Origin: Felis catus
Taxonomy: Eukaryota
DNA length: 64,000 nucleotides
NCBI RefSeq assembly: GCF_018350175.1
Contig: NC_058368.1
Span: 89,840,001 to 89,904,000, forward strand
Direction of reading: 5' to 3'
Shown: piece after piece, positions 1 through 64,000 of the stretch
Layout of the letters: each line of letters begins with the position of its first letter
Position numbering within the stretch: position 1 is the stretch's first letter
Notes under the pieces: model-generated
What the model was told of the DNA's origin: nothing
Seen by the model: only the letters and a program-made list of their open reading frames with translations
Database searches by the model: none
Translations under genes and position numbers: made by a program

Positions 1-105
1 TCTGTGTGAAAATTAGTTTTCACTATTCTGTGATAAAGGCTCAAGAGTGTAATTGCTGGTTCATATGATAACTACATTTTTTGTTTTAAAAGGAACTGGT
101 GGGGG

Positions 106-316
106 GGGGCACCTGGGTGGCTCAGTCAGGTAAACGAATGACTCTTGATTTTGGCTCAGGTCATAATCTCATGATTTGTGAGATGGAACCCTAAGCTCCG
201 AAACTGGAGTCCAACTCAGGGTCCTACTCGGGGCCCGATCTCACCAACCTTGAAATCATGACCCAAGCCAAAATTAAGAGCCAGACACTTAACCAACTGA
301 GCTACCCAGGTGCCCC
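106..316. mobile_element. Two Can-SINE 5' halves fused tail-to-tail (+ 106-~195, - ~225-316)
   Basis: 'ggggcacctgggtggctcag' head at 106 and its reverse complement 'ctgagctacccaggtgcccc' ending at 316; no CT repeat or poly-A between them. Confidence 0.8.
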
Positions 317-716
317 AAGATAGAATTTTTAAAAATTATATTATACTGTATTATTTTACATTCTCACCAGTAACATATGAGTGATCCAGTTTCTCCCCAT
401 CTTCACTAGCATTTGTGTTATCACTATTTTTTATTTTGATCATTCTGATAGGTATGTGTCATTGTGATTTTGTTTGGCCTTTTACTAATAGTTAATGATG
501 TTGAACATCTTTCCATTTGCTGTCTGCTTATTTGCCATCTACATGTCTTCTTTGATAAAACGCCTCTGTGTGTCTTTTGCCCACTTTCTAATTGGACTGT
601 TTGTCTTTTTAATCTCAGGTTTTGAGAGTTCATTATATATTCTAAGTACAAGTACCTTGTCAGATATGTGATTTGCAAATATTTTCTTCTAGTCTGTAAT
701 TTGTGTTTTCATACTC

Positions 717-915
717 TTTTTTTAAAAATGTTCTATTTATTTTTGAGAGAAAGAGCATGAACGTGAGAGGAGCAGAGAGAGAGGGAGACAGAGGATCCAA
801 AGCGGGCTCTGCACTGACAGCAGCAAGCCTGACGTAGGTCTCAGACTCAGGAACCGTGAGATCATGACCTGACCCGAAGTCAGACACTCAAACTACTGAG
901 CCACCCGGGTGCCCC
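717..915 (-). mobile_element. Can-SINE
   Basis: SINE body, T-rich tail, TSD tgtgttttcatactct / tgtattttcatactct. Confidence 0.9.
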
Positions 916-1440
916 AGTGTATTTTCATACTCTCAACAGGGTCTACTGCTGAGCAAAAGCTTTAATATTTGATGAGGTCCAATTAATCAATTATTCCTTT
1001 TACGGATCACACTCTTGGTGTCAAATTTAAGAACTCTTTGCCACTATATTTTGCCAAAATACAGAATCCAAAGTATCTTCTCTAATTTTTTTTTTCTGGA
1101 AGATTTATAGCTTTACATCTTACATTTAAGTCCATGATCCATTTTGAGTTAAAATTTGTATAAAACAGATGGCTTCGTTCAAGGGTTTTATTTGTTTGTT
1201 TTAGTTATGGATGCCCAACTGCTCCACCACTATTTACTGAAGAGGCTGCCCTCTCTTGTTGAATTGCTTTTGTTCCTTTGTCAAAAATTAATTCAGACCA
1301 TTTGTGTGGGTCTACTTTTTTTTTAATTCTCTATCTGTTGCATACAGTGCTTTGATTACTGTAGCTGATAGGAAAGCCTTAACATCTGGAAGAATGATTA
1401 CTCTCACTTTATTTTTCTTTTTAAAAATTGTTTTGGCTAT

Positions 1441-1672
1441 GGGGCACCTCGGTGGCTCAGTTGGTTAAGCCTCTTACTTTGGCTCAGGTCATGGTCTTGT
1501 GGTTCATGAGTTCGAGCCCCTGCATCAGGCTCTGTGCTGACAGCTCAGAGCCTGGGGCCTGCTTCAGATTCTGTGTCTCCCTCTCTCTCTGCCCCTCTCC
1601 TGCTCATACTCTGTCTCTCTCTCTCAAAAATAAATAAACCTTAAAAAAAGTTTTAAATAAAAAAATAAAAAT
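1441..1672 (+). mobile_element. Can-SINE (felid type)
   Basis: Head ggggcacctcggtggctcag, CT repeat, A tail, TSD aaaaattgttttggc. Confidence 0.92.
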
Positions 1673-1725
1673 AAAAATTGTTTTGGCCATTGTAGACCCC
1701 TTTTCATATAAATTGTAAGTATTTG

Positions 1726-1958
1726 TTTTTTTGTTTTTTTTTTTTAATTTTTTTTCAACATTTATTTATTTTGGGGACAGAGAGAGACAGAGCATGAACG
1801 GGGGAGGGGCAGAGAGAGAGGGAGACACAGAATCAGAAACAGGCTCCAGGCTCTGAGCCATCAGCCCAGAGCCTGACGTGGGGCTCGAACTCACGGATCA
1901 CGAGATCATGACCTGGCTGAAGTCGGACGCTCAACCGACTGCGCCACCCAGGCGCCCC
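1726..1958 (-). mobile_element. Young Can-SINE (SINEC_Fc-like)
   Basis: CpG-rich body, TSD tgtaagtatttgtttt. Confidence 0.93.
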
Positions 1959-1969
1959 TGTAAGTATTT

Positions 1970-2147
1970 GTTTTAATGTTTATTTGTTATGAGAGAGAGA
2001 GAGTGAGTGTGGGGAAGGGGCAGAGAGAAAAACAGAGAATGACAAGCAGGGGCTCATTGCTGATGTGGGGATCAATATCACCCCCTGAGATTGTGACCTA
2101 AGCTGCTACCAAGAGTCACTTAATCAACTGAACCACCCAAGTGCCCC
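1970..2147 (-). mobile_element. Older Can-SINE
   Basis: Diverged body ending 'aaccacccaagtgcccc'. Confidence 0.8.
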
Positions 2148-3663
2148 TAAATAATAAATATTTTTAATAAGCATTTCTATATCTATAAAATAAACCTTGC
2201 TGAAATTTTGAGACGAATTTGGGAAAATTGGCATCTTTACTATGTTTCTGAACATGGTATGTCTTTCTAATTATTTAGGTCTTCACTGATTTCTTTCATC
2301 TTCATTTTGTAAATTTCATCCTACAGATAATATTTTGTGCATGTTTTGTTAAATTTATACCTAAGTATTTCGTTGCCTTGAAGCAATCTTAAATGGTATT
2401 TTTAATTTTGATCTCTACTTATTTATTGTCAGTATATAGAAGTATGATTGAGTTTTGCATGGCAATTTTGTATTCTACCATCACTGAACTCACAAATTAG
2501 TTCCAGGTGATTTTTTGTATATTCTTCGGAATTTTCTATGTAGACAATCATGTTACTACAAGTAGAGGCATTTTTATTTCTTCCTTTCCAATCTGTGTGC
2601 TTTTTGTTTTGTTTTTTCTTGCTTTGTCACAGTGGTTAGAACTTCTAGTACTATGCTGAATGAGACTGGTAACAGCAGACATCCTTGCCTTATTCTCCAT
2701 CCTGGAGGGAAAGTTGGCAATAATAGGCTTTGTAGATGCTCTTAATGGAGTTAAGGAAATCCTTCTTTATTCGGTGTACTAAGACTTTTTATCATGAATG
2801 GTTTGGTGGTTGAGTTCAAGAAAGTGCTTTTCCAGTGTAAATTGATACAATCTTTCCTTCATGATTTTCAAATATTGAAGCAACCTCACATACCTGAAAT
2901 AAGTCCCACGTGGTTGTGGCGTATTAGCCTTTTCACGTGTTCTTGGATTTAATTCACTAAAATGTTCTTGAGGCTGATTGCATCTACACTCATGTGGGAT
3001 ATTGGTCTGTAGTTTTCTTTTTTGTGTTATGTTTGTCTGGTTTTTGTATCAGAGTAATACCAGCTCAGAAAATGAGTTCATGAGTGTCCCTCCTCTCCTA
3101 TTTTCTGAAATAGACTGTGTAAAATTGGTGTTAATTGTTTAAATGTTTAGTAAAATACTCCAGTGAAACTATCTTAGCCTGGAGATACTATTTTTCCATT
3201 CTTTTATTTTGTACCTATCTATGTCATTATGTTTGAGGTGAATTTCTTATACCCAATATATAGTTGGGTTATCATTTTTTAAGCCACCCTTCCAAATCTT
3301 TTAATTGGTGTGTTTCAACTATTTACATTGAAAGCAATTATTGATACATTAGGGCTAAGTCTGCCATTTTATTTTTCTGTCCGTTCTCTGTCTTTCTCCT
3401 TCTTCCTCTGTTTTTTACCCTTGCTTTGTGTTTCAATGCCTTGAACATTTTTTTAGAATTTCACTTTGATTTATTGATAAAGCTTTTAAGTGTATCACTG
3501 CATAATTTTTTTAGTCATTTGCTCCAGGTGTTATCATATATGTCCACATATGTAAGCTAATCATAGCCTAATGGTATCAACATTTTACCATTTTGTGTAA
3601 AGAATAGAACAATTACCTCCACTTAGGTTCCTTTATCTTTCCAATTTATAAAATATAATTTCC

Positions 3664-3795
3664 TTTTCTTTTTTTAATTTTATGTATTTTGGGGGCACCT
3701 GGGTGGCTCAGTCGGTTAAGCATCCGACTCGTGGTTTCGGCTCAGGTCACGATCTCATGGCTCATGGGACAGAGAGAGACAGGCAGAGCAAGTGG

Positions 3796-3843
<48 letters not shown>

Positions 3844-3969
3844 CCCAAGCAGGCTCCATGCTGTCAACACAGAGCCCAACGTGGGGCTCAAACTCATGAA
3901 CCATGAGATTATGACCTGAGCTGAAACCAAGAGTCAGACACTTAACCAACTGTGTCACTCAAGCGTCCC
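3664..3969 (-). mobile_element. Can-SINE with (GA)n expansion and an inverted SINE head (3691-~3766) inside its tail
   Basis: TSD aaaatataattt; (GA)n at ~3800-3840; plus-strand SINE head embedded. Confidence 0.88.
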
Positions 3970-4192
3970 TAAAATATAATTTTCTTAAGTATTTTCTCTA
4001 CATACATTGAGCACTACAGCAGATTGTACTATAACTGTTGCTTCAGTCATAAACTATGGTTAAGGAAACTGATGAGGTGAAGGATAATCTATTCTGTTTA
4101 CCAATTCCATTGTTTTTCACTCTTTTCTGAGGGCTCTGGTTTCCTCTGTCATTTTTTTTTTTTCATTTCTGGGGAGTGTCCTTTAGCCATTC

Positions 4193-4525
4193 TTTTTTCT
4201 TTTTTCATATTTTATTTATTTATTATTTTTGAGAGAGAGAGCATGTGCACGAACACGTGTGCAGGGAAAGGGTGGGTGGGGGGAGCAGGGAGAGAGGATC
4301 TGAAGCATGCTCTGTGCTGACAGCAGAGAGCCCTATGCAGGTCTCAAACTCAGGAACCATGAGATCATGACCTGAGCCAAAGTCAGATGCTTAACCGACT
4401 GAGCCACCCAGGCACCCCTAAAGATTTCATTTTTTTTAAGTAATCTCTACACCCAACGTGGGGCTTGAACTCACAACCCTTAGATCAAGAATCACACGCT
4501 CTGAATACTGAGCCAGCCAGGCACC
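4193..4525 (-). mobile_element. Can-SINE (4193-4418) plus short tRNA-like SINE (4430-4525)
   Basis: Two SINE heads; outer TSD tagccattcttt. Confidence 0.85.
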
Positions 4526-5196
4526 ATAGCCATTCTTTAAGGGTAGGTCTGCTAGCAAATTCTCTTAGTTGTTACCTCATCAGAGAATGTCTTTATACAC
4601 CCTAAATTTCTGAGGGACAATTTTTACTAGATTTAGCCTTCAGAGTTGATATTTTCTTTCAGCACTTGAAAAATGAGCCACTTGCTTCTGGCCCCCCATA
4701 ATTTCAGATGAGAAATCCACTGTCGATTGAATCACTGTTCCTTTGTGGGGTAGTGCATTGTTTCTCTTCAGCTGTTTTTAAGATTTTTCTTCTCTGTTTT
4801 TGGTTTTCAAAAGTTTAATTATGATGTGTCTTGGTGTGGAGTTCTTTGGGTTTTCATATTTGGGGTTCTCTTCAGTTCTTGAATCTGTAGGTTTATGTCT
4901 TTCTTCAAATTTGGGAAAATTTCAGCCACTATTTCTATGAACACCTTTTCAGTTCCACACTCTTCTTATCTTCTGGGAGCTTTACGACATGAATCCTTTA
5001 TCATACTCACAGGTCCTTGAGGCTATGCTCATTATTTCCTCAGTCTATTTTTTTCTTTGTTGCTCAGATTGAGTAAGCTCTGTTAGTGTTCAAGTTCACT
5101 GCTTTTATCTTCTTTCATTTCCACTCTTCTACTAAGTATATCCAGTGAGTTTTCATTTGGGGTATAGTATCTTTTAGTTCCATAATTTTCATTTGA

Positions 5197-5256
5197 TTCT
5201 TCTTCTTCTTCTTCTTCTTCTTCTTCTTCTTCTTCTTCTTCTTCTTCTTCTTCTTC
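5197..5256. repeat. (TTC)20 trinucleotide microsatellite
   Basis: Uninterrupted ttc repeats; produces the poly-E ORF 5083..5298. Confidence 0.95.
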
Positions 5257-6042
5257 TTTTTTATTTGATAACCTCTTTTTCTTTGCTGAGACTTTCAATT
5301 TTTATTTGTTTCAGGAGGACTTGTAGTTGATTGTTGAATCGTTTTTTATGCTGGCTACTTTAAAATCTTTATCAGGTATTCCCAGAAACTGATTTATTTC
5401 AGTGTTGGCCTTGGTCTATTGTCTTCTCTCAATTGGATTGTGATTTTCCTTCTTCTGGGAATGACAAATGATTTTCTGTAGTGCCTTTCATATTTTGGTT
5501 AGTGTGTGAGAGGACTCTTAATCCCCCTTGAATCTTCGATGTCACAGGAAGTCACAAAGTTTAGTATGTAAGTTGTGTCTACTTATGTCTTTAGTTCTGG
5601 TGACAGCTTTAGTTTTCTGAACCCTTCCCATGTTCTCGTTGGCTTTGTTCTTCTGGTGCTTCTGGGCCCCTGCTCAGTGCCAGCTACCCTTTTGGGGTCA
5701 GGAGGCACTTCCTGGGTTTGACTGCTGTTCCTGGGTGACTTGTTTGCAGGGGATGGGGGTGAACCGAAGCCACTGGACCTGGGTCTCCTAATGCCACTGG
5801 GTAGAGGGCAGGGAGACATAGCTGCTTTGCTGTCCCATTTCAGGGGACTCGCAAATCCCTGGTTGTGGAGTGGGGTCCAAAACACCCCAAGGCTTTACCA
5901 CTGCCATTGCCGCTGCAGGTATAGAGCACCATCCCAGTGCCCTGGTTGTAGAGTGAGACTGGGGTGGCTGGGGACTTTGTAGCTCTGCTCCTGCCCATGG
6001 ATCCACTGGCCGGGGTTGTGGTGCCAGGGCTAGATTCTGAGG

Positions 6043-6172
6043 TTTTTGTTTTTGTTTTTGATGTTTATTTATCTTTGGGACAGAGAGAGACAAAGCATGA
6101 GTGGGGGAGGGGTAGAGACAGAGGGAGACACAGAATCCAAAGCAGGCTCTAGGCTCTGAGCTGTCCGCACAG
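6043..6172 (-). mobile_element. 5'-truncated Can-SINE
   Basis: Tail and 3' body only; stops at 'ctgtccgcacag'. Confidence 0.8.
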
Positions 6173-6261
6173 CTGTCTTTCTTACAATGTTTTATCTTCT
6201 ACATACATATGGTCTTATCTTTTTTGTCATTCCTAAATTTACCTATTTCTGTTTCTAGCTC

Positions 6262-6483
6262 TTTTTTAAGTTTGTTTATTTATTTTGAGAGACAGAGAGT
6301 GCATGCAAGGATAGAGAGAGGGAGGAGCAGAGAGAGAGAGGGAGAGAGAGAGAGAATCCCAAGCAGGCTCCACACTGTCAGCACAGAGCCCAATGTGGGG
6401 CTCAAACACACAAACAGCAAGATCATGACCTGAGCCAAAACCAAGGGTCCTATTCTTACTCGACTGAGCCACCCAGGGGTCCC
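6262..6483 (-). mobile_element. Can-SINE
   Basis: TSD tgtttctagct. Confidence 0.9.
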
Positions 6484-6499
6484 TTGTTTCTAGCTTTTT

Positions 6500-7330
6500 C
6501 CCCCTCTTGAAGGCATACTTGTCAGAGTTTTGTCTATTTTATTGGTATTTAGAAAATATTTATCAGGGCTACTTTTGTTTCGTATTTCATTAATTTCTTT
6601 AAATTCACTAATTTCCTCCTCCTACTCTGTTGGTATTTATTATTCATTTTCTTTCTAGAAATGACTGCTTATTTCATGTTTTCTTTTTTTTTATTTGATA
6701 AAGTTTCCTAAGACTCTGCTTTTTTTTCTGTAAATTTTCCTTTGGCTACATGCAATGGCTTTTAATATATGATATTATCATTGATATCACTTTATAAATT
6801 AATATTTTATTCTATGTTTCTTCCTTAAAAATAGTTACTTATGAAATTTAAAAAATTCTAGATGGCTCTGGAATTCTGGTAGGTGTGGGAGGATGGGATG
6901 AAGCAGGAAGAAGCTCTCCTTTTGTAGTTAATTTCTCAGTTAGGGGCACCTGGGTGGTTCAGTAGGTTGAGCATCCAACATCAGCTCAGGTCATGATCTC
7001 ATGGCTCGTGGGTTCGAGCCCCGCATTGGGCTCTGTGCTGACAGCTCAGATCCTGGAGCCTGCTTCGGATTCTGTGCTTGCTTCGGATTCTCTCTCTGCC
7101 ACTTTCTGGCTCACACTCTGTCTCTTTCTCTCAAAAATAAATAAATGTTAAAAAAATTTAATTTCTCAATTATTTCTTCACGGTAAGAAAGTGCTCTGTA
7201 TAATTTCTACATTTTAAAATTTACTGAGGTGTTCTTTATGGCTGAATAAAACAAGTTTGGTAAATGTTCCACAAGTATTTGAAGGCCGTGAACATTTCTG
7301 TGAGAGATTCTATGCTTATATATGGAAGAT
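6500..7330 (-). mobile_element. Very old L1 ORF2 fragments
   Basis: Degenerate antisense L1 text, e.g. 'aaatttactgaggtgttctttatggctgaat...aatgttccac'. Confidence 0.5.
6943..7156 (+). mobile_element. Can-SINE
   Basis: TSD ttaatttctca; internal duplication of tgcttcggattct at 7061 and 7079. Confidence 0.9.
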
Positions 7331-7348
7331 AAAAAGAATTTTCTGCTG

Positions 7349-7796
7349 TTTTTTAATGTTTTATTTATTTTTGAGAGAGAGAGAGAGAGAGACAGAGACA
7401 GAGCACAAGTGGGGGAGGGGCAGAGAGAGATGGAGACACAGAATCCAAAGCAGGCTGCAGCCTGTCAGCACAGAGCCTGACCCAGGGCTCAAACTCACGA
7501 CCTGTGAGATCATGACCTGAACCGAAGTCGGATGCTTAACCGACTGAGCCACCAAGACACCACTCTGAAATACAATTTTACTTTTAATTTTTACTTTAAA
7601 AAAATGTTTATTTTTGAGAGAGAGAAAGTGGACGCTTGAGCAGGGGAGGGAGCAGAAAGAGGGAGGGAGACAGGATCCAAAGTAGGCTCTGAGCTGTCAG
7701 CACAGAGCTCAGTTTGGGGCTTGAACTCACGAACTGTGAGATCAGGACCTGAACCGAAGTAGGACACTTAACTGACTGATCCACCCAGGTGCCCCC
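7349..7796 (-). mobile_element. Two tandem Can-SINEs (7349-7561, 7583-7796)
   Basis: Two SINE bodies with tails; outer TSD aaaaagaattttc. Confidence 0.88.
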
Positions 7797-7875
7797 TAGA
7801 AAAAGAATTTTCATTGCAACTCTTAAGAAAATAACTAATATTTACTGACTGCTTATTTTGTGCCATGCACTATTT

Positions 7876-8105
7876 CAGGGTTTTTCAACTTTGGCACTAC
7901 TAACACTTTGAGCTGGGTGATTTCTTTGTGTGGCAAGCTATCCTGTGCAGTGTAGGATATGTTTAGCAGATCCCTGTGCTCTGCCCACCAGTTGCGAGTA
8001 ATAGCTGTGGTCTCCTTCCCCAAGGAAGACCAAAAATGTCTCCAGACATTGTCAAATGTTCCCTGGGTACAAAATTGCAAAATTACCCTTGATTGAGACC
8101 CACTG
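7876..8105. mobile_element. MER20-like hAT-Charlie DNA transposon relic
   Basis: Termini cagggtttttcaac...gattgagacccactg; 'accaaaaatgtctccagacattgtcaaatgt' is characteristic of MER20. Confidence 0.85.
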
Positions 8106-8190
8106 CTGGTTTACATTTATGAATGCATTTAATCCTCATTACAAACCTATGTGGTAAGTTCTACAGTTCCTCTCTTTACAGAGCAGTATC

Positions 8191-8385
8191 AGGGTGCCTT
8201 GGGTGGCTCAGTCAGTTAAGCGTCCAACTTCAGCTCAGATCATGATCTCGCGGTTCATGAGTTTGAGCCCTGCGTTGGGCTCTGTGCTGACAGCCTAGGA
8301 CCTGCTTCAGATTCTGTGTCTCCCTCTTTTTCTGCCCCAACCCTGCTCTCTCTCTCTCTCTCAAAAATAAATGAATATTAATTTT
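8191..8385 (+). mobile_element. Can-SINE
   Basis: TSD tttacagagcagtatc / tttacagagaagtatc. Confidence 0.9.
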
Positions 8386-8716
8386 TTTTTACAGAGAAGT
8401 ATCTGTAAATTGAGAAAGTGCCTGTAAACAGAAGCCTAGAGAGGTTCAAAGTAACTCTCCAAAATTTCAGAGCAATTAAGCATCATTTGTAACTGAAAAA
8501 CCAAAACAAGGCAAAACAGAATCAACCTAAATGTCATTCAATAAATTGTGGAATAGGCATACAAAGGCACTTGGAAAAAATTAACTACTTGGTTTATTTA
8601 CATATGATGAATGAATCTCAAAAATAACACTAGGAGGAAAAAGCGAGTCACAGAAATCTTTCAGGGGGAAAATAGAATATATATTATTGTCCGTAACCTC
8701 TCTGAGGATTCTTCTC

Positions 8717-8909
8717 ATTTTTTTTTTCTTTAAGTATTCAGAGAGAGACAGAGAGAGAGAGAACCAGCAGGGGAGGGGCACAGTGGGAGACAGAGGATAC
8801 AAAGCAGCCTCTCCTCCCCCCCCCAGGTGGGCCTCAAACTTACAAGCTGTGAGATCATGACCTGAGCCAACATCAGACACTTAACCGACTGAGCCACCCA
8901 GGTGTCCCC
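8717..8909 (-). mobile_element. Can-SINE with internal deletion
   Basis: TSD cctctctgaggattct (8697-8712) / cctctctggggattct (8908-8923). Confidence 0.88.
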
Positions 8910-9484
8910 TCTCTGGGGATTCTAGTTAGCGTTTTCCTTTCTGACCCCTTGCCCACTTCCAGAATCATCCTTGCGTCTCTGGGAGTCCATGCAGGCCTCT
9001 GTTTCTCCATCTCTCCCTTTCAGGAAGCTGGCTTTCCTCACGTGTCCAGTAGCTCTCGTTCTTCCATTCACATACAGGGGAAGAAACAACCAGGATATTG
9101 GGGGCAGAGCTTGCTGGCTGACAGCCATCACTACGGGGTTGACTCTGTCCCCGGAGCACAGGGTTGCAGAAAGCATCTGCACCTGGCCTAGGCACCCGAA
9201 CCCCCTCTCGGCTGGGTGGCCTTGGGGTCCCCAGAGAATGCTGCTGCAGCTCAATTCACCTACTCCCTATTCTTCTGCAGAAATCTTTAGCTGTTGACAA
9301 CCCCCCCCTTTTCTTTGTATTGGGGGCTCATAGGGCCTTTATTCCTTTACTCTCATGTTAATAGTGTCTTGGGAAAACAGTAGATACCCAGCCAATGCAG
9401 TCTGCTCGGTCAGTTACCACTCAAGTGCCTGCCTTCCAGCTTTTGAAATGGTATTACTGCTCTTCTCCGCATGCTTGTGCATTT

Positions 9485-9548
9485 GTGTATGTGTGTGTGT
9501 GTGTGTATGTGTATGCCTGTGTGTGTGTGCGTGTGTGTGTGTGTGTGT
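9485..9548. repeat. Imperfect (TG)n microsatellite
   Basis: Direct reading. Confidence 0.9.
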
Positions 9549-9853
9549 ACCAGTTGTTAAAATGCTGATTTGACCCCCCCAGCTCTGGTTGGTTCCTTGA
9601 GCCTCCAAGTGTTCCCCACAGGCCTCACCTCTTCCCTGAAACCCCCCAGGCACCCCTAATGATCCAGAAACTGATGGGGTAAGCCCTGGTTTAGCAGGGA
9701 GGGGTCTCTAGAGCCCACTCTAGCTCCAGGGCCAGCCTCTACCCTGGGTGGCCATGGTCGTCTTGCCTTTGACATTCTGTGTGTGTCACAGAAGGGAGAG
9801 TAACCACGTGCACAGGGCTGATTCCTCACCTCTGGTTTGAAAATGCTCCCTGG

Positions 9854-10145
9854 GGGGCGCCTGGGTGGCTCAGTCGGTTAAGTGTCCGACTTCGGCTCAG
9901 GTCACGATCTCGCGGTATGTGCCCACTCTGGGAGTGGGCAAGGGGTCAGAAAGGAAAACGCTAATTAGAAACGGGTATGTGAGTTCGAGCCCCATGTCGG
10001 GCTCTGTGCTGACTGCTCAGAGCCTGGAGCCTGTTTCAGATTCTGTGTCTCGCTCTGTCTCTGACCCTCCCCCGTTCATGCTCTGTCTCTCTTTGTCTCA
10101 AAAATAAATAAATGTTAAAAAATAAAAAAGAAAAAAAAAAGAAAA
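9854..10145 (+). mobile_element. Can-SINE carrying a 52-bp internal foreign insertion
   Basis: TSD gaaaatgctccctggg at 9839 and 10146; insert 9922-9973 flanked by duplicated ggtatgtg. Confidence 0.92.
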
Positions 10146-10210
10146 GAAAATGCTCCCTGGGTGATTTTGCCTACCAGGCAGATTTATAAGCCATTGGCAC
10201 GAATGACAGC

Positions 10211-10395
10211 GCTGGGGTTCAGACAGACCTGGAATCTAACCCTGATTCCTATACCCTCCAGGTGTGTGATTTGGGAGCCATTACCTCCACTCTCTGAGTC
10301 TCTGTTTCACCATCAGTGACATGGGGATTTGGATCCCTCGCACAAAGGGTTGTTGGAGATATCAGAAGAGATACTGTGTGTAGCAAGCCGATGAT
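10211..10395 (+). mobile_element. MIR
   Basis: 'cagacagacctgg...tgtgtgatttggg...ctctctgagtctctgtttcaccatc...atgggga' MIR core. Confidence 0.75.
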
Positions 10396-10459
10396 CCTAG
10401 GGCTAAGGAGGGAACACATTGGGAGCCTTCCTTTAGGAACGCCATGTAACTCACCCGAA

Positions 10460-10476
10460 GGCCACCAGGTGGGGCA
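10460..10476 (+). promoter_or_regulatory. CTCF-like motif (one core mismatch)
   Basis: GGCCACCAGGTGGGGCA vs core CCRSYAGRKGGCRS. Confidence 0.35.
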
Positions 10477-11179
10477 ATTGGCATCAGTGACCCAGAGCAG
10501 CAGCATTAAAACTTGGGTGGGCCTCTGCAGCTCCTGAGCTGGTTTTGTTTGTTGTTTTTAATTTTAAAATAATGGCTTCCACAGGCCGGCAGAATCTGAA
10601 TCTCTGAGGTGGAAGCTAGGATTTTAGTCCACACTGTGAAACTCTAAGACCACTGATTTAGAGCACTGGGTAAGGGGGACCAGGCCTCCCTCCCTCCCTC
10701 CCCCTGGAGTGGGGCCTCACCCTTGGCTCTCCCTTGCTTTGGCCCAGGACCTTTGGACATGCTCTCTGGGACTGATAGGATGACCCTTTTAGGGTCCATT
10801 TCCCAGCTTGGATCTTGGCAGTCCATCCAGAATCTGCTCTGTGGGCATCCCCCGGCCCCATGCACAGGGTCCATGGTGAGGAGAGCCTTGGACCCTGCAG
10901 CCTGCCCTTGGCCAGTGGGTGGAGGCCTGGACCCACCCTCCCCCTGTTGTCGACTTTGGCCAAGACGACTGGATAAGTCATACTGATCATGGAACATTTG
11001 GTTTCTCCGGGGAACGCCCATCAACAACAGGAACCAAGGGAACATTGGTTGAGGAGGTGGCTGTAACAATCTAGGTTAGAGATGATGGGACCTGGTAGGA
11101 GGAGAACACTGGGGACAGATTCAGGAAGTATGCAGGATACAGAGGGGGAAGTAAGAGAGGAGAGAAAAGCCTAGAAAAG

Positions 11180-11328
11180 CTGCACTCTTCCAACTGCGTT
11201 CTTCCCCAGCACCTGGGGGCTTGTCAGAAATGCAAAATCTCAGGCTTCCCAAGCCTGCTGAGTCAAAACCACATTTTAACAAGACCTCCAGATGATTTGT
11301 ATGTACCTTAAAGTCCGAAGGTACTAGC
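11180..11328. mobile_element. MER5A-like hAT relic
   Basis: 'cacctgggggcttgtcagaaatgcaaaatctcagg...cattttaacaagacctccagatgatt'. Confidence 0.75.
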
Positions 11329-11949
11329 CCTGGTCCAGAGTGCTGACTAGGTTTCTGGCTGTTTTGACAACACCCCTGATAGAGGACACAGGAGGAACAG
11401 GAGCGGGGCAGGTGGTGGGAGAGACTGTGTTTCATTTGGGCCCCTGGGATTTGGGGTTTCCTAAGGACATCCAGGTGCACTATCTGCGAGGAGCTGGGCA
11501 TGTGCCTGAGCCTGGGGGTGGGAGGTGCAGGTGTAGGAGCCAGGAGCACCCCTGTGATGACTCAAGTCCCAAATACAGATGAAATCCCTCAGGGAGGGTG
11601 GGTGGCAGTGAGGGTGTCTGGGTGGCCCAGCCAATATGTGATGGAGTGGACTTGAACTCAGCCCTTCTGACTCCGATGAGAGCCAGGACTTGCCTGTGGT
11701 TCAGACCAGCGTCCTTGGTGCCACAGGGACTCTCGGGCTCCTGCCATCTGTCCAGAGCCCCTCCTCTGAGTAGCCAAGCCCTTGTAACAACTTATCTACT
11801 TGTCATCTCCACCCATACCTTGACTGGCATCTCACGCCTGTTTTGCCCCATCTATTCCACAGAACTCGGGGCCTTCTTCCCCCTGCTCCCTGAGGCTGCT
11901 GTCTCAGCTTCCCCTCAGTGGATGCAGGCTGTACCTGGGCATTCCCCAT

Positions 11950-12580
11950 CCTCACCCCCCAAGACCTGTGAATTCTGCTCCCCAAATCCATCCACATTTT
12001 ATTCCCAGCATTCCTTGCCCTGATCCAAGAACATATGTAAACTAGATGACTTCCATGACCCCAAAGTGGTATCCTGGGCTGCCGTGGTGACCTCTCCAAT
12101 CCACTCTGCCCATAACAGCCAGAGCAAGTTTCTCAAAAGCAAATCAGTTAGCACACACCTCTGCTAGGAACCTACTGGTGGCATCCTGAGGCTCCAGGAA
12201 CAAAGCCAAACCTGCCACCAGGCTCTCAGTGTATGAGATGCAGGGCCCAGTAACCTGTCACACTCTGTCTGGGCCCTCCCCACTGTGTCCTCTGACAGAC
12301 TCATGCCTTCCTTCACATCCCAGGTCTACTGGGGGAGGACTGAAGATCACAACAGGCTCCTTCCCTGAGTCCCCAGCTCAGAGATGCCTTGCCTCTTAGC
12401 TCTGTATTTAATGCATAGAGCCTTTCCTTCATCCCAGATCTCAAAGTCACCACGGTGTGTCTGCTCCTTCCGCCTGATTATTGTCTGTCTTTCCCCACAA
12501 CTATCAGTTCCACATAGTGAGGGCAGTGGGTGCCTACCATGAACTTGTGTTACTGCTGGTATTGAGTTCCAGGAAATCCA
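11950..12580 (+). mobile_element. Degenerate L2 fragment
   Basis: 'acagccagagcaagtttctcaaaagcaaatcag' and downstream text resemble the L2 3' region. Confidence 0.45.
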
Positions 12581-13562
12581 GAGAAATTCAGGAGACACTT
12601 CCTAGATGGCCTTCCTGAGATAAAGCTGGAAGAGGGGCAAAGCTCTGGGTTTGGGTAAGCTGTAGTTTGTAAGTAGAGACTCGTAGGCAGAGTCAACTGT
12701 GAGATGAAACTGGAATGTATTTATGGAGAGGGGAGAGACTGACAGGTCCAAATGGGAGTCATAGAGAATGCCTGGAGACGGGTCTGGGACGTGAACACTA
12801 AGCAAGGGTGATGGGGCCGGGCCCAGAAATCCCCAGAGGCCTCTGAGCAGAATCCAGGCAGTACTCCTAAACCATCTGCTCTGGCCCTGAGGCCTTGCCC
12901 CCTGACCAACCCTCCCCTCTGGTCCAGTCCACAGCCAGACTCTGCCCTTCCTGACCTGCTGCGCCCCTATCTGAGCCCACATCGGCTTCTCTGCCCTGAC
13001 TGCTGTCAGACTTTGTCAGACCTCCCATTTTCCAGATCAGTAATTACACTTACCCCCAAGGTTTGCCCTTTCCCATCTGGGGCCCATCTGGCCCTTCCTC
13101 CACCCACCCTAAGCTACTCCCAGCTAGCTCCCGCCTGCCAGGGATCCTCCAGTTTTCTTGTCTGTAAACTGGGGTGAGGGCGTCTCCTCTCAGGCAATCA
13201 GTGCAAAATGCTTCCTCCACCTTCCCCACTTCAAATCTTCTAGGCCAGTAGGGAGGAGACCTGCTGGGGCTGACCTGTGACCAGAAAATGGTTTCCACTG
13301 ACCCTGAAATTTCACCAGAGACACACCTTTCTTCTTGCACAACAGCTGGTGGGGTGTGGCTGCCTTCGTCACCCTTTCCCCTTAGCTGTGTCCATTCTTA
13401 TCTTGAGTGTGGGGCCCCAGGACACCTCTCTTACTCGTCTCAGGCCACCTCCAATCTCCAGGAAAGGCAGAATGTGCCAGTTGGCTGTGGGCACCGCCCA
13501 GAGCTTCCCAGCTGTGGCTGGTGCTGAAGGAGCAAGATAGGAGGGACAACCCACTCCACCCT

Positions 13563-13582
13563 GGAAAGCCCTGGGGAATTCC
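13563..13582. promoter_or_regulatory. Adjacent NF-kB-like sites
   Basis: GGGGAATTCC at 13573-13582 fits GGGRNWYYCC; GGAAAGCCCT at 13563-13572 reads AGGGCTTTCC on minus. Confidence 0.35.
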
Positions 13583-14133
13583 AAGATCATCATTGGCTCT
13601 AGCCCACGCGGTGCGCCCTGCCTTCCCTACACCACCCTGGCCTTGCCCACAAGCACCCTCAGCTGCTCCCCACTGTCTCACCCCCAGGCCCAGTTCTGTC
13701 CTCTGGAAAGCCTCCCTGATGACCCCAACCCCCAGGGCTCTCTCCTCCTGAGGATGGTGCTCCACTGAAAGCAGCACCTGCAATGGATAACATGGAGCCT
13801 TACACAGAATTTCTTTCAGTGATTCGGTGCTTTGTGGGGTGTGGGGTCTCGCCTTTACACCTTACCAAGTACTCAGTGCTTGGCGGCTGCCATGAGCCCC
13901 TTCTCCACCCACTACACCTCTCCAGGGTCTCCTGCTCTCAGGAACGGATCAGGGACACTCGTGAGCAGCCACGTTGGCCTACGCGGCGCTGAGGGATCAT
14001 TTGGGAACTCTCGACCCTCCAGTCCTGCTCCCCTGGGAGTGGATTAAGCCTAAAATATAGAAGTTTGAAGCCTGAGAGAGAGGTTGATCAGCCACAAAGC
14101 CAAGGGGCAAGAGGCAGGACAGAGAGGCTCCAA

Positions 14134-14151
14134 AGCGCCCTCTGCCGGCGG
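14134..14151 (-). promoter_or_regulatory. CTCF binding motif
   Basis: Minus strand CCGCCGGCAGAGGGCGCT matches core CCRSYAGRKGGCRS exactly, inside a locally CpG-retaining patch (~13950-14220). Confidence 0.65.
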
Positions 14152-14581
14152 CCTCTCATGGACCGGCGTATATCGCACTGAAAATGAACCGGTGGAAGTT
14201 TGGTTTGCAGGGACCAATCGGGCCTGGAGCTGCAGATCTAGGGATCACACCCTGGCCCAGGCACCTTCTCCAAACTCCATGTCACTTTAGGGGAACCGCC
14301 TGGGAGACCCGTTGGCCAACTCACATTTCAACAGTGCATTTAGCCTGCAAAGCATCCTTTCATAGCTGTCCTAACCCTAGTGCAGGCGAGTAAACAGGAA
14401 TTAGGGCCCCTCGTTTTGAGATCAGAGAGATTGAGACCGAATTCTCCAGTCTCGAGTAACAGGCATGTCTCCCTGTCCTGCTGCCCCCCCATTGCCTCTT
14501 TCAGCTGGGGAAGGTGAGGAAGGTCCTGTGGCAGGACTTGGTTGGCTCAGTCTGATCCCTACAAAGGAACAAAGACATTGG

Positions 14582-14622
14582 GCTGGGGCTGAGGCAGGTG
14601 CTGGGGCTGAGGCAGGTGCTGG
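14582..14622. repeat. 18-bp tandem duplication (gctggggctgaggcaggt)x2
   Basis: Direct reading. Confidence 0.85.
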
Positions 14623-16359
14623 AGAGGCCCTGTAACCCAAATGGCCCACCCGGTGGCCAGGTGCAGCCCCATAAACAGATCTGGGCAATCTGTTGGTAGT
14701 GGGAATGCGGTGGGGGGTGGGGGGGTGGGCAGTGCCAAAGGAGGTTGTAGCCAACGTGGGCATCTTTTGGTGAAGAATTTGCTCTCTCTGCCCACCCAGC
14801 ATCCACTCCCTCTTATGGTATGTTTCCCTTAGGGATCTCCCCTGTCCTACTCTCGGGATATGTGGTTCTATTGAGATCGCCTTTTCCAGCACCCGCGGGC
14901 ACAGGGCCCAGGCCCAAAGGCTGACTCAGAGAATTCCATTCCCTGCCAAAGTTATTGCTTCTGAGGTGGGCAGAAATTCAACCCCAGATGAAAAGTCCCA
15001 CCACTCAGGGACTTTTGTAGGGACTTTTTCCTGTGGATTTGTTAAGGAGGGCACATGAAGCACTGGGGACTCCTTGAGTGTGAAGCCAGGGCAGAGCTGG
15101 GAGAGGGTGGGATGGGGAGCAGAGGCACAAGCCTGGGGATAGGGTATCAACCACTAACCAGGCAATGTCTTTTATCTTGGGTCAAGTCTGTGCCCCTGCC
15201 CAGAAGAGTCCAGCAAGGCTCAGAGCCCAGTGGGCTGAAGCCAGAGCTTAGATGTCCTATAGTTATGGGAATTCACAAGGGAAGTTCTAGGTGGAGGCCG
15301 AGTGGACAGAAAGGTGGCCTTGAAGTGCGTGTGTGTGCGCACATGAGCAAGGGGGAGGGGGAGGGAGAGTCAGGGACTTGAGCCAAGAAATGAAGGAATT
15401 TTCTGATGGAACCAGAAGTCCTAAGCAGGATGCTGGAGAAGTCTAGGGAGTCTTCACAGTTAGGTACCAGGATCTCCCTCTCCTGCCAATGCTCAGATCT
15501 GCCACTAGGAGTGGGCAGGAGAGGGGCCTGCAGGAGGGAGGCAGCAAGGTGCAGAATGAGACTGGGAACATGGCCCCAATGCTTTCCTGAATAAATCAGC
15601 TTTCTCAGGGTCTACAGGACTGCTCATTCAGCGAAGACTCCGACTCACCCCGTCCCTGGAAGGTAGTGGATGCAGGAGTCGGATCAGACGTAACCCTGCA
15701 TTTCAGGTCTAGAATGGGAAGAGGAGGTGGGTCTGGCCCTCATGTCAGGTGCCCAGCACTCCTGTGTCCCCAGGCAGCAAGGCCTGCTTAGCCCAGGCCC
15801 CTGCAGGGGCCAGCAGCCCCACAATGAGCACCAATTTCTACCGTTCTGCTGCAGAAGGGACAGTCTCTAATCTCAAGGAGGCCCAGTCTAAAGGCAGATG
15901 TGTGGGCCCTGATATGTGAAATGGTCAGATGGGCCCGGAGCCAGGGGAACAGCAGAGGGACCCTGGGCTCCAGAGCTGGGGGTCGTGGCCCACTCAGAAT
16001 CTGGGGAGGAGCTGAGCACAAGTTGTGACTCCCACGCCCTCTCCAGCTGGCAATCCTTCAGGCCATACCAGGTTGCCCGGGGGCCTCACCCACCTGGCCC
16101 AGGGACATGAGGAACTGGGCTGCAGATGGCCTTGGTAACCAGCTGTGCCAACATGCTGACGTCTGATCTGGGGCGGGTCTAGGAGGCCCCTGGCTTGTCA
16201 GATAACCGAAAACAACAGCCTGAGGGGGAGCAGAGGTCTTCAGGGGCTGCTGGCTTTGGGTTCAACCCCCAGAGGACTCCTCCCTAGGCCCCTCCTGGTC
16301 CTCTCCACCAGCCAGCAGAACAGCCAGGACACCAGGTCACAGCTTCCTGGAAGAGATGC

Positions 16360-16827
16360 CCCATCGCTGCTGTGACAAATTATCACAAACTGGTGACTTA
16401 AAACAATGCCAGTTTAGTCTCTCATGGTTTTGGTGGCCAGAAGTCTGAAATCAGTTTCACTGGGCTGAAGTCAAGGGGTCAGCAGGCCTGGGTCCCTCTG
16501 GGTGTGCCAAGGGAGAATCTGTTCCTAGCCTGTCCCAGCTTCTGGTGGCTACAGGCATCCCTTAGCTTGTGACTGCATCACTCTGATCTCTGGTCAGTGG
16601 TCACATCACCTTTTCCTCTTCTATGTCTAATCTCTATCTGCCCTTCCTCTTTATGAGGTCACTTGTGGTTGCATTTAGGGCCTGCCCAGATGATCCAAGA
16701 TAATGTCTCCATTTTAAGACACTTAATTGAATCACAGCTGCCAAGACTCTTTCCACATAAGGAAATGTTAATAGGTTCTAGGGATGAGGATATGGGTATC
16801 TTTGGGGGCTATTACTCAGCCTACCAC
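16360..16827 (-). mobile_element. MaLR solo LTR (MLT1C/D-like)
   Basis: 'gctgctgtgacaaattatcacaaactggtgacttaaaacaa...ggccagaagtctgaaatca...tattactcagcctaccac'. Confidence 0.85.
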
Positions 16828-16907
16828 CCTCCCCTCTGTGTGGAGACCTCTGGTCCTGGAGCTGGAGGGTTGCTCAGCACAATGGGCATTAAAGAATGGG
16901 TTCCTGA

Positions 16908-17133
16908 GGGGCACCTGGGTGGCTCAGGTTGTTAAATGTCCAACTTCGGCTCAGGTCATGGTCTTGAGGTTCGTGGGTTTGAGCCCTACATGGGGCTCTG
17001 TGTTGACAGCTCAGAGCCTGGAGCCTGCTTTGGATTCTGTGTCTCCCTCTCTCTCTGCCCTTCCCTGCTTGCCCTCTGTCTCTCTCTCTCAAAAATAAAT
17101 AAACATTAAAAAATTGTTTTTAATTAAAAAAAA
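16908..17133 (+). mobile_element. Can-SINE
   Basis: Full body; TSD agaatggg. Confidence 0.9.
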
Positions 17134-18629
17134 ATAGAATGGGCTTCTGGGAGGAGGTAGCTCCCAGGGACACACCCACCCTCCAGTTGGGGGTGACCAA
17201 GGCCTCCACCCCACAGGCTGCCTGAGAGACCCTGCAGCATGGCAAACCAGGCAGCAGCAATTCCAGGCTGAGTAGTTTCCTGGTGTGTGGCTGAAAGTAC
17301 TTGATGCAGAGCCTTGAAGAACGTGACCCTCACTCTCCCAGTGCCATGGGGTGGTTGTTAGGGATGCAGACTCCCAGGCCCAGGAATCCAGATCTTTCAC
17401 AAGCTCCCAGGGGCTGAGGTGCTAGTGAAGTCAGAGGACTACCTCTACTGATGAACATAGGGCTCCCCTGAGTACCATTGTCTTGGGGGCTGCTTGTGTT
17501 CAGAGATTTCTCCCTCACCTCTGCCAACCAGGAACACGGGGGGTCCTGTGAGCTTTGGGGGACAGGGTGAGTCTAACAGACCCTCCCCAGTGTCAGGTGA
17601 GCATCAATGTCCACATTTTTACAGAAGTGTCCCCAAGCACAGAGCCCTCAGACCTCATCAGAGACAAGCCAATTGAGGTGGAAAGATCTCCACTATACCC
17701 CCAGAGACAGGGTCTGACCACTGTCAGGGTGGCTTCTCCCATCCTGGGCAGCCCTGTTGCTGGGAAGTGGTCTTCTGAAAAGAGAACACATTGGCCACGT
17801 TTTGGCCTGGGTGCCACCCCAAAGGATACTCAACTGTCTCTTCAGTTTGGTTGCTTACAAAGCCCAGATGCTCCCCATGGCCCCATGAATATCAGTGAAG
17901 GGTCCACCCCATGCCACATGTGTGGGAGACACCTCTGCAAACAAAGGGGGCAGATCTGTGGCCCCCTGGAGCTAGCCTCTTGGGAGTGGGTGTTTAGGAC
18001 TGAGCTCCTCTGCGTCTTCATTGGAGCAACAGGGATGAAAGCCCACCTCACGACCAGGACCAAGCAGGGCAGAGGACCTGGAGGGCTATCCCTCATTAAC
18101 TTCCATTTCTACTTGCCCTCCCTTTTCCAGGCTGGAGTCTGCTCCCAAGTGCTCAGGGGTTTGTCAGCAGCACTCTTGAGTCCTAACACAATATCACCCT
18201 CCTCACCGTGACCTCATCCACAACTGGTCACAAGTCAGCTTCCTGTACATGAGAGAGCAATGTCTCAGATGGGACAGGTGTCCAGGAGTTTATGTGGCTT
18301 TACCTCTGACTCCTGCAAGGGGCCAAGTGGGTATCCATTGTTTCCATGGGCACCATCATCACCCTTCCCTTTATTGCTCACTCTCTTCCCCATTCCCCAT
18401 GCTAGCTTCTGTCCTGGGCAGGGGAGACAGTAAGTGGAAGGAGACTTCCCAATAGGGCACAGGCCATGAAGCCGGAGGAGACTCTACCAGCTCAGGGATG
18501 TGGTGTTTCTGGACCTCAGCCACAAGAGACACCACTCAGGGCACCTCCATTCTTCCACAACACCGCGTTTGTGCTATTCCTCTTTCTTTTAAGGAAATTC
18601 TGCTATACGCACTGCTTCGTTCTGGCACA

Positions 18630-18990
18630 TGATCTGCAGATCTGCTGACCAGCTGCCACACACCAGGCATTGTTCTTGGCACTAGATATATAGCAGTGAA
18701 GGACCCAGACAAAGACACTGCTCCAGGGAGCTTATATTCTAGGGTGGGAAGGGAGAGACAGGACAAAAACAAGCACATGGGGACAGACACAGGAGCCAGG
18801 TGGTGGAGAAACAAAAGGCCAAGACCATGAGCAGCAGTTGCAAGAGAGAAGACAGGAAAAGTTTCCATCGAGAAGGGGACATTTGAGCAGAGACGGAGGG
18901 AAAGCAAGAGAGGGAGCCATTCTATCTGGGGAAGAGCCTTCCAGGCAGAAGGAGGCCAAGAGCAAGGCCTAGAAGTGGGTCCGTTCTTAA
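18630..18990 (-). mobile_element. L2 3' end
   Basis: 'ccaggcattgttcttggcactagatatatagcagtgaa...ggagcttatattctag' is typical antisense L2. Confidence 0.8.
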
Positions 18991-19373
18991 CTATGCCTTT
19001 GGGTCACCTGCAAGCCCCGTACCACCACCATCAGCCACAGAATTAGGCCCTTGACACCTGCTGGTTCAGTCATGGTACCCATCCCTGTGTGCATGCTGGG
19101 GGTGGGAGAGGGGGACAGGACTTTCCACCTAAGCCAGGTCAATGGGAGCTCCTTTCATGTGGAGCAGAGAGACATGGCTTTCCCTCCAGTCCTAGAACAG
19201 AGGCTGCCATGTCTCCACCCAGGGGAGAAGCTGTCTGCATGAACAAAGCCAACACATGCTCAGAAACTGATGGAGGAAAGGGGGAAAGGGGATGGCTGAT
19301 TCCTGTCATGATTCCAATTTTCCTAAAGACCCCTTTCCTCTGCCCTTCCTAATTTGATCTGGCTTCTGTGTTG

Positions 19374-19545
19374 TTATATACATATGATATATATGATATA
19401 TATATCATATATGATATATATGAGACATATGATATATATGAGCTGTGACACACAGAGCCCGATGCGGGGCTCGAACCCATGAATCATGAAATCATGACCT
19501 GAGTTAAAGTCAGACGCTTAACCAACTGAGCCACCCAGACGCCCC
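19374..19545 (-). mobile_element. Can-SINE 5' half (19441-19545) joined to an AT-rich (ATATATG-like) microsatellite
   Basis: SINE head ends at 19545; 3' half absent, AT repeat at 19374-19440 in its place. Confidence 0.8.
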
Positions 19546-19604
19546 TATATTTTTTATTTTCTGTTTATTACAAGGCTTTGGCATCTTTAAAAAAACAAAA
19601 CAAC

Positions 19605-20087
19605 AACAAAAAACCTTTCTGGCCAGGGAGACTATTCCTCCTGGGGCAGGCCAATTCTCTGAAATGGCAAAGGGCCCAACACAGAGAGCATGCCTTTGAT
19701 ATGCAAACTCCAAACCAACTGTTCGAGAGCCAGAGCTTCTCTACCTGGTCCCTAAAGCCCAGGAGACAGTGTTCCTCTGCCTTAATCATCCCAGGCCTGG
19801 TGACCCACTACTGGGGACCATCCCTGTAGCTTAAAGCCAAACCAGCCCATCCTAAACTGTCCACCTTGCTCTGCCTTGTCTTTCCCAAGGAAACCCCAAG
19901 AAAGACTCTGGCCCAGATTTCCCACCTCACTCTTGTCTTCTGCCTCCTGAGCACGCTGGTCTCTTTCCCATGTGGTTCTGCACAGTGTACCCTGCCTCCT
20001 GTCTCTAGAACCAGTGAGAATAATCAACTTTATTTTCCTGAGCCTCTTTTGGGACTCCTCTGGGGTCACCCCTGACTGACCATCGTG
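19605..20087 (+). mobile_element. ERVL-class solo LTR (MER73/MER74-like)
   Basis: 'gcctttgatatgcaaac', 'ttcccaaggaaacccc', 'actttattttcctgagcc...ggggtcacccctgac' recall that family. Confidence 0.5.
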
Positions 20088-20509
20088 TAAAAAAAAAAAA
20101 AAAAACAACAACAACCATGAAACATCTTTCTCTTCCCGTCCTTCCCTGACTTTCTCACATGTGAAACTCTTCTTTATTCTTTTAGATCCAGTTTCAGTGT
20201 CACCTTCTCTAAGAAACCCACCTCAACAGCCTCTCCTTCCCCAGCAGTCCTGTCACCCACAGCTCAGTAGTCGAATGGCAGGTATTTGGGGCAGAGATGC
20301 TCAATACTTGGTGTCACCCAGAGCCCAGTGCAACATTCAGAAAGCGCCAAGCAAGTCCAAATCAGCCGAGATGTCTCTTGGAATGGAGCTGGTCCAGCCT
20401 TTTAAAAGAGAAGAATCTGGCAAAATGTGGCAAGAACTTCAAAACTAGTACACCATTGCCCTAATACTTCTAGGAATCTGCTCTTTGCAAATAATCTTTA
20501 AAAATAAAA

Positions 20510-20735
20510 ATAAATCAACATATGGGAAGGGGGGGAGAGAAGAAAAGGAAGCAAATCACAAGAGACTCTTAATGATAGCAAACTGAGGGAGGTGAGTGGG
20601 GGATGGGCAAGATGGGTGATGGGTATTAAGGAGGGCACTTGTGATGAGCACTGGGTGTTGTATGTAACTGATGAGTCACTGAATTCTACTCCTGAAACCA
20701 ATATTGCACTGTATATTAACTAAATAAAATTAAAA
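20510..20735 (+). mobile_element. Carnivore L1 3' UTR fragment
   Basis: 'aagagactcttaa...gggtgatgggtattaaggagggcacttgtgatgagcactgggtgttgtatg'. Confidence 0.85.
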
Positions 20736-20739
20736 AAAA

Positions 20740-21103
20740 TTTTTAACATTTGTTCATTTTTGAGAGTGAGAGAGACAGAGCATGAGCAGGGGAGGGGCAG
20801 AGAGAGAGAGGGAGGGACAGAATCCGAAGCAGGCTCCAGGCTCTGAGCTGTCAACACAGAGCCCCACGTGGGGCTCAAACCCATGGTCATGGCTCAAGAC
20901 CATGACCTCAGCTTAAGTCCGACACTTAACCAACTGAGCCACCCAGGCGCCCCCAACTAAATAAAATTTAAATAAAAATAAAGAGGGGCACCTGGCTGGC
21001 TCAGTCAGTAGAGCATGTGACATGCTTGATCTCAGAGTTGTGAGTTCAAGCCCACGTTGGATGTGGAACCTACTTAATTATAAACAAACAAACAAATAAA
21101 TAA
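20740..21103. mobile_element. Can-SINE (-, 20740-20954) and short SINE (+, 20984-21103)
   Basis: TSD aactaaataaaatt around the first; head ggggcacctggctggctcag for the second. Confidence 0.85.
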
Positions 21104-21779
21104 ATTTCTGCCTAGAATGGCTTATCACACTGTTATTTGTTTTAAATTTATTATTGGTCATTGAAGTTATGCATGCACGCAAAGTAAAGACATAAGAAAT
21201 TGTGCAAAAAATATATCAAGAACAGCAGCCCCTTCATGTCCTGGTCAGGTTTTCTAGTTGGTTCTTTAGGCATTAACTTTCATACCTCTAAATAGCATGC
21301 TTATATTGCTACTTCTGGATTGTTTCATTTTAAGCTTTATTTATTGCATTTCTACAATGTAAGATGAAAATTTCGCTCACGTCCCCTCCTTCTCACGCCC
21401 ATCCCGACTTTAAATCCCTCATCTCCCAATATGTGCAGTTTTATTGTCATTTTAGCTAGATTGCTATTCAGGCACTGTATCATTATGTTTATGTAAATGC
21501 TATTCACAGCTGAACATGTGGTGCCATAATTACTTCTCCTTTCCTAGAACAGCCTTTTGTTTGCACTAGAGGTAATGACTGCCATCTATTTCTCTATGTA
21601 CTCATCACGAATTTCATCCCTAAACTTTTTTTCTACTTAGGCAAATCTCCTTTTGACTGTGTAAAATCATATTAGATGTCTTTGCACCTTGAACCTCTTG
21701 AGGAACTCTTTCCCAGGGCCTCCTGGTCCTCTTCAGTCTGGACAGGGGCTGGAATCTCCTGTCTTAGATCCTGTGTTGT

Positions 21780-23960
21780 TCTTTTTCCTTGTGCTATAAG
21801 CACATTCTCTAACAGCTTCTAGAAACCAAAAGCATGGGAGGTAATGCTTTTGAGGACCTGCATGCCTGAAAATGTCTTTAATTTACTCTTATACATAACT
21901 GACAGCTTTGTTGGATATAGATATCTAACCAGGGGTATATTTTCTCCCATTATTGTGATGGTGTGTGCTGCTTTCCCAGAGTAGTTATCGAGACATCTGA
22001 AGCCATTCTAATTGATTATCTTTTTTTAAAATGAAATCTGGTTTTTTGTTTTTCTTCTTGTCTAGGATCTTATAAAATATGTGCTTTTTATTCAGTATGC
22101 TAGAATTCTATTGTGATGTATTTTGGTTTGGTGTATTTTCATAAATTGTGCAGAGAACTTGTTGAGGAAGGTGTGCTCTTTTTTGGGAGACTTGTGTCAA
22201 TAATTTCTTGAATTATTCCTTTGGTCTCTCTGTTTCCTGTTTCTTCTTTCTGAAATTCCTGTTATCCAAACATTAGACTTCTTGGGCTGGATTATGTATC
22301 TAAAATTTTTTCCTTATATTTTCCATCTGTTTTCTGAACTTTATATTTCTGGGATCATATTTCTTAATATTGTTTTTTTTAATTTATTTTTTAAAATTTA
22401 TATCCAAGTTAGTTAGCATATAATGCAACAATGATTTCCAGAGTAGATTCCTTAATGCCCCATACCCATTTAGCCCATCCTGCCTCCCACAACCTTCCAG
22501 TAACCCTCTGTTCTCCATATTTAAGAGTCTCTTATGTTTTGTCCCCTTCCCTGTTTTTGTATTATGTTTGCTTCCCTTCCCTTATGTTCATCTGTTTTAT
22601 ATCTTAAAGTACTCATATGCATGAAGTCATATGATATTTATCTTTCTCTGTCTGACTAATTTTGCTTGCATAATACCCGCTAGTTCCATCCACATAGTTG
22701 CAAATGGCAAGATTTCATTCTTTTTGATGCCGAGTAATACTCCATTGTATATATATACCATATCTTCTTTATCCATCCATCCATTGATGGACATTTGGGC
22801 TCTTTCCATACATTGGCTATTGTGGATAGTGCTGCTAGAAACATTGGGGTGCATGTGCCCATTTGAAACAGCATACCTGTATCCCTTGGATAAATACCTA
22901 GTAGTGCATTGCTGGGTCATAGGGTAGTTCTATTTTTAGTTTTTTGAGGCACCTCCATACTGTTTTCCAGAGTGGCTGCACCAGCTTGCATTCCCACCAA
23001 CAGTGCAAAAGAAATCCTGTCTCTCTGCATCCTCACCAACATCTGTTGTTGCCTCAGTTGTTATGTGAGCCATTTTGACAGGTGTGAGATGGTATCTCAT
23101 TGTGGTTTTGATTTGTGTTTCCCTGATGATGAGTGATGTTGAGCATTTTTTCATGTGTCAGTTGGCCATCTGGATATCTTCCTTGGAGAAGTGTCTATTC
23201 ATGTCTTTTGCCCATTTCTTCACTGGATTATTTGTTTTTTGGGTGTTGAGTTTGATAAGTTCTTTATAGATTTTGGATACTAACCCTTTATCTGATATGT
23301 CGTTTGCAAATATCTTCTCCCATTCTGTTGGTTGCCTTTTAGTTTTGCTGATTGTTTCCTTTGCTGAGCAAAAGCTTTTTATTTTGATGAGGTCCCAATA
23401 GTTAATTTTTGCTTTGGTTTTCCTTGCCTCTGGAGATGTATTGAGTAAGAAGTTGCTGCAGCCTAGGTCAAAGAGGTTTTGTCTGCTTTCTCCTTGAGGA
23501 TTTTGATGGCTTCCTGTTTTACATTTAGGTCTTTCATCCATTTTATTTTTGTGTATGGCATAAGAAAGTGGCCCAGGTTCATTCTTCTGCATGTCGCTGT
23601 CCGGTTTTCTGAGCACCACTTGCTGAAAAGACTGTCTTTATTCCATTGGATATTCTTTCCTACTTTGTCAAAGATTAGTTGGCCATACATTTGTGGGTCC
23701 ATTTCTGGGTTCTCTATTCTGTTCCATTGATCTGAGTGTCTGTTCTTGTGCCAGTACCATACTGTCTTGATGATTACAACTTTGTAACACAGCTTGAAGT
23801 CCGAGTGGGATCATATTTTTAAGTTTTTCTTTCCATGCATGGTTTCTGCCTCCTTCAAGTTATTTGTTTGTTTGCTTATTAGTGTTGGTATCCTGACTTG
23901 ATATAGGAAAATTTACTCACATGTATGGTAATCCTTGACTATCCACTCACATCTAAAATG
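21780..23960 (-). mobile_element. Ancient L1/HAL1-like ORF1 region hosting a young L1
   Basis: 'tgcatgcctgaaaatgtctttaatttactc', 'tctgaagccattctaatt' are antisense ORF1-like. Confidence 0.45.
22368..23805 (-). mobile_element. 5'-truncated felid/carnivore L1 (ORF2 C-terminus plus 3' UTR)
   Basis: ORFs 22936..23154 and 23158..23619 are L1 ORF2 ([11 protein letters not shown]...[10 protein letters not shown]); TSD tgggatcatattt at 22350 and 23806. Confidence 0.95.
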
Positions 23961-23970
23961 GGGGAAAGCC

Positions 23971-24190
23971 AGGGCGCCTGGGTGGCGCAGCCGGTTAAGC
24001 GTCCGACTTCAGCCAGGTCACGATCTCGCGGTCCGTGATTTCGAGCCCCGCGTCAGGCTCTGGGCTGATGGCTCAGAGCCTGGAGCCTGTTTCCGATTCT
24101 GTGTCTCCCTCTCTCTCTGCCCCTCCCCCGTTCATGCTCTGTCTCTCTCTGTCCCAAAAATAAATAAACGTTGAAAAAAAAATTTTTAAA
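23971..24190 (+). mobile_element. Young Can-SINE (SINEC_Fc-like)
   Basis: CpG-intact body; TSD taaaatgggggaaag. Confidence 0.93.
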
Positions 24191-25261
24191 TAAAATGGGG
24201 GAAAGTAGAATGGAGGATTTTCAGTTTCAGCCACAACAAACAAGTATTACATTTATCTTCCTCTCCTAGACAACTATCACACTGTGGAAGAAATATGAAG
24301 TGACCTTCAAAAAAAGGGAAGCATGGGAAGTCCCACACCCATCCCAGCTTTCCTCCTGATAGCACCACAGATTGTTGCTGAAATAGGGGCATTGGTTTTA
24401 TTAGGTGGATGAAATGAGGATTTGAGTTTAGAGCTGCTACAGTAGCTGGAATCTGTGAGGTAGAATAACAGAGAGGAGGGACCTGGAAAGAGAAGACACA
24501 TAGAAATCTGTATGGTGGTCCCTTTGAGTCCTCAGCCAAACACTGAGCTGGCATCCTGAGGGTAAGTCTTTGTGAGGCCACTCTGAGAACAATGATTAGG
24601 AAACTGAGCTGAATTGAGATTCCTAAGATCATACAGTATTGGAAAGAATTGCAATTTCAAACAGCCAAAAGAAAAAGAACTTGCTGAATGTCAGGCAATC
24701 AGATGGAAAACCACAAAGGTAAATAAAACACAATGCTCTTTAAAGGAAAACTACATAATCTAGTCCCACAATAATGTAGCATAACAATGTCCAACATACT
24801 ATCAAAATTTACTAAGCATAAGAAGCCCATAAAAAGATGGGGAAAAGTCAATAGAAACCAACTCAAAGGTGACAAAGATTCTGGAATTAGTAGACTGAGT
24901 TTCAAATCAGCTATCACAAGAAATTCAAGGAAAAGATGGGGGTCCAGCCAGAAATGAAAACATGAAAAAAGGGAAAAATTAAAATTCTAGAACTAAAAAA
25001 ATGCAATACTTGAAGTTAAAAATTCACAGAATGGGCTTAATAGTAAAATGAACACTACAGAAAAAAGGATTAGTAAATTTGAAGGTAGGTCAATATAAAA
25101 CTACCCCAACTAAAGTACACAGAGAAAAACAAAAAGAATAGAGCTCTGGTGACCTGGGGGGAGGGGGTAATATCAAGCACTCTTAAGATATATGTAACTA
25201 GAGTTTTCAAAGAGTGATATTTGGGCAGAAAAAGTATTTGAAGGAATAATGGCCAAATTTT

Positions 25262-25650
25262 TTCTAATTTTTCCCAGTTTTATTGAGCTATAATATACAT
25301 ATAACATTATATTAGCTTCAGGTGTACTATCTGATGGTCACCACAGAAGTTTAGTTAATATCCATCACCCTACATAGTTACAACTTTTTCCTCATTATGA
25401 GAACTTTTAAGATTTACTCTCTTAGTAACTTTCAAATACACAATATAGTATTGTTAACATTAGTCACCAGGCTGTACATCACATCTCCAGGACTTATTTG
25501 TCTTTTAACTGGAAGTTCATATCTTTTGACCATTTTCACTCATTTTGCCTACCCTCTACCCTCCAGTTCTGGCAACTACCAATCTGTTCTTGGTGTCTGT
25601 AAGTTTGGGCTTTTTAATATTCCAAATGTAAATGGTATCATACATTTAAT
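25262..25650 (-). mobile_element. L1MA-type 3' end
   Basis: 'ttttattgagctataat...gagaacttttaagatttactctcttagtaactttcaaatacac'. Confidence 0.75.
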
Positions 25651-25676
25651 CTTTCATGTTTTTTAAAAACCAGTTT

Positions 25677-25900
25677 TTTTTTTTAAATTTTTTTTTTCAA
25701 CGTTTATTTATTTTTGGGACAGAGAGAGACAGAGCATGAACGAGGGAGGGGCAGAGAGAGAGGGAGACACAGAATCGGAAACAGGCTCCAGGCTCTGAGC
25801 CATCAGCCCAGAGCCTGACGTGGGGCTCGAACTCACGGACCGCGAGATCGTGACCTGGCTGAAGTCGGACGCTTAACCGACTGCGCCACCCAGGCGCCCC
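25677..25900 (-). mobile_element. Young Can-SINE (SINEC_Fc-like)
   Basis: Perfect TSD taaaaaccagtttttt; CpG-intact. Confidence 0.94.
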
Positions 25901-26198
25901 TAAAAACCAGTTTTTTAAAAAAACCTCACATTTTTTCCTTCTGTATATTCAACGACCATATATTTAAAACACATAGTTGGATCTTGCATTATTCAGTTTG
26001 ACCAGCCCTGCCTTTCATTGAAGTGTTTAGTTCATTTATATTCTGTTAATCATTGATATAATGAGTTTATTGTCAAGCATCTTTCTGTTTGCTTTCCATT
26101 TGTCCCATGTAGTCTTTGTTTCTTTTTTCTTCCTTTCCTACCTTCCTAGAGGCCAATTTAAAGTTCCATTTTATCTCTTCTATTGGATCCTTCCTTAA

Positions 26199-26408
26199 AT
26201 TTTTTTTTTCAACGTTTATTTTTGGGACAGAGAGAGACAGAGCATGAACGGGGGAGGGGTAGAGAGAGAGGGGGACACAGAATCGGAAACAAGCTCCAGG
26301 CTCTGAGCCATCAGCCCAGAGCCTGGTGCGGGGCTCGAACTCACGGACCGCGAGATCGTGACCTGGCTGAAGTCGGACGCTTAACCGACTGCGCCACCCA
26401 GGCGCCCC
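26199..26408 (-). mobile_element. Young Can-SINE (SINEC_Fc-like), no TSD seen
   Basis: Nearly identical to 25677-25900. Confidence 0.92.
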
Positions 26409-27353
26409 TGTGTGTCTTTATTTTAAACTTTTTGTTGCTTTCCGAGGATTACAATATTCAACTTCAATTTTTTACAAGCCACCTTGATTTATTATTATAC
26501 TTTTTATATATAATTTAAGAAACTTAAAATAGTATAGTCCCTTTTACTCTCTTATATACTTTATACTATTGTTATTATGTTAATATATGTTGTAAACTCC
26601 ACATTTCATGGTTTTCCTTATTTTCTTGAAACTGTCAGTTGTCATAAAAAAATAAAGAAACTAGGAAGAAGCTGGAGTGTCTAGACAAAGTAAATTTCAG
26701 GATAAGGGCTATTACCATAGATAGAGACATTTCATGATGATAAAAGGTTCAGTTCATCAGGAAGATATAATACTTATAAGTGTGTACACTCAACAGGAGA
26801 ACTTTTAACATTCAGGAAGCAAAAACTGACTAATCTAATGGAGAATTAGACAAATCATCAATTATAGGTGGGAATTTTTACACTGTCCCTCAGTAATTGA
26901 TATAAGCCAAAGTAGACCCCCCCAAAAAATCAGTAAGAAATGAATAGTTTTAACATTACTATCATCCAATTTAATCTGATATATGTAAAACAGTACACTC
27001 AACAACCTTGGAATATAAACTTTTTTCAAGTGTACATGTAGCATTCATCAAACTAGACCACTTTTTGGTCAAGAAAACAAATCGTACTAAATGCAAAATG
27101 ATTGAAATCGTGCAGCACATGTTCTCTGACCACAGTGGAACTAAATTAGAAATCAAAGACGAAAAACAATCTGGATAATTCCTAAATATGTTAAATTGAT
27201 CAGAACACTTTAAAATAATGAATGGGTCAAAGAAAGAATGCTGTGGAAAATTAGAACGTATTTAAACTGAAAGCTAGGGAAAAAACAAAAAACAAAATAG
27301 CAATATTTGTGAAATGCAGCTAATGTAGAGCTTAGAGAGAAATTTATAGCTTT

Positions 27354-27837
27354 CATAGGGATTCAGGACAGATCCCCTTCCTCCCAAATGTGCCACTTTG
27401 GCGTGTGTATTATTTTGAACTAAAGGCACGTGAGATCCTTCAGGCTTAAGAGAAACTTTTATCCTTCCTTAATCACACAGAAGAATCTAAATTGGAGGTC
27501 TTTCTCAGAATAAAGGTTATTAACAGAGAGAAGTTTTATCTGAATGACCCACCTGTATGGCAGGGCAAACATCTAATTATCAAACCCCTGATCTTCTTAT
27601 CATCCTGTGAAGTGTATTCCTTTCTTCTGAAGTCCCAGACCCCTACTCTCTTCTTAGTTCAGAATGATATATATATACCTCATTCTGACTGACTGTTTTG
27701 GAATTTCCATGTCTATATGGATTCCCCATTCATATGCTTATTAAATTTGTTTTTCTCCTGTTAGTCTATCTCGTAACAATTTGTTTCTTAGTCCAGCCAG
27801 AAGGACCTTTGAGGGGACAAGAATGTTTGGTCCCCAG
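27354..27837 (+). mobile_element. ERV1-class solo LTR (MER34-like)
   Basis: 'cccaaatgtgccactttggcgtgtgtattattttgaactaaaggca' resembles the MER34 5' end; attaaa polyA signal at ~27740. Confidence 0.7.
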
Positions 27838-27864
27838 TGCTTTATTTTTTTTCAATATCCAGTT

Positions 27865-28166
27865 CTTTTTTTTTTTTAATATAATTTATTGTCAAGTTAG
27901 CTAACATACAGTGTATAGTGTGCCCTTGGCTTTGGGAGTAGATTCCCATGATTCATCACTTACATACAACACCCAGTGCTCATCCCAACAAGTGCCCTCC
28001 TCAATGCCCATCACCTATTTCCCCCTCTCTCCCGCCCCCCCATCAACCCTCAGTTTGTTCTCTGTATTTAAGAGTCTCTTATGGTGTGCCTCCCTCTATG
28101 TTTGAAACTATTTTCCCCCTTCCCTTCCCAATGGTCTTCTGTTAAGTTTCTCAAATTCCACATATG
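27865..28166 (-). mobile_element. Carnivore L1 3' end
   Basis: 'atttattgtcaagttagctaac...acacccagtgctcatcccaacaagtgccctcc'. Confidence 0.88.
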
Positions 28167-28379
28167 CTCCCCAATACTTTAGATGTTTATATTGTACAAG
28201 AGTGAAAATTTAAAGTCAACTTTGTTCAGTTTCTGCCTGCAAATTTAGGGAAAAAGAGCAATAAATTAGAAGGAAAAGGAACTCATCACTTGCCTAGAAG
28301 CAAATAAAACAGCAAACATATAAACAATAGAGGAAATACACAAATCAGAAGATGGTCTTTTGACAGAGGAGTCAGCTTG

Positions 28380-28835
28380 AAGGGGTCCCAATGGCCAAAT
28401 GTGGGAACATTTGAGGAACAAAATAAATAATGGGTTATAACCCACATGATAAAATCAATATCCATCAATCTGATATAAACAAGTATTTAAATATATAATT
28501 AAATAAGGGAGAAGGGGAAGCCCTTTCTTATAACAGCATTCTAATTCATCAATGTAGAAGTAATGATGGAAATAGAAAATCACTACTTGGCAAGCACCAC
28601 CGTAAAAATTGTTGCCAGCAAGGAACCATGCCAGCAGCTAAACATTAGTAATCTAGAAGTCTCCCCCAACAGGGTGCCTATTAATTACAAGGGTGAAAAT
28701 AGTAACTTTATTGTGGAGGAAAATGGCATTCACCACCTTAAGCAAGTGACCAAGACTGATGTTAGCAGTGATGAGACACATCAACAGCATGTACCTCCTG
28801 GTAGGATGCACTGGGGGGAAGGACTCGGCAACTAT
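28380..28835 (+). mobile_element. L1MC/MD-type 3' UTR fragment
   Basis: 'ttaattacaagggtgaaaatagtaacttt...caccaccttaagcaagtgacc'. Confidence 0.7.
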
Positions 28836-28849
28836 TCATGCATGCAGCT

Positions 28850-29063
28850 TCTTCTTCTTCTTTTTAACATTTTTTAATTTGTTTTTGAGAGACAGAGCAT
28901 GAGCGGGAGAGGGGCAGAGAGAGAGAGGGATACACAGAATCTGAAGCAGGCTCCAGGCTCTGAGCTGTCAGCACAGAGCCCGACGCAGGGCTTGAACTCA
29001 TGAACCATGAGAACATGACCTGAGCCGAAGTTGGACGCTTAGTCAACTGAGCCACCCAGGCGC
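28850..29063 (-). mobile_element. Can-SINE
   Basis: TSD atgcagcttctt. Confidence 0.9.
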
Positions 29064-29142
29064 GCATTGTGTATGCAGCTTCTTGTCCACCCCACACTCA
29101 CATGGAAGTATTTATGGTTGCCACAGACTACATCAAGGTGAC

Positions 29143-30004
29143 TGTGTATTTGTCAGGATCTGATCAGAGAAGCAGAACGTGCAGGTGATTATAGGGATTT
29201 GTTAGAGGAGTTGGACCTCACGCAGCATGGGAGCTGGTTGAACAACGGGTCAACTCTTGCTTCTGTGTCTGGTGCTAGAACCTGAAGTCAGCAGACCAGG
29301 CAATCAGAAGAGATTTGAATGTGAAGAGGGGGAAATAAGGACAAGCTAAGACCTGTAAGCATGGATCAGAGCCTATGAGAATGGACTGGAACCCATGTCG
29401 ATCTATCTCTGTCTTGAAGCCTCCAGCTTAGATGAGGAAAGTGACCTCCTGGCACCCTTCATCATGGAGCTATACATGTACCTGGCCCAGAGCCTGAGAA
29501 GCCAAAGGAGATTCTGGCAGGAGCTAGAAGAGCTGTGTGCTCGGAACAGCTGCCTATACCAACCAAGTGAGCCAGCAGATAAGCATGCTGTGAGGGCCAC
29601 AACAGGGCATTGCATCAAAGAATATGGTTGCTGGGACGCCTGGATGGCTCAGTTGGTTAAGCATCTGACTTCAGCTCAGGTCATGATCTCATAGTCTGTG
29701 AGTTCAAGCCCTTCATCGGGCTCTGTGCTGACAGCTCAGAACCTGAAATCTGCTTCAGATTCTGTATCTCCTCTCTCTGCTCTCCCCTGCCCCCTCCCAT
29801 GCTCTGTCTCTCTCTGTTTCTGAAAAATGAATAAACCTTAAAAACTTAAAAAATAAAAAAGAATATGGCTGCTGTTTCACTTCCACTTCCATGATCTCTG
29901 GTGAAATGTCTCTGTAGCCCATGCGGACCTGGAACTTCACGGGGATGGGAATTCTGGGAAACAATTCTAGCTCAGCTAACTTGATGGGATGCAAATCCAC
30001 CACA
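29143..30004 (-). mobile_element. ERVL solo LTR (MLT2F-like) interrupted by a SINE
   Basis: Minus strand starts tgtggtggatttgca...tttcccagaattccc...ggaagtgaaacagcagccat. Confidence 0.7.
29633..29860 (+). mobile_element. Can-SINE
   Basis: TSD aaagaatatggttgctg / aaagaatatggctgctg. Confidence 0.9.
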
Positions 30005-30303
30005 CTTCAACACAGAGAAGCCACCACCTTGGTTTTCCTCCAGGCACTTGTGGTCCTGTACCCCCCCCCCCCCCCACCATGCCAATTCACAGCTCTCTGG
30101 GTCCAGGCACAGTCACACAGACTGGGGGGGGGGGGGGAAGTTCACTGTAAACAGGGTTCATCAACAATTGTTCATGAATGGCATTTCACTTGTATCTTGA
30201 CTCCACATCTTCCAAGGAAACACTGCTCTAAGGAAGGAAACTCCAGGTCATTTTTCCAGTCAGGCTTACTTCTGTGAAGAAAGGGTCCAGGCCTGCTGTT
30301 ACC

Positions 30304-30765
30304 TTTTCTTTTCTTTCTCTCTTTTTTTAAAAAAAAAATTTAATATTTACTTATTTTTGAGAGAGAGGGAGAGAGTCGGAGCATGAGTGGGCGAGGGGCA
30401 GAGAGACAGGGAGACAGAATTCGAAGCAGGCTTCAGGCTCTGAGCTGTCAGCACAGAACCTGACACCGGGCTTGAACTCACGAACAGCTAGATCATGACC
30501 TGAGCAGAAGTCGGATGCTTAACCAACTGAGCCACCCAGGTGCCCCATCTTTTGTTTTTAAGTTTATTTATTTCGAGAGAGAGAGCGAGAGAGAGAGCAT
30601 GCGTGCATTTGTGGGAGTGGCAGAGAGAGAGGGAGAGAGAGAATCCCAAGCAGGCTCTGCACTGTCAGCACAGAACCCAATGGCTGGACCCATAATCTCT
30701 TGAGATTATGACCTGAGCCAAAATCAAGAGTAGTAGGTTTAACCGATTGAGCCACTCCAGCGCCA
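30304..30765 (-). mobile_element. Two tandem Can-SINEs (30304-30546, 30550-30765)
   Basis: Outer TSD cctgctgtta. Confidence 0.88.
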
Positions 30766-31055
30766 CCTGCTGTTATTTTTTCTCATGAAAGTGTTCCCTC
30801 TTTTTGTATTCTCTGGAAGAGTGAGATGGTTGCAATGTCTTCCTTAAATGGGACAATTCACCAGCAAAACCACCCGGCCTAGAGTGTTTTGTAGAAAGGT
30901 CTTAAATTATGAGTGAAATTTCTTTAATATTTAAAGTCTTCTCTAGATCTTCCTTTTTCTATTTTGCTGGGTTGTATGTGTGTTTTTCCAGGAATCTATT
31001 TTGTCTTCATTTTTCAAATTTATTGTCATGAACTTTTATATAACATCTTATGACA

Positions 31056-31545
31056 TTTTTAAATTTTTCTTGATGTTTATTTACTTTTAAGAGAGAGAGA
31101 GACAGAGAGAGACAGAGTGCCAGGGGGTGGGGGATGAGCAGGGAGAGAGAGGGAGACACAGAATACAAAGCAGGCTCCAGGCTCCGGGCTGTCAGCACAG
31201 AGCCCAATGTGGGGTTCGAACTCACGAATCATGAAATCATGACCTGAGCCAAAGCCGGACGCTTAATCGACTGAGCCACCCAGGCGCCCCACATCTTATG
31301 ATATTTTTAATGTCTAAAGAATATGAGGGGTGCCTGGGTGGCACAGAGAGTTAAACATCCGACTTCGGCTCAGGGCATGATCACGCGGTCCGTGAGTTCG
31401 AGCCCCGCGTCGGGCTCTGTGCTGACAGCTCGGAGCCTGGATCCTGTTTCAGATTCTGTGTCTCCCTCTCTCTCTCTCTGCCCCTCCCCTGTTCATGCTC
31501 TGTCTCTGTCTCAAAAATAAGTCAACGTTAAAAAAAAATTTTTTA
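31056..31545. mobile_element. Head-to-head Can-SINEs (- 31056-31290, + 31327-31545)
   Basis: TSDs acatcttatga and taaagaatatgag. Confidence 0.9.
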
Positions 31546-31862
31546 AAGAATATGAGATCCTGCTATTTGTGACAATGTGGATGAATTGGAGGACATTATG
31601 CTAAGTGAAATAAGCCAGACGCAGAAAGAAAAATACAGCAGGATCTCACTGATATGTGGAATCTAAAAAAGTTGAATACATGGAAGCAGCAAGTAGAATG
31701 GTGGTTACCAGAGACAAGGAAATGGGGGAAAATGAGAAGATATTAGTTAAAAGGTACAAAGTTATGTATGATGAATGAGTCTAGAGATCTAATGTACAGC
31801 ATGGTGATTATAGTTAACAATATTGCCAAGAATAGATTTCAGGTACTCTCACCACACACACA

Positions 31863-31899
<37 letters not shown>

Positions 31900-32020
31900 G
31901 TAGCCATGTAAGGAGATGCATATATTAATGAGCTTGACTGTAATAATCATTTCACTATATACATGTATATAAAAATGTCATATTGTTTACCTTAAGCATA
32001 CACAATTTGTATTTCAAAAT
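31546..32020 (+). mobile_element. L1MA-type 3' end with (CA)n at ~31853-31896
   Basis: 'ggacattatgctaagtgaaataagccagac...agtagaatggtggttaccag'. Confidence 0.8.
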
Positions 32021-32409
32021 AAGAATATGTAGTGACATTCTCTTTTTTGTTGCTGGTTATTTGTGTCTCTTCCCTTTTTTTCCTTAATTTCATTGGAGGT
32101 TTATCAATGCCATAGTCTTCAAATAGCTCTATTTTCGAGTTTGCAAATTCTCACTATGTGTATGTTTCTTTTACGTTCACTCATTTTTGCTCTTATCAGT
32201 ATAATTTCCTTCCTTCTATTTTATTCGCGTTTAATTTGCTAATCTTTGCATTTTTAAAAGCGTAGTTATTTTACATGTAGTGAGATGTCTGTTTGGAGAA
32301 GAGGTCCATTGTGTGTGTTCAATCCACCATCTTTAACTAAAAACTCAGAATTGTTTATATACAAAACTGGGAAATACCTAATTACTCAGCCTTAGGCCTA
32401 ACTCAAGGT

Positions 32410-33350
32410 CACAAACATTACTTCTAGAAGGTTTATAGTTTTGCATTTTACACTTATGTCTCTGATGCATTTTTTGTTAATTTATGTGTAAGTTGTAAGG
32501 TATATGTTGAGGTTTTTGCTTTCCCATATGTACGTCCAATTTTTCCAGCAACATTTATTTTTTTCTTTAATGTTTATTTATTTATTTTTGAGAGAGGGAG
32601 GGAGGGAGGGAGAGAGAGAGAGAGAGAAAAAGACAGAGACGGAGGGGAGGGGCAGACAGAGAATCTGAGGCAAGCTCCATGCTATCAGCACGCTGATGAA
32701 CTGTGATATCATGACTTGAGCCAAAATCAAGAATTGGATGCTTAACCAGCTGAGACACCCAGGTGCCCCTCCAGCAACATTGTTAAAAGAATTATCCACT
32801 TTTCACTGAATTGTTTTCACATACTTGTCAAAAATTAGTTCTTCATATATGTAAGTCTAATTTCTCAACTATTTTGTTCCATTAATCTATTTCTCTATTA
32901 TGTGAATATCACATAATTTTGATCATACAGCTTCATAAAAAGTATTAAAATTAGGTAGTGTTAGTCTTCTAATTTTGTTTCTTTTTTTTTCAAAGTTATT
33001 TTGGCTATTCCTGGTATGTGAATTTTAGAAACAGCTTCTCAATTTCTACAAAAAGCCTGTTGGAATTTAATTGGGATTGTACTGAATCTATAGTTTAACT
33101 TGAGGAGAATTACTATGTTAATTAGCAATAATTCATTGCTAATACACACAAATAAAATTGACTTTTGTACTTTGATCTTGTATCCCGAAATCTTGTTAAA
33201 TTCATTTATTAGTTCCAGTAGCTTTTGGTCGACTCCACTAGATTTTTACATAGACCATCATGTGGTCTATGAATAAAGAGTTTTATTTCTTTTCCAATCT
33301 GGGTTGATTTCATTTCTTTTTTCTTGCCGCATTGAGCTGGCTAGAAGTTC
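32410..33350 (-). mobile_element. Old L1 ORF2 fragment with a Can-SINE (32556-32768)
   Basis: Antisense ORF2 text ('ttggctattcctgg...gaattttagaa'); SINE TSD tccagcaacatt. Confidence 0.75.
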
Positions 33351-33966
33351 CACAAAAAAACCCTGAAATTTTAAAACTAGAATTTTTAATGGCAACAAAA
33401 ATATGAAATGTGAATAAATAAAACAAAAGGTGTGTCCCAAAACAGAAGCAACCCTCAAACACCTGAAGAGTATTTTGATCCTTTTTTCCTGTTTTTTTTT
33501 TTTCTCTGTGTCTCTCTCTCTCATGGCTCCAGGTATGTCAAGAAATCCTTATCAAACTTTCACTGATGACTAAGCTAAAGGAACAGATGCTTAGGGGCCA
33601 CACATACCAAAGTATAGTCTTTATAAAAGTGGTCTTTAAAAGTCACTAAACTGGGGTGCTTGGGTGGCTCAGTCGGTTAAGCATCTGACTCTTGATTTTG
33701 GCTCAGGTCATGATCTCATGGTCATGAGGTAGAGCCGCCACCCCTCACCCAGGCTCTGTGCTGGGTGAGGAGACTGCTTAAGATTCTCTCTTTCCCCCTC
33801 CCACTTAGACATGCTCTCTGTCTCTCTTTCTCTCTCCCCCCAAAATAAAATAAAATAAAATAAAATAATAAAAGTCACTAAGCAAACAATTGCAACTCAC
33901 AGTAAGCAATAACAAACACTGAGATGACAGAATCTGATTTCCAGGTTACAACAGCATAATATTTTA

Positions 33967-34969
33967 TTTTATTTTATTTTATTTTATTTTATTTTATTTT
34001 ATTTTATAAATATTTTATCTTTTAAAATTTAATTTATTTTTTTGAGTTACATCCAAGTTAGTTAGCATATAGTGCAACAATGATTTCAGAAGTAGATTTC
34101 TTAATGCCCCTTACCCATTTAGCCCATCCCTCCTCCCAAAACCCCTCCTGTAAACTTCAGTTTGTTCTCCATATTTATGAGTCTCTTCTGTTTTGCCCCC
34201 TTCCTGTTTTTATATTATTTTTGTTTCTCTTCCCTTATGTTCATCTGTTTTGTCTCTTAAAGTCCTCATATGAGTAAAGTCATATGATTTTTGTCTTTCT
34301 CTAACTGACTAATTTCACTTAGCATAATACCCTCCAGTTCCTTCCATGTAGTTGCAAATGGCAAGATTTCATTCTTTTTGATTGCCGAGTAATACTCCTG
34401 TGTGTGTGTGTGTGTGTGTGTGTACCACATCTTCTTTATCCATTCATCCATAGGTGGACATTTGGGCTCTTTCCATACTTTGGCTATTGTCAACAGTGCT
34501 GCTAGAAACATTGGGGTGCATATGTCCCTTTGAAACAGCACACCTGTATCCCTTGGATAAATACCTAATAGTGCAATTTCTGGATTGTAGGGTAGTTCTA
34601 TTTTTAGTTCTTTGAGGAACCTCCATACTGTTTTCCAGAGTGGCTGCACCAGCCTGCATTCCCACCAAAAATGCAAAAGAGATCCCCTTTCTCCGCATCC
34701 TCGCCAACATCTGTTGTTGCCTGAGTTAATGTTAGCCATTCTGACAGGTGTGAGGTGGTATCTCATTGTGGTTTTGATTTGTGTTTCCCTGATGATGAAT
34801 GATGTTGAGCATTTTTTCATGTGTCGGTTGGCCATCTGGATGTCTTCTTTGGAGAAGTGTCTATTCATGTCTTTTGCCCATTTCTTCACTGGATTATTTG
34901 TTTTTTCGGTGTTGAGTTTGATAAATTCTTTATAGATTTTGGATACTAACCCTTTATCTGATATGTCAT
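33967..34969 (-). mobile_element. 5'-truncated felid/carnivore L1
   Basis: ORF 34266..35009 is the ORF2 C-terminus; 21-bp TSD ttacaacagcataatatttta at 33946 and 34970; (ATTTT)n tail. Confidence 0.95.
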
Positions 34970-35267
34970 TTACAACAGCATAATATTTTAAATGCCCACG
35001 GTTTAACAAGTGAAAAAATATTAGGCATGCAATGAAACAAAAAAATATGACCTATTTACAAGAAAAAAAATAATAGAAAGTGTCCTAGACATTGGAATTA
35101 CCAGACAAAAACTTTAACTTAACTTTCTTAACTATACTCAAAGGAAAAAAAAGTGAACCATGAACAAAGGATTAAAGGAAACCAGAAGAAGGATATCTCA
35201 ACAAATAGAGAATACCAATAAAGAAATAGAAACTGTAAAGAGGAGCCAAATGGAAAATTTGAAGATC

Positions 35268-35910
35268 ACTATAGGCTGAATGTTTGTGCCCCGTCGCCCA
35301 ATACATACTCTGAAATCAAATCTCCAAAATGATGATATTTAGAAGGTGGGCCTTTAAGGAAACTGTTTGGAGGAGGAGGGCCTTCATGAAAGAGATTAGT
35401 GTCTTTACAAAAAGAAACCTCAGAGAATTTGCTTGCCCCTTCCGCTCTATAGTTTGATAAGGTTATATAACCTTACATATAACCATATGTAAGGTTACAG
35501 TGAAAAGATGATGGTCTATGAACCAGAAAGTTGGGCTCTCAATGTACCTGGGTAACTCAGTCAGTTAAGCATCTGACTTTGGCTCAGGTCATGGTTCGTG
35601 GGTTTGAGCCCTGAATCAGGCCTCTGTGTTAGGTTCAGAGTCTGCAGCCTGCTTTGGATTCTGTGTCTCCATCTTTCTCTCTGCCCCTCCCCCATTCATG
35701 CTCTGTCTCTCTATTTCTCTCTCTCAAAAATGAATAAACATTAAAAAAAATTTTTTTAAAAAGAAAGTTGGGTTTTCACCAGACACCAAATCTGTCAACA
35801 CCTTGATCTCAAACTTGTAGGTTCTATAAATTGTGAGAAACAAATTTCTCTTGTTTATAAGCCACCCAGCCTGTGGTATTCTGTCACTGAGGCCCTAATG
35901 CACTAGGAAA
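35268..35910 (+). mobile_element. MaLR solo LTR (MLT1A/MST-like) with a SINE (35541-35760)
   Basis: 'ctataggctgaatgtttgtgccc...tgtgagaaacaaatttctcttgtttataagccacccagcctgtggtatt'. Confidence 0.85.
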
Positions 35911-36514
35911 GAGATGAAAAGTCCAATACCTAAAATGAAAAATTCACTAGCAGGGACTAAAGCAAACCTGAACCGGCAGAAGAATAATCAGAGAATTTAA
36001 AAAATAGGTCAAATTAAATTATCCAGTCTCATGAGTAGGAAGAAAAAAGAATGAAGAAAAATTAACACAGTCTAAGAGATCCATGGGACATCACTGAGCA
36101 TGCCAACATTGGAAGTCCCAGAAAAAGAGAGAGAAAGGGGGGCACCTGGCGGTTCTGTCAGTTGAGTGTCAGACTTCAGCTCAGGCCATGATCTCATGGT
36201 TCATGAGTTCTGGCCCTGCTTCGGATGGCTCAGAGCCTGGAGCCTGCTTCCGTTTCTGTGTCTCCCTCTCTCCTTTCCCTTCCCCGCTCATGCTCTGTCT
36301 CTCAAAAATAAATAAACTTAAAAAAATTGTTTAAAGATACAGAAAGGAGCAAAAAGAATATTTGAAGAAATAATTGTGAGAATCTTACCAAATTTGATAC
36401 AATACATGAATGTACATATCCAGGAAGCTCAACAATTTCTGAGTGGGATAAACTCAGAAATCTGCACTGACACACATTATAATTAAACTGTGGAAAGACA
36501 GAGACAGAATCTTG

Positions 36515-37360
36515 AATGCCATTGTGACAATGTGGATGACTCTGAAGGACATTATGCTGAATGAAACAAGTCAGACGGAAAGACAAATATTGTATGATCT
36601 CACTTATATGTAGAATATAACATACTTGAATTCATAGAAACAGAAAGTAGAATGGTAGTTACCAGGGGCTGGGTGGAGGGGGAAATGGAGAGATGTCAAG
36701 AAGTACAAAGTTTTAGTCATGCACAATGCATAAGTACTGGAGATCTAAGACACAACAATGTGACTATAGTTAACAATACTTGATAGTATACTTAAAATTT
36801 GCTAAGAGGGTAGATCTTTTTTTAAAGATTTTTATTTTTTTTAAGTTTATTTATTTTTGAGAGAGAGAGAGACAGAGCGTGAGTGGGGGAGAAGCAGAGA
36901 GAGAGAGAGAGAGGGAGACACGGAATCTGAAGCAGGCTCCAGGCTCTCAGCTGTCAGCACAGAGCCCATTGCGGGGCTCAAGTTCACAGACTGTGAGATC
37001 ATGACCTGCACCGAAGTCAGATGCTTAACTGACTGAGCCACCCAGTTGCCCCTAAGATTTTTATTTTTAAGTAATCTCTACACCCAACATGGGGCTCAAA
37101 CTTACAATCCCGAGATCAAGAGTTGCACGCTCTTCCAACTGAACCAGCCTGGTACCCCCTCTAAGACGATAGATCATAAGTGTTCTCCCCACCCGCCCCC
37201 CAAAGTGATAGCTATCTGAAGAGATGGATATGTTAATTAGCTTGAATGTGGTGATTATTTTGCAACATATATCAAAGAATCAAGTTGTACTTAAATTTAT
37301 TATCCTAAATAGAGAAAATTCTTAATTGTCAAATATACCTCAACTTAAAAATTAACTAAG
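36515..37360 (+). mobile_element. L1MA-type 3' end with nested SINEs (36830-37052, 37058-37159, minus)
   Basis: 'ggacattatgctgaatgaaacaagtcagac...tgactatagttaacaatact'. Confidence 0.8.
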
Positions 37361-37843
37361 TTTTTAAAAGAGAGTAAAAAGACAACTGATAGAATGGGAG
37401 AAAATATTTACAAATCATACATTTGATAAGGGCCTAGTATCCAGAATGTATAAAGAACTCTCACAACTCAACAACAAAAAAGACAGTCCAATTACAAAAT
37501 GGGTAAAGACTTGAATTAAACATTTCTCCAAGGAAGATACACAAATGGCCAACACACACATGAAAATATACTCCTTATCACTGATCATCAGGGAAACACA
37601 AATCAAAATCACAATGAGATACCACGTCATACCCAGAGGGCTGGCAATAACAACAGAAAATAACAAGTGTTGCCAAGGATGTGGAGTTGGATCCTTTGCG
37701 GACTACAGGTGGGAATGTAAAACATTGCCATCACTGTGGAAAAGTTTGGTTGTTCCTGGATAAGTTCAACATAGAATTACTATATGACCCAGCAATTCCA
37801 CTCCTAGGAACATACCTGAAAGAATTGAAAGCAGGTACTCGAA

Positions 37844-37912
37844 AAACCAAGAACACACTGTATACACTGTGTATGTTAGCCAACTTGACAATAAATTATA
37901 TTTAAAAAAAAA
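37844..37912 (+). mobile_element. Ultra-short carnivore L1 3' tip
   Basis: 'atgttagccaacttgacaataaatt' plus poly-A; TSD gaaagcaggtactcgaa / gaaaacaggtacttgaa. Confidence 0.8.
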
Positions 37913-38043
37913 GAAAACAGGTACTTGAATAAATACCTGTACACAAATGTTTATAGCAGCATTATTCATAATAGTCCGAGTGTGTAAACAATCCAAATTT
38001 CCATCAGTGGATGAATGGATAAACAAAAGGTGGTCTATGAATA

Positions 38044-38375
38044 TAGTTGACCCTTAAACAACACAGGTTTGAACTCTGAGGGTCCATTTATGTGTGGGTT
38101 TGTTACAGGACAGTACTAACTGCATTTTATCTTCCTTGTGATTTTCTTAATAACATTTTCTTTTCTCTAGCTTACCTTATTGTAAGAATACAGTATATAA
38201 TACATATAACATATACAAAATATGTGTTAATCAACTCTTTATGTTATTGGTGAGGTGTTTGGTCAACAATAGGCTATCAGTAGTTAAATGTTTGAGGAGT
38301 CAAAAGTTATACACAAATTTTTGACTGCATGGGGAATTAGGGCCTCTAACCCCTGAGTTGTTTAAAGGTCAACTG
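38044..38375. mobile_element. Tigger2-derived MITE (TcMar)
   Basis: TIRs tagttgacccttaaacaac / gttgtttaaaggtcaactg, flanked by TA. Confidence 0.88.
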
Positions 38376-39129
38376 TATAATCAAATATCATTTGGCTAAA
38401 AAATAAAGGAATGGCTTGATGATACACGCCAGAACTTGGAGGAATGGGGAAACCCTCTCAGTGAAAGAAGCCGGACACAAAGCACATGTATCATGAGATT
38501 CCATTGATATGAAGCATCCAGAATAGGCAGATCTATAGAAACAGAGAGCAGATTAGTGGTTGCCAGAGGTTGGGGGAAGGGAGAAATGGGGAGTGACTGT
38601 TAATGAGTCTGGGGTTTTCATTTGAGTTGGTGAGAGTGTTCTGGAACTAGATATTGGTAATGGTTGAACAGCAATATAAATGTACTTGCTGTCACTGAAT
38701 TGTATGCATTAAAATGATTCAAATTCAAATAGTAAATTCCATCATGTGTATCTTACCATAATAAGAAAAAATGGTAAAATGCATATCTACTATACAGTGC
38801 AGCCATTCCAATGGTCTGGGCTCAAGTCCTGGTTCCTCAACTTCCTGGAGAGAGACCCTGGGCATGTCCTACCTCTGAGTCTCCTCTCTGGGTCCCGTGG
38901 GATTGGCAGAAAGCTGGTCAGCCTTAAGGCCATACTTAGGTGGGACTTGAGGGCTCAACTCCTTGGGGGTGGGGGTTGAAATCAGATCCTGGGGTCAGAA
39001 TCAAGGAGACTGACAATGAGCTCCCCTGTGTAAGCCTCTAAATGTCAGCCTTGGTTTCCTAAGAAGTCACAGGGGGCACCGTAGAGAGAGACAACCTTCT
39101 TAGCATCCAGACTGGCATCTCCACTTTAC

Positions 39130-39300
39130 ACCTAAAGCCTTAGTGAAATTACCTTAGTGAAATTACCAAACCCTCAGAGCCTCAGTTTCCTCGTCTGTGA
39201 AATGGGGACAATAATATCTACTGTGGACTATGGGGAAGAAACAGTGATAAGAGATTTTATACTGTGCCTTATTCCAACAAGGTTTTGACGCAGCATGATA
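39130..39300 (+). mobile_element. MIR fragment with 14-bp tandem duplication (39138-39165)
   Basis: 'gagcctcagtttcctcgtctgtgaaatggggacaataata'. Confidence 0.75.
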
Positions 39301-40404
39301 ATGTGTGCCAAGGACCTAGAACCAATGAGTTTTCTCACCCTGTTCCCTCTCCCCTTCACAGGCTCACCCTTCTCCCTAGATACTCTGCCTTCATGACCTC
39401 ACCCCTTCTCCACCCAAGATTTCAGGAGAGAGCTTGACAATCCCACCCTAGTGGGAGAAGCCTGTCTGTGTATGAACACAGAATCTCAAGACTGGAGAGA
39501 GGGACTCCTGGGAGAAATTTGGCGAGGACAAGGTCTTTCCAGGACCGAAAGCTGGAGTACTCGATTCTCACTGGGTGAATGAACACAGTCCACTCTGGGC
39601 TCACAGTCCATTCCCAAGGAAGTTGTATTTGTGGCCAAGACAGCATGGTACCAGCTTGGAAACACCCCTTCCCCCCACTTCCTGGCCAGCTTAGCTGTGC
39701 CTTCGCCAGATGTGGCTGAACTCAGAGCTCACTTCCCCAGGCCTGCTGTGGGCCTGGGCCCAGGCACACATGACTCCCTGTAATCACAGTGCCTGTAATC
39801 ACAGTGCTGTCCACAATGCACTGCCTGGGTCACTAAGTTGCGACAGCTCTCACGCTTTGCCTTCCAAGCTAACAAGCCAAAATATGTAAGTCAAAGAGCC
39901 AGGCCCTTGCTGTGAGAGTTTCCCCCTTCTTGTGGATTATTTCATCAGAGCAAATTCCCAGCAGTGAGATGATTGGGCAGGAGAAGATGAACAAACATTT
40001 TTAGGGTTTTTGCTGCGTATTGCCAAATTATCTTCTGATGTTTGTATACTCTCACTATCAATAAATGAATATACTGGTTTCGCTACAGTGTTATTGGCAT
40101 TGGTTCTTATCCTTAACTTTTCAAAACTTTTGCAAATAGCTTTAGTCTTCCATTTTCAGAAATACAGTTTGCCTGTCGTAAGATTCTTAGACTATAGACA
40201 AACGGGGAGGTCACTGGTAATCAGACATCTTTCACAAAATAACTCAATTTTTGGTTGGCCATCATCAGAGCTTTACTTAAAAAGCAAATCTTATTTTGTC
40301 CCTACATTTCTCATTATGACACTAATGATCAAGAAGTCTTTGGTGTTATCAAATGTATAGTCCACAGTCACATTTCCCTCATTGCCTCAAAAATAAAGTC
40401 TCAA

Positions 40405-40600
40405 AGCTCCTGTGTGGCTCTGTTGGTTGAAGGTCTGACTCGATTTCAGCTCTGGTCTTGATCTCAGGGTCATGGGATTGAGCCCCATGTGGGGCTCTGT
40501 GTGGAGTGTGGAGCCTGCTTGAGATTTTCTCTCACTCTGTCTCTCTCTAAAAAATTGAAAAAAAACTTTTTAATTATAAAAATAAAATCTTTAAAAATAA
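40405..40600 (+). mobile_element. Older Can-SINE
   Basis: TSD aaataaagtctc. Confidence 0.8.
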
Positions 40601-40849
40601 AATAAAGTCTCCTCTCACTTATCTTTTTCAAATAGGCTCCATACAATGAATGGATGATATGTGCTGTTATGTTTCTTAATTCTCTTTTAATCTAGAATGC
40701 CACCCACCATGCCTTTCTTGCCACTGACTCGCTGCATGAACCAGGTCAGTCATGCTGTCGAGTTGCCATGCTGTTGAGTTTAACCGGACCCTCTATCTTC
40801 TCTTCCTCCTCTAACCTGGAAGTCAGTTTTAAAGTGTTCCCTAAACCCA

Positions 40850-41483
40850 TTTGCACTGTTGGCAGGAATGCAAACTGGTGCAGCTGCTCTGGAAAACAGT
40901 ATGGGGTTTCCTCAAAAAATTAAAAATAGATCTATCCTATGACCCAGAAACAGCACTGCTAGGAATTTACCCAAGGGATACAGGAGTGCTGATGCATAGG
41001 GGCACTTGTACCCCAATGTTTATAGCAGCACGTTCAACAATAGACAAATTATGGAAAGAGCCTAAATGTCCATCAACTGACGAATGGATAAAGAAATTGT
41101 GGTTTATATACAGAATGGAATACTACTTGGCAATGAGAAAGAATGAAATATGGACTTTTGTAGCAACATGGATGGAACTGGAGAGTGTTATGATAAGTGA
41201 AATAAGTCATATAGAGAAAGACAGATACCATATGTTTTCACTCTTTTGTGGATCCTGAGAAACTTAACAGAAGACCATGGGGGAGGGGAAGGAGAAAAAA
41301 AAAAGTTAGAGAGAGAGGGAGCCAAACCATAAGAGACTCCTAAAAACTGGGAACAAACTGAGGGTTGATGGGGGGTGGGAGGGAAGGGAGGGTAGGTGAT
41401 GGGTATTGAGGAGGGCACCTGTTGAGATGAGCACTGGGTGTTGTATGGAAACCAATTTGACAATAAATTTCATATTAAAAAAA
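40850..41483 (+). mobile_element. 5'-truncated felid L1 3' end
   Basis: ORF 40851..41258 is the ORF2 C-terminus; TSD taaagtgttcccta at 40830 and 41484. Confidence 0.95.
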
Positions 41484-41512
41484 TAAAGTGTTCCCTAGAC
41501 TCAGGTTCAGGT

Positions 41513-41755
41513 GTTTTTTTTTAATTTTTCTCCAATGTTTATCTATTTTTTTTGAGAGAGAGAGAGATAAAAAGAGAGGGAGAGAGAGAGAGAGAAGGGG
41601 GGGAGGGCAGAGAGAGGGACACACAGAATCTGAAATGGGCTCCAGGCTCTGAGCTGTCAGCACAGAGCCCGACGCAGGACTCAAACGCACAAACCACGAG
41701 ATCATGACCTGAGCTGAAGTCAGATGTTCAACTGTCTGAGCCACCCAGGTGCCCC
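41513..41755 (-). mobile_element. Can-SINE
   Basis: Full body and tail. Confidence 0.9.
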
Positions 41756-42289
41756 TGAGGCTCAGTTTTTTGAAAGAAACCTCAGAGGTCGGGCACATCC
41801 CCATTGGAGGGACAGGACATGTGGATGCTCCTCTCTTAGTGACTCCAACATTGGTCTCTGCAAAGTAAATGCCCCATCAACATTTTAGGCATTGATTGAT
41901 GCCATCAAGGTTGAGATGTGGTCTTGACTGGCCTAAGGACTCAGAGCCAGGAAGTGGCAGGGCAGGATGTGAGCCCAGGTTTCTTGCCTTCTGCCAGGCT
42001 CCTCCCTGCAGTTCAGGATGGGTCATGGATCAGAGCTGGCCTTGGCATTGGCTGCCTTCAAGTGGTGGTAATTGAGGAAATGGTCACTGTGTAAGCATGC
42101 CCACCTAAGGCTTCTATGACCAACACTGTCTAGCTCAACAAATGTTTATTGGCCACAGTCTCTGCTCTTGTGGAACATAGAGGTCAGTTTGTTGGTGGCT
42201 GTGCCTGTAAGCTGTCCATTAGGGTGGCCAGATGAGGTTTGCCCTAGAGATGGAGATGTGGAACATTGGCAAGAGATAAAAGCTGAGAC

Positions 42290-42510
42290 AAGTGCTTAGG
42301 TGGCTCAGCTGGTTAAGTGTCTGACTTTGGCTCAGGTCATGATCTCGAGGTTCACAAGTTTGAGCCCCGTGTGGGACTCTGTGCTGACAGCTCGGAGCCT
42401 GGAGCCTGCTTTGTGGGTTCTGTGTTTCCATCTCTCTCTGCCCCTCCCTCCCCCACTTGTACTTTGTCTGTGGTCTCAAAAATAAATAAAACCTTAAAAA
42501 AAATTTTTTT
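42290..42510 (+). mobile_element. Can-SINE
   Basis: TSD aagctgag. Confidence 0.88.
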
Positions 42511-43669
42511 AAGCTGAGGCAAGGCAGTGGAGGAGACAGCCATAGAGCACGTGAGGAGTAAAGGGGGCAGATGGCCTTGGTGATGTCCCATGATAATGGA
42601 GGAAAAATCATCTAACATAAGGAAGGGACGTGCAAAATCTTACCAGACCCCAAATATCCAACAGTAGGAGTGAGACTATGTGGGCCAGTCTAGTCATCCT
42701 GGGGAACACATTAAGAGAATGACATAGGGCCACGCACGGATGTATGTTCCACTTAACAAGACAGTTGATGGTAAGAAAATCAAGCTGTAGAACAATATGG
42801 ACAGATTATGCTGTTTATAACAGACATACAGATGCTTATAAGCACTAGAGGCGGACACTTGTGTCTGTAAATGCACAAAGAGTCAGCAAATCCAAATAAT
42901 GTTTACCTGGGCCTGAGATTCACCGAAGGGCAAGTGGTCAAGGTATCCTTGGCTTTGTTGAAATAATTCCATTGGTATAAGAAAAATGTGTTCACCTGTT
43001 ACTTGAATATTTAAAATTAATTGAACAGTATTAGTGGAAAGAAAGCTGCTCAGAGACTTTGTGGCAATGGCTGTTATCTCAGCCTGGAGGCTGCCAAGTC
43101 TGGGGACACTCCAGGCTTGGGGTGAGGCAAGATGGACAGCTCCCTGAGGCCCAGCCCCTGGCTACCACCCCAGGCACTGGGGGATGCAACATGCCAGCCT
43201 CCCATCATCCAGCCAGGCCTGCAGCAAGCCCTCCTTCAAGGTGGCAGGGGCTATTGTCTCCCTGGTTTCCTCCTGAGGATGGGGGAGGGACCAACAGGGG
43301 ACCTAAGGGTCAAGACTCTGGTTGAGTGTATACTGAGAATGGATCCCTGGCCCACCTGTGACGTGGAGAGTTCTGGAGGTGAGACTGACCTTGGGTGGGG
43401 CATTTTAAGTGCATCAGCTGCCATAGGCAGTCTATAGTCATCCAGGCTCCATCTGTGGTCACTCCCCCAGATCCAAAGCCCCTCCAGATGGGCTGCCATC
43501 CCTACCTCAGTCAGAACAGACCAAGGTATGACCAAGGGGACACAAGAGGCTCTTCCCTCCCAAGTCATGCTCAGGACCCTGGGACCCAGCTTGGAAAGGA
43601 TGCTCCTGGGCCTCTGGAAGGCTGGGGATGAAATGGATCTGCAAAGTTAGAGGGAAGAGCAAACCCGGG

Positions 43670-43760
43670 CCCCTCCCTCTCTCTCTGCCCCTCCCCTGCT
43701 TACACTCTGTTTCTCTCTCTCTCAAAAAATATAAATAAACATTTAAAAAATTGATAAAAA
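43670..43760 (+). mobile_element. Can-SINE 3' fragment
   Basis: CT repeat and A tail only. Confidence 0.75.
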
Positions 43761-44949
43761 AGAATACAGCATGGGTTCATCTTCCCCAAAGAATTCCCCC
43801 ATGTCACTCCTTTGTAGAAACCCAGTCCCTATATGTATCTCTTGGCCACCACTGATCTGTTCTTCCTTCCTATTATTTTTACTATTTTCAGGATGTCATA
43901 TAAATGAAATCGTGGAAGTATGAAACTCTAGAGTCTGACTTCTTCATTTAGCATAATGTCTTTGAGATCCTTGTCTCAATAAATTTGAAAGGATTGAAGT
44001 CATACAAATCATGTTCTGTGACCACACTGGAATTAAATTAGAAACCCACAAAAGAAAGATATCTGGGAAATATCCAAGTATTTGGACACTCAATAATACA
44101 ATTACAAATAACCCACGGTGAAAGAATAAAGCAAAAAGAAAATTAGAAAGTATTTTGAATGGAATGAAAATGAAAGCAAGCCTATCAGAGCTTATGGAAT
44201 TCAGGTAAAGCTGTACAAAAGGAAACCTTTAAAAAAAGGAGAGCAAATTAAAGCTAAAATAATCAGAAGAAAGGACATAATAAAGATCAAAGAGGAAATC
44301 AATAAAGTAGAAAACCAAAAACAAAAAGGACAATAGAGAGACCAATAAAACTGATAGATGTTTAGCCACACTGAAATTTGAGAGCATACAGAATTACCAA
44401 TAACAGAAATGAGAGAGGTTCCATTACTACAGATTTCTAAAGATATTTTAAAATGAGAGAAGAATATTCAGAAAAACTCTGTATAAATGTGAAAACCTGG
44501 ATGAAATGCATAAATTTCCTTGAAAGCCACAAACTACTGAGGCCAACTCAAGACAAAATAGATACATATCATTGTATTCATTAAAGAAATTAATTTTGTA
44601 GTTACAAAGAAAACTCCAGGCCCAAATGGTTTCACCAGGGAATTCACCAAACATTTAAGGAGGAAATAGTAACAATTCTATACAAGTTCTTCCATAACAT
44701 TGAAGTGGAGGCAATATTTCCCAACTACTTTCATGAGGCCAGCATTACCCTGGTATCAAAACCAAGCAAAGACATTCTAAGACTAAAATTTCTATTTTAC
44801 ATGGAATTTAGATGAAAAAAATTTAAACAAAAGCTTAGCAAACCAAATTCAACAATATGTAAAAAGATTCATACGTCATGACCAATAAGGGTTTATTACA
44901 AGAAGGTAGGGTTGATTGAACATTGAAAAATCACAGTGGAACTCAGTAT

Positions 44950-45381
44950 AGGTAGTAGGTTGAATAGTGTCTCTCCCACCTGCATTCATGTCTACCCAGA
45001 ACTTCAGAATATGACCTTATCTGGAAATAGTCTTTGCAGATGTCTAAAGATTTTGAGATAAAATCATCATAGGTTTAGGATGGGCCCTAAACCCAATGAC
45101 TGGTGTCCTTATAAGAAGAGGAGAAGTCACAAATACAAACATGAGGAAGACCGTGAGAAGGTAGGCAGAGACTAGAGTTATCTGGCCACTACTCAAGGAA
45201 TGCCTGGGGCCACTAGAAGACACAAGGAAGGATTCTCCCTTAGAGCCTTTAGAGGGAGCATGGCTCTTCTGACACCTTGTTTTCAGACTTCTAGCCTCTG
45301 TAACTGTGAGAGAATAAATTTCTGTTTTTAAGCCACAAAGTTAGTGGTAATTTGTTACAGAAACCCTAGAAAACTAGTAGA
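44950..45381 (+). mobile_element. MaLR solo LTR (MLT1C-like)
   Basis: 'gtaggttgaatagtgtc...atgaccttatctggaaatagtctttgcagatg...gtggtaatttgttacagaaaccctagaaaacta'. Confidence 0.88.
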
Positions 45382-45483
45382 CCATGCTAAGTAACTAACA
45401 CCAAAAAACCATATGATCATCTCAATAAATGAGGAAAAACCACTTGACAAAATCTGACATCCATTCCTCATAAAAACCGTCTC

Positions 45484-45640
45484 GGGGCACCTGGGTGGTT
45501 CAGTTGGTTAAGTGTCTGACATCAGCTCAGGATGCAATCTCACGATTAGCAAATTCAACCCCATGTTGGGCTCTGTGCTGACGCTCAAAGCCTGGAGCCT
45601 GCTTCTGATTCTGTGTCTCCCTCTCTTTGCCCCTCCTCTG

Positions 45641-45688
<48 letters not shown>

Positions 45689-45710
45689 AATAAATAAACA
45701 TTTAAAAAAA
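45484..45710 (+). mobile_element. Can-SINE with long (CT)n
   Basis: Full body and tail. Confidence 0.9.
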
Positions 45711-46835
45711 TCTCAGCAAATTAGGAATGGAGAGGGAACCTCCTCAATCCAATAAAGAGCATAGATTAAAACAAACAAACAAACAAACAAACAAACAATT
45801 TCCAGCTAACAGCATGAATAGTGAAAGATCACAGGCTTTCCCCTGTGATCAGGAACATGACAAGGATGTTCACCCTCATCACTTCACTCAGGATTGTACT
45901 GAAGTTTTAGCCAGTGCAATCAGGCATGAAAAAGAAAAAAAAAAGTCATTTAGATTGGGATAGAAGGAGAAAAACTGACTTTATTTACAGATTATCCATT
46001 CTTTTATGGAGAAAATCTGATGAAATCTATAAAAACAGCTACTAGAACCCATGAGTTTAACAAGGTTCTAAATTCAAAATAAATATCCAAAAATCAGTTC
46101 TATTTCTACATGCTAGAATTGAAAAAATAAGATATTAAAAATAAATATAATTGACAACAGCATTATAAAGAGCTGAAAAAAAGTTGTATATTGACACTAC
46201 AAAACATTCCTAAGAAATTAAAGAATATCTAAAGAAAATAAATAGAGAGATAAACTTTGTTCATCGGTTGGAAAACTTTATATTGTTAAGATGTCAGTTC
46301 TCCCACAATTGGTCTAGAGATTCAGTACAATCTCAGTCATAATTGCAGGAGGGCTTTTGTGGAAATTGACAAGATGATTCTAAAATTCACATGAAAATGC
46401 AAAGGATCTAGAATAGCCAAAACAACTTTGGAACAAAGTTGATGAGTTAACCTTACCTGATTTCAGGATTTATTCTAAAGCTACGACAATAAAGACAGTG
46501 TGGTACTAGCCTAAAGATTCCATCTTTTGGATTATTTGAAAATTTTTTAGTATTCCATTTTAATTAATTTATATGATTTATGTATGTATGTCTGCATAAA
46601 CTTTTTAGTGGTCATTATAGGCATTATGATATGATATGGTATGTTATGATAATTTCTTAGTCTACTAAAAATCAATCCAGTAGAATGTAGACACCTTCAC
46701 CATAACTTTTTCCTTTATACTGTAGTTGTCTTATGTATTATATCTACCATAATCTTTGCTTATAACATCAAACATGTTTTAAAGAATTTAAGATGAGAAT
46801 ATCTTATTATATTTACTGAGATATTTGCCATGTCT

Positions 46836-48097
46836 TTTTTTAAATAAAAAAAATATATATTTTCAGAATAGAATTTAATGATTCATCACTTACATGTAAC
46901 ACCCAGTGCTTATCCCAACCAGTGTCCTCCTTAATGCTCCTCACCCTTTGAGCCCTTCTCCCACCCAACACCCTGCCAATGACCCTCAGTGTGTTCTCTG
47001 TATTTAGGAGTCTCTTATGGTTTTCTCCCTCTCTGTTTTCATATCACCTTTGCTTTCCTTCCTTTATATTCATCCATTTTGTATCTCAAATTCCACATGT
47101 GAGTGAAATCATATGATACTTGTCTTTCTCTGATTGAGTTATTTCACTTAGTATAATGCATTCTAGTTCTAACCACATTGTTGCAAATGGCAAGATTTCA
47201 TTCTTTTTCATCGCCAAGTAATATTCCATTGAATATACAACAAATCTTCTTTATCCATTCATCAGTAGATGCACATTTGGGATCTTTCCATACTTTGGCT
47301 ATTGTCTGTAGTGCTGATATAAACAGTGGGGTTCATGTGCCCCTTTGAATCATCATTTCTGTATCCTTTGGATAAATACCTAGTAGTGTAATTGCTGGGT
47401 CATAGGGTAGTTCTATTTTTAACGTTTTGAGGAACCTCTATACTGTTTTCCAGAGTGGCTGCACCAGTTTGCACTCCATCATCAGAGAAAAAATGTTTTC
47501 TTTTCTCTGCATCCTCACCAACATCTGTTTTGACCTGAGTTGTTAATTTTAGCCATTCTGATAGGTGTGAGGTGGTATCTCATAGAGGTTTTGATTTGTA
47601 TTTCCCTGATGATAAGTGATGTTGAACACTTCCATGTGTCTGTTAGCCATCTGGATGTCTTCTCCTCCTCCTCCTCCTCCTTTTTTTAAAGAGAGAGAGA
47701 GAGAGAACAAGCAGGGGAAGGGCAGAGAGAGACAGGGAAACACTCCAAGAATCCAAGACAGGCTCCAAGCTCTGAGCTGTCAGCATAGAGCCTGATGCAG
47801 GGCTCAAACCCATGAACCATGAGATTATGACCTGAGCCGAAGTCTGACATTCAACCAACTGAGCCACCCAGGAGCCCCTGGATATCTTCTTTGGAAAAGT
47901 GTTTGTTCATGTATTTTGCCCATTTCTTCACTGGATTATTTGTTTTTTTGGTTGTTGAGTTTGATAATCTCTTCATAGATTTTGGATACTAGCCCTTTAT
48001 CTGATGTGTCATTTGCAAATATCTCCTCCCATTCTGTCGGTTGCCTTTTAGTTTTGCTGATTGTTTCCTTCGCTGGGCAGAAGCTTTTTATCTTGAG
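46836..48097 (-). mobile_element. 5'-truncated carnivore L1 with a nested SINE (47663-47877)
   Basis: L1 3' UTR and ORF2 end; flanked by a ~41-bp direct repeat at 46795 and 48098; SINE TSD ctggatgtcttct / ctggatatcttct. Confidence 0.9.
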
Positions 48098-48138
48098 GAG
48101 AATATATTATTATATTTACTGAGATATTTATCATTTCT

Positions 48139-48369
48139 TTTATTAATTAAAAATTATTTTAATTTTAGAGAGAGAGTGCACAAGCGAGGGAGAGGGGTAG
48201 AGGGAGAAAGAAAGAGAGAGAGAGAGAGAAAGAGAGAGAGACAGAATCCTAAGCAGGCTCCATGTTCAGTGTGGAGCCCAATGCAAGTCTTGATTCCATG
48301 ACCCTGGGATCATGACCTGAGCCAAAATCAAAATCAGATGTTCAACTAACAGAGCCATCCAGGCGCCCC
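48139..48369 (-). mobile_element. Can-SINE
   Basis: TSD atatttatcatttct / atattgaccatttct. Confidence 0.88.
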
Positions 48370-48565
48370 AATATTGACCATTTCTGTTGTTCTTCTTTTA
48401 TTCCAGTTTTTCCAAGTTTACTCTTCTGTCTGAAAAAATTCTAGCAGTTCTTTTGGTGCTAGCAACAAATTATCTTAGTTTCCCTTCCTCTGAGAAGGTC
48501 TTTACTTCAAATCATTTCTGAAAGATATTTTTATTGGATCTGAAATTCTGTGTTATTCCAACAGT

Positions 48566-48803
48566 TTTAACAGAAACCCATGGGGGAGGGGAAGAAAAAG
48601 GGGAAAAAAAAAGAAAAAAAAAGAGGTTAGAGTGGGAGAGAGCCAAAGCATAAGAGACTCTTAAAAACTGAAAACAAACTGAGGGTTGATGGGGGGTGGG
48701 AGGGAGGGGAGGGTGGGTGATGGGTATTGAGGAGGGCACCTTTTGGGATGAACACTGGGTGTTGTATGGAAACCAATTTGACAGTAAATTTCATATATTG
48801 AAA

Positions 48804-48853
<50 letters not shown>

Positions 48854-48855
48854 AA
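48566..48855 (+). mobile_element. Felid L1 3' UTR fragment with (TAAA)n tail
   Basis: Near-identical to the 3' UTR at 41262-41483. Confidence 0.9.
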
Positions 48856-48971
48856 ATATTATTCCATTGCCTTTTGGGTTCTATGGTTTCCAATGTAATA
48901 TCTGTAGTCATTTGAATTGATATTTCCCTATATACGGTGTGTCATTTTTCTCTGGTTGCTTTTAAGATATA

Positions 48972-49887
48972 CAAATAGTCCCCAACTTACAGTGATTCAA
49001 CTTACAATTTTTCAAGTTTACAATGGTGCAGAAATGATACACAGTCAGTAGAAACCATACTTTGAAGTCTGAATTTTGGTCTTTTCCCAGGCTAGTGATG
49101 TACAGTCCAATACCCTCTCTTGATGCTGGACAGCAACAGCAAGCTCCAGCTCCCAGTCATCAATATGATTGTAAAAGCAAATTACCAGGGAGCCTGGGTG
49201 GCTCAGTTGGTTGAGCATCTGACTCCTGGTTTTGGCTCAAGTCATGATCTCATGGTTTCATGGGTTCGAGCCCCACACCGGGCTCTGTGCTGAAAGCATG
49301 GAACGTGCTTGGGATTCTCTCTCTCTCGCCCTCTCTCTGCCCCTCCCTCATTCACACTGTCTCTCAAAAGAAAGAAAGAAAACAACCAATGCACTATAGC
49401 TACACTGTACCCATACAACAATTCTGTTTTATACTTTCAATACAATTTTCAATAAATTATACAAGATATTCAACACTTTATTATTAAAACAGGCTTTGGG
49501 GGCACCTGGGTGGCTTCAGTTGAGAGTCCAACTCTTGGTTTCAGCTCAGATCATGATCTCACGGTTTGTGAATTGGGATTCTCTCTCTCCTTCTCTCTCT
49601 GTCCCTCACCCATTATCTCTCTCTCAAAATAAATAAATAAAAGTTTAAAAATAAGTAAGTAAGTAAGTAAGTAAGTAAATAAATAAATAATAAAATGGGC
49701 TTTGTGTTACATGATTTTGCCCAACTCAAGGCTAGTCTAAGTGTTCTGAGAATGCTTAAGGTAGAGCTAGGCTAAGCTATGACGCTCAGTAGGTTAGGAG
49801 TATTAAAAGCATTTTCCACTTAATGCTATCTTCAGCTTACAATGGGTTTATGGTAACATAACCCCATCATAAGTTGAGGAAGATCTA
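48972..49887 (-). mobile_element. MER47/Tigger5-type TcMar element with two nested SINEs (49187-49383, 49498-49692)
   Basis: Termini caaatagtccccaacttac / cataagttgaggaagatct; 'tgattttgcccaact...ctaggctaagctatga...gtaggttagg' is antisense MER47. Confidence 0.85.
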
Positions 49888-50236
49888 TGTTTCTTTATCT
49901 TCAGATTTCATCAGTTTGATTATGATGTGTCTGGGCATGGATTTCTTTGAATTTATCCTGTTTGAGACTTGTATGTTTCTTGAATCTGTAAATTTAAGGG
50001 GTTTTTTTTTGGTTTGTTTTTGTTTTGTTTTGTTTTGTTTTGTTGGAGGGGAGAAAACTTGGGGAGTTTTAAGCAATTATTTCTCAAATATTTTTTCCAT
50101 ACCTTTTTTTTTTCATTCTTTCTCCTCTACTTTCAAGACTCCGATGGGTTGAATGTTGACCTTTCTGTTATCCCACAAATTCCTGAGGCTCTGTTCATTT
50201 TTTTCTACACTTTTATCCTCTCTGTTGTTCATTTTT

Positions 50237-50349
50237 TATATTAAATGTAATTTATTGTCAACTTGGTTTCCATATAACACCCAGTGCTCATCCCAACAGG
50301 TTCCCTCCTCAATGCCCATCACCCACTTTCCCTCTCCCTCACCCCCCCA
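50237..50349 (-). mobile_element. Short felid L1 3' tip
   Basis: 16-bp TSD tctgttgttcattttt at 50221 and 50350. Confidence 0.88.
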
Positions 50350-50825
50350 TCTGTTGTTCATTTTGGATAAATTTTATTGAACTATCTTGAGGTTCAGTGA
50401 CTCCTTTTTTAGTCAGGAAATTTATTTATTTTGGTTATTGTATTTTCCAAATCTAAAACTTCTATTTGGTTCTGTTTAGTATCTTCTATTTACTTCCTGA
50501 GACTTTCTATCTTTCCTTCCATCTCAAGAGCTGTTTGCCTTTATTTCCTGGGACATGAATGTAACAGTTGCATCAAAGTCTTCTCAGAATAACACCCATG
50601 TCATCTCTGGGTTGGCATCTGTTGATTGTCTTTTCACTTGGATGGTGATGTCAGTGTTTTCTTCTTCATATGTCAAGCAATTTTGTTTTTTCTCCTGGAA
50701 ATTCTGAATATTACATTTTGGGACTCTAGATCTTGTTTAAGTCCTGCACAGAATGTTAGGTTTTAAAATTTTTTTGTGTGTTTTAGTAAGCAACCCAATT
50801 TCTGAAGGTTTTGGTTCTTTTTTTT

Positions 50826-51199
50826 TAAGATTTGTTTTATTTTATTTATTTATTTATTATTATTATTCTTAAAGGCAGGACTCTAGGCTCCTGGCCTTTG
50901 AATGTTTACTTTTGAGAGAGGGAGAGAGAGCGCGCACAAACAGGGAAGGGACAGAAAGAGAGAGGGACAGAGGATCCAAAGCAGGCTCTATGCTTATAGC
51001 AGAGAGCCTGACACAGGGCTTGAACCCACAAATGGTAAGATCATGACCTGAGCTGAAGTCCGATCCTTAACCAACTGAGCCACCCAGGTGCCCCTAAGAT
51101 TTTATTTTTGAGTAATCTCTACACCCACCGTGGGGCTCACACTCACAAACCTGAGGTCAAAAGTCGCATGCTCCATTGCCTGAGCCATCCAGGTGTCCC
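50826..51199 (-). mobile_element. Can-SINE (to 51094) inserted in the tail of a short SINE (51100-51199)
   Basis: taagattt duplication at 50826 and 51095; 29-bp non-SINE segment in the tail. Confidence 0.85.
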
Positions 51200-51964
51200 T
51201 GAATTAGATTGTGTTCTAATCTCAGTTCTGTTTCCAAAGCCTTTGCAATGGTATTTATATATGCCCTGTGTATGCACCACACCGGTGGCTAATTTGGGAC
51301 CTGGATGGTGATCCATCCTATAGTTCAGATCTCAAAGGCACTGATTTGCTGCTTACGGTCAGATCCATGCATGCACAGACACAGCTCAGAGGTTAATAGT
51401 CCAGGAATTTACAACCAATTTTATTTTGAGCCTTTTCGTCTAAGAAATCTCCCCAATGCTTTCCTGCTTCCACTCCCACCCTGCACACTACCTGGGTTTC
51501 TAATTAGAACACTAGGACTTTAGTTTTCCTGCTCTGGCACATACTTTCTGGAACTGTGTCTGCCTCTAGGACCAAGCAGTGAGAGGATAGAGAAAACAAA
51601 AGCCATGGGTATTATCCTTACACTCTTGAGCCCACAGTTCCTTTAGGCAGAAAGGGTTTTCCTGCTTCAGAGTTTTAGGTGCCTTCCCAGCAGCCACTTC
51701 CGCTCTACTTCAGGGGGGTTGTCTGGGGTAGGGGTGTGAGCGAGACAGGAAGAAAATAGATTTCTTCCACTCTCTATTACACTTCTCTCCCATTCTTTGA
51801 ATCAGGGGTTTCTCTTAGAGCTCTTTTTATTCACAACAGTGCATACATCTGGGTTTTAGTCTGACTTGAGTCTAGGCTGGGTAATACCAAAGGAGAAAAA
51901 TGGGAAACTCACGGTGGTTCAGTTGTATATAGAGATCTGTTCTCATTCCCAATTCATCTGCTCT

Positions 51965-53860
51965 AATTTAAAAAAAATAGAATTTATTTTTTTCGAGCAG
52001 TTTTAGATTCACAGCAAAACTGAAGGGAAAGTACAGAGAGTGCCCATTTATTCCCTACCTCCCCAACACCACAGCCTCTCCATTATCAACAGTCGATACC
52101 AGAGTGAACATTTGTTATGTCAGTTAACCTGCACTGGCATGTCATTATCACCCAAAGTCCGTAGTTTACATTAAGATTCATTCTTGAATCGTTGTACACT
52201 TAAGGGCTTTTTTTTTGACAAGTGTGTAATATGTACCCATCATTATAGTATCATACATAATAATTTTGCTGCCCTAAAATTTTTCTGTGATCCTCCTATT
52301 CATCCTTCCTCACCCCCACTCTATCTCCCCTCTCCCAGATTCATAGCTACCACTAATCTCTGTACCATCTCCATAGTCTTGCCTTTTCCAGAATGTCACG
52401 TAGTTGGAATCATACAGTACACAGTCTTCTCAGATTGGCTTTGCTTTTTCTGAGTAATATGAATTAAAGTTGCTCTATGGCTTTTATGGCTTGATAACTC
52501 ATTTCTTTTGAGCACTGAATAATATTCCATTGTATTCCATACATGTACTCATTCACTTACTAAAGGACATGTTGGTCACTTCCAAATTTGCAAATTATGA
52601 ATAAAGCTGCTATAAATGCCCACGTACAGGTTTTTGTATAAGTTTTCAACTCCTTTGGGTAAAACCAAGAAGCATGATTGCTGGATTGTATAAGACCATG
52701 TTTAGTTTTGTTAGAAATTGCCAAATTGTTTTCCGGAGTGACTGTACCATTTTACACTCCTACCACCAATGAATGAGGTCCCTGCTGTTCCACATCCTGA
52801 CCAATATTTGGTGTTAGCGGTGTTTTGGATTTGGGCCATTCAAACATGTGTCCAGTGGTATTTCATTGTTGTTTTAATTTGCATTTCCCTGATGACATGT
52901 GATGTGGAGCATCTTTTCAAATGTTTCTTTGCCATCTGTATATCTTCTTTGGTGAAGTGTCTATTCAGGCATTTTTTTTAAGGTTTATTTATTTTATTTT
53001 TTGAGAGATAGAGAGAGAGTGGGGGAGGTACAGAGGGAGAGGGAGAGAGAATCTTAAGCAAACTCCATGCCCAGAGCAGAGCCTGATGTGGGACTTGATC
53101 TTATAACAGTGAGATCATGAACTGAACTGAAAACAAGAGTTGGAAACTTAACTGACTGAGCCATCCAAGTGCCCCAAAGGTTTTTTTTTTTTTTTTAAGT
53201 AACGTCTATCTCCAACTCGAACTCACAGCCCCAAGATAATGAGTCACATGTTCCAGTGACTGAGCCAGCCAGGTACCCTGTGTTCAGGTATTTTGACTAT
53301 TTTTAAAATTGTGTTGTTAATTTTCTTTTTTTTTTTAATTTTTAAAAATGTTTATTCATTTTTTGAGAGACAGAGAAAGTGGGGGAGGGGCAGAGAGAGA
53401 GGGAGACACAGAATCCAAAGGAGGCTCCAGGCTCTGAGCTGTCAGCACAGAGCCTGACACGGGGCTCGAACTCATGGTCCTCGAGATCATGACCTGAGCT
53501 GAATTTGGACACTTAACAGACAGAGCCACGTGTTTTCCTCTTCTGATATAATGTTGGGTGTCCTGGGTCTTCTTGCTTCTTATATAAATTTTAGAATCAT
53601 CTTGTTGACATGCACAAAGTAACTTGCTGAGATTTTGATTGGGATGCATTGAATCTACAGATCAAGATGGGAAGAACTGAAATTTTGAAAATATTGTCTT
53701 CCTATCCACTAACATGGGATATCTTTCCACTTATTTAGTTCTTTGACTTATTTCATCAGAGTTTTGTAGCTTTCTTCATAGAGATCTTGTACATATTTTG
53801 TTAGATTATACCTAAGCATTTCATTTGTGGGAGGTGTTAATGTAAGTGGTATTGTGGGGG
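51965..53860 (-). mobile_element. L1MA/MB-type 3' UTR and ORF2 fragments with SINEs (52972-53175, 53180-53278, 53325-53529)
   Basis: 'ttttagattcacagcaaaactgaagggaaagtacagagag' is an L1 3' terminus in antisense. Confidence 0.8.
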
Positions 53861-53864
53861 GGGG

Positions 53865-54282
53865 TTTCCTCTTTTCTTTTTCTTTTTTTTTTTGATTTTA
53901 TTTTTTATTTTTAAAAAATTTACATCCAAATTAGCATATAGTTAGCATATAGTGCAACAATGATTTCAGGAGTAGATTCCTTAATGCCCCTTACCCATTT
54001 AGCTCATCCTCCCCCACAACCCCTCCAGTAACCCTCAGTTTGTTCTCCATATTTAAGAGTCTTTTCTGTTTTGTCCCCCTCCCTGTTTTATATTATTTCT
54101 GTTTCCCTTCCCTTATGTTCATCTGTTTTGTCTCTTAAAGTCCTCATATGAGTGAACTCATATGATATTTGTCTTTCTCTGACTGACTAATTTCACTTAG
54201 CATAATACCCTCCAGTTCCATCCATGTAGTTGCAAAGGGCAAGATTTCATTCTTTTTGACTGCTGAGTAATACTCCATTGTG

Positions 54283-54338
<56 letters not shown>

Positions 54339-55779
54339 ATATCTTCTTTATCCATTCATCCATCGTTGGACATTTGGGCTCTTTCCATACTTTGGCTATT
54401 GTGGATAGTGCTGCTATAAGCATGGGGGTATATGTGTCTCTTTGAAACATCACATCTGTATCCCGTGGATAAATGCCTAGTAGTGCAATTGCTGGGTTGT
54501 AGGGTAGCTCTATTTTTAGTTTTTTTGAGGCACCTCCATACTGTTTTCCAGAGTGGCTACACCAGCCTGCATTCCCACCAAAAATGCAAAAGAGATCTTC
54601 TTTCTCCACATCCTTGCCAACATCTGTTGTTGCCTGAGTTGTTAGTGTGAGCCATTCTGACAAGTGTGAGGTGGTATCTCATTGTGGTTTTGATTTGTAT
54701 TTCCCTGATGATGATTGATGTTGAGCATTTTTTCATGTGTCAGTTGGCCATCTGGATGTCTTCTTTGGAGAAGTGTCTATTCATGTCTTTTGCCCATTTC
54801 TTCACTGGATTATTTGTTTTTTGGGTGTTAAGTTTGAGAAGTTCTTTATAGATTTTGGATACTAACCCTTTATCTGATATGTAGTTTGCAAATATCTTCT
54901 CCCATTCTGTTGGTTGCCTTTTAGTTTTGCTGATTGTTTCTTTCACTGTGCAGAAGATTTTTATTTTGATGAGATCCCAGTAGTTCATTTTTGCTTTGGT
55001 TTCCCTTGCCTCCGGAGATGTGTTGACTAAGAAGTTGCTGCGGGCAAGATCAAAGAGGTTTTTGCCTGCTTTCTCCTTGAGGATTTTGATGGCTTCCTGT
55101 CTTACATTGAGGTCTTTCATCCATTTTGAGTTTATTTTGTGTATGGTGTAACAAAGTGGTCCAGGTTCATTCTTCTGCATGTCGCTGTCCAGTTTTCCCA
55201 GCACCACTTGCTGAAGAGACTATCTTTATTCCATTGGATATTCTTTCCTGCTTTGTCAAAGATTAGTTGGCCATCCGTTTGTGGGTCCATTTCTGGGTTC
55301 TCTATTCTGTTCCATTGATCTGAGTATCTGTTCTTGTGCCAGTACCATACTGTCTTGATGATTACAGCTTTCTAGTAGAGCTTGAAGTCTGGGATTGTGA
55401 TGCCTCCTGCTTTGGTTTTCTTTTTCAAGATTGCTTTGGCTATTCGGGGTCTTTTCTGGTTCCATACAAATTTTAAGATTGTTTGTTCTAGCTCTGTGAA
55501 GAATGCTGGTGTTACTTTGATAGGATTGCATTGAATATGTAGATTGCTTTGGGTAGTATTGATATTTTAACAATATTTGTTCTTCCTATCCAGGAGCATG
55601 GAATCTTTTTCCATTTTTTTGTGTCTTCTTCAATTTCTTTCATAAGCTTTCTATAGTTTTCAGTGTATAGATTTTTCACGTCTTTGGTTAGATTTATTTC
55701 TAGGTATTTTATGTTTTTTTGTGCAACTGTAAATAGGATTGATTCCTTGATTTCTCTGTCTGTCGCTTCATTGTTGGTG
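53865..55779 (-). mobile_element. 1.9-kb 5'-truncated felid/carnivore L1 with (TA)n at ~54283-54336
   Basis: ORFs 54740..55207 and 55512..55811 are ORF2 ([16 protein letters not shown]); TSD agtggtattgtg at 53845 and 55780. Confidence 0.95.
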
Positions 55780-56260
55780 AGTGGTATTGTGTGTTTAATT
55801 TCAGATTCCACTTGTTCATTACTGGCATTTAAGAAAATGATTGACTTTTATATGTTAACCTGGTATATTATACAATCTTCCTTTAATTACTTATCAGTTC
55901 CATGAGTGTTTTTGTCAATTCTTTTGGATTTTCTGCATAACATGATCATGTCATCTGTGAAAAAAGACAATTTTATTTTTTCCTTCTCAATCTGTGTACA
56001 TTTTATTTCCTTTTCTTGTCTTATTGCATTAGCTAGGACTTGCATTATGATGTTGAAAGGCAGTGTTGAGAGGGGACATCCTTGCCTTATTCCTGATCTT
56101 AATGGAAAAGCTTTGGATTCCTCACCATAAACCACAATGTTAGCTGTAGGTTTTTTGTATATGTTCTTCATCAAGTTGAGGAAGTTCCCCTCTAGTCCTA
56201 GTTTGCTGAGAGTTTTTATCATGAATGGGTGGTCTGTCATATCATTTTCCTGCATCTATT
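55780..56260 (-). mobile_element. Older L1 ORF2 reverse-transcriptase fragment
   Basis: ORF 55887..56255: SGIRQGCPLSTLPFNI...KLSFFTDDMI (RT motifs). Confidence 0.9.
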
Positions 56261-56639
56261 GATATGATACTTCTTTTTTTTTCACTTTTCAGTAAAGTTG
56301 GCATTATACATTTACAACTACCTAATTTCACCTTTGAATACCACTATGCCTGTTCATGGATAGCGTAAGTACCTAACAAAAATAAAATATTCCTAATTCC
56401 TCCCTCTGATCCCTTGAGTTATTGCTGACATTCATTTCACTTATATATGATCCTTGAATATACTACTGCTATTCTTATTTTAAGCAAATTATTATCTCTT
56501 AGACCAACTAAAAATAAGACAAGAGTTTTTATTTTACCTTTACTTATTTTTCTTCTGATGATCTTCTTTTCTTTATGTAGATCTCAGTTTCTGACCTCTA
56601 TGATTCTCCTTTTCTCTGAAGCATTTATTTTAACATTTT

Positions 56640-57419
56640 GTTTTGGGGATTTTTTGGTGGTTTTATACCTTAATTTGACACAGAATGTTTAGTTCCCCTC
56701 TGTAGTAACTGTCTATGGATTTTTTAAAATGTTTATTTATTTATTTTGTGAGAGAGAGAGTGAATGGAGGAGGGGCAGAGAGAGAGAGAGAGAGAGAGAG
56801 GGAGAATCCCAAGCAAGCTCCACACTGTCAGTGCAGAGCTGGATGCGGGACTCTATCTCATGAACCAGGAGATCTTGACCAGAGCCAAAACCAAGAGTTG
56901 GAAGCTTAACCAACTGAACCGCCCGGGGGCCCTTGTCTGTGGATTTTTGAAAACGATGACAAGTACTTAAGTAACCAATGTATAGAGCTTGTTTGGTGAG
57001 TTTTCATCCTCATTACTTTTTCTAAACAACAGCCCATGGATATTGAATGGGACATTTCTTATTCCTTTGTCCCTGACAGCTTTGCTGAGCCTGGTGTCAG
57101 TGTGAACATCTGGTGTTCCCTTATCCTTCACGGCAAATTTCCAGATCTCTTTGAGTGCCCAAGGGACACGCTTCTTGAAACCCACTCCATGGATGTGCTT
57201 GTGAATGTTGATGGTATATTCTCTGGTCACTACCTCATTGATGGCAGAATGGTCCTCTTTCTTCTTGCCATCCATCATTGTAGATGCCATCTAACATCAG
57301 GTGACAAGGAGGCTCAGAGTGGAGGACAAGTGCCAGTCAAGTCCTCTCTCCAAGCTCAGCCTCATGCTGCTGCACTTTGGGTGCTTGCAGGTGCCAGGAC
57401 CCTGAGGCCTCAGCTGTGG
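56640..57419 (-). pseudogene. RPL31: Processed (retro)pseudogene of 60S ribosomal protein L31
   Basis: ORF 56967..57290 [27 protein letters not shown]...NKLYTLVT is RPL31. Coding part is intronless; premature TAA at a Tyr codon; C-terminus (KNP-TVTTEGN*) continues across a SINE to the stop at 56689-56691; then 3' UTR and a degraded T-rich tail. Confidence 0.95.
56726..56932 (-). mobile_element. Can-SINE inserted in the RPL31 retrocopy
   Basis: TSD tgtctatggattttt / tgtctgtggattttt. Confidence 0.92.
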
Positions 57420-57960
57420 AATTTCTTGCAAGGCATTTCCTTAGCAACAATTTCTCCCAATTTTTCTTCATCCAAGGAAGTACTTCACTTTCACTTTTGG
57501 AAGATTATCTTGCAGAATATAAAATTCTATATTTGTGGGAGGGGCAGTTTTACCTCAACACTCTAAATATTTCTCTCCACTCTTCTTGCTTTGTGTGGTT
57601 TCTGAGAAGTCAGGTGTTAGTCTTATCTTTGCTCCTCTATAAGTAAAGTATTCCTCACCCCCTTCTTGTTTCTTTCAATATTTTTCTTCATGGTTTTTTT
57701 TTTGGAGGGGCAGAGCACGTGTGAGTGGGGGAGGAGCAGAGGGAGAGAGAATCCCAAGCAGGCTCTGTGCTCAGTGAGAGCCCAACACGGGGCTTGATCT
57801 CATGACTGTGAGATCATGACCTGAGCCAAAATCAGGGTGGATGCTGAGGCAACTGAGCCACTCAGGCACCTTGTCTTAGCTTTGATCTTCTGCAGTCTGA
57901 ACATCATATTTGTAGTTTTTTGTTTGGCATTATTCCTGCTTAGTGTTCCCAGATTCATTA
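57420..57960 (-). mobile_element. Old L1 ORF1-region host sequence with a SINE (57693-57871)
   Basis: Continues the L1-like text that ends at ~56635. Confidence 0.6.
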
Positions 57961-58140
57961 GTCATTCAAACCCACCCAAACAAGGAGGTCATGAGGAGAG
58001 AGCTAAAACTATTTAGCAAACAGCATTAATGACTAGCACACTTTCTGTGAGTCCAAAGAGCCCCTCATTCCATTGATTTTTCAGGGATCACTGCCCAACA
58101 CAGGGCCTGGCTGGGATTATGTTCAGTTACTACTGACTAA

Positions 58141-58216
58141 AAGGAAGGAAGGGTGGAAGGAAGGAAGAGAGGGAGGGAGGAAGAAAGGAAAGAAGGAAGG
58201 GAAGGAGGGAGGAAGG
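58141..58216. repeat. GGAA-rich purine low-complexity tract (probable L2 tail derivative)
   Basis: Direct reading; preceded by L2-like 'cccaacacagggcctggc'. Confidence 0.75.
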
Positions 58217-58345
58217 ATAAAGTTCTTGGTGTGCAGAAAGTGTTCAAGACAGTTTCTCTAAACAGCACTGAAAATGGAACACAGTAGGAGCATTAGAAAC
58301 ATGCCTTGAATACAATTAAATTGACATTCATTTTTGTTACTCTTA

Positions 58346-58506
58346 GTTTTTTTTATGTTTATTTTTGAGAGAGGGAGCTCAAGTGGGGGAGATGCAGAGA
58401 AGGAGACAGAAGATCTGGGCTGACAGCAGAAAGCCCAAGGCGACCTTGAGATCATGACCTGAGCCAAAGTCAGACACTCAACCAACTGAGCCACCCAGGC
58501 AACCCT
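58346..58506 (-). mobile_element. Internally deleted Can-SINE
   Basis: Head and tail present, middle shortened. Confidence 0.8.
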
Positions 58507-58879
58507 CCAAGTTTTGACTTGTAGCTTTTTGTCAAATCCAAGCCCATAGCCAGACTTAGCCCAGGACAGGGGAGCTTGAATGCCTGAGGTCAGGAGTGAG
58601 GTTGCTGCTGGTGGAGTTGATCTGAGCGGTCACAGCACAGTCTGGGTAGGTGTCAGAGCAAACTTCTGTGCTAGGTTTGGTGTCATAGCTGCTCTTCATT
58701 CCCCTGTCCTTAGGGCTGTGTCCTAATGACCAGAACATGCCCAATCCTGCACATTATAATTTGTGTCCACTTACTCTGCTTTGGCAAGCTCTGTCTGAGC
58801 TAATATCTGCACCCTATCTCTAATCAGCCCATCTGAATGACAACACAAACCTAGGACTTCGTTCTCATTTCAGTCTTAC

Positions 58880-60030
58880 TTCTGAATCACTTATGACTTG
58901 TACACAAGTGTCAGAAACTCCATCAAATGGTTTACAAAATAGAGTACTAATGGTTTCAGGTATGGTTGGATCCAGCAGTCTAACCCAATGCTCTATTTCT
59001 CAGTTTAGCATTCCTTTGTTAGTCTCATTCTTGGACTGCCTGCTCCCCACTACACAGCCCTGGCCCACGAGCCTGGGCCAGTGCTAGGAATATTGTTAGG
59101 GTTCAACAAATACTTGTGGAATGAATGAATGAATGAGTAAACAAACAACGGGTTTAGCACTCCAGGTTTACATCCTGTTAGCTTAGCAATTCCAGGAAAA
59201 AGAGAGTAGCTCTTTCCAAACCTAAGTCCTTGGGGATAACTGTAACTAGTCTGGCCTAGGTTTGGGTCATATATTTGCCAGAGTAGGCTAGACTTTGCTA
59301 TGGTAACATGTAAATCCTGAAATCTCTTACTGCTTACTCACATCACAGTCCAATGTGTTTGGGACATGGAGGCCTTGTGCCAATTAGTCACTAAGGTGTC
59401 CAGGCTCCCCCCCATTTTGTGACTGTCTTCAATGCGAAGCCTCATGGTTATCAGGGAAAGGAAAGAGAATATTCCACATGGAACATACACTGGGGCACCT
59501 AGGTGGCTCAGTTGGTTAAGTGTCTGTCTCTTGATTTCAGCTCAGGTCATGATCTCAGGGTTCATGAGTTCAAACCCCACATCGGGCTCTGTACTGACAG
59601 TGTGTAGCCTACTTGGGATTCTTTCTCTGTCTCTCTCTGCCCCTCCCTCCATCTCTCTCTCTCTCAATAAACAAACAAACTTAAAAAAAACAAAAGAAAA
59701 TAAGTTGCAAACCTGAAAGTGACATTCACCACTGCTGCCCATATTCCACTGGCCAGAGCTGGTGCAGGAGGAGAATGAGGTGCCTTGTAAAATTGTAGTA
59801 TTGTAGCTTGCTGTGGGTTTTATGACTCTCTGGGCTAATCTCTGAGGCCAGAAGTTCTCACTGCTCTAATTGGACAGGCCTGGGCCACACGCTCATCCCT
59901 AACGTTGGTGGAGTGGGTCAGCCCTTCAAACTTCCCTTGTTGGCTGTGGAAGAGGTCTGCTTCCCTGGAGGGATATCAGTGTGCTAATACCAGCAGGGGA
60001 GATGGGTGCCAGGCAAGCGGAGTTAATGCT
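58880..60030 (-). mobile_element. Nested old MaLR LTR fragments (MLT1H-K-like) with an L2 3' tip (~59045-59140) and a SINE (59492-59700, +)
   Basis: 'tttcaggtatggttggatccag', 'gctatggtaaca...tgaaatctc', 'aattggacaggcctgggccac'; L2 tail 'tcaacaaatacttgtggaatgaatgaatg'. Confidence 0.55.
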
Positions 60031-60371
60031 GACCGGTAATCCCCGGAATCCCCGGGTGATGCATCTTGACCCTCCGCCCAGGACCAGCAGACTACTTCTG
60101 AGCATTGTCTTCAGGGTCAGGCTGGCAAAGGGGCCCAGAACAACTCTGATTTTATTTAAATTACTCTCAAGTAACTTTTAGACCCCTGTGGTCCATCAAA
60201 ATCTAATTTAGTGAGATTATTTAAGTCTTGTTTTTATAACAGACTCTGGACAGGAAAAAAGATTCAGAGTAACACATTAAATACCTAGAGAGTAATATGT
60301 ATGTTAAAAACTTTTAGAAACTGATTGTCAAACTCATGTATAGTGTAGCAAACTTGGAAAATAAAAAAGAG

Positions 60372-60790
60372 TATTAGTCAGCTTTCATTGAGATATGCTA
60401 CAAATGATCCCCCAAATCTTAGTGGCTTAAGGCAACAAAGGTTTATTTCTCCCTTGTGCTCTATCCTGGCCGTGGGTCTGCTAGGCTCTGTTCTGTGTCT
60501 CCATTCCAAGAAACAGGCTGCAGAATCAGTCCCATTAGGATATGCTGCTCTCATAGCAAGGAAAACAGAACTGGCTGAACCATACAATGGTTTATAAAGC
60601 TTCTGCTCCGACGTTGTACATTTCACTTCTGCCCATATAGCATTGGCTGAGCAAGTCAATGGCCAAGTGCAATGGCAGTGGAGGAAGGTGGCATATTCTT
60701 CTCAGGGGGAGGCCTTACAGTATCACAGGCAATGGGTAAAGATGTCTCACAGGAAGGTGAGAGCAAAAATTAGAAACAAAGTAGTATCTA
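60372..60790 (-). mobile_element. MaLR solo LTR (MLT1I/J-like)
   Basis: 'gtattagtcagc...cccccaaatcttagtggcttaaggcaacaaaggtttatttctc...aagcttctgctc...cattggctgagcaagtca'. Confidence 0.8.
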
Positions 60791-60956
60791 GACAAATATT
60801 AAAAAGTAAAATATAATTACCACAATCCCATCATCCAGAGATCACCACTGTTACCCCCCAAGGGGGATTTACTTCAGGAAACACTTGTTCCAAAGCAAGT
60901 GTAAATTAATTCCTGTATAATCACAGTTTATATGGATTACTCAAAACACTGAAACA

Positions 60957-61168
60957 GGGGCGCCTGGCTGGTTCAGTCAGTTAAGTGTCTAACTTCAGCT
61001 CAGGTCATGATGTCACAGTTTGTGAGTTCAAGCCCCATGTCAGGCTCTGTGCTGACAGCTCAAAGTCTGGAGCCTGCTTCGAATTCTGTGTCTCCCTCTC
61101 TCTCTGCCCCTCCCTACCCCACACTCTGTCTCTCTCTCTCTCAAAAATAAATAGACATTTAAAAAAAT
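60957..61168 (+). mobile_element. Can-SINE
   Basis: TSD aaaacactgaaa / aaaatactgaaa. Confidence 0.9.
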
Positions 61169-61415
61169 ACTGAAATCACACACTAGTTGGCATATCAAAC
61201 CCCAACCAAATGATTCAGTCAGTCTCCCCCAGGCAAACCCAACCTCCCAACCCAAATTGCCTAGACCAATTAACTGATTTGGCTGGAGAAACAGATTAAT
61301 TGACACAACACTGGTAGAGTGCCTACACTATGCCACACATTGGTATTTGTTGTTGCCTTAATTGCATTGATTGGATGATGTCAGTTGAGTCCAACTGACT
61401 TCATTTGTGCAATAC

Positions 61416-62540
61416 TGTAATCTATAAGAAATATAAACTATAGAGAACAAACTGAGGGTTACCAGAGAGGACGTGGGGGGGGGGGTAAAAGAGATGATAA
61501 GGGATTAGAGAGTACACTTACCATGATGAGCCCTGTGTAATGCTTAGAACTGTTGAATCACTGTATCGTACAACTGCAACTATAATATAACAGTTTATGT
61601 TAACTATACTGGAATCAAAATAAAAAGCTTAAAAGAAAGAAATATATATTTGGCCATTCCAATGACCAAAATATATTTGTCCATGGTCCCCAGCTCACAG
61701 CAACCAAAACCCTTAAAATCTTTTGAGTGATAAGATAATTGGAACATATTTTGTTATATTGGGTCACCTGTCCTCAGTTCCTGAAAGCGCTTCACTGCCA
61801 TAAAGGTGAAATGGGTGTCTTGCTTTTCATGACAAGCTCCTTTCCACACAACTGGGTTTTATGTCAATGAGGTGACTTTTGGAAAGTCCCTAAGGGTGGG
61901 GGCTGGCTGCCAAGGGAACCAACCATGAGTAGAAGGTTGGAACTTTCGGTCCCACCCCCTGATGTCCACAGAGGAGAGAGGGGCTGGAGGTTGAATGGGT
62001 CACCAGTGGTCAAGGATTTCATCGATCATGCACATGAAATGAAGCCTCCATAAAAAAAAAACAGAAGGTGAGGGGTTCAGAGAACATCTAGGTTGGTGAA
62101 CCAGACCCTCCATGTGTCACCATGCTGGGCCCAAGCTCCATGGGAATAGAAGCACCTTTGTTGGGGATCGCCCCCTACATATCTCTTCGTCTGGCTGTTG
62201 ACCCACCTCCTTTTATCCTTTGTAATAAAACAGTGATCTAGTGGGTAAATGGGTTTCCTGGGTTCTGTGACTGCTCTAGCAAACGGATTGAACCCAAGGA
62301 CTGGGTGGTGGGAATCTCTGATTTATGCCAGTCAGTCAGAAGTACAGAATCCCTGGACTTGGGATTGGTATCTGAAGCAGAAAGCAGTCTTATAGGACCA
62401 AGCCCTCAACCTGTGGGATCTGATGCTGTCTCCAAGTACATAGTGTCAGAATTGAGTTGAATTGTAGGACATTCAGCTGGTTTTGGACAATAGCTCCGTG
62501 GTGGGGAAAACACCCACTCTCCATATATTGGAAATGGAGC
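61416..62540 (+). mobile_element. MER21-like solo LTR with a carnivore L1 3' tip (61436-61636) inserted
   Basis: 'aatgaggtgactttt...ggggctggctgcc...ggttggaacttt...atgaagcctccataaaa...tagtgtcagaattgagttgaattgtaggaca'; L1 TSD aagaaatata. Confidence 0.8.
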
Positions 62541-62635
62541 TGAATCCTGGTATGTAAGTGTGTATTTTTTTCTAAATGATATCTGTTTTTTTATTTTAAA
62601 CTTGCTGAATAAGGGTTTTATGTGTGTCTCTAAAA

Positions 62636-62840
62636 CTTTTAATTTTTGTAATGTTTTATTTATTTTCGAGAGAGAGAGACAGAGTGAGAGCGGAGGAACG
62701 ACAGAGAGAGAGAGAGAGAGAATCCGAAGCAGGTTCTAGGCTCTGAGCTGTCAACACAGAGCCTGAATTGGGGCTAAAACCCATGAACCTCGAGATCATG
62801 ACCTGAGCTGAAGTCAAACACTGAGCCACTCATATGCCCC
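62636..62840 (-). mobile_element. Can-SINE
   Basis: Body and tail. Confidence 0.88.
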
Positions 62841-63139
62841 TCTGTCCCCATTTCTGAGACCAAGTGTCAGCAGCAACTTATCACTGCATTTCCCCATTTC
62901 TCATGGTAGGGTAAGAGAAAGTTAAGAGAATGTTAAGATACAGAAAAATTTTGTTTCCATGTCTTCATTAAAGGCAGGTAAAGGTGAAGAGGGCCAGCAG
63001 TTCAGGCAGAGCACAGTGAATGACTCATGTCTGTGCCATGTGACATCTGCTGGGGCCAGATGTCTGGGACGGCTTCTTCATTCGTCTGCTGGTGCTGCAG
63101 TTAGAATGGCTCTAACTGCCAGGGACTTTTTTTCATTGT

Positions 63140-63343
63140 TTTCATTTTTAAGTTTATTTATGTTAAGAGAGAGTGAGTGAGTGGGGAAGAGGCAGAGCGA
63201 GAGGGGGAGAGAGAGAATCCCAAGCAGGCTCCATGCTATCAGTGCAGAGCCTGACATGGGGCTGGATCTCATGAATCCCGAGATCGTGACCTGAGCCAGA
63301 ACCGAGAGTTGGGCGCCCAATCAAATGAGCCACCCAGGCGCCC
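63140..63343 (-). mobile_element. Can-SINE
   Basis: TSD ctgccaggga / ctgccgggaa. Confidence 0.88.
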
Positions 63344-63774
63344 CTGCCGGGAAGTTGAGAAGTATGACTGCAGCTAAGCCAGATTGCAGGTTTGTGCTGC
63401 TGTCCACGGAATACACCTTATCGCCTCTCAGGCATGGGCTGGACTGTACAGTTGACTCAACTCGCCCATCAGGTCATGAGTCAGCCCCTTTACTCTGTGT
63501 CCCCAGCCAGAGACAGGGCCCAGCCTGATCAGGGATGCTCTAGGAGGAGGGCAGTTCTAAAGAAGCCATGGGTTAATGAATGCTACATCCAGTTAGGGAG
63601 GTAAAGAGAACTGAAGCCAATGTCAAACCCCACCACAGGTCAGAGCAGAGGATGAGGTCTATGGAGAAAGCCAGAAACAGGCTGAATTCTGACCACCACC
63701 GCTGACGCCCACTTCATGTGCCAGCCATGGGCAGAAGCTTTATATAACTTCCCTCTAAGCTGCTGTTTGGTTGC

Positions 63775-64000
63775 GGGTTGGGGGATGGTGTCTTAAGACC
63801 CACCTCAAGTTTAATGATTCACTAGAATTCAGAACACTCAATGCCAGGTTATATCCATGGCTAAGGTTTATTACAGGAAAGGACACAGAGCAAAAGCAGG
63901 ACAAAGATATGTGTTGAGTGAGGTCCAGAAAGGTCAGGCACAGACTTAAAAGTCCTTCCCTCATAGGGCCACCCAGGATACACTTTTCTCTGCAACAGAG
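63775..64000 (-). mobile_element. ERVL-class LTR (MER77/MER21C-like), runs off the window
   Basis: 'aagacccacctcaagtttaatgattcactaga...atggctaaggtttattacaggaaagga'. Confidence 0.6.

Follow-up and report, generated by a model that had tools for sequence, protein, structure and literature searches.

Two SINEs lie head to head at this locus, SINE1 on the minus strand and SINE2 on the plus strand, and SINE2 is interrupted by 52 bp flanked by an 8-bp direct repeat. The window, by which we mean the whole 64,000-nt stretch of Felis catus DNA analysed, is SINE- and L1-rich mammalian DNA that contains no N. We take its SINEs to be of carnivore or felid type, and SINE1 to be an older carnivore-type element. 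The 5' end of SINE2 is intact, and the two copies of its TSD agree at 16 of 16 positions. The features used throughout are as follows.

8697-8712, plus strand: left TSD copy of SINE1, 15/16 identical to 8908-8923
8717-8909, minus strand: SINE1, internally deleted and inverted relative to SINE2, with its 5' end at 8909
8842-8909, minus strand: arm of SINE1 complementary to SINE2 at 9853-9920 (84% over 68 nt, with a 27-nt exact run)
8908-8923, plus strand: right TSD copy of SINE1; the donor starts in its last 4 nt
8920-8963, minus strand: main donor of the insert (42/44, E 6.1e-16); piece C of the insert corresponds to 8957 down to 8920, with a 32-nt exact run at 8957-8926
8950-8957, plus strand: template of piece A, the left hairpin arm (8-nt exact match to 9920-9927)
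8955-8986, no strand assigned: donor quasi-palindrome, a weak structure of about -4 kcal/mol with arms 8955-8963 and 8978-8986 (8/9 complementary) and a 14-nt loop
8977-8986, plus strand: possible template of piece B, identical to 9926-9935 over 10 nt, which would explain the G at 9932
9854-10145, plus strand: SINE2, the element that hosts the insert; it has a 16-nt TSD of its own, and an L1-endonuclease-like site lies at its 5' end
9914-9921, plus strand: left 8-bp repeat copy, in which 9917 and 9918 are private substitutions
9920-9940, no strand assigned: left-junction hairpin with a perfect 9-bp stem and a 3-nt loop, from folding and longest-match parsing
9922-9973, plus strand: the 52-bp insert, comprising pieces A, B and C and 3 nt (9971-9973) without a convincing template
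9974-9981, plus strand: right copy of the 8-bp duplication, identical in sequence to the left copy

The insertion is real in the assembly, which agrees with all the coordinates that an earlier note on this DNA had given for the insert, the 8-mer repeats and the donor. Two copies of the 8-mer GGTATGTG, at 9914-9921 and 9974-9981, bracket the 52-bp insert; in the window background, 8-mer direct repeats with spacings of 55-65 have a frequency of about 1e-4 per position and spacing. The reverse complement of 8920-8963 reads as 9927-9970 with 42 of 44 bases identical, the two differences between insert and donor falling at 9932/8958 and 9965/8925. When the insert was searched against the 64-kb window with BLAST, 8920-8963 was the sole non-self match (E 6.1e-16, with the runner-up at E 0.13). 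The donor lies about 960 bp from the insert and, as the note had described, begins inside the right TSD of the SINE at 8717-8909, in the last 4 nt of 8908-8923. No second copy of the donor region (8910-9250) was found in the window, where it gave only matches of 19-22 nt to one short stretch (E of at least 0.017). A self-comparison of the window (matches of at least 25 nt and at least 90% identity, leaving out those with a SINE on both sides and those ending in the SINE2 tail) listed 26 pairs. Four of these lie within 5 kb, and the three besides the insert and its donor were judged by eye to be pieces of multi-copy repeats. The start of the donor, 8920-8925, spans the endonuclease-like site of SINE1, and base 9965 of the insert suits that motif better than the donor base does; the insert, rather than the donor, may retain the ancestral base at 9965/8925.

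Longest-match parsing decomposed the insert into three pieces that derive from both donor strands. Piece A (9920-9927) equals 8950-8957 in forward orientation and has TG in common with the end of the target. Piece B (9926-9935) overlaps A by 2 nt and equals 8977-8986, also forward and at 10 of 10 positions, its template being the far arm of the donor quasi-palindrome. Piece C overlaps B by 3 nt and runs from 9933 as the reverse of 8957 to 8920, exact for 32 nt and then with one mismatch. Microhomology of 2, 2 and 3 nt is present at three of the four junctions, while the right junction has none. This parse leaves one mismatch and the three bases at 9971-9973 without a template; a 5-nt template at 8934-8930 for these right-junction bases was considered and rejected, the match being at chance level. 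The earlier note had described a single inverted copy with two mismatches. The inverted match stands; one of those mismatches is accounted for by the 10 nt identical to 8977-8986, which the note had missed. As a third template, piece B is a candidate that depends on one informative base, the G at 9932. A later C-to-T change in the donor (from an ancestral C at 8958) or correction within the hairpin would also explain this base, equally well.

At the left junction, 9920-9928 pairs with 9932-9940 to form a hairpin of -9.9 kcal/mol. The perfect stem had been noted before, with one pair fewer than the nine present. Shuffled sequences folded equally well as a hairpin in 5 of 200 cases on the plus strand and 1 of 200 on the minus strand, and a comparable stem was present within 10 nt at 79 of 20000 random window positions.

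The host element itself provides the means of ordering the events. A systematic search of the window for SINEs returned 67 candidates, two of which are SINE2 itself; of the other 65 rows, 14 matched SINE 3' parts in reverse orientation and were dropped, leaving 51 other copies. Of 167 sites compared with its 8 closest copies, 7 (4.2%) have a letter private to SINE2, among them the A at 9917 and the T at 9918. None of the 51 other copies has this A (0 of 65 rows if the 3' hits are included), with an upper 95% bound of 5.7%; the T at 9918 is a CpG-type change and is present in 14 of the 65 rows. The 8-mer variant was likewise absent from a hand-picked alignment of 29 other SINE copies. Because both copies of the 8-mer hold the same two private substitutions, neither of which is seen in the 8 closest copies, the duplication appears to post-date SINE integration: most likely, the 8-mer was duplicated after SINE2 had inserted and mutated. 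The putative pre-insertion allele is here modelled on uninterrupted paralogous SINEs only (n = 51), and the source element of SINE2 could already have borne both substitutions. Differences between donor and insert, counted as 1-2, correspond to 1.1-2.3% per lineage with a range of 0.03-8.2%, which is too wide to date the event. Two of the seven private letters, at 9917 and 9918, are adjacent and both within the duplicated 8-mer, and they are possibly a single double substitution tied to the initiating lesion.

Indels were also seen at the corresponding SINE position in other elements of the window. A minus-strand SINE with its 5' end at 20953 carries a small insertion, similar in appearance to a tandem duplication, at the SINE position where SINE2 holds its insert, and the SINE copy at 35541 has a deletion there. 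This SINE position may be indel-prone.

We read the structure as a germline mutation scar, a templated insertion made by multiple template switches after integration of the SINE, and assign this reading a probability of about 0.84. Faulty replication or break repair most likely lies behind the patch. SINE2 would have inserted and started to decay before the event occurred. A free 3' end within SINE2, from a stalled fork or a resected break, would then have primed about 1 kb away, and two or three template switches at 2-3-nt microhomologies would have followed around the donor quasi-palindrome, with one strand change or snap-back. Read on the plus strand, TG would have primed at 8950 with copying to 8957, CT would have shifted synthesis to 8977-8986, and AGT, or a fold-back of the new strand on its own ACTC, would have flipped synthesis to the other strand, which was copied from 8957 to 8920. 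Three extra bases would have been added before synthesis re-entered at 9914, rejoining the original template 8 nt behind the exit point, and this rejoining would account for the duplication of the 8-mer. The mirror-image order on the minus strand fits equally well, the direction not being readable from the product. Either order would require both donor strands, or one strand and a snap-back, to be available, as in a bubble, a D-loop or an uncoupled fork. The sequence alone does not name the enzyme, which may be of MMBIR type or Pol theta type, and we slightly favour switching of the replicative or BIR type rather than a simple fill by Pol theta. The insert gives no sign of function and presumably has none.

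The event works like the complex MMB-TI, templated insertions tied to microhomology-mediated break-induced replication, described in human genomes (PMC8421209). The likeness extends to an insertion of at least 25 bp, several local templates in both orientations, a non-genic setting, microhomology at the switches, a quasi-palindrome and return to the original template. Of the curated germline calls in two human genomes, 33 of 103 in one and 26 of 99 in the other are multi-template events; quasi-palindrome classes are the commonest, and templates were sought within 100 bp (PMC8421209). At the present locus the template is nearby and partly inverted, and the switches have the microhomologies given above at three of four junctions. 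The differences are that this event is felid and that its donor lies about 960 bp off, beyond the 100 bp within which the human templates were sought (PMC8421209).

Resemblance to Pol theta TINS is more partial. Insertions of this class (PMC7165422, PMC11292364, PMC11541566, PMC7454005) share with our locus the priming and resolving microhomologies of 2-3 nt, an inverted piece made by fold-back and iterative rounds. Pol theta can extend stem-loops from two terminal pairs (PMC11292364), and pieces A (8 nt) and B (10 nt) and the hairpin suit such synthesis, while piece C (38 nt) exceeds the typical tract. Pol theta templates are typically within 30 bp and first tracts rarely exceed 10 bp (PMC7165422), template distances peak within 20 bp (PMC11541566), and distant templates do occur, with insertions of 2-35 bp (PMC7454005). 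With templates for TINS typically lying within 20-50 bp of the break, the tract of 38-44 nt from about 1 kb away is a departure, and the donor at about 960 bp lies outside the 50 bp used as an operational test (PMC7165422). A further difference is that the product here is a duplication without deletion. The earlier note had proposed a locally templated inverted insertion of the Pol theta or template-switching kind; the templated inverted insertion, the fold-back junction and synthesis by template switching or end joining are borne out, while plain Pol theta action is weakened by a 38-44-nt tract copied from about 960 bp away. The MM-BIR and Pol theta labels overlap, because Pol theta has been linked to initiating MM-BIR (PMC13065848).

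Three other origins were weighed against a post-integration scar. The earlier note had allowed for a template jump during integration of the SINE. Reverse transcriptase would have switched from the SINE RNA to nearby DNA as its template and, after a fold-back, returned to the RNA 8 nt before its exit point. The divergence between donor and insert permits an event as old as the SINE, but the source RNA must then already have borne both substitutions, and the variant word is found in 0 of 51 window copies. The duplicated bases differ from those of the 8 closest copies and of the 51 others, which stand in here for the true source element. Such a jump also requires a return to the same RNA, and SINE2 has its intact 5' end and 16/16 TSD. 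With the two private substitutions present in both 8-mer copies and absent from the 8 closest SINEs, we do not favour this origin and consider it improbable. An artefact, whether an assembly or a library chimera, would be consistent with the junctions being known from the assembled sequence alone. In 20 of 24 sequencing-run rows (10 studies, same organism), 0.90-0.93 of the region's sampled words were present, but the insert accounts for about 4% of those words, so these shares are silent on the presence or absence of the 52 bases. Against a chimera stand the difference between insert and donor at 9965, the exact return to the SINE with an 8-nt duplication and the ordered multi-piece structure; a consensus error producing all of this seems unlikely, and we give a chimera very little weight.

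Capture by L1 of a local RNA or cDNA fragment, as a class 1 templated sequence insertion, is equally hard to credit. A target duplication of 8 bp is of a length usual for L1, and the insert is flanked by one. Class 1 TSIPs are defined by a TSD, a poly(A) and a TTTT/A site (PMC5110952), and the last two class 1 features are lacking here: the longest A run of the insert is 4 and its longest T run 2, and neither end of the 8-mer fits an endonuclease site (TTTT/A-like or TT/AAAA-like), whereas the TSDs of SINE1 and SINE2 each show one of the TT/AAAA-like kind. The pieces, moreover, come from both donor strands. Our locus resembles TSIPs (PMC5110952) in having a template elsewhere in the genome, with a target duplication as in class 1 and the look of a repair patch as in class 2, and differs from them in its local rather than distant donor. 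The event is not a class 1 TSIP.

A separate possibility would modify the post-integration reading and is compatible with it. In single-stranded DNA, the inverted SINE1 and SINE2 may have formed a stem-loop that stalled synthesis near the end of the stem and kept the donor no more than about 80-120 nt away from the free end, a suggestion we hold only tentatively. On either strand, the duplex between the 5' parts of SINE1 and SINE2 has an energy of about -65 kcal/mol. In the reconstructed allele lacking the insert, almost all bases pair as far as about 9911-9913, and the pairing loosens over the 8-mer and beyond it. A distance of 11 nt separates the stem base from the start of the donor, for which the chance with a random donor is 1.2-2.3%. 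SINE1 has the longest exact match to the SINE2 5' part (27 nt, rank 1 of 51), a length reached by 16 of 1275 pairs. The geometry was, however, noticed post hoc in one case, 7-16% of trials with a random donor end place it close to a SINE end or a microsatellite, and 35 of 52 SINE copies have an inverted neighbour within 1.1 kb. The donor is also out of register with the stem, the intervening 70 nt being missing from the insert, and a distance of 1 kb fits the reported resection range of about 2 kb (PMC7615360) with no stem required. Gene conversion between SINE1 and SINE2 was considered as the origin of the 27-nt exact run; the alignment gives no clear direction, and conversion is not claimed. 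At 20953/20985 and 31290/31327 the window has two further pairs of SINEs facing head to head, whose 5' ends are separated by just 32 and 37 nt.

Elsewhere in the window, GC content is 51-56% at 10000-20000 vs 34-48% in the rest, and that interval may hold a promoter or exons, of which none was identified. None of 22 ORFs, picked from those listed near the site and elsewhere in the window, matched Pfam. One open frame on the plus strand, at 57000-57566, had no Pfam match and reads by eye as what we take to be the antisense of a ribosomal-protein processed pseudogene. Patterns for the SINE variant and the SINE site gave 0 hits in metagenome contigs and 0 in viral contigs; a general SINE motif also gave 0, so these searches are uninformative. 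At 35450-35497 short inverted repeats form a chain whose last element, at 35468-35497, is a hairpin with a perfect 13-bp stem and a 4-nt loop; the setting looks by eye like an old LTR remnant, as we presume it to be. The chain is probably a second, short-range snap-back scar.

A single neutral scar matters little; its class numbers in the tens per human genome (PMC8421209). The insertion is a tidy natural example of an already known class of templated insertion, and its host SINE serves as an internal clock, in that common private substitutions put the events in order. That inverted SINE pairs steer donor choice, with a 68-bp stem whose one end marks the insertion site and whose other end marks the donor bringing 1 kb down to about 100 nt, is a doubtful proposal at this one locus. 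Among the papers listed by full-text searches on inverted Alu or SINE elements together with templated insertion, no title or abstract opening states such a donor-steering rule, which does not prove its absence. If true, it would be an unrecognised rule of donor choice for germline templated insertions in SINE-dense genomes. Were the inverted-SINE geometry shown for many events, the way repeats are arranged could be tied, by a rule open to testing, to the choice of donor when templates are switched in the germline.
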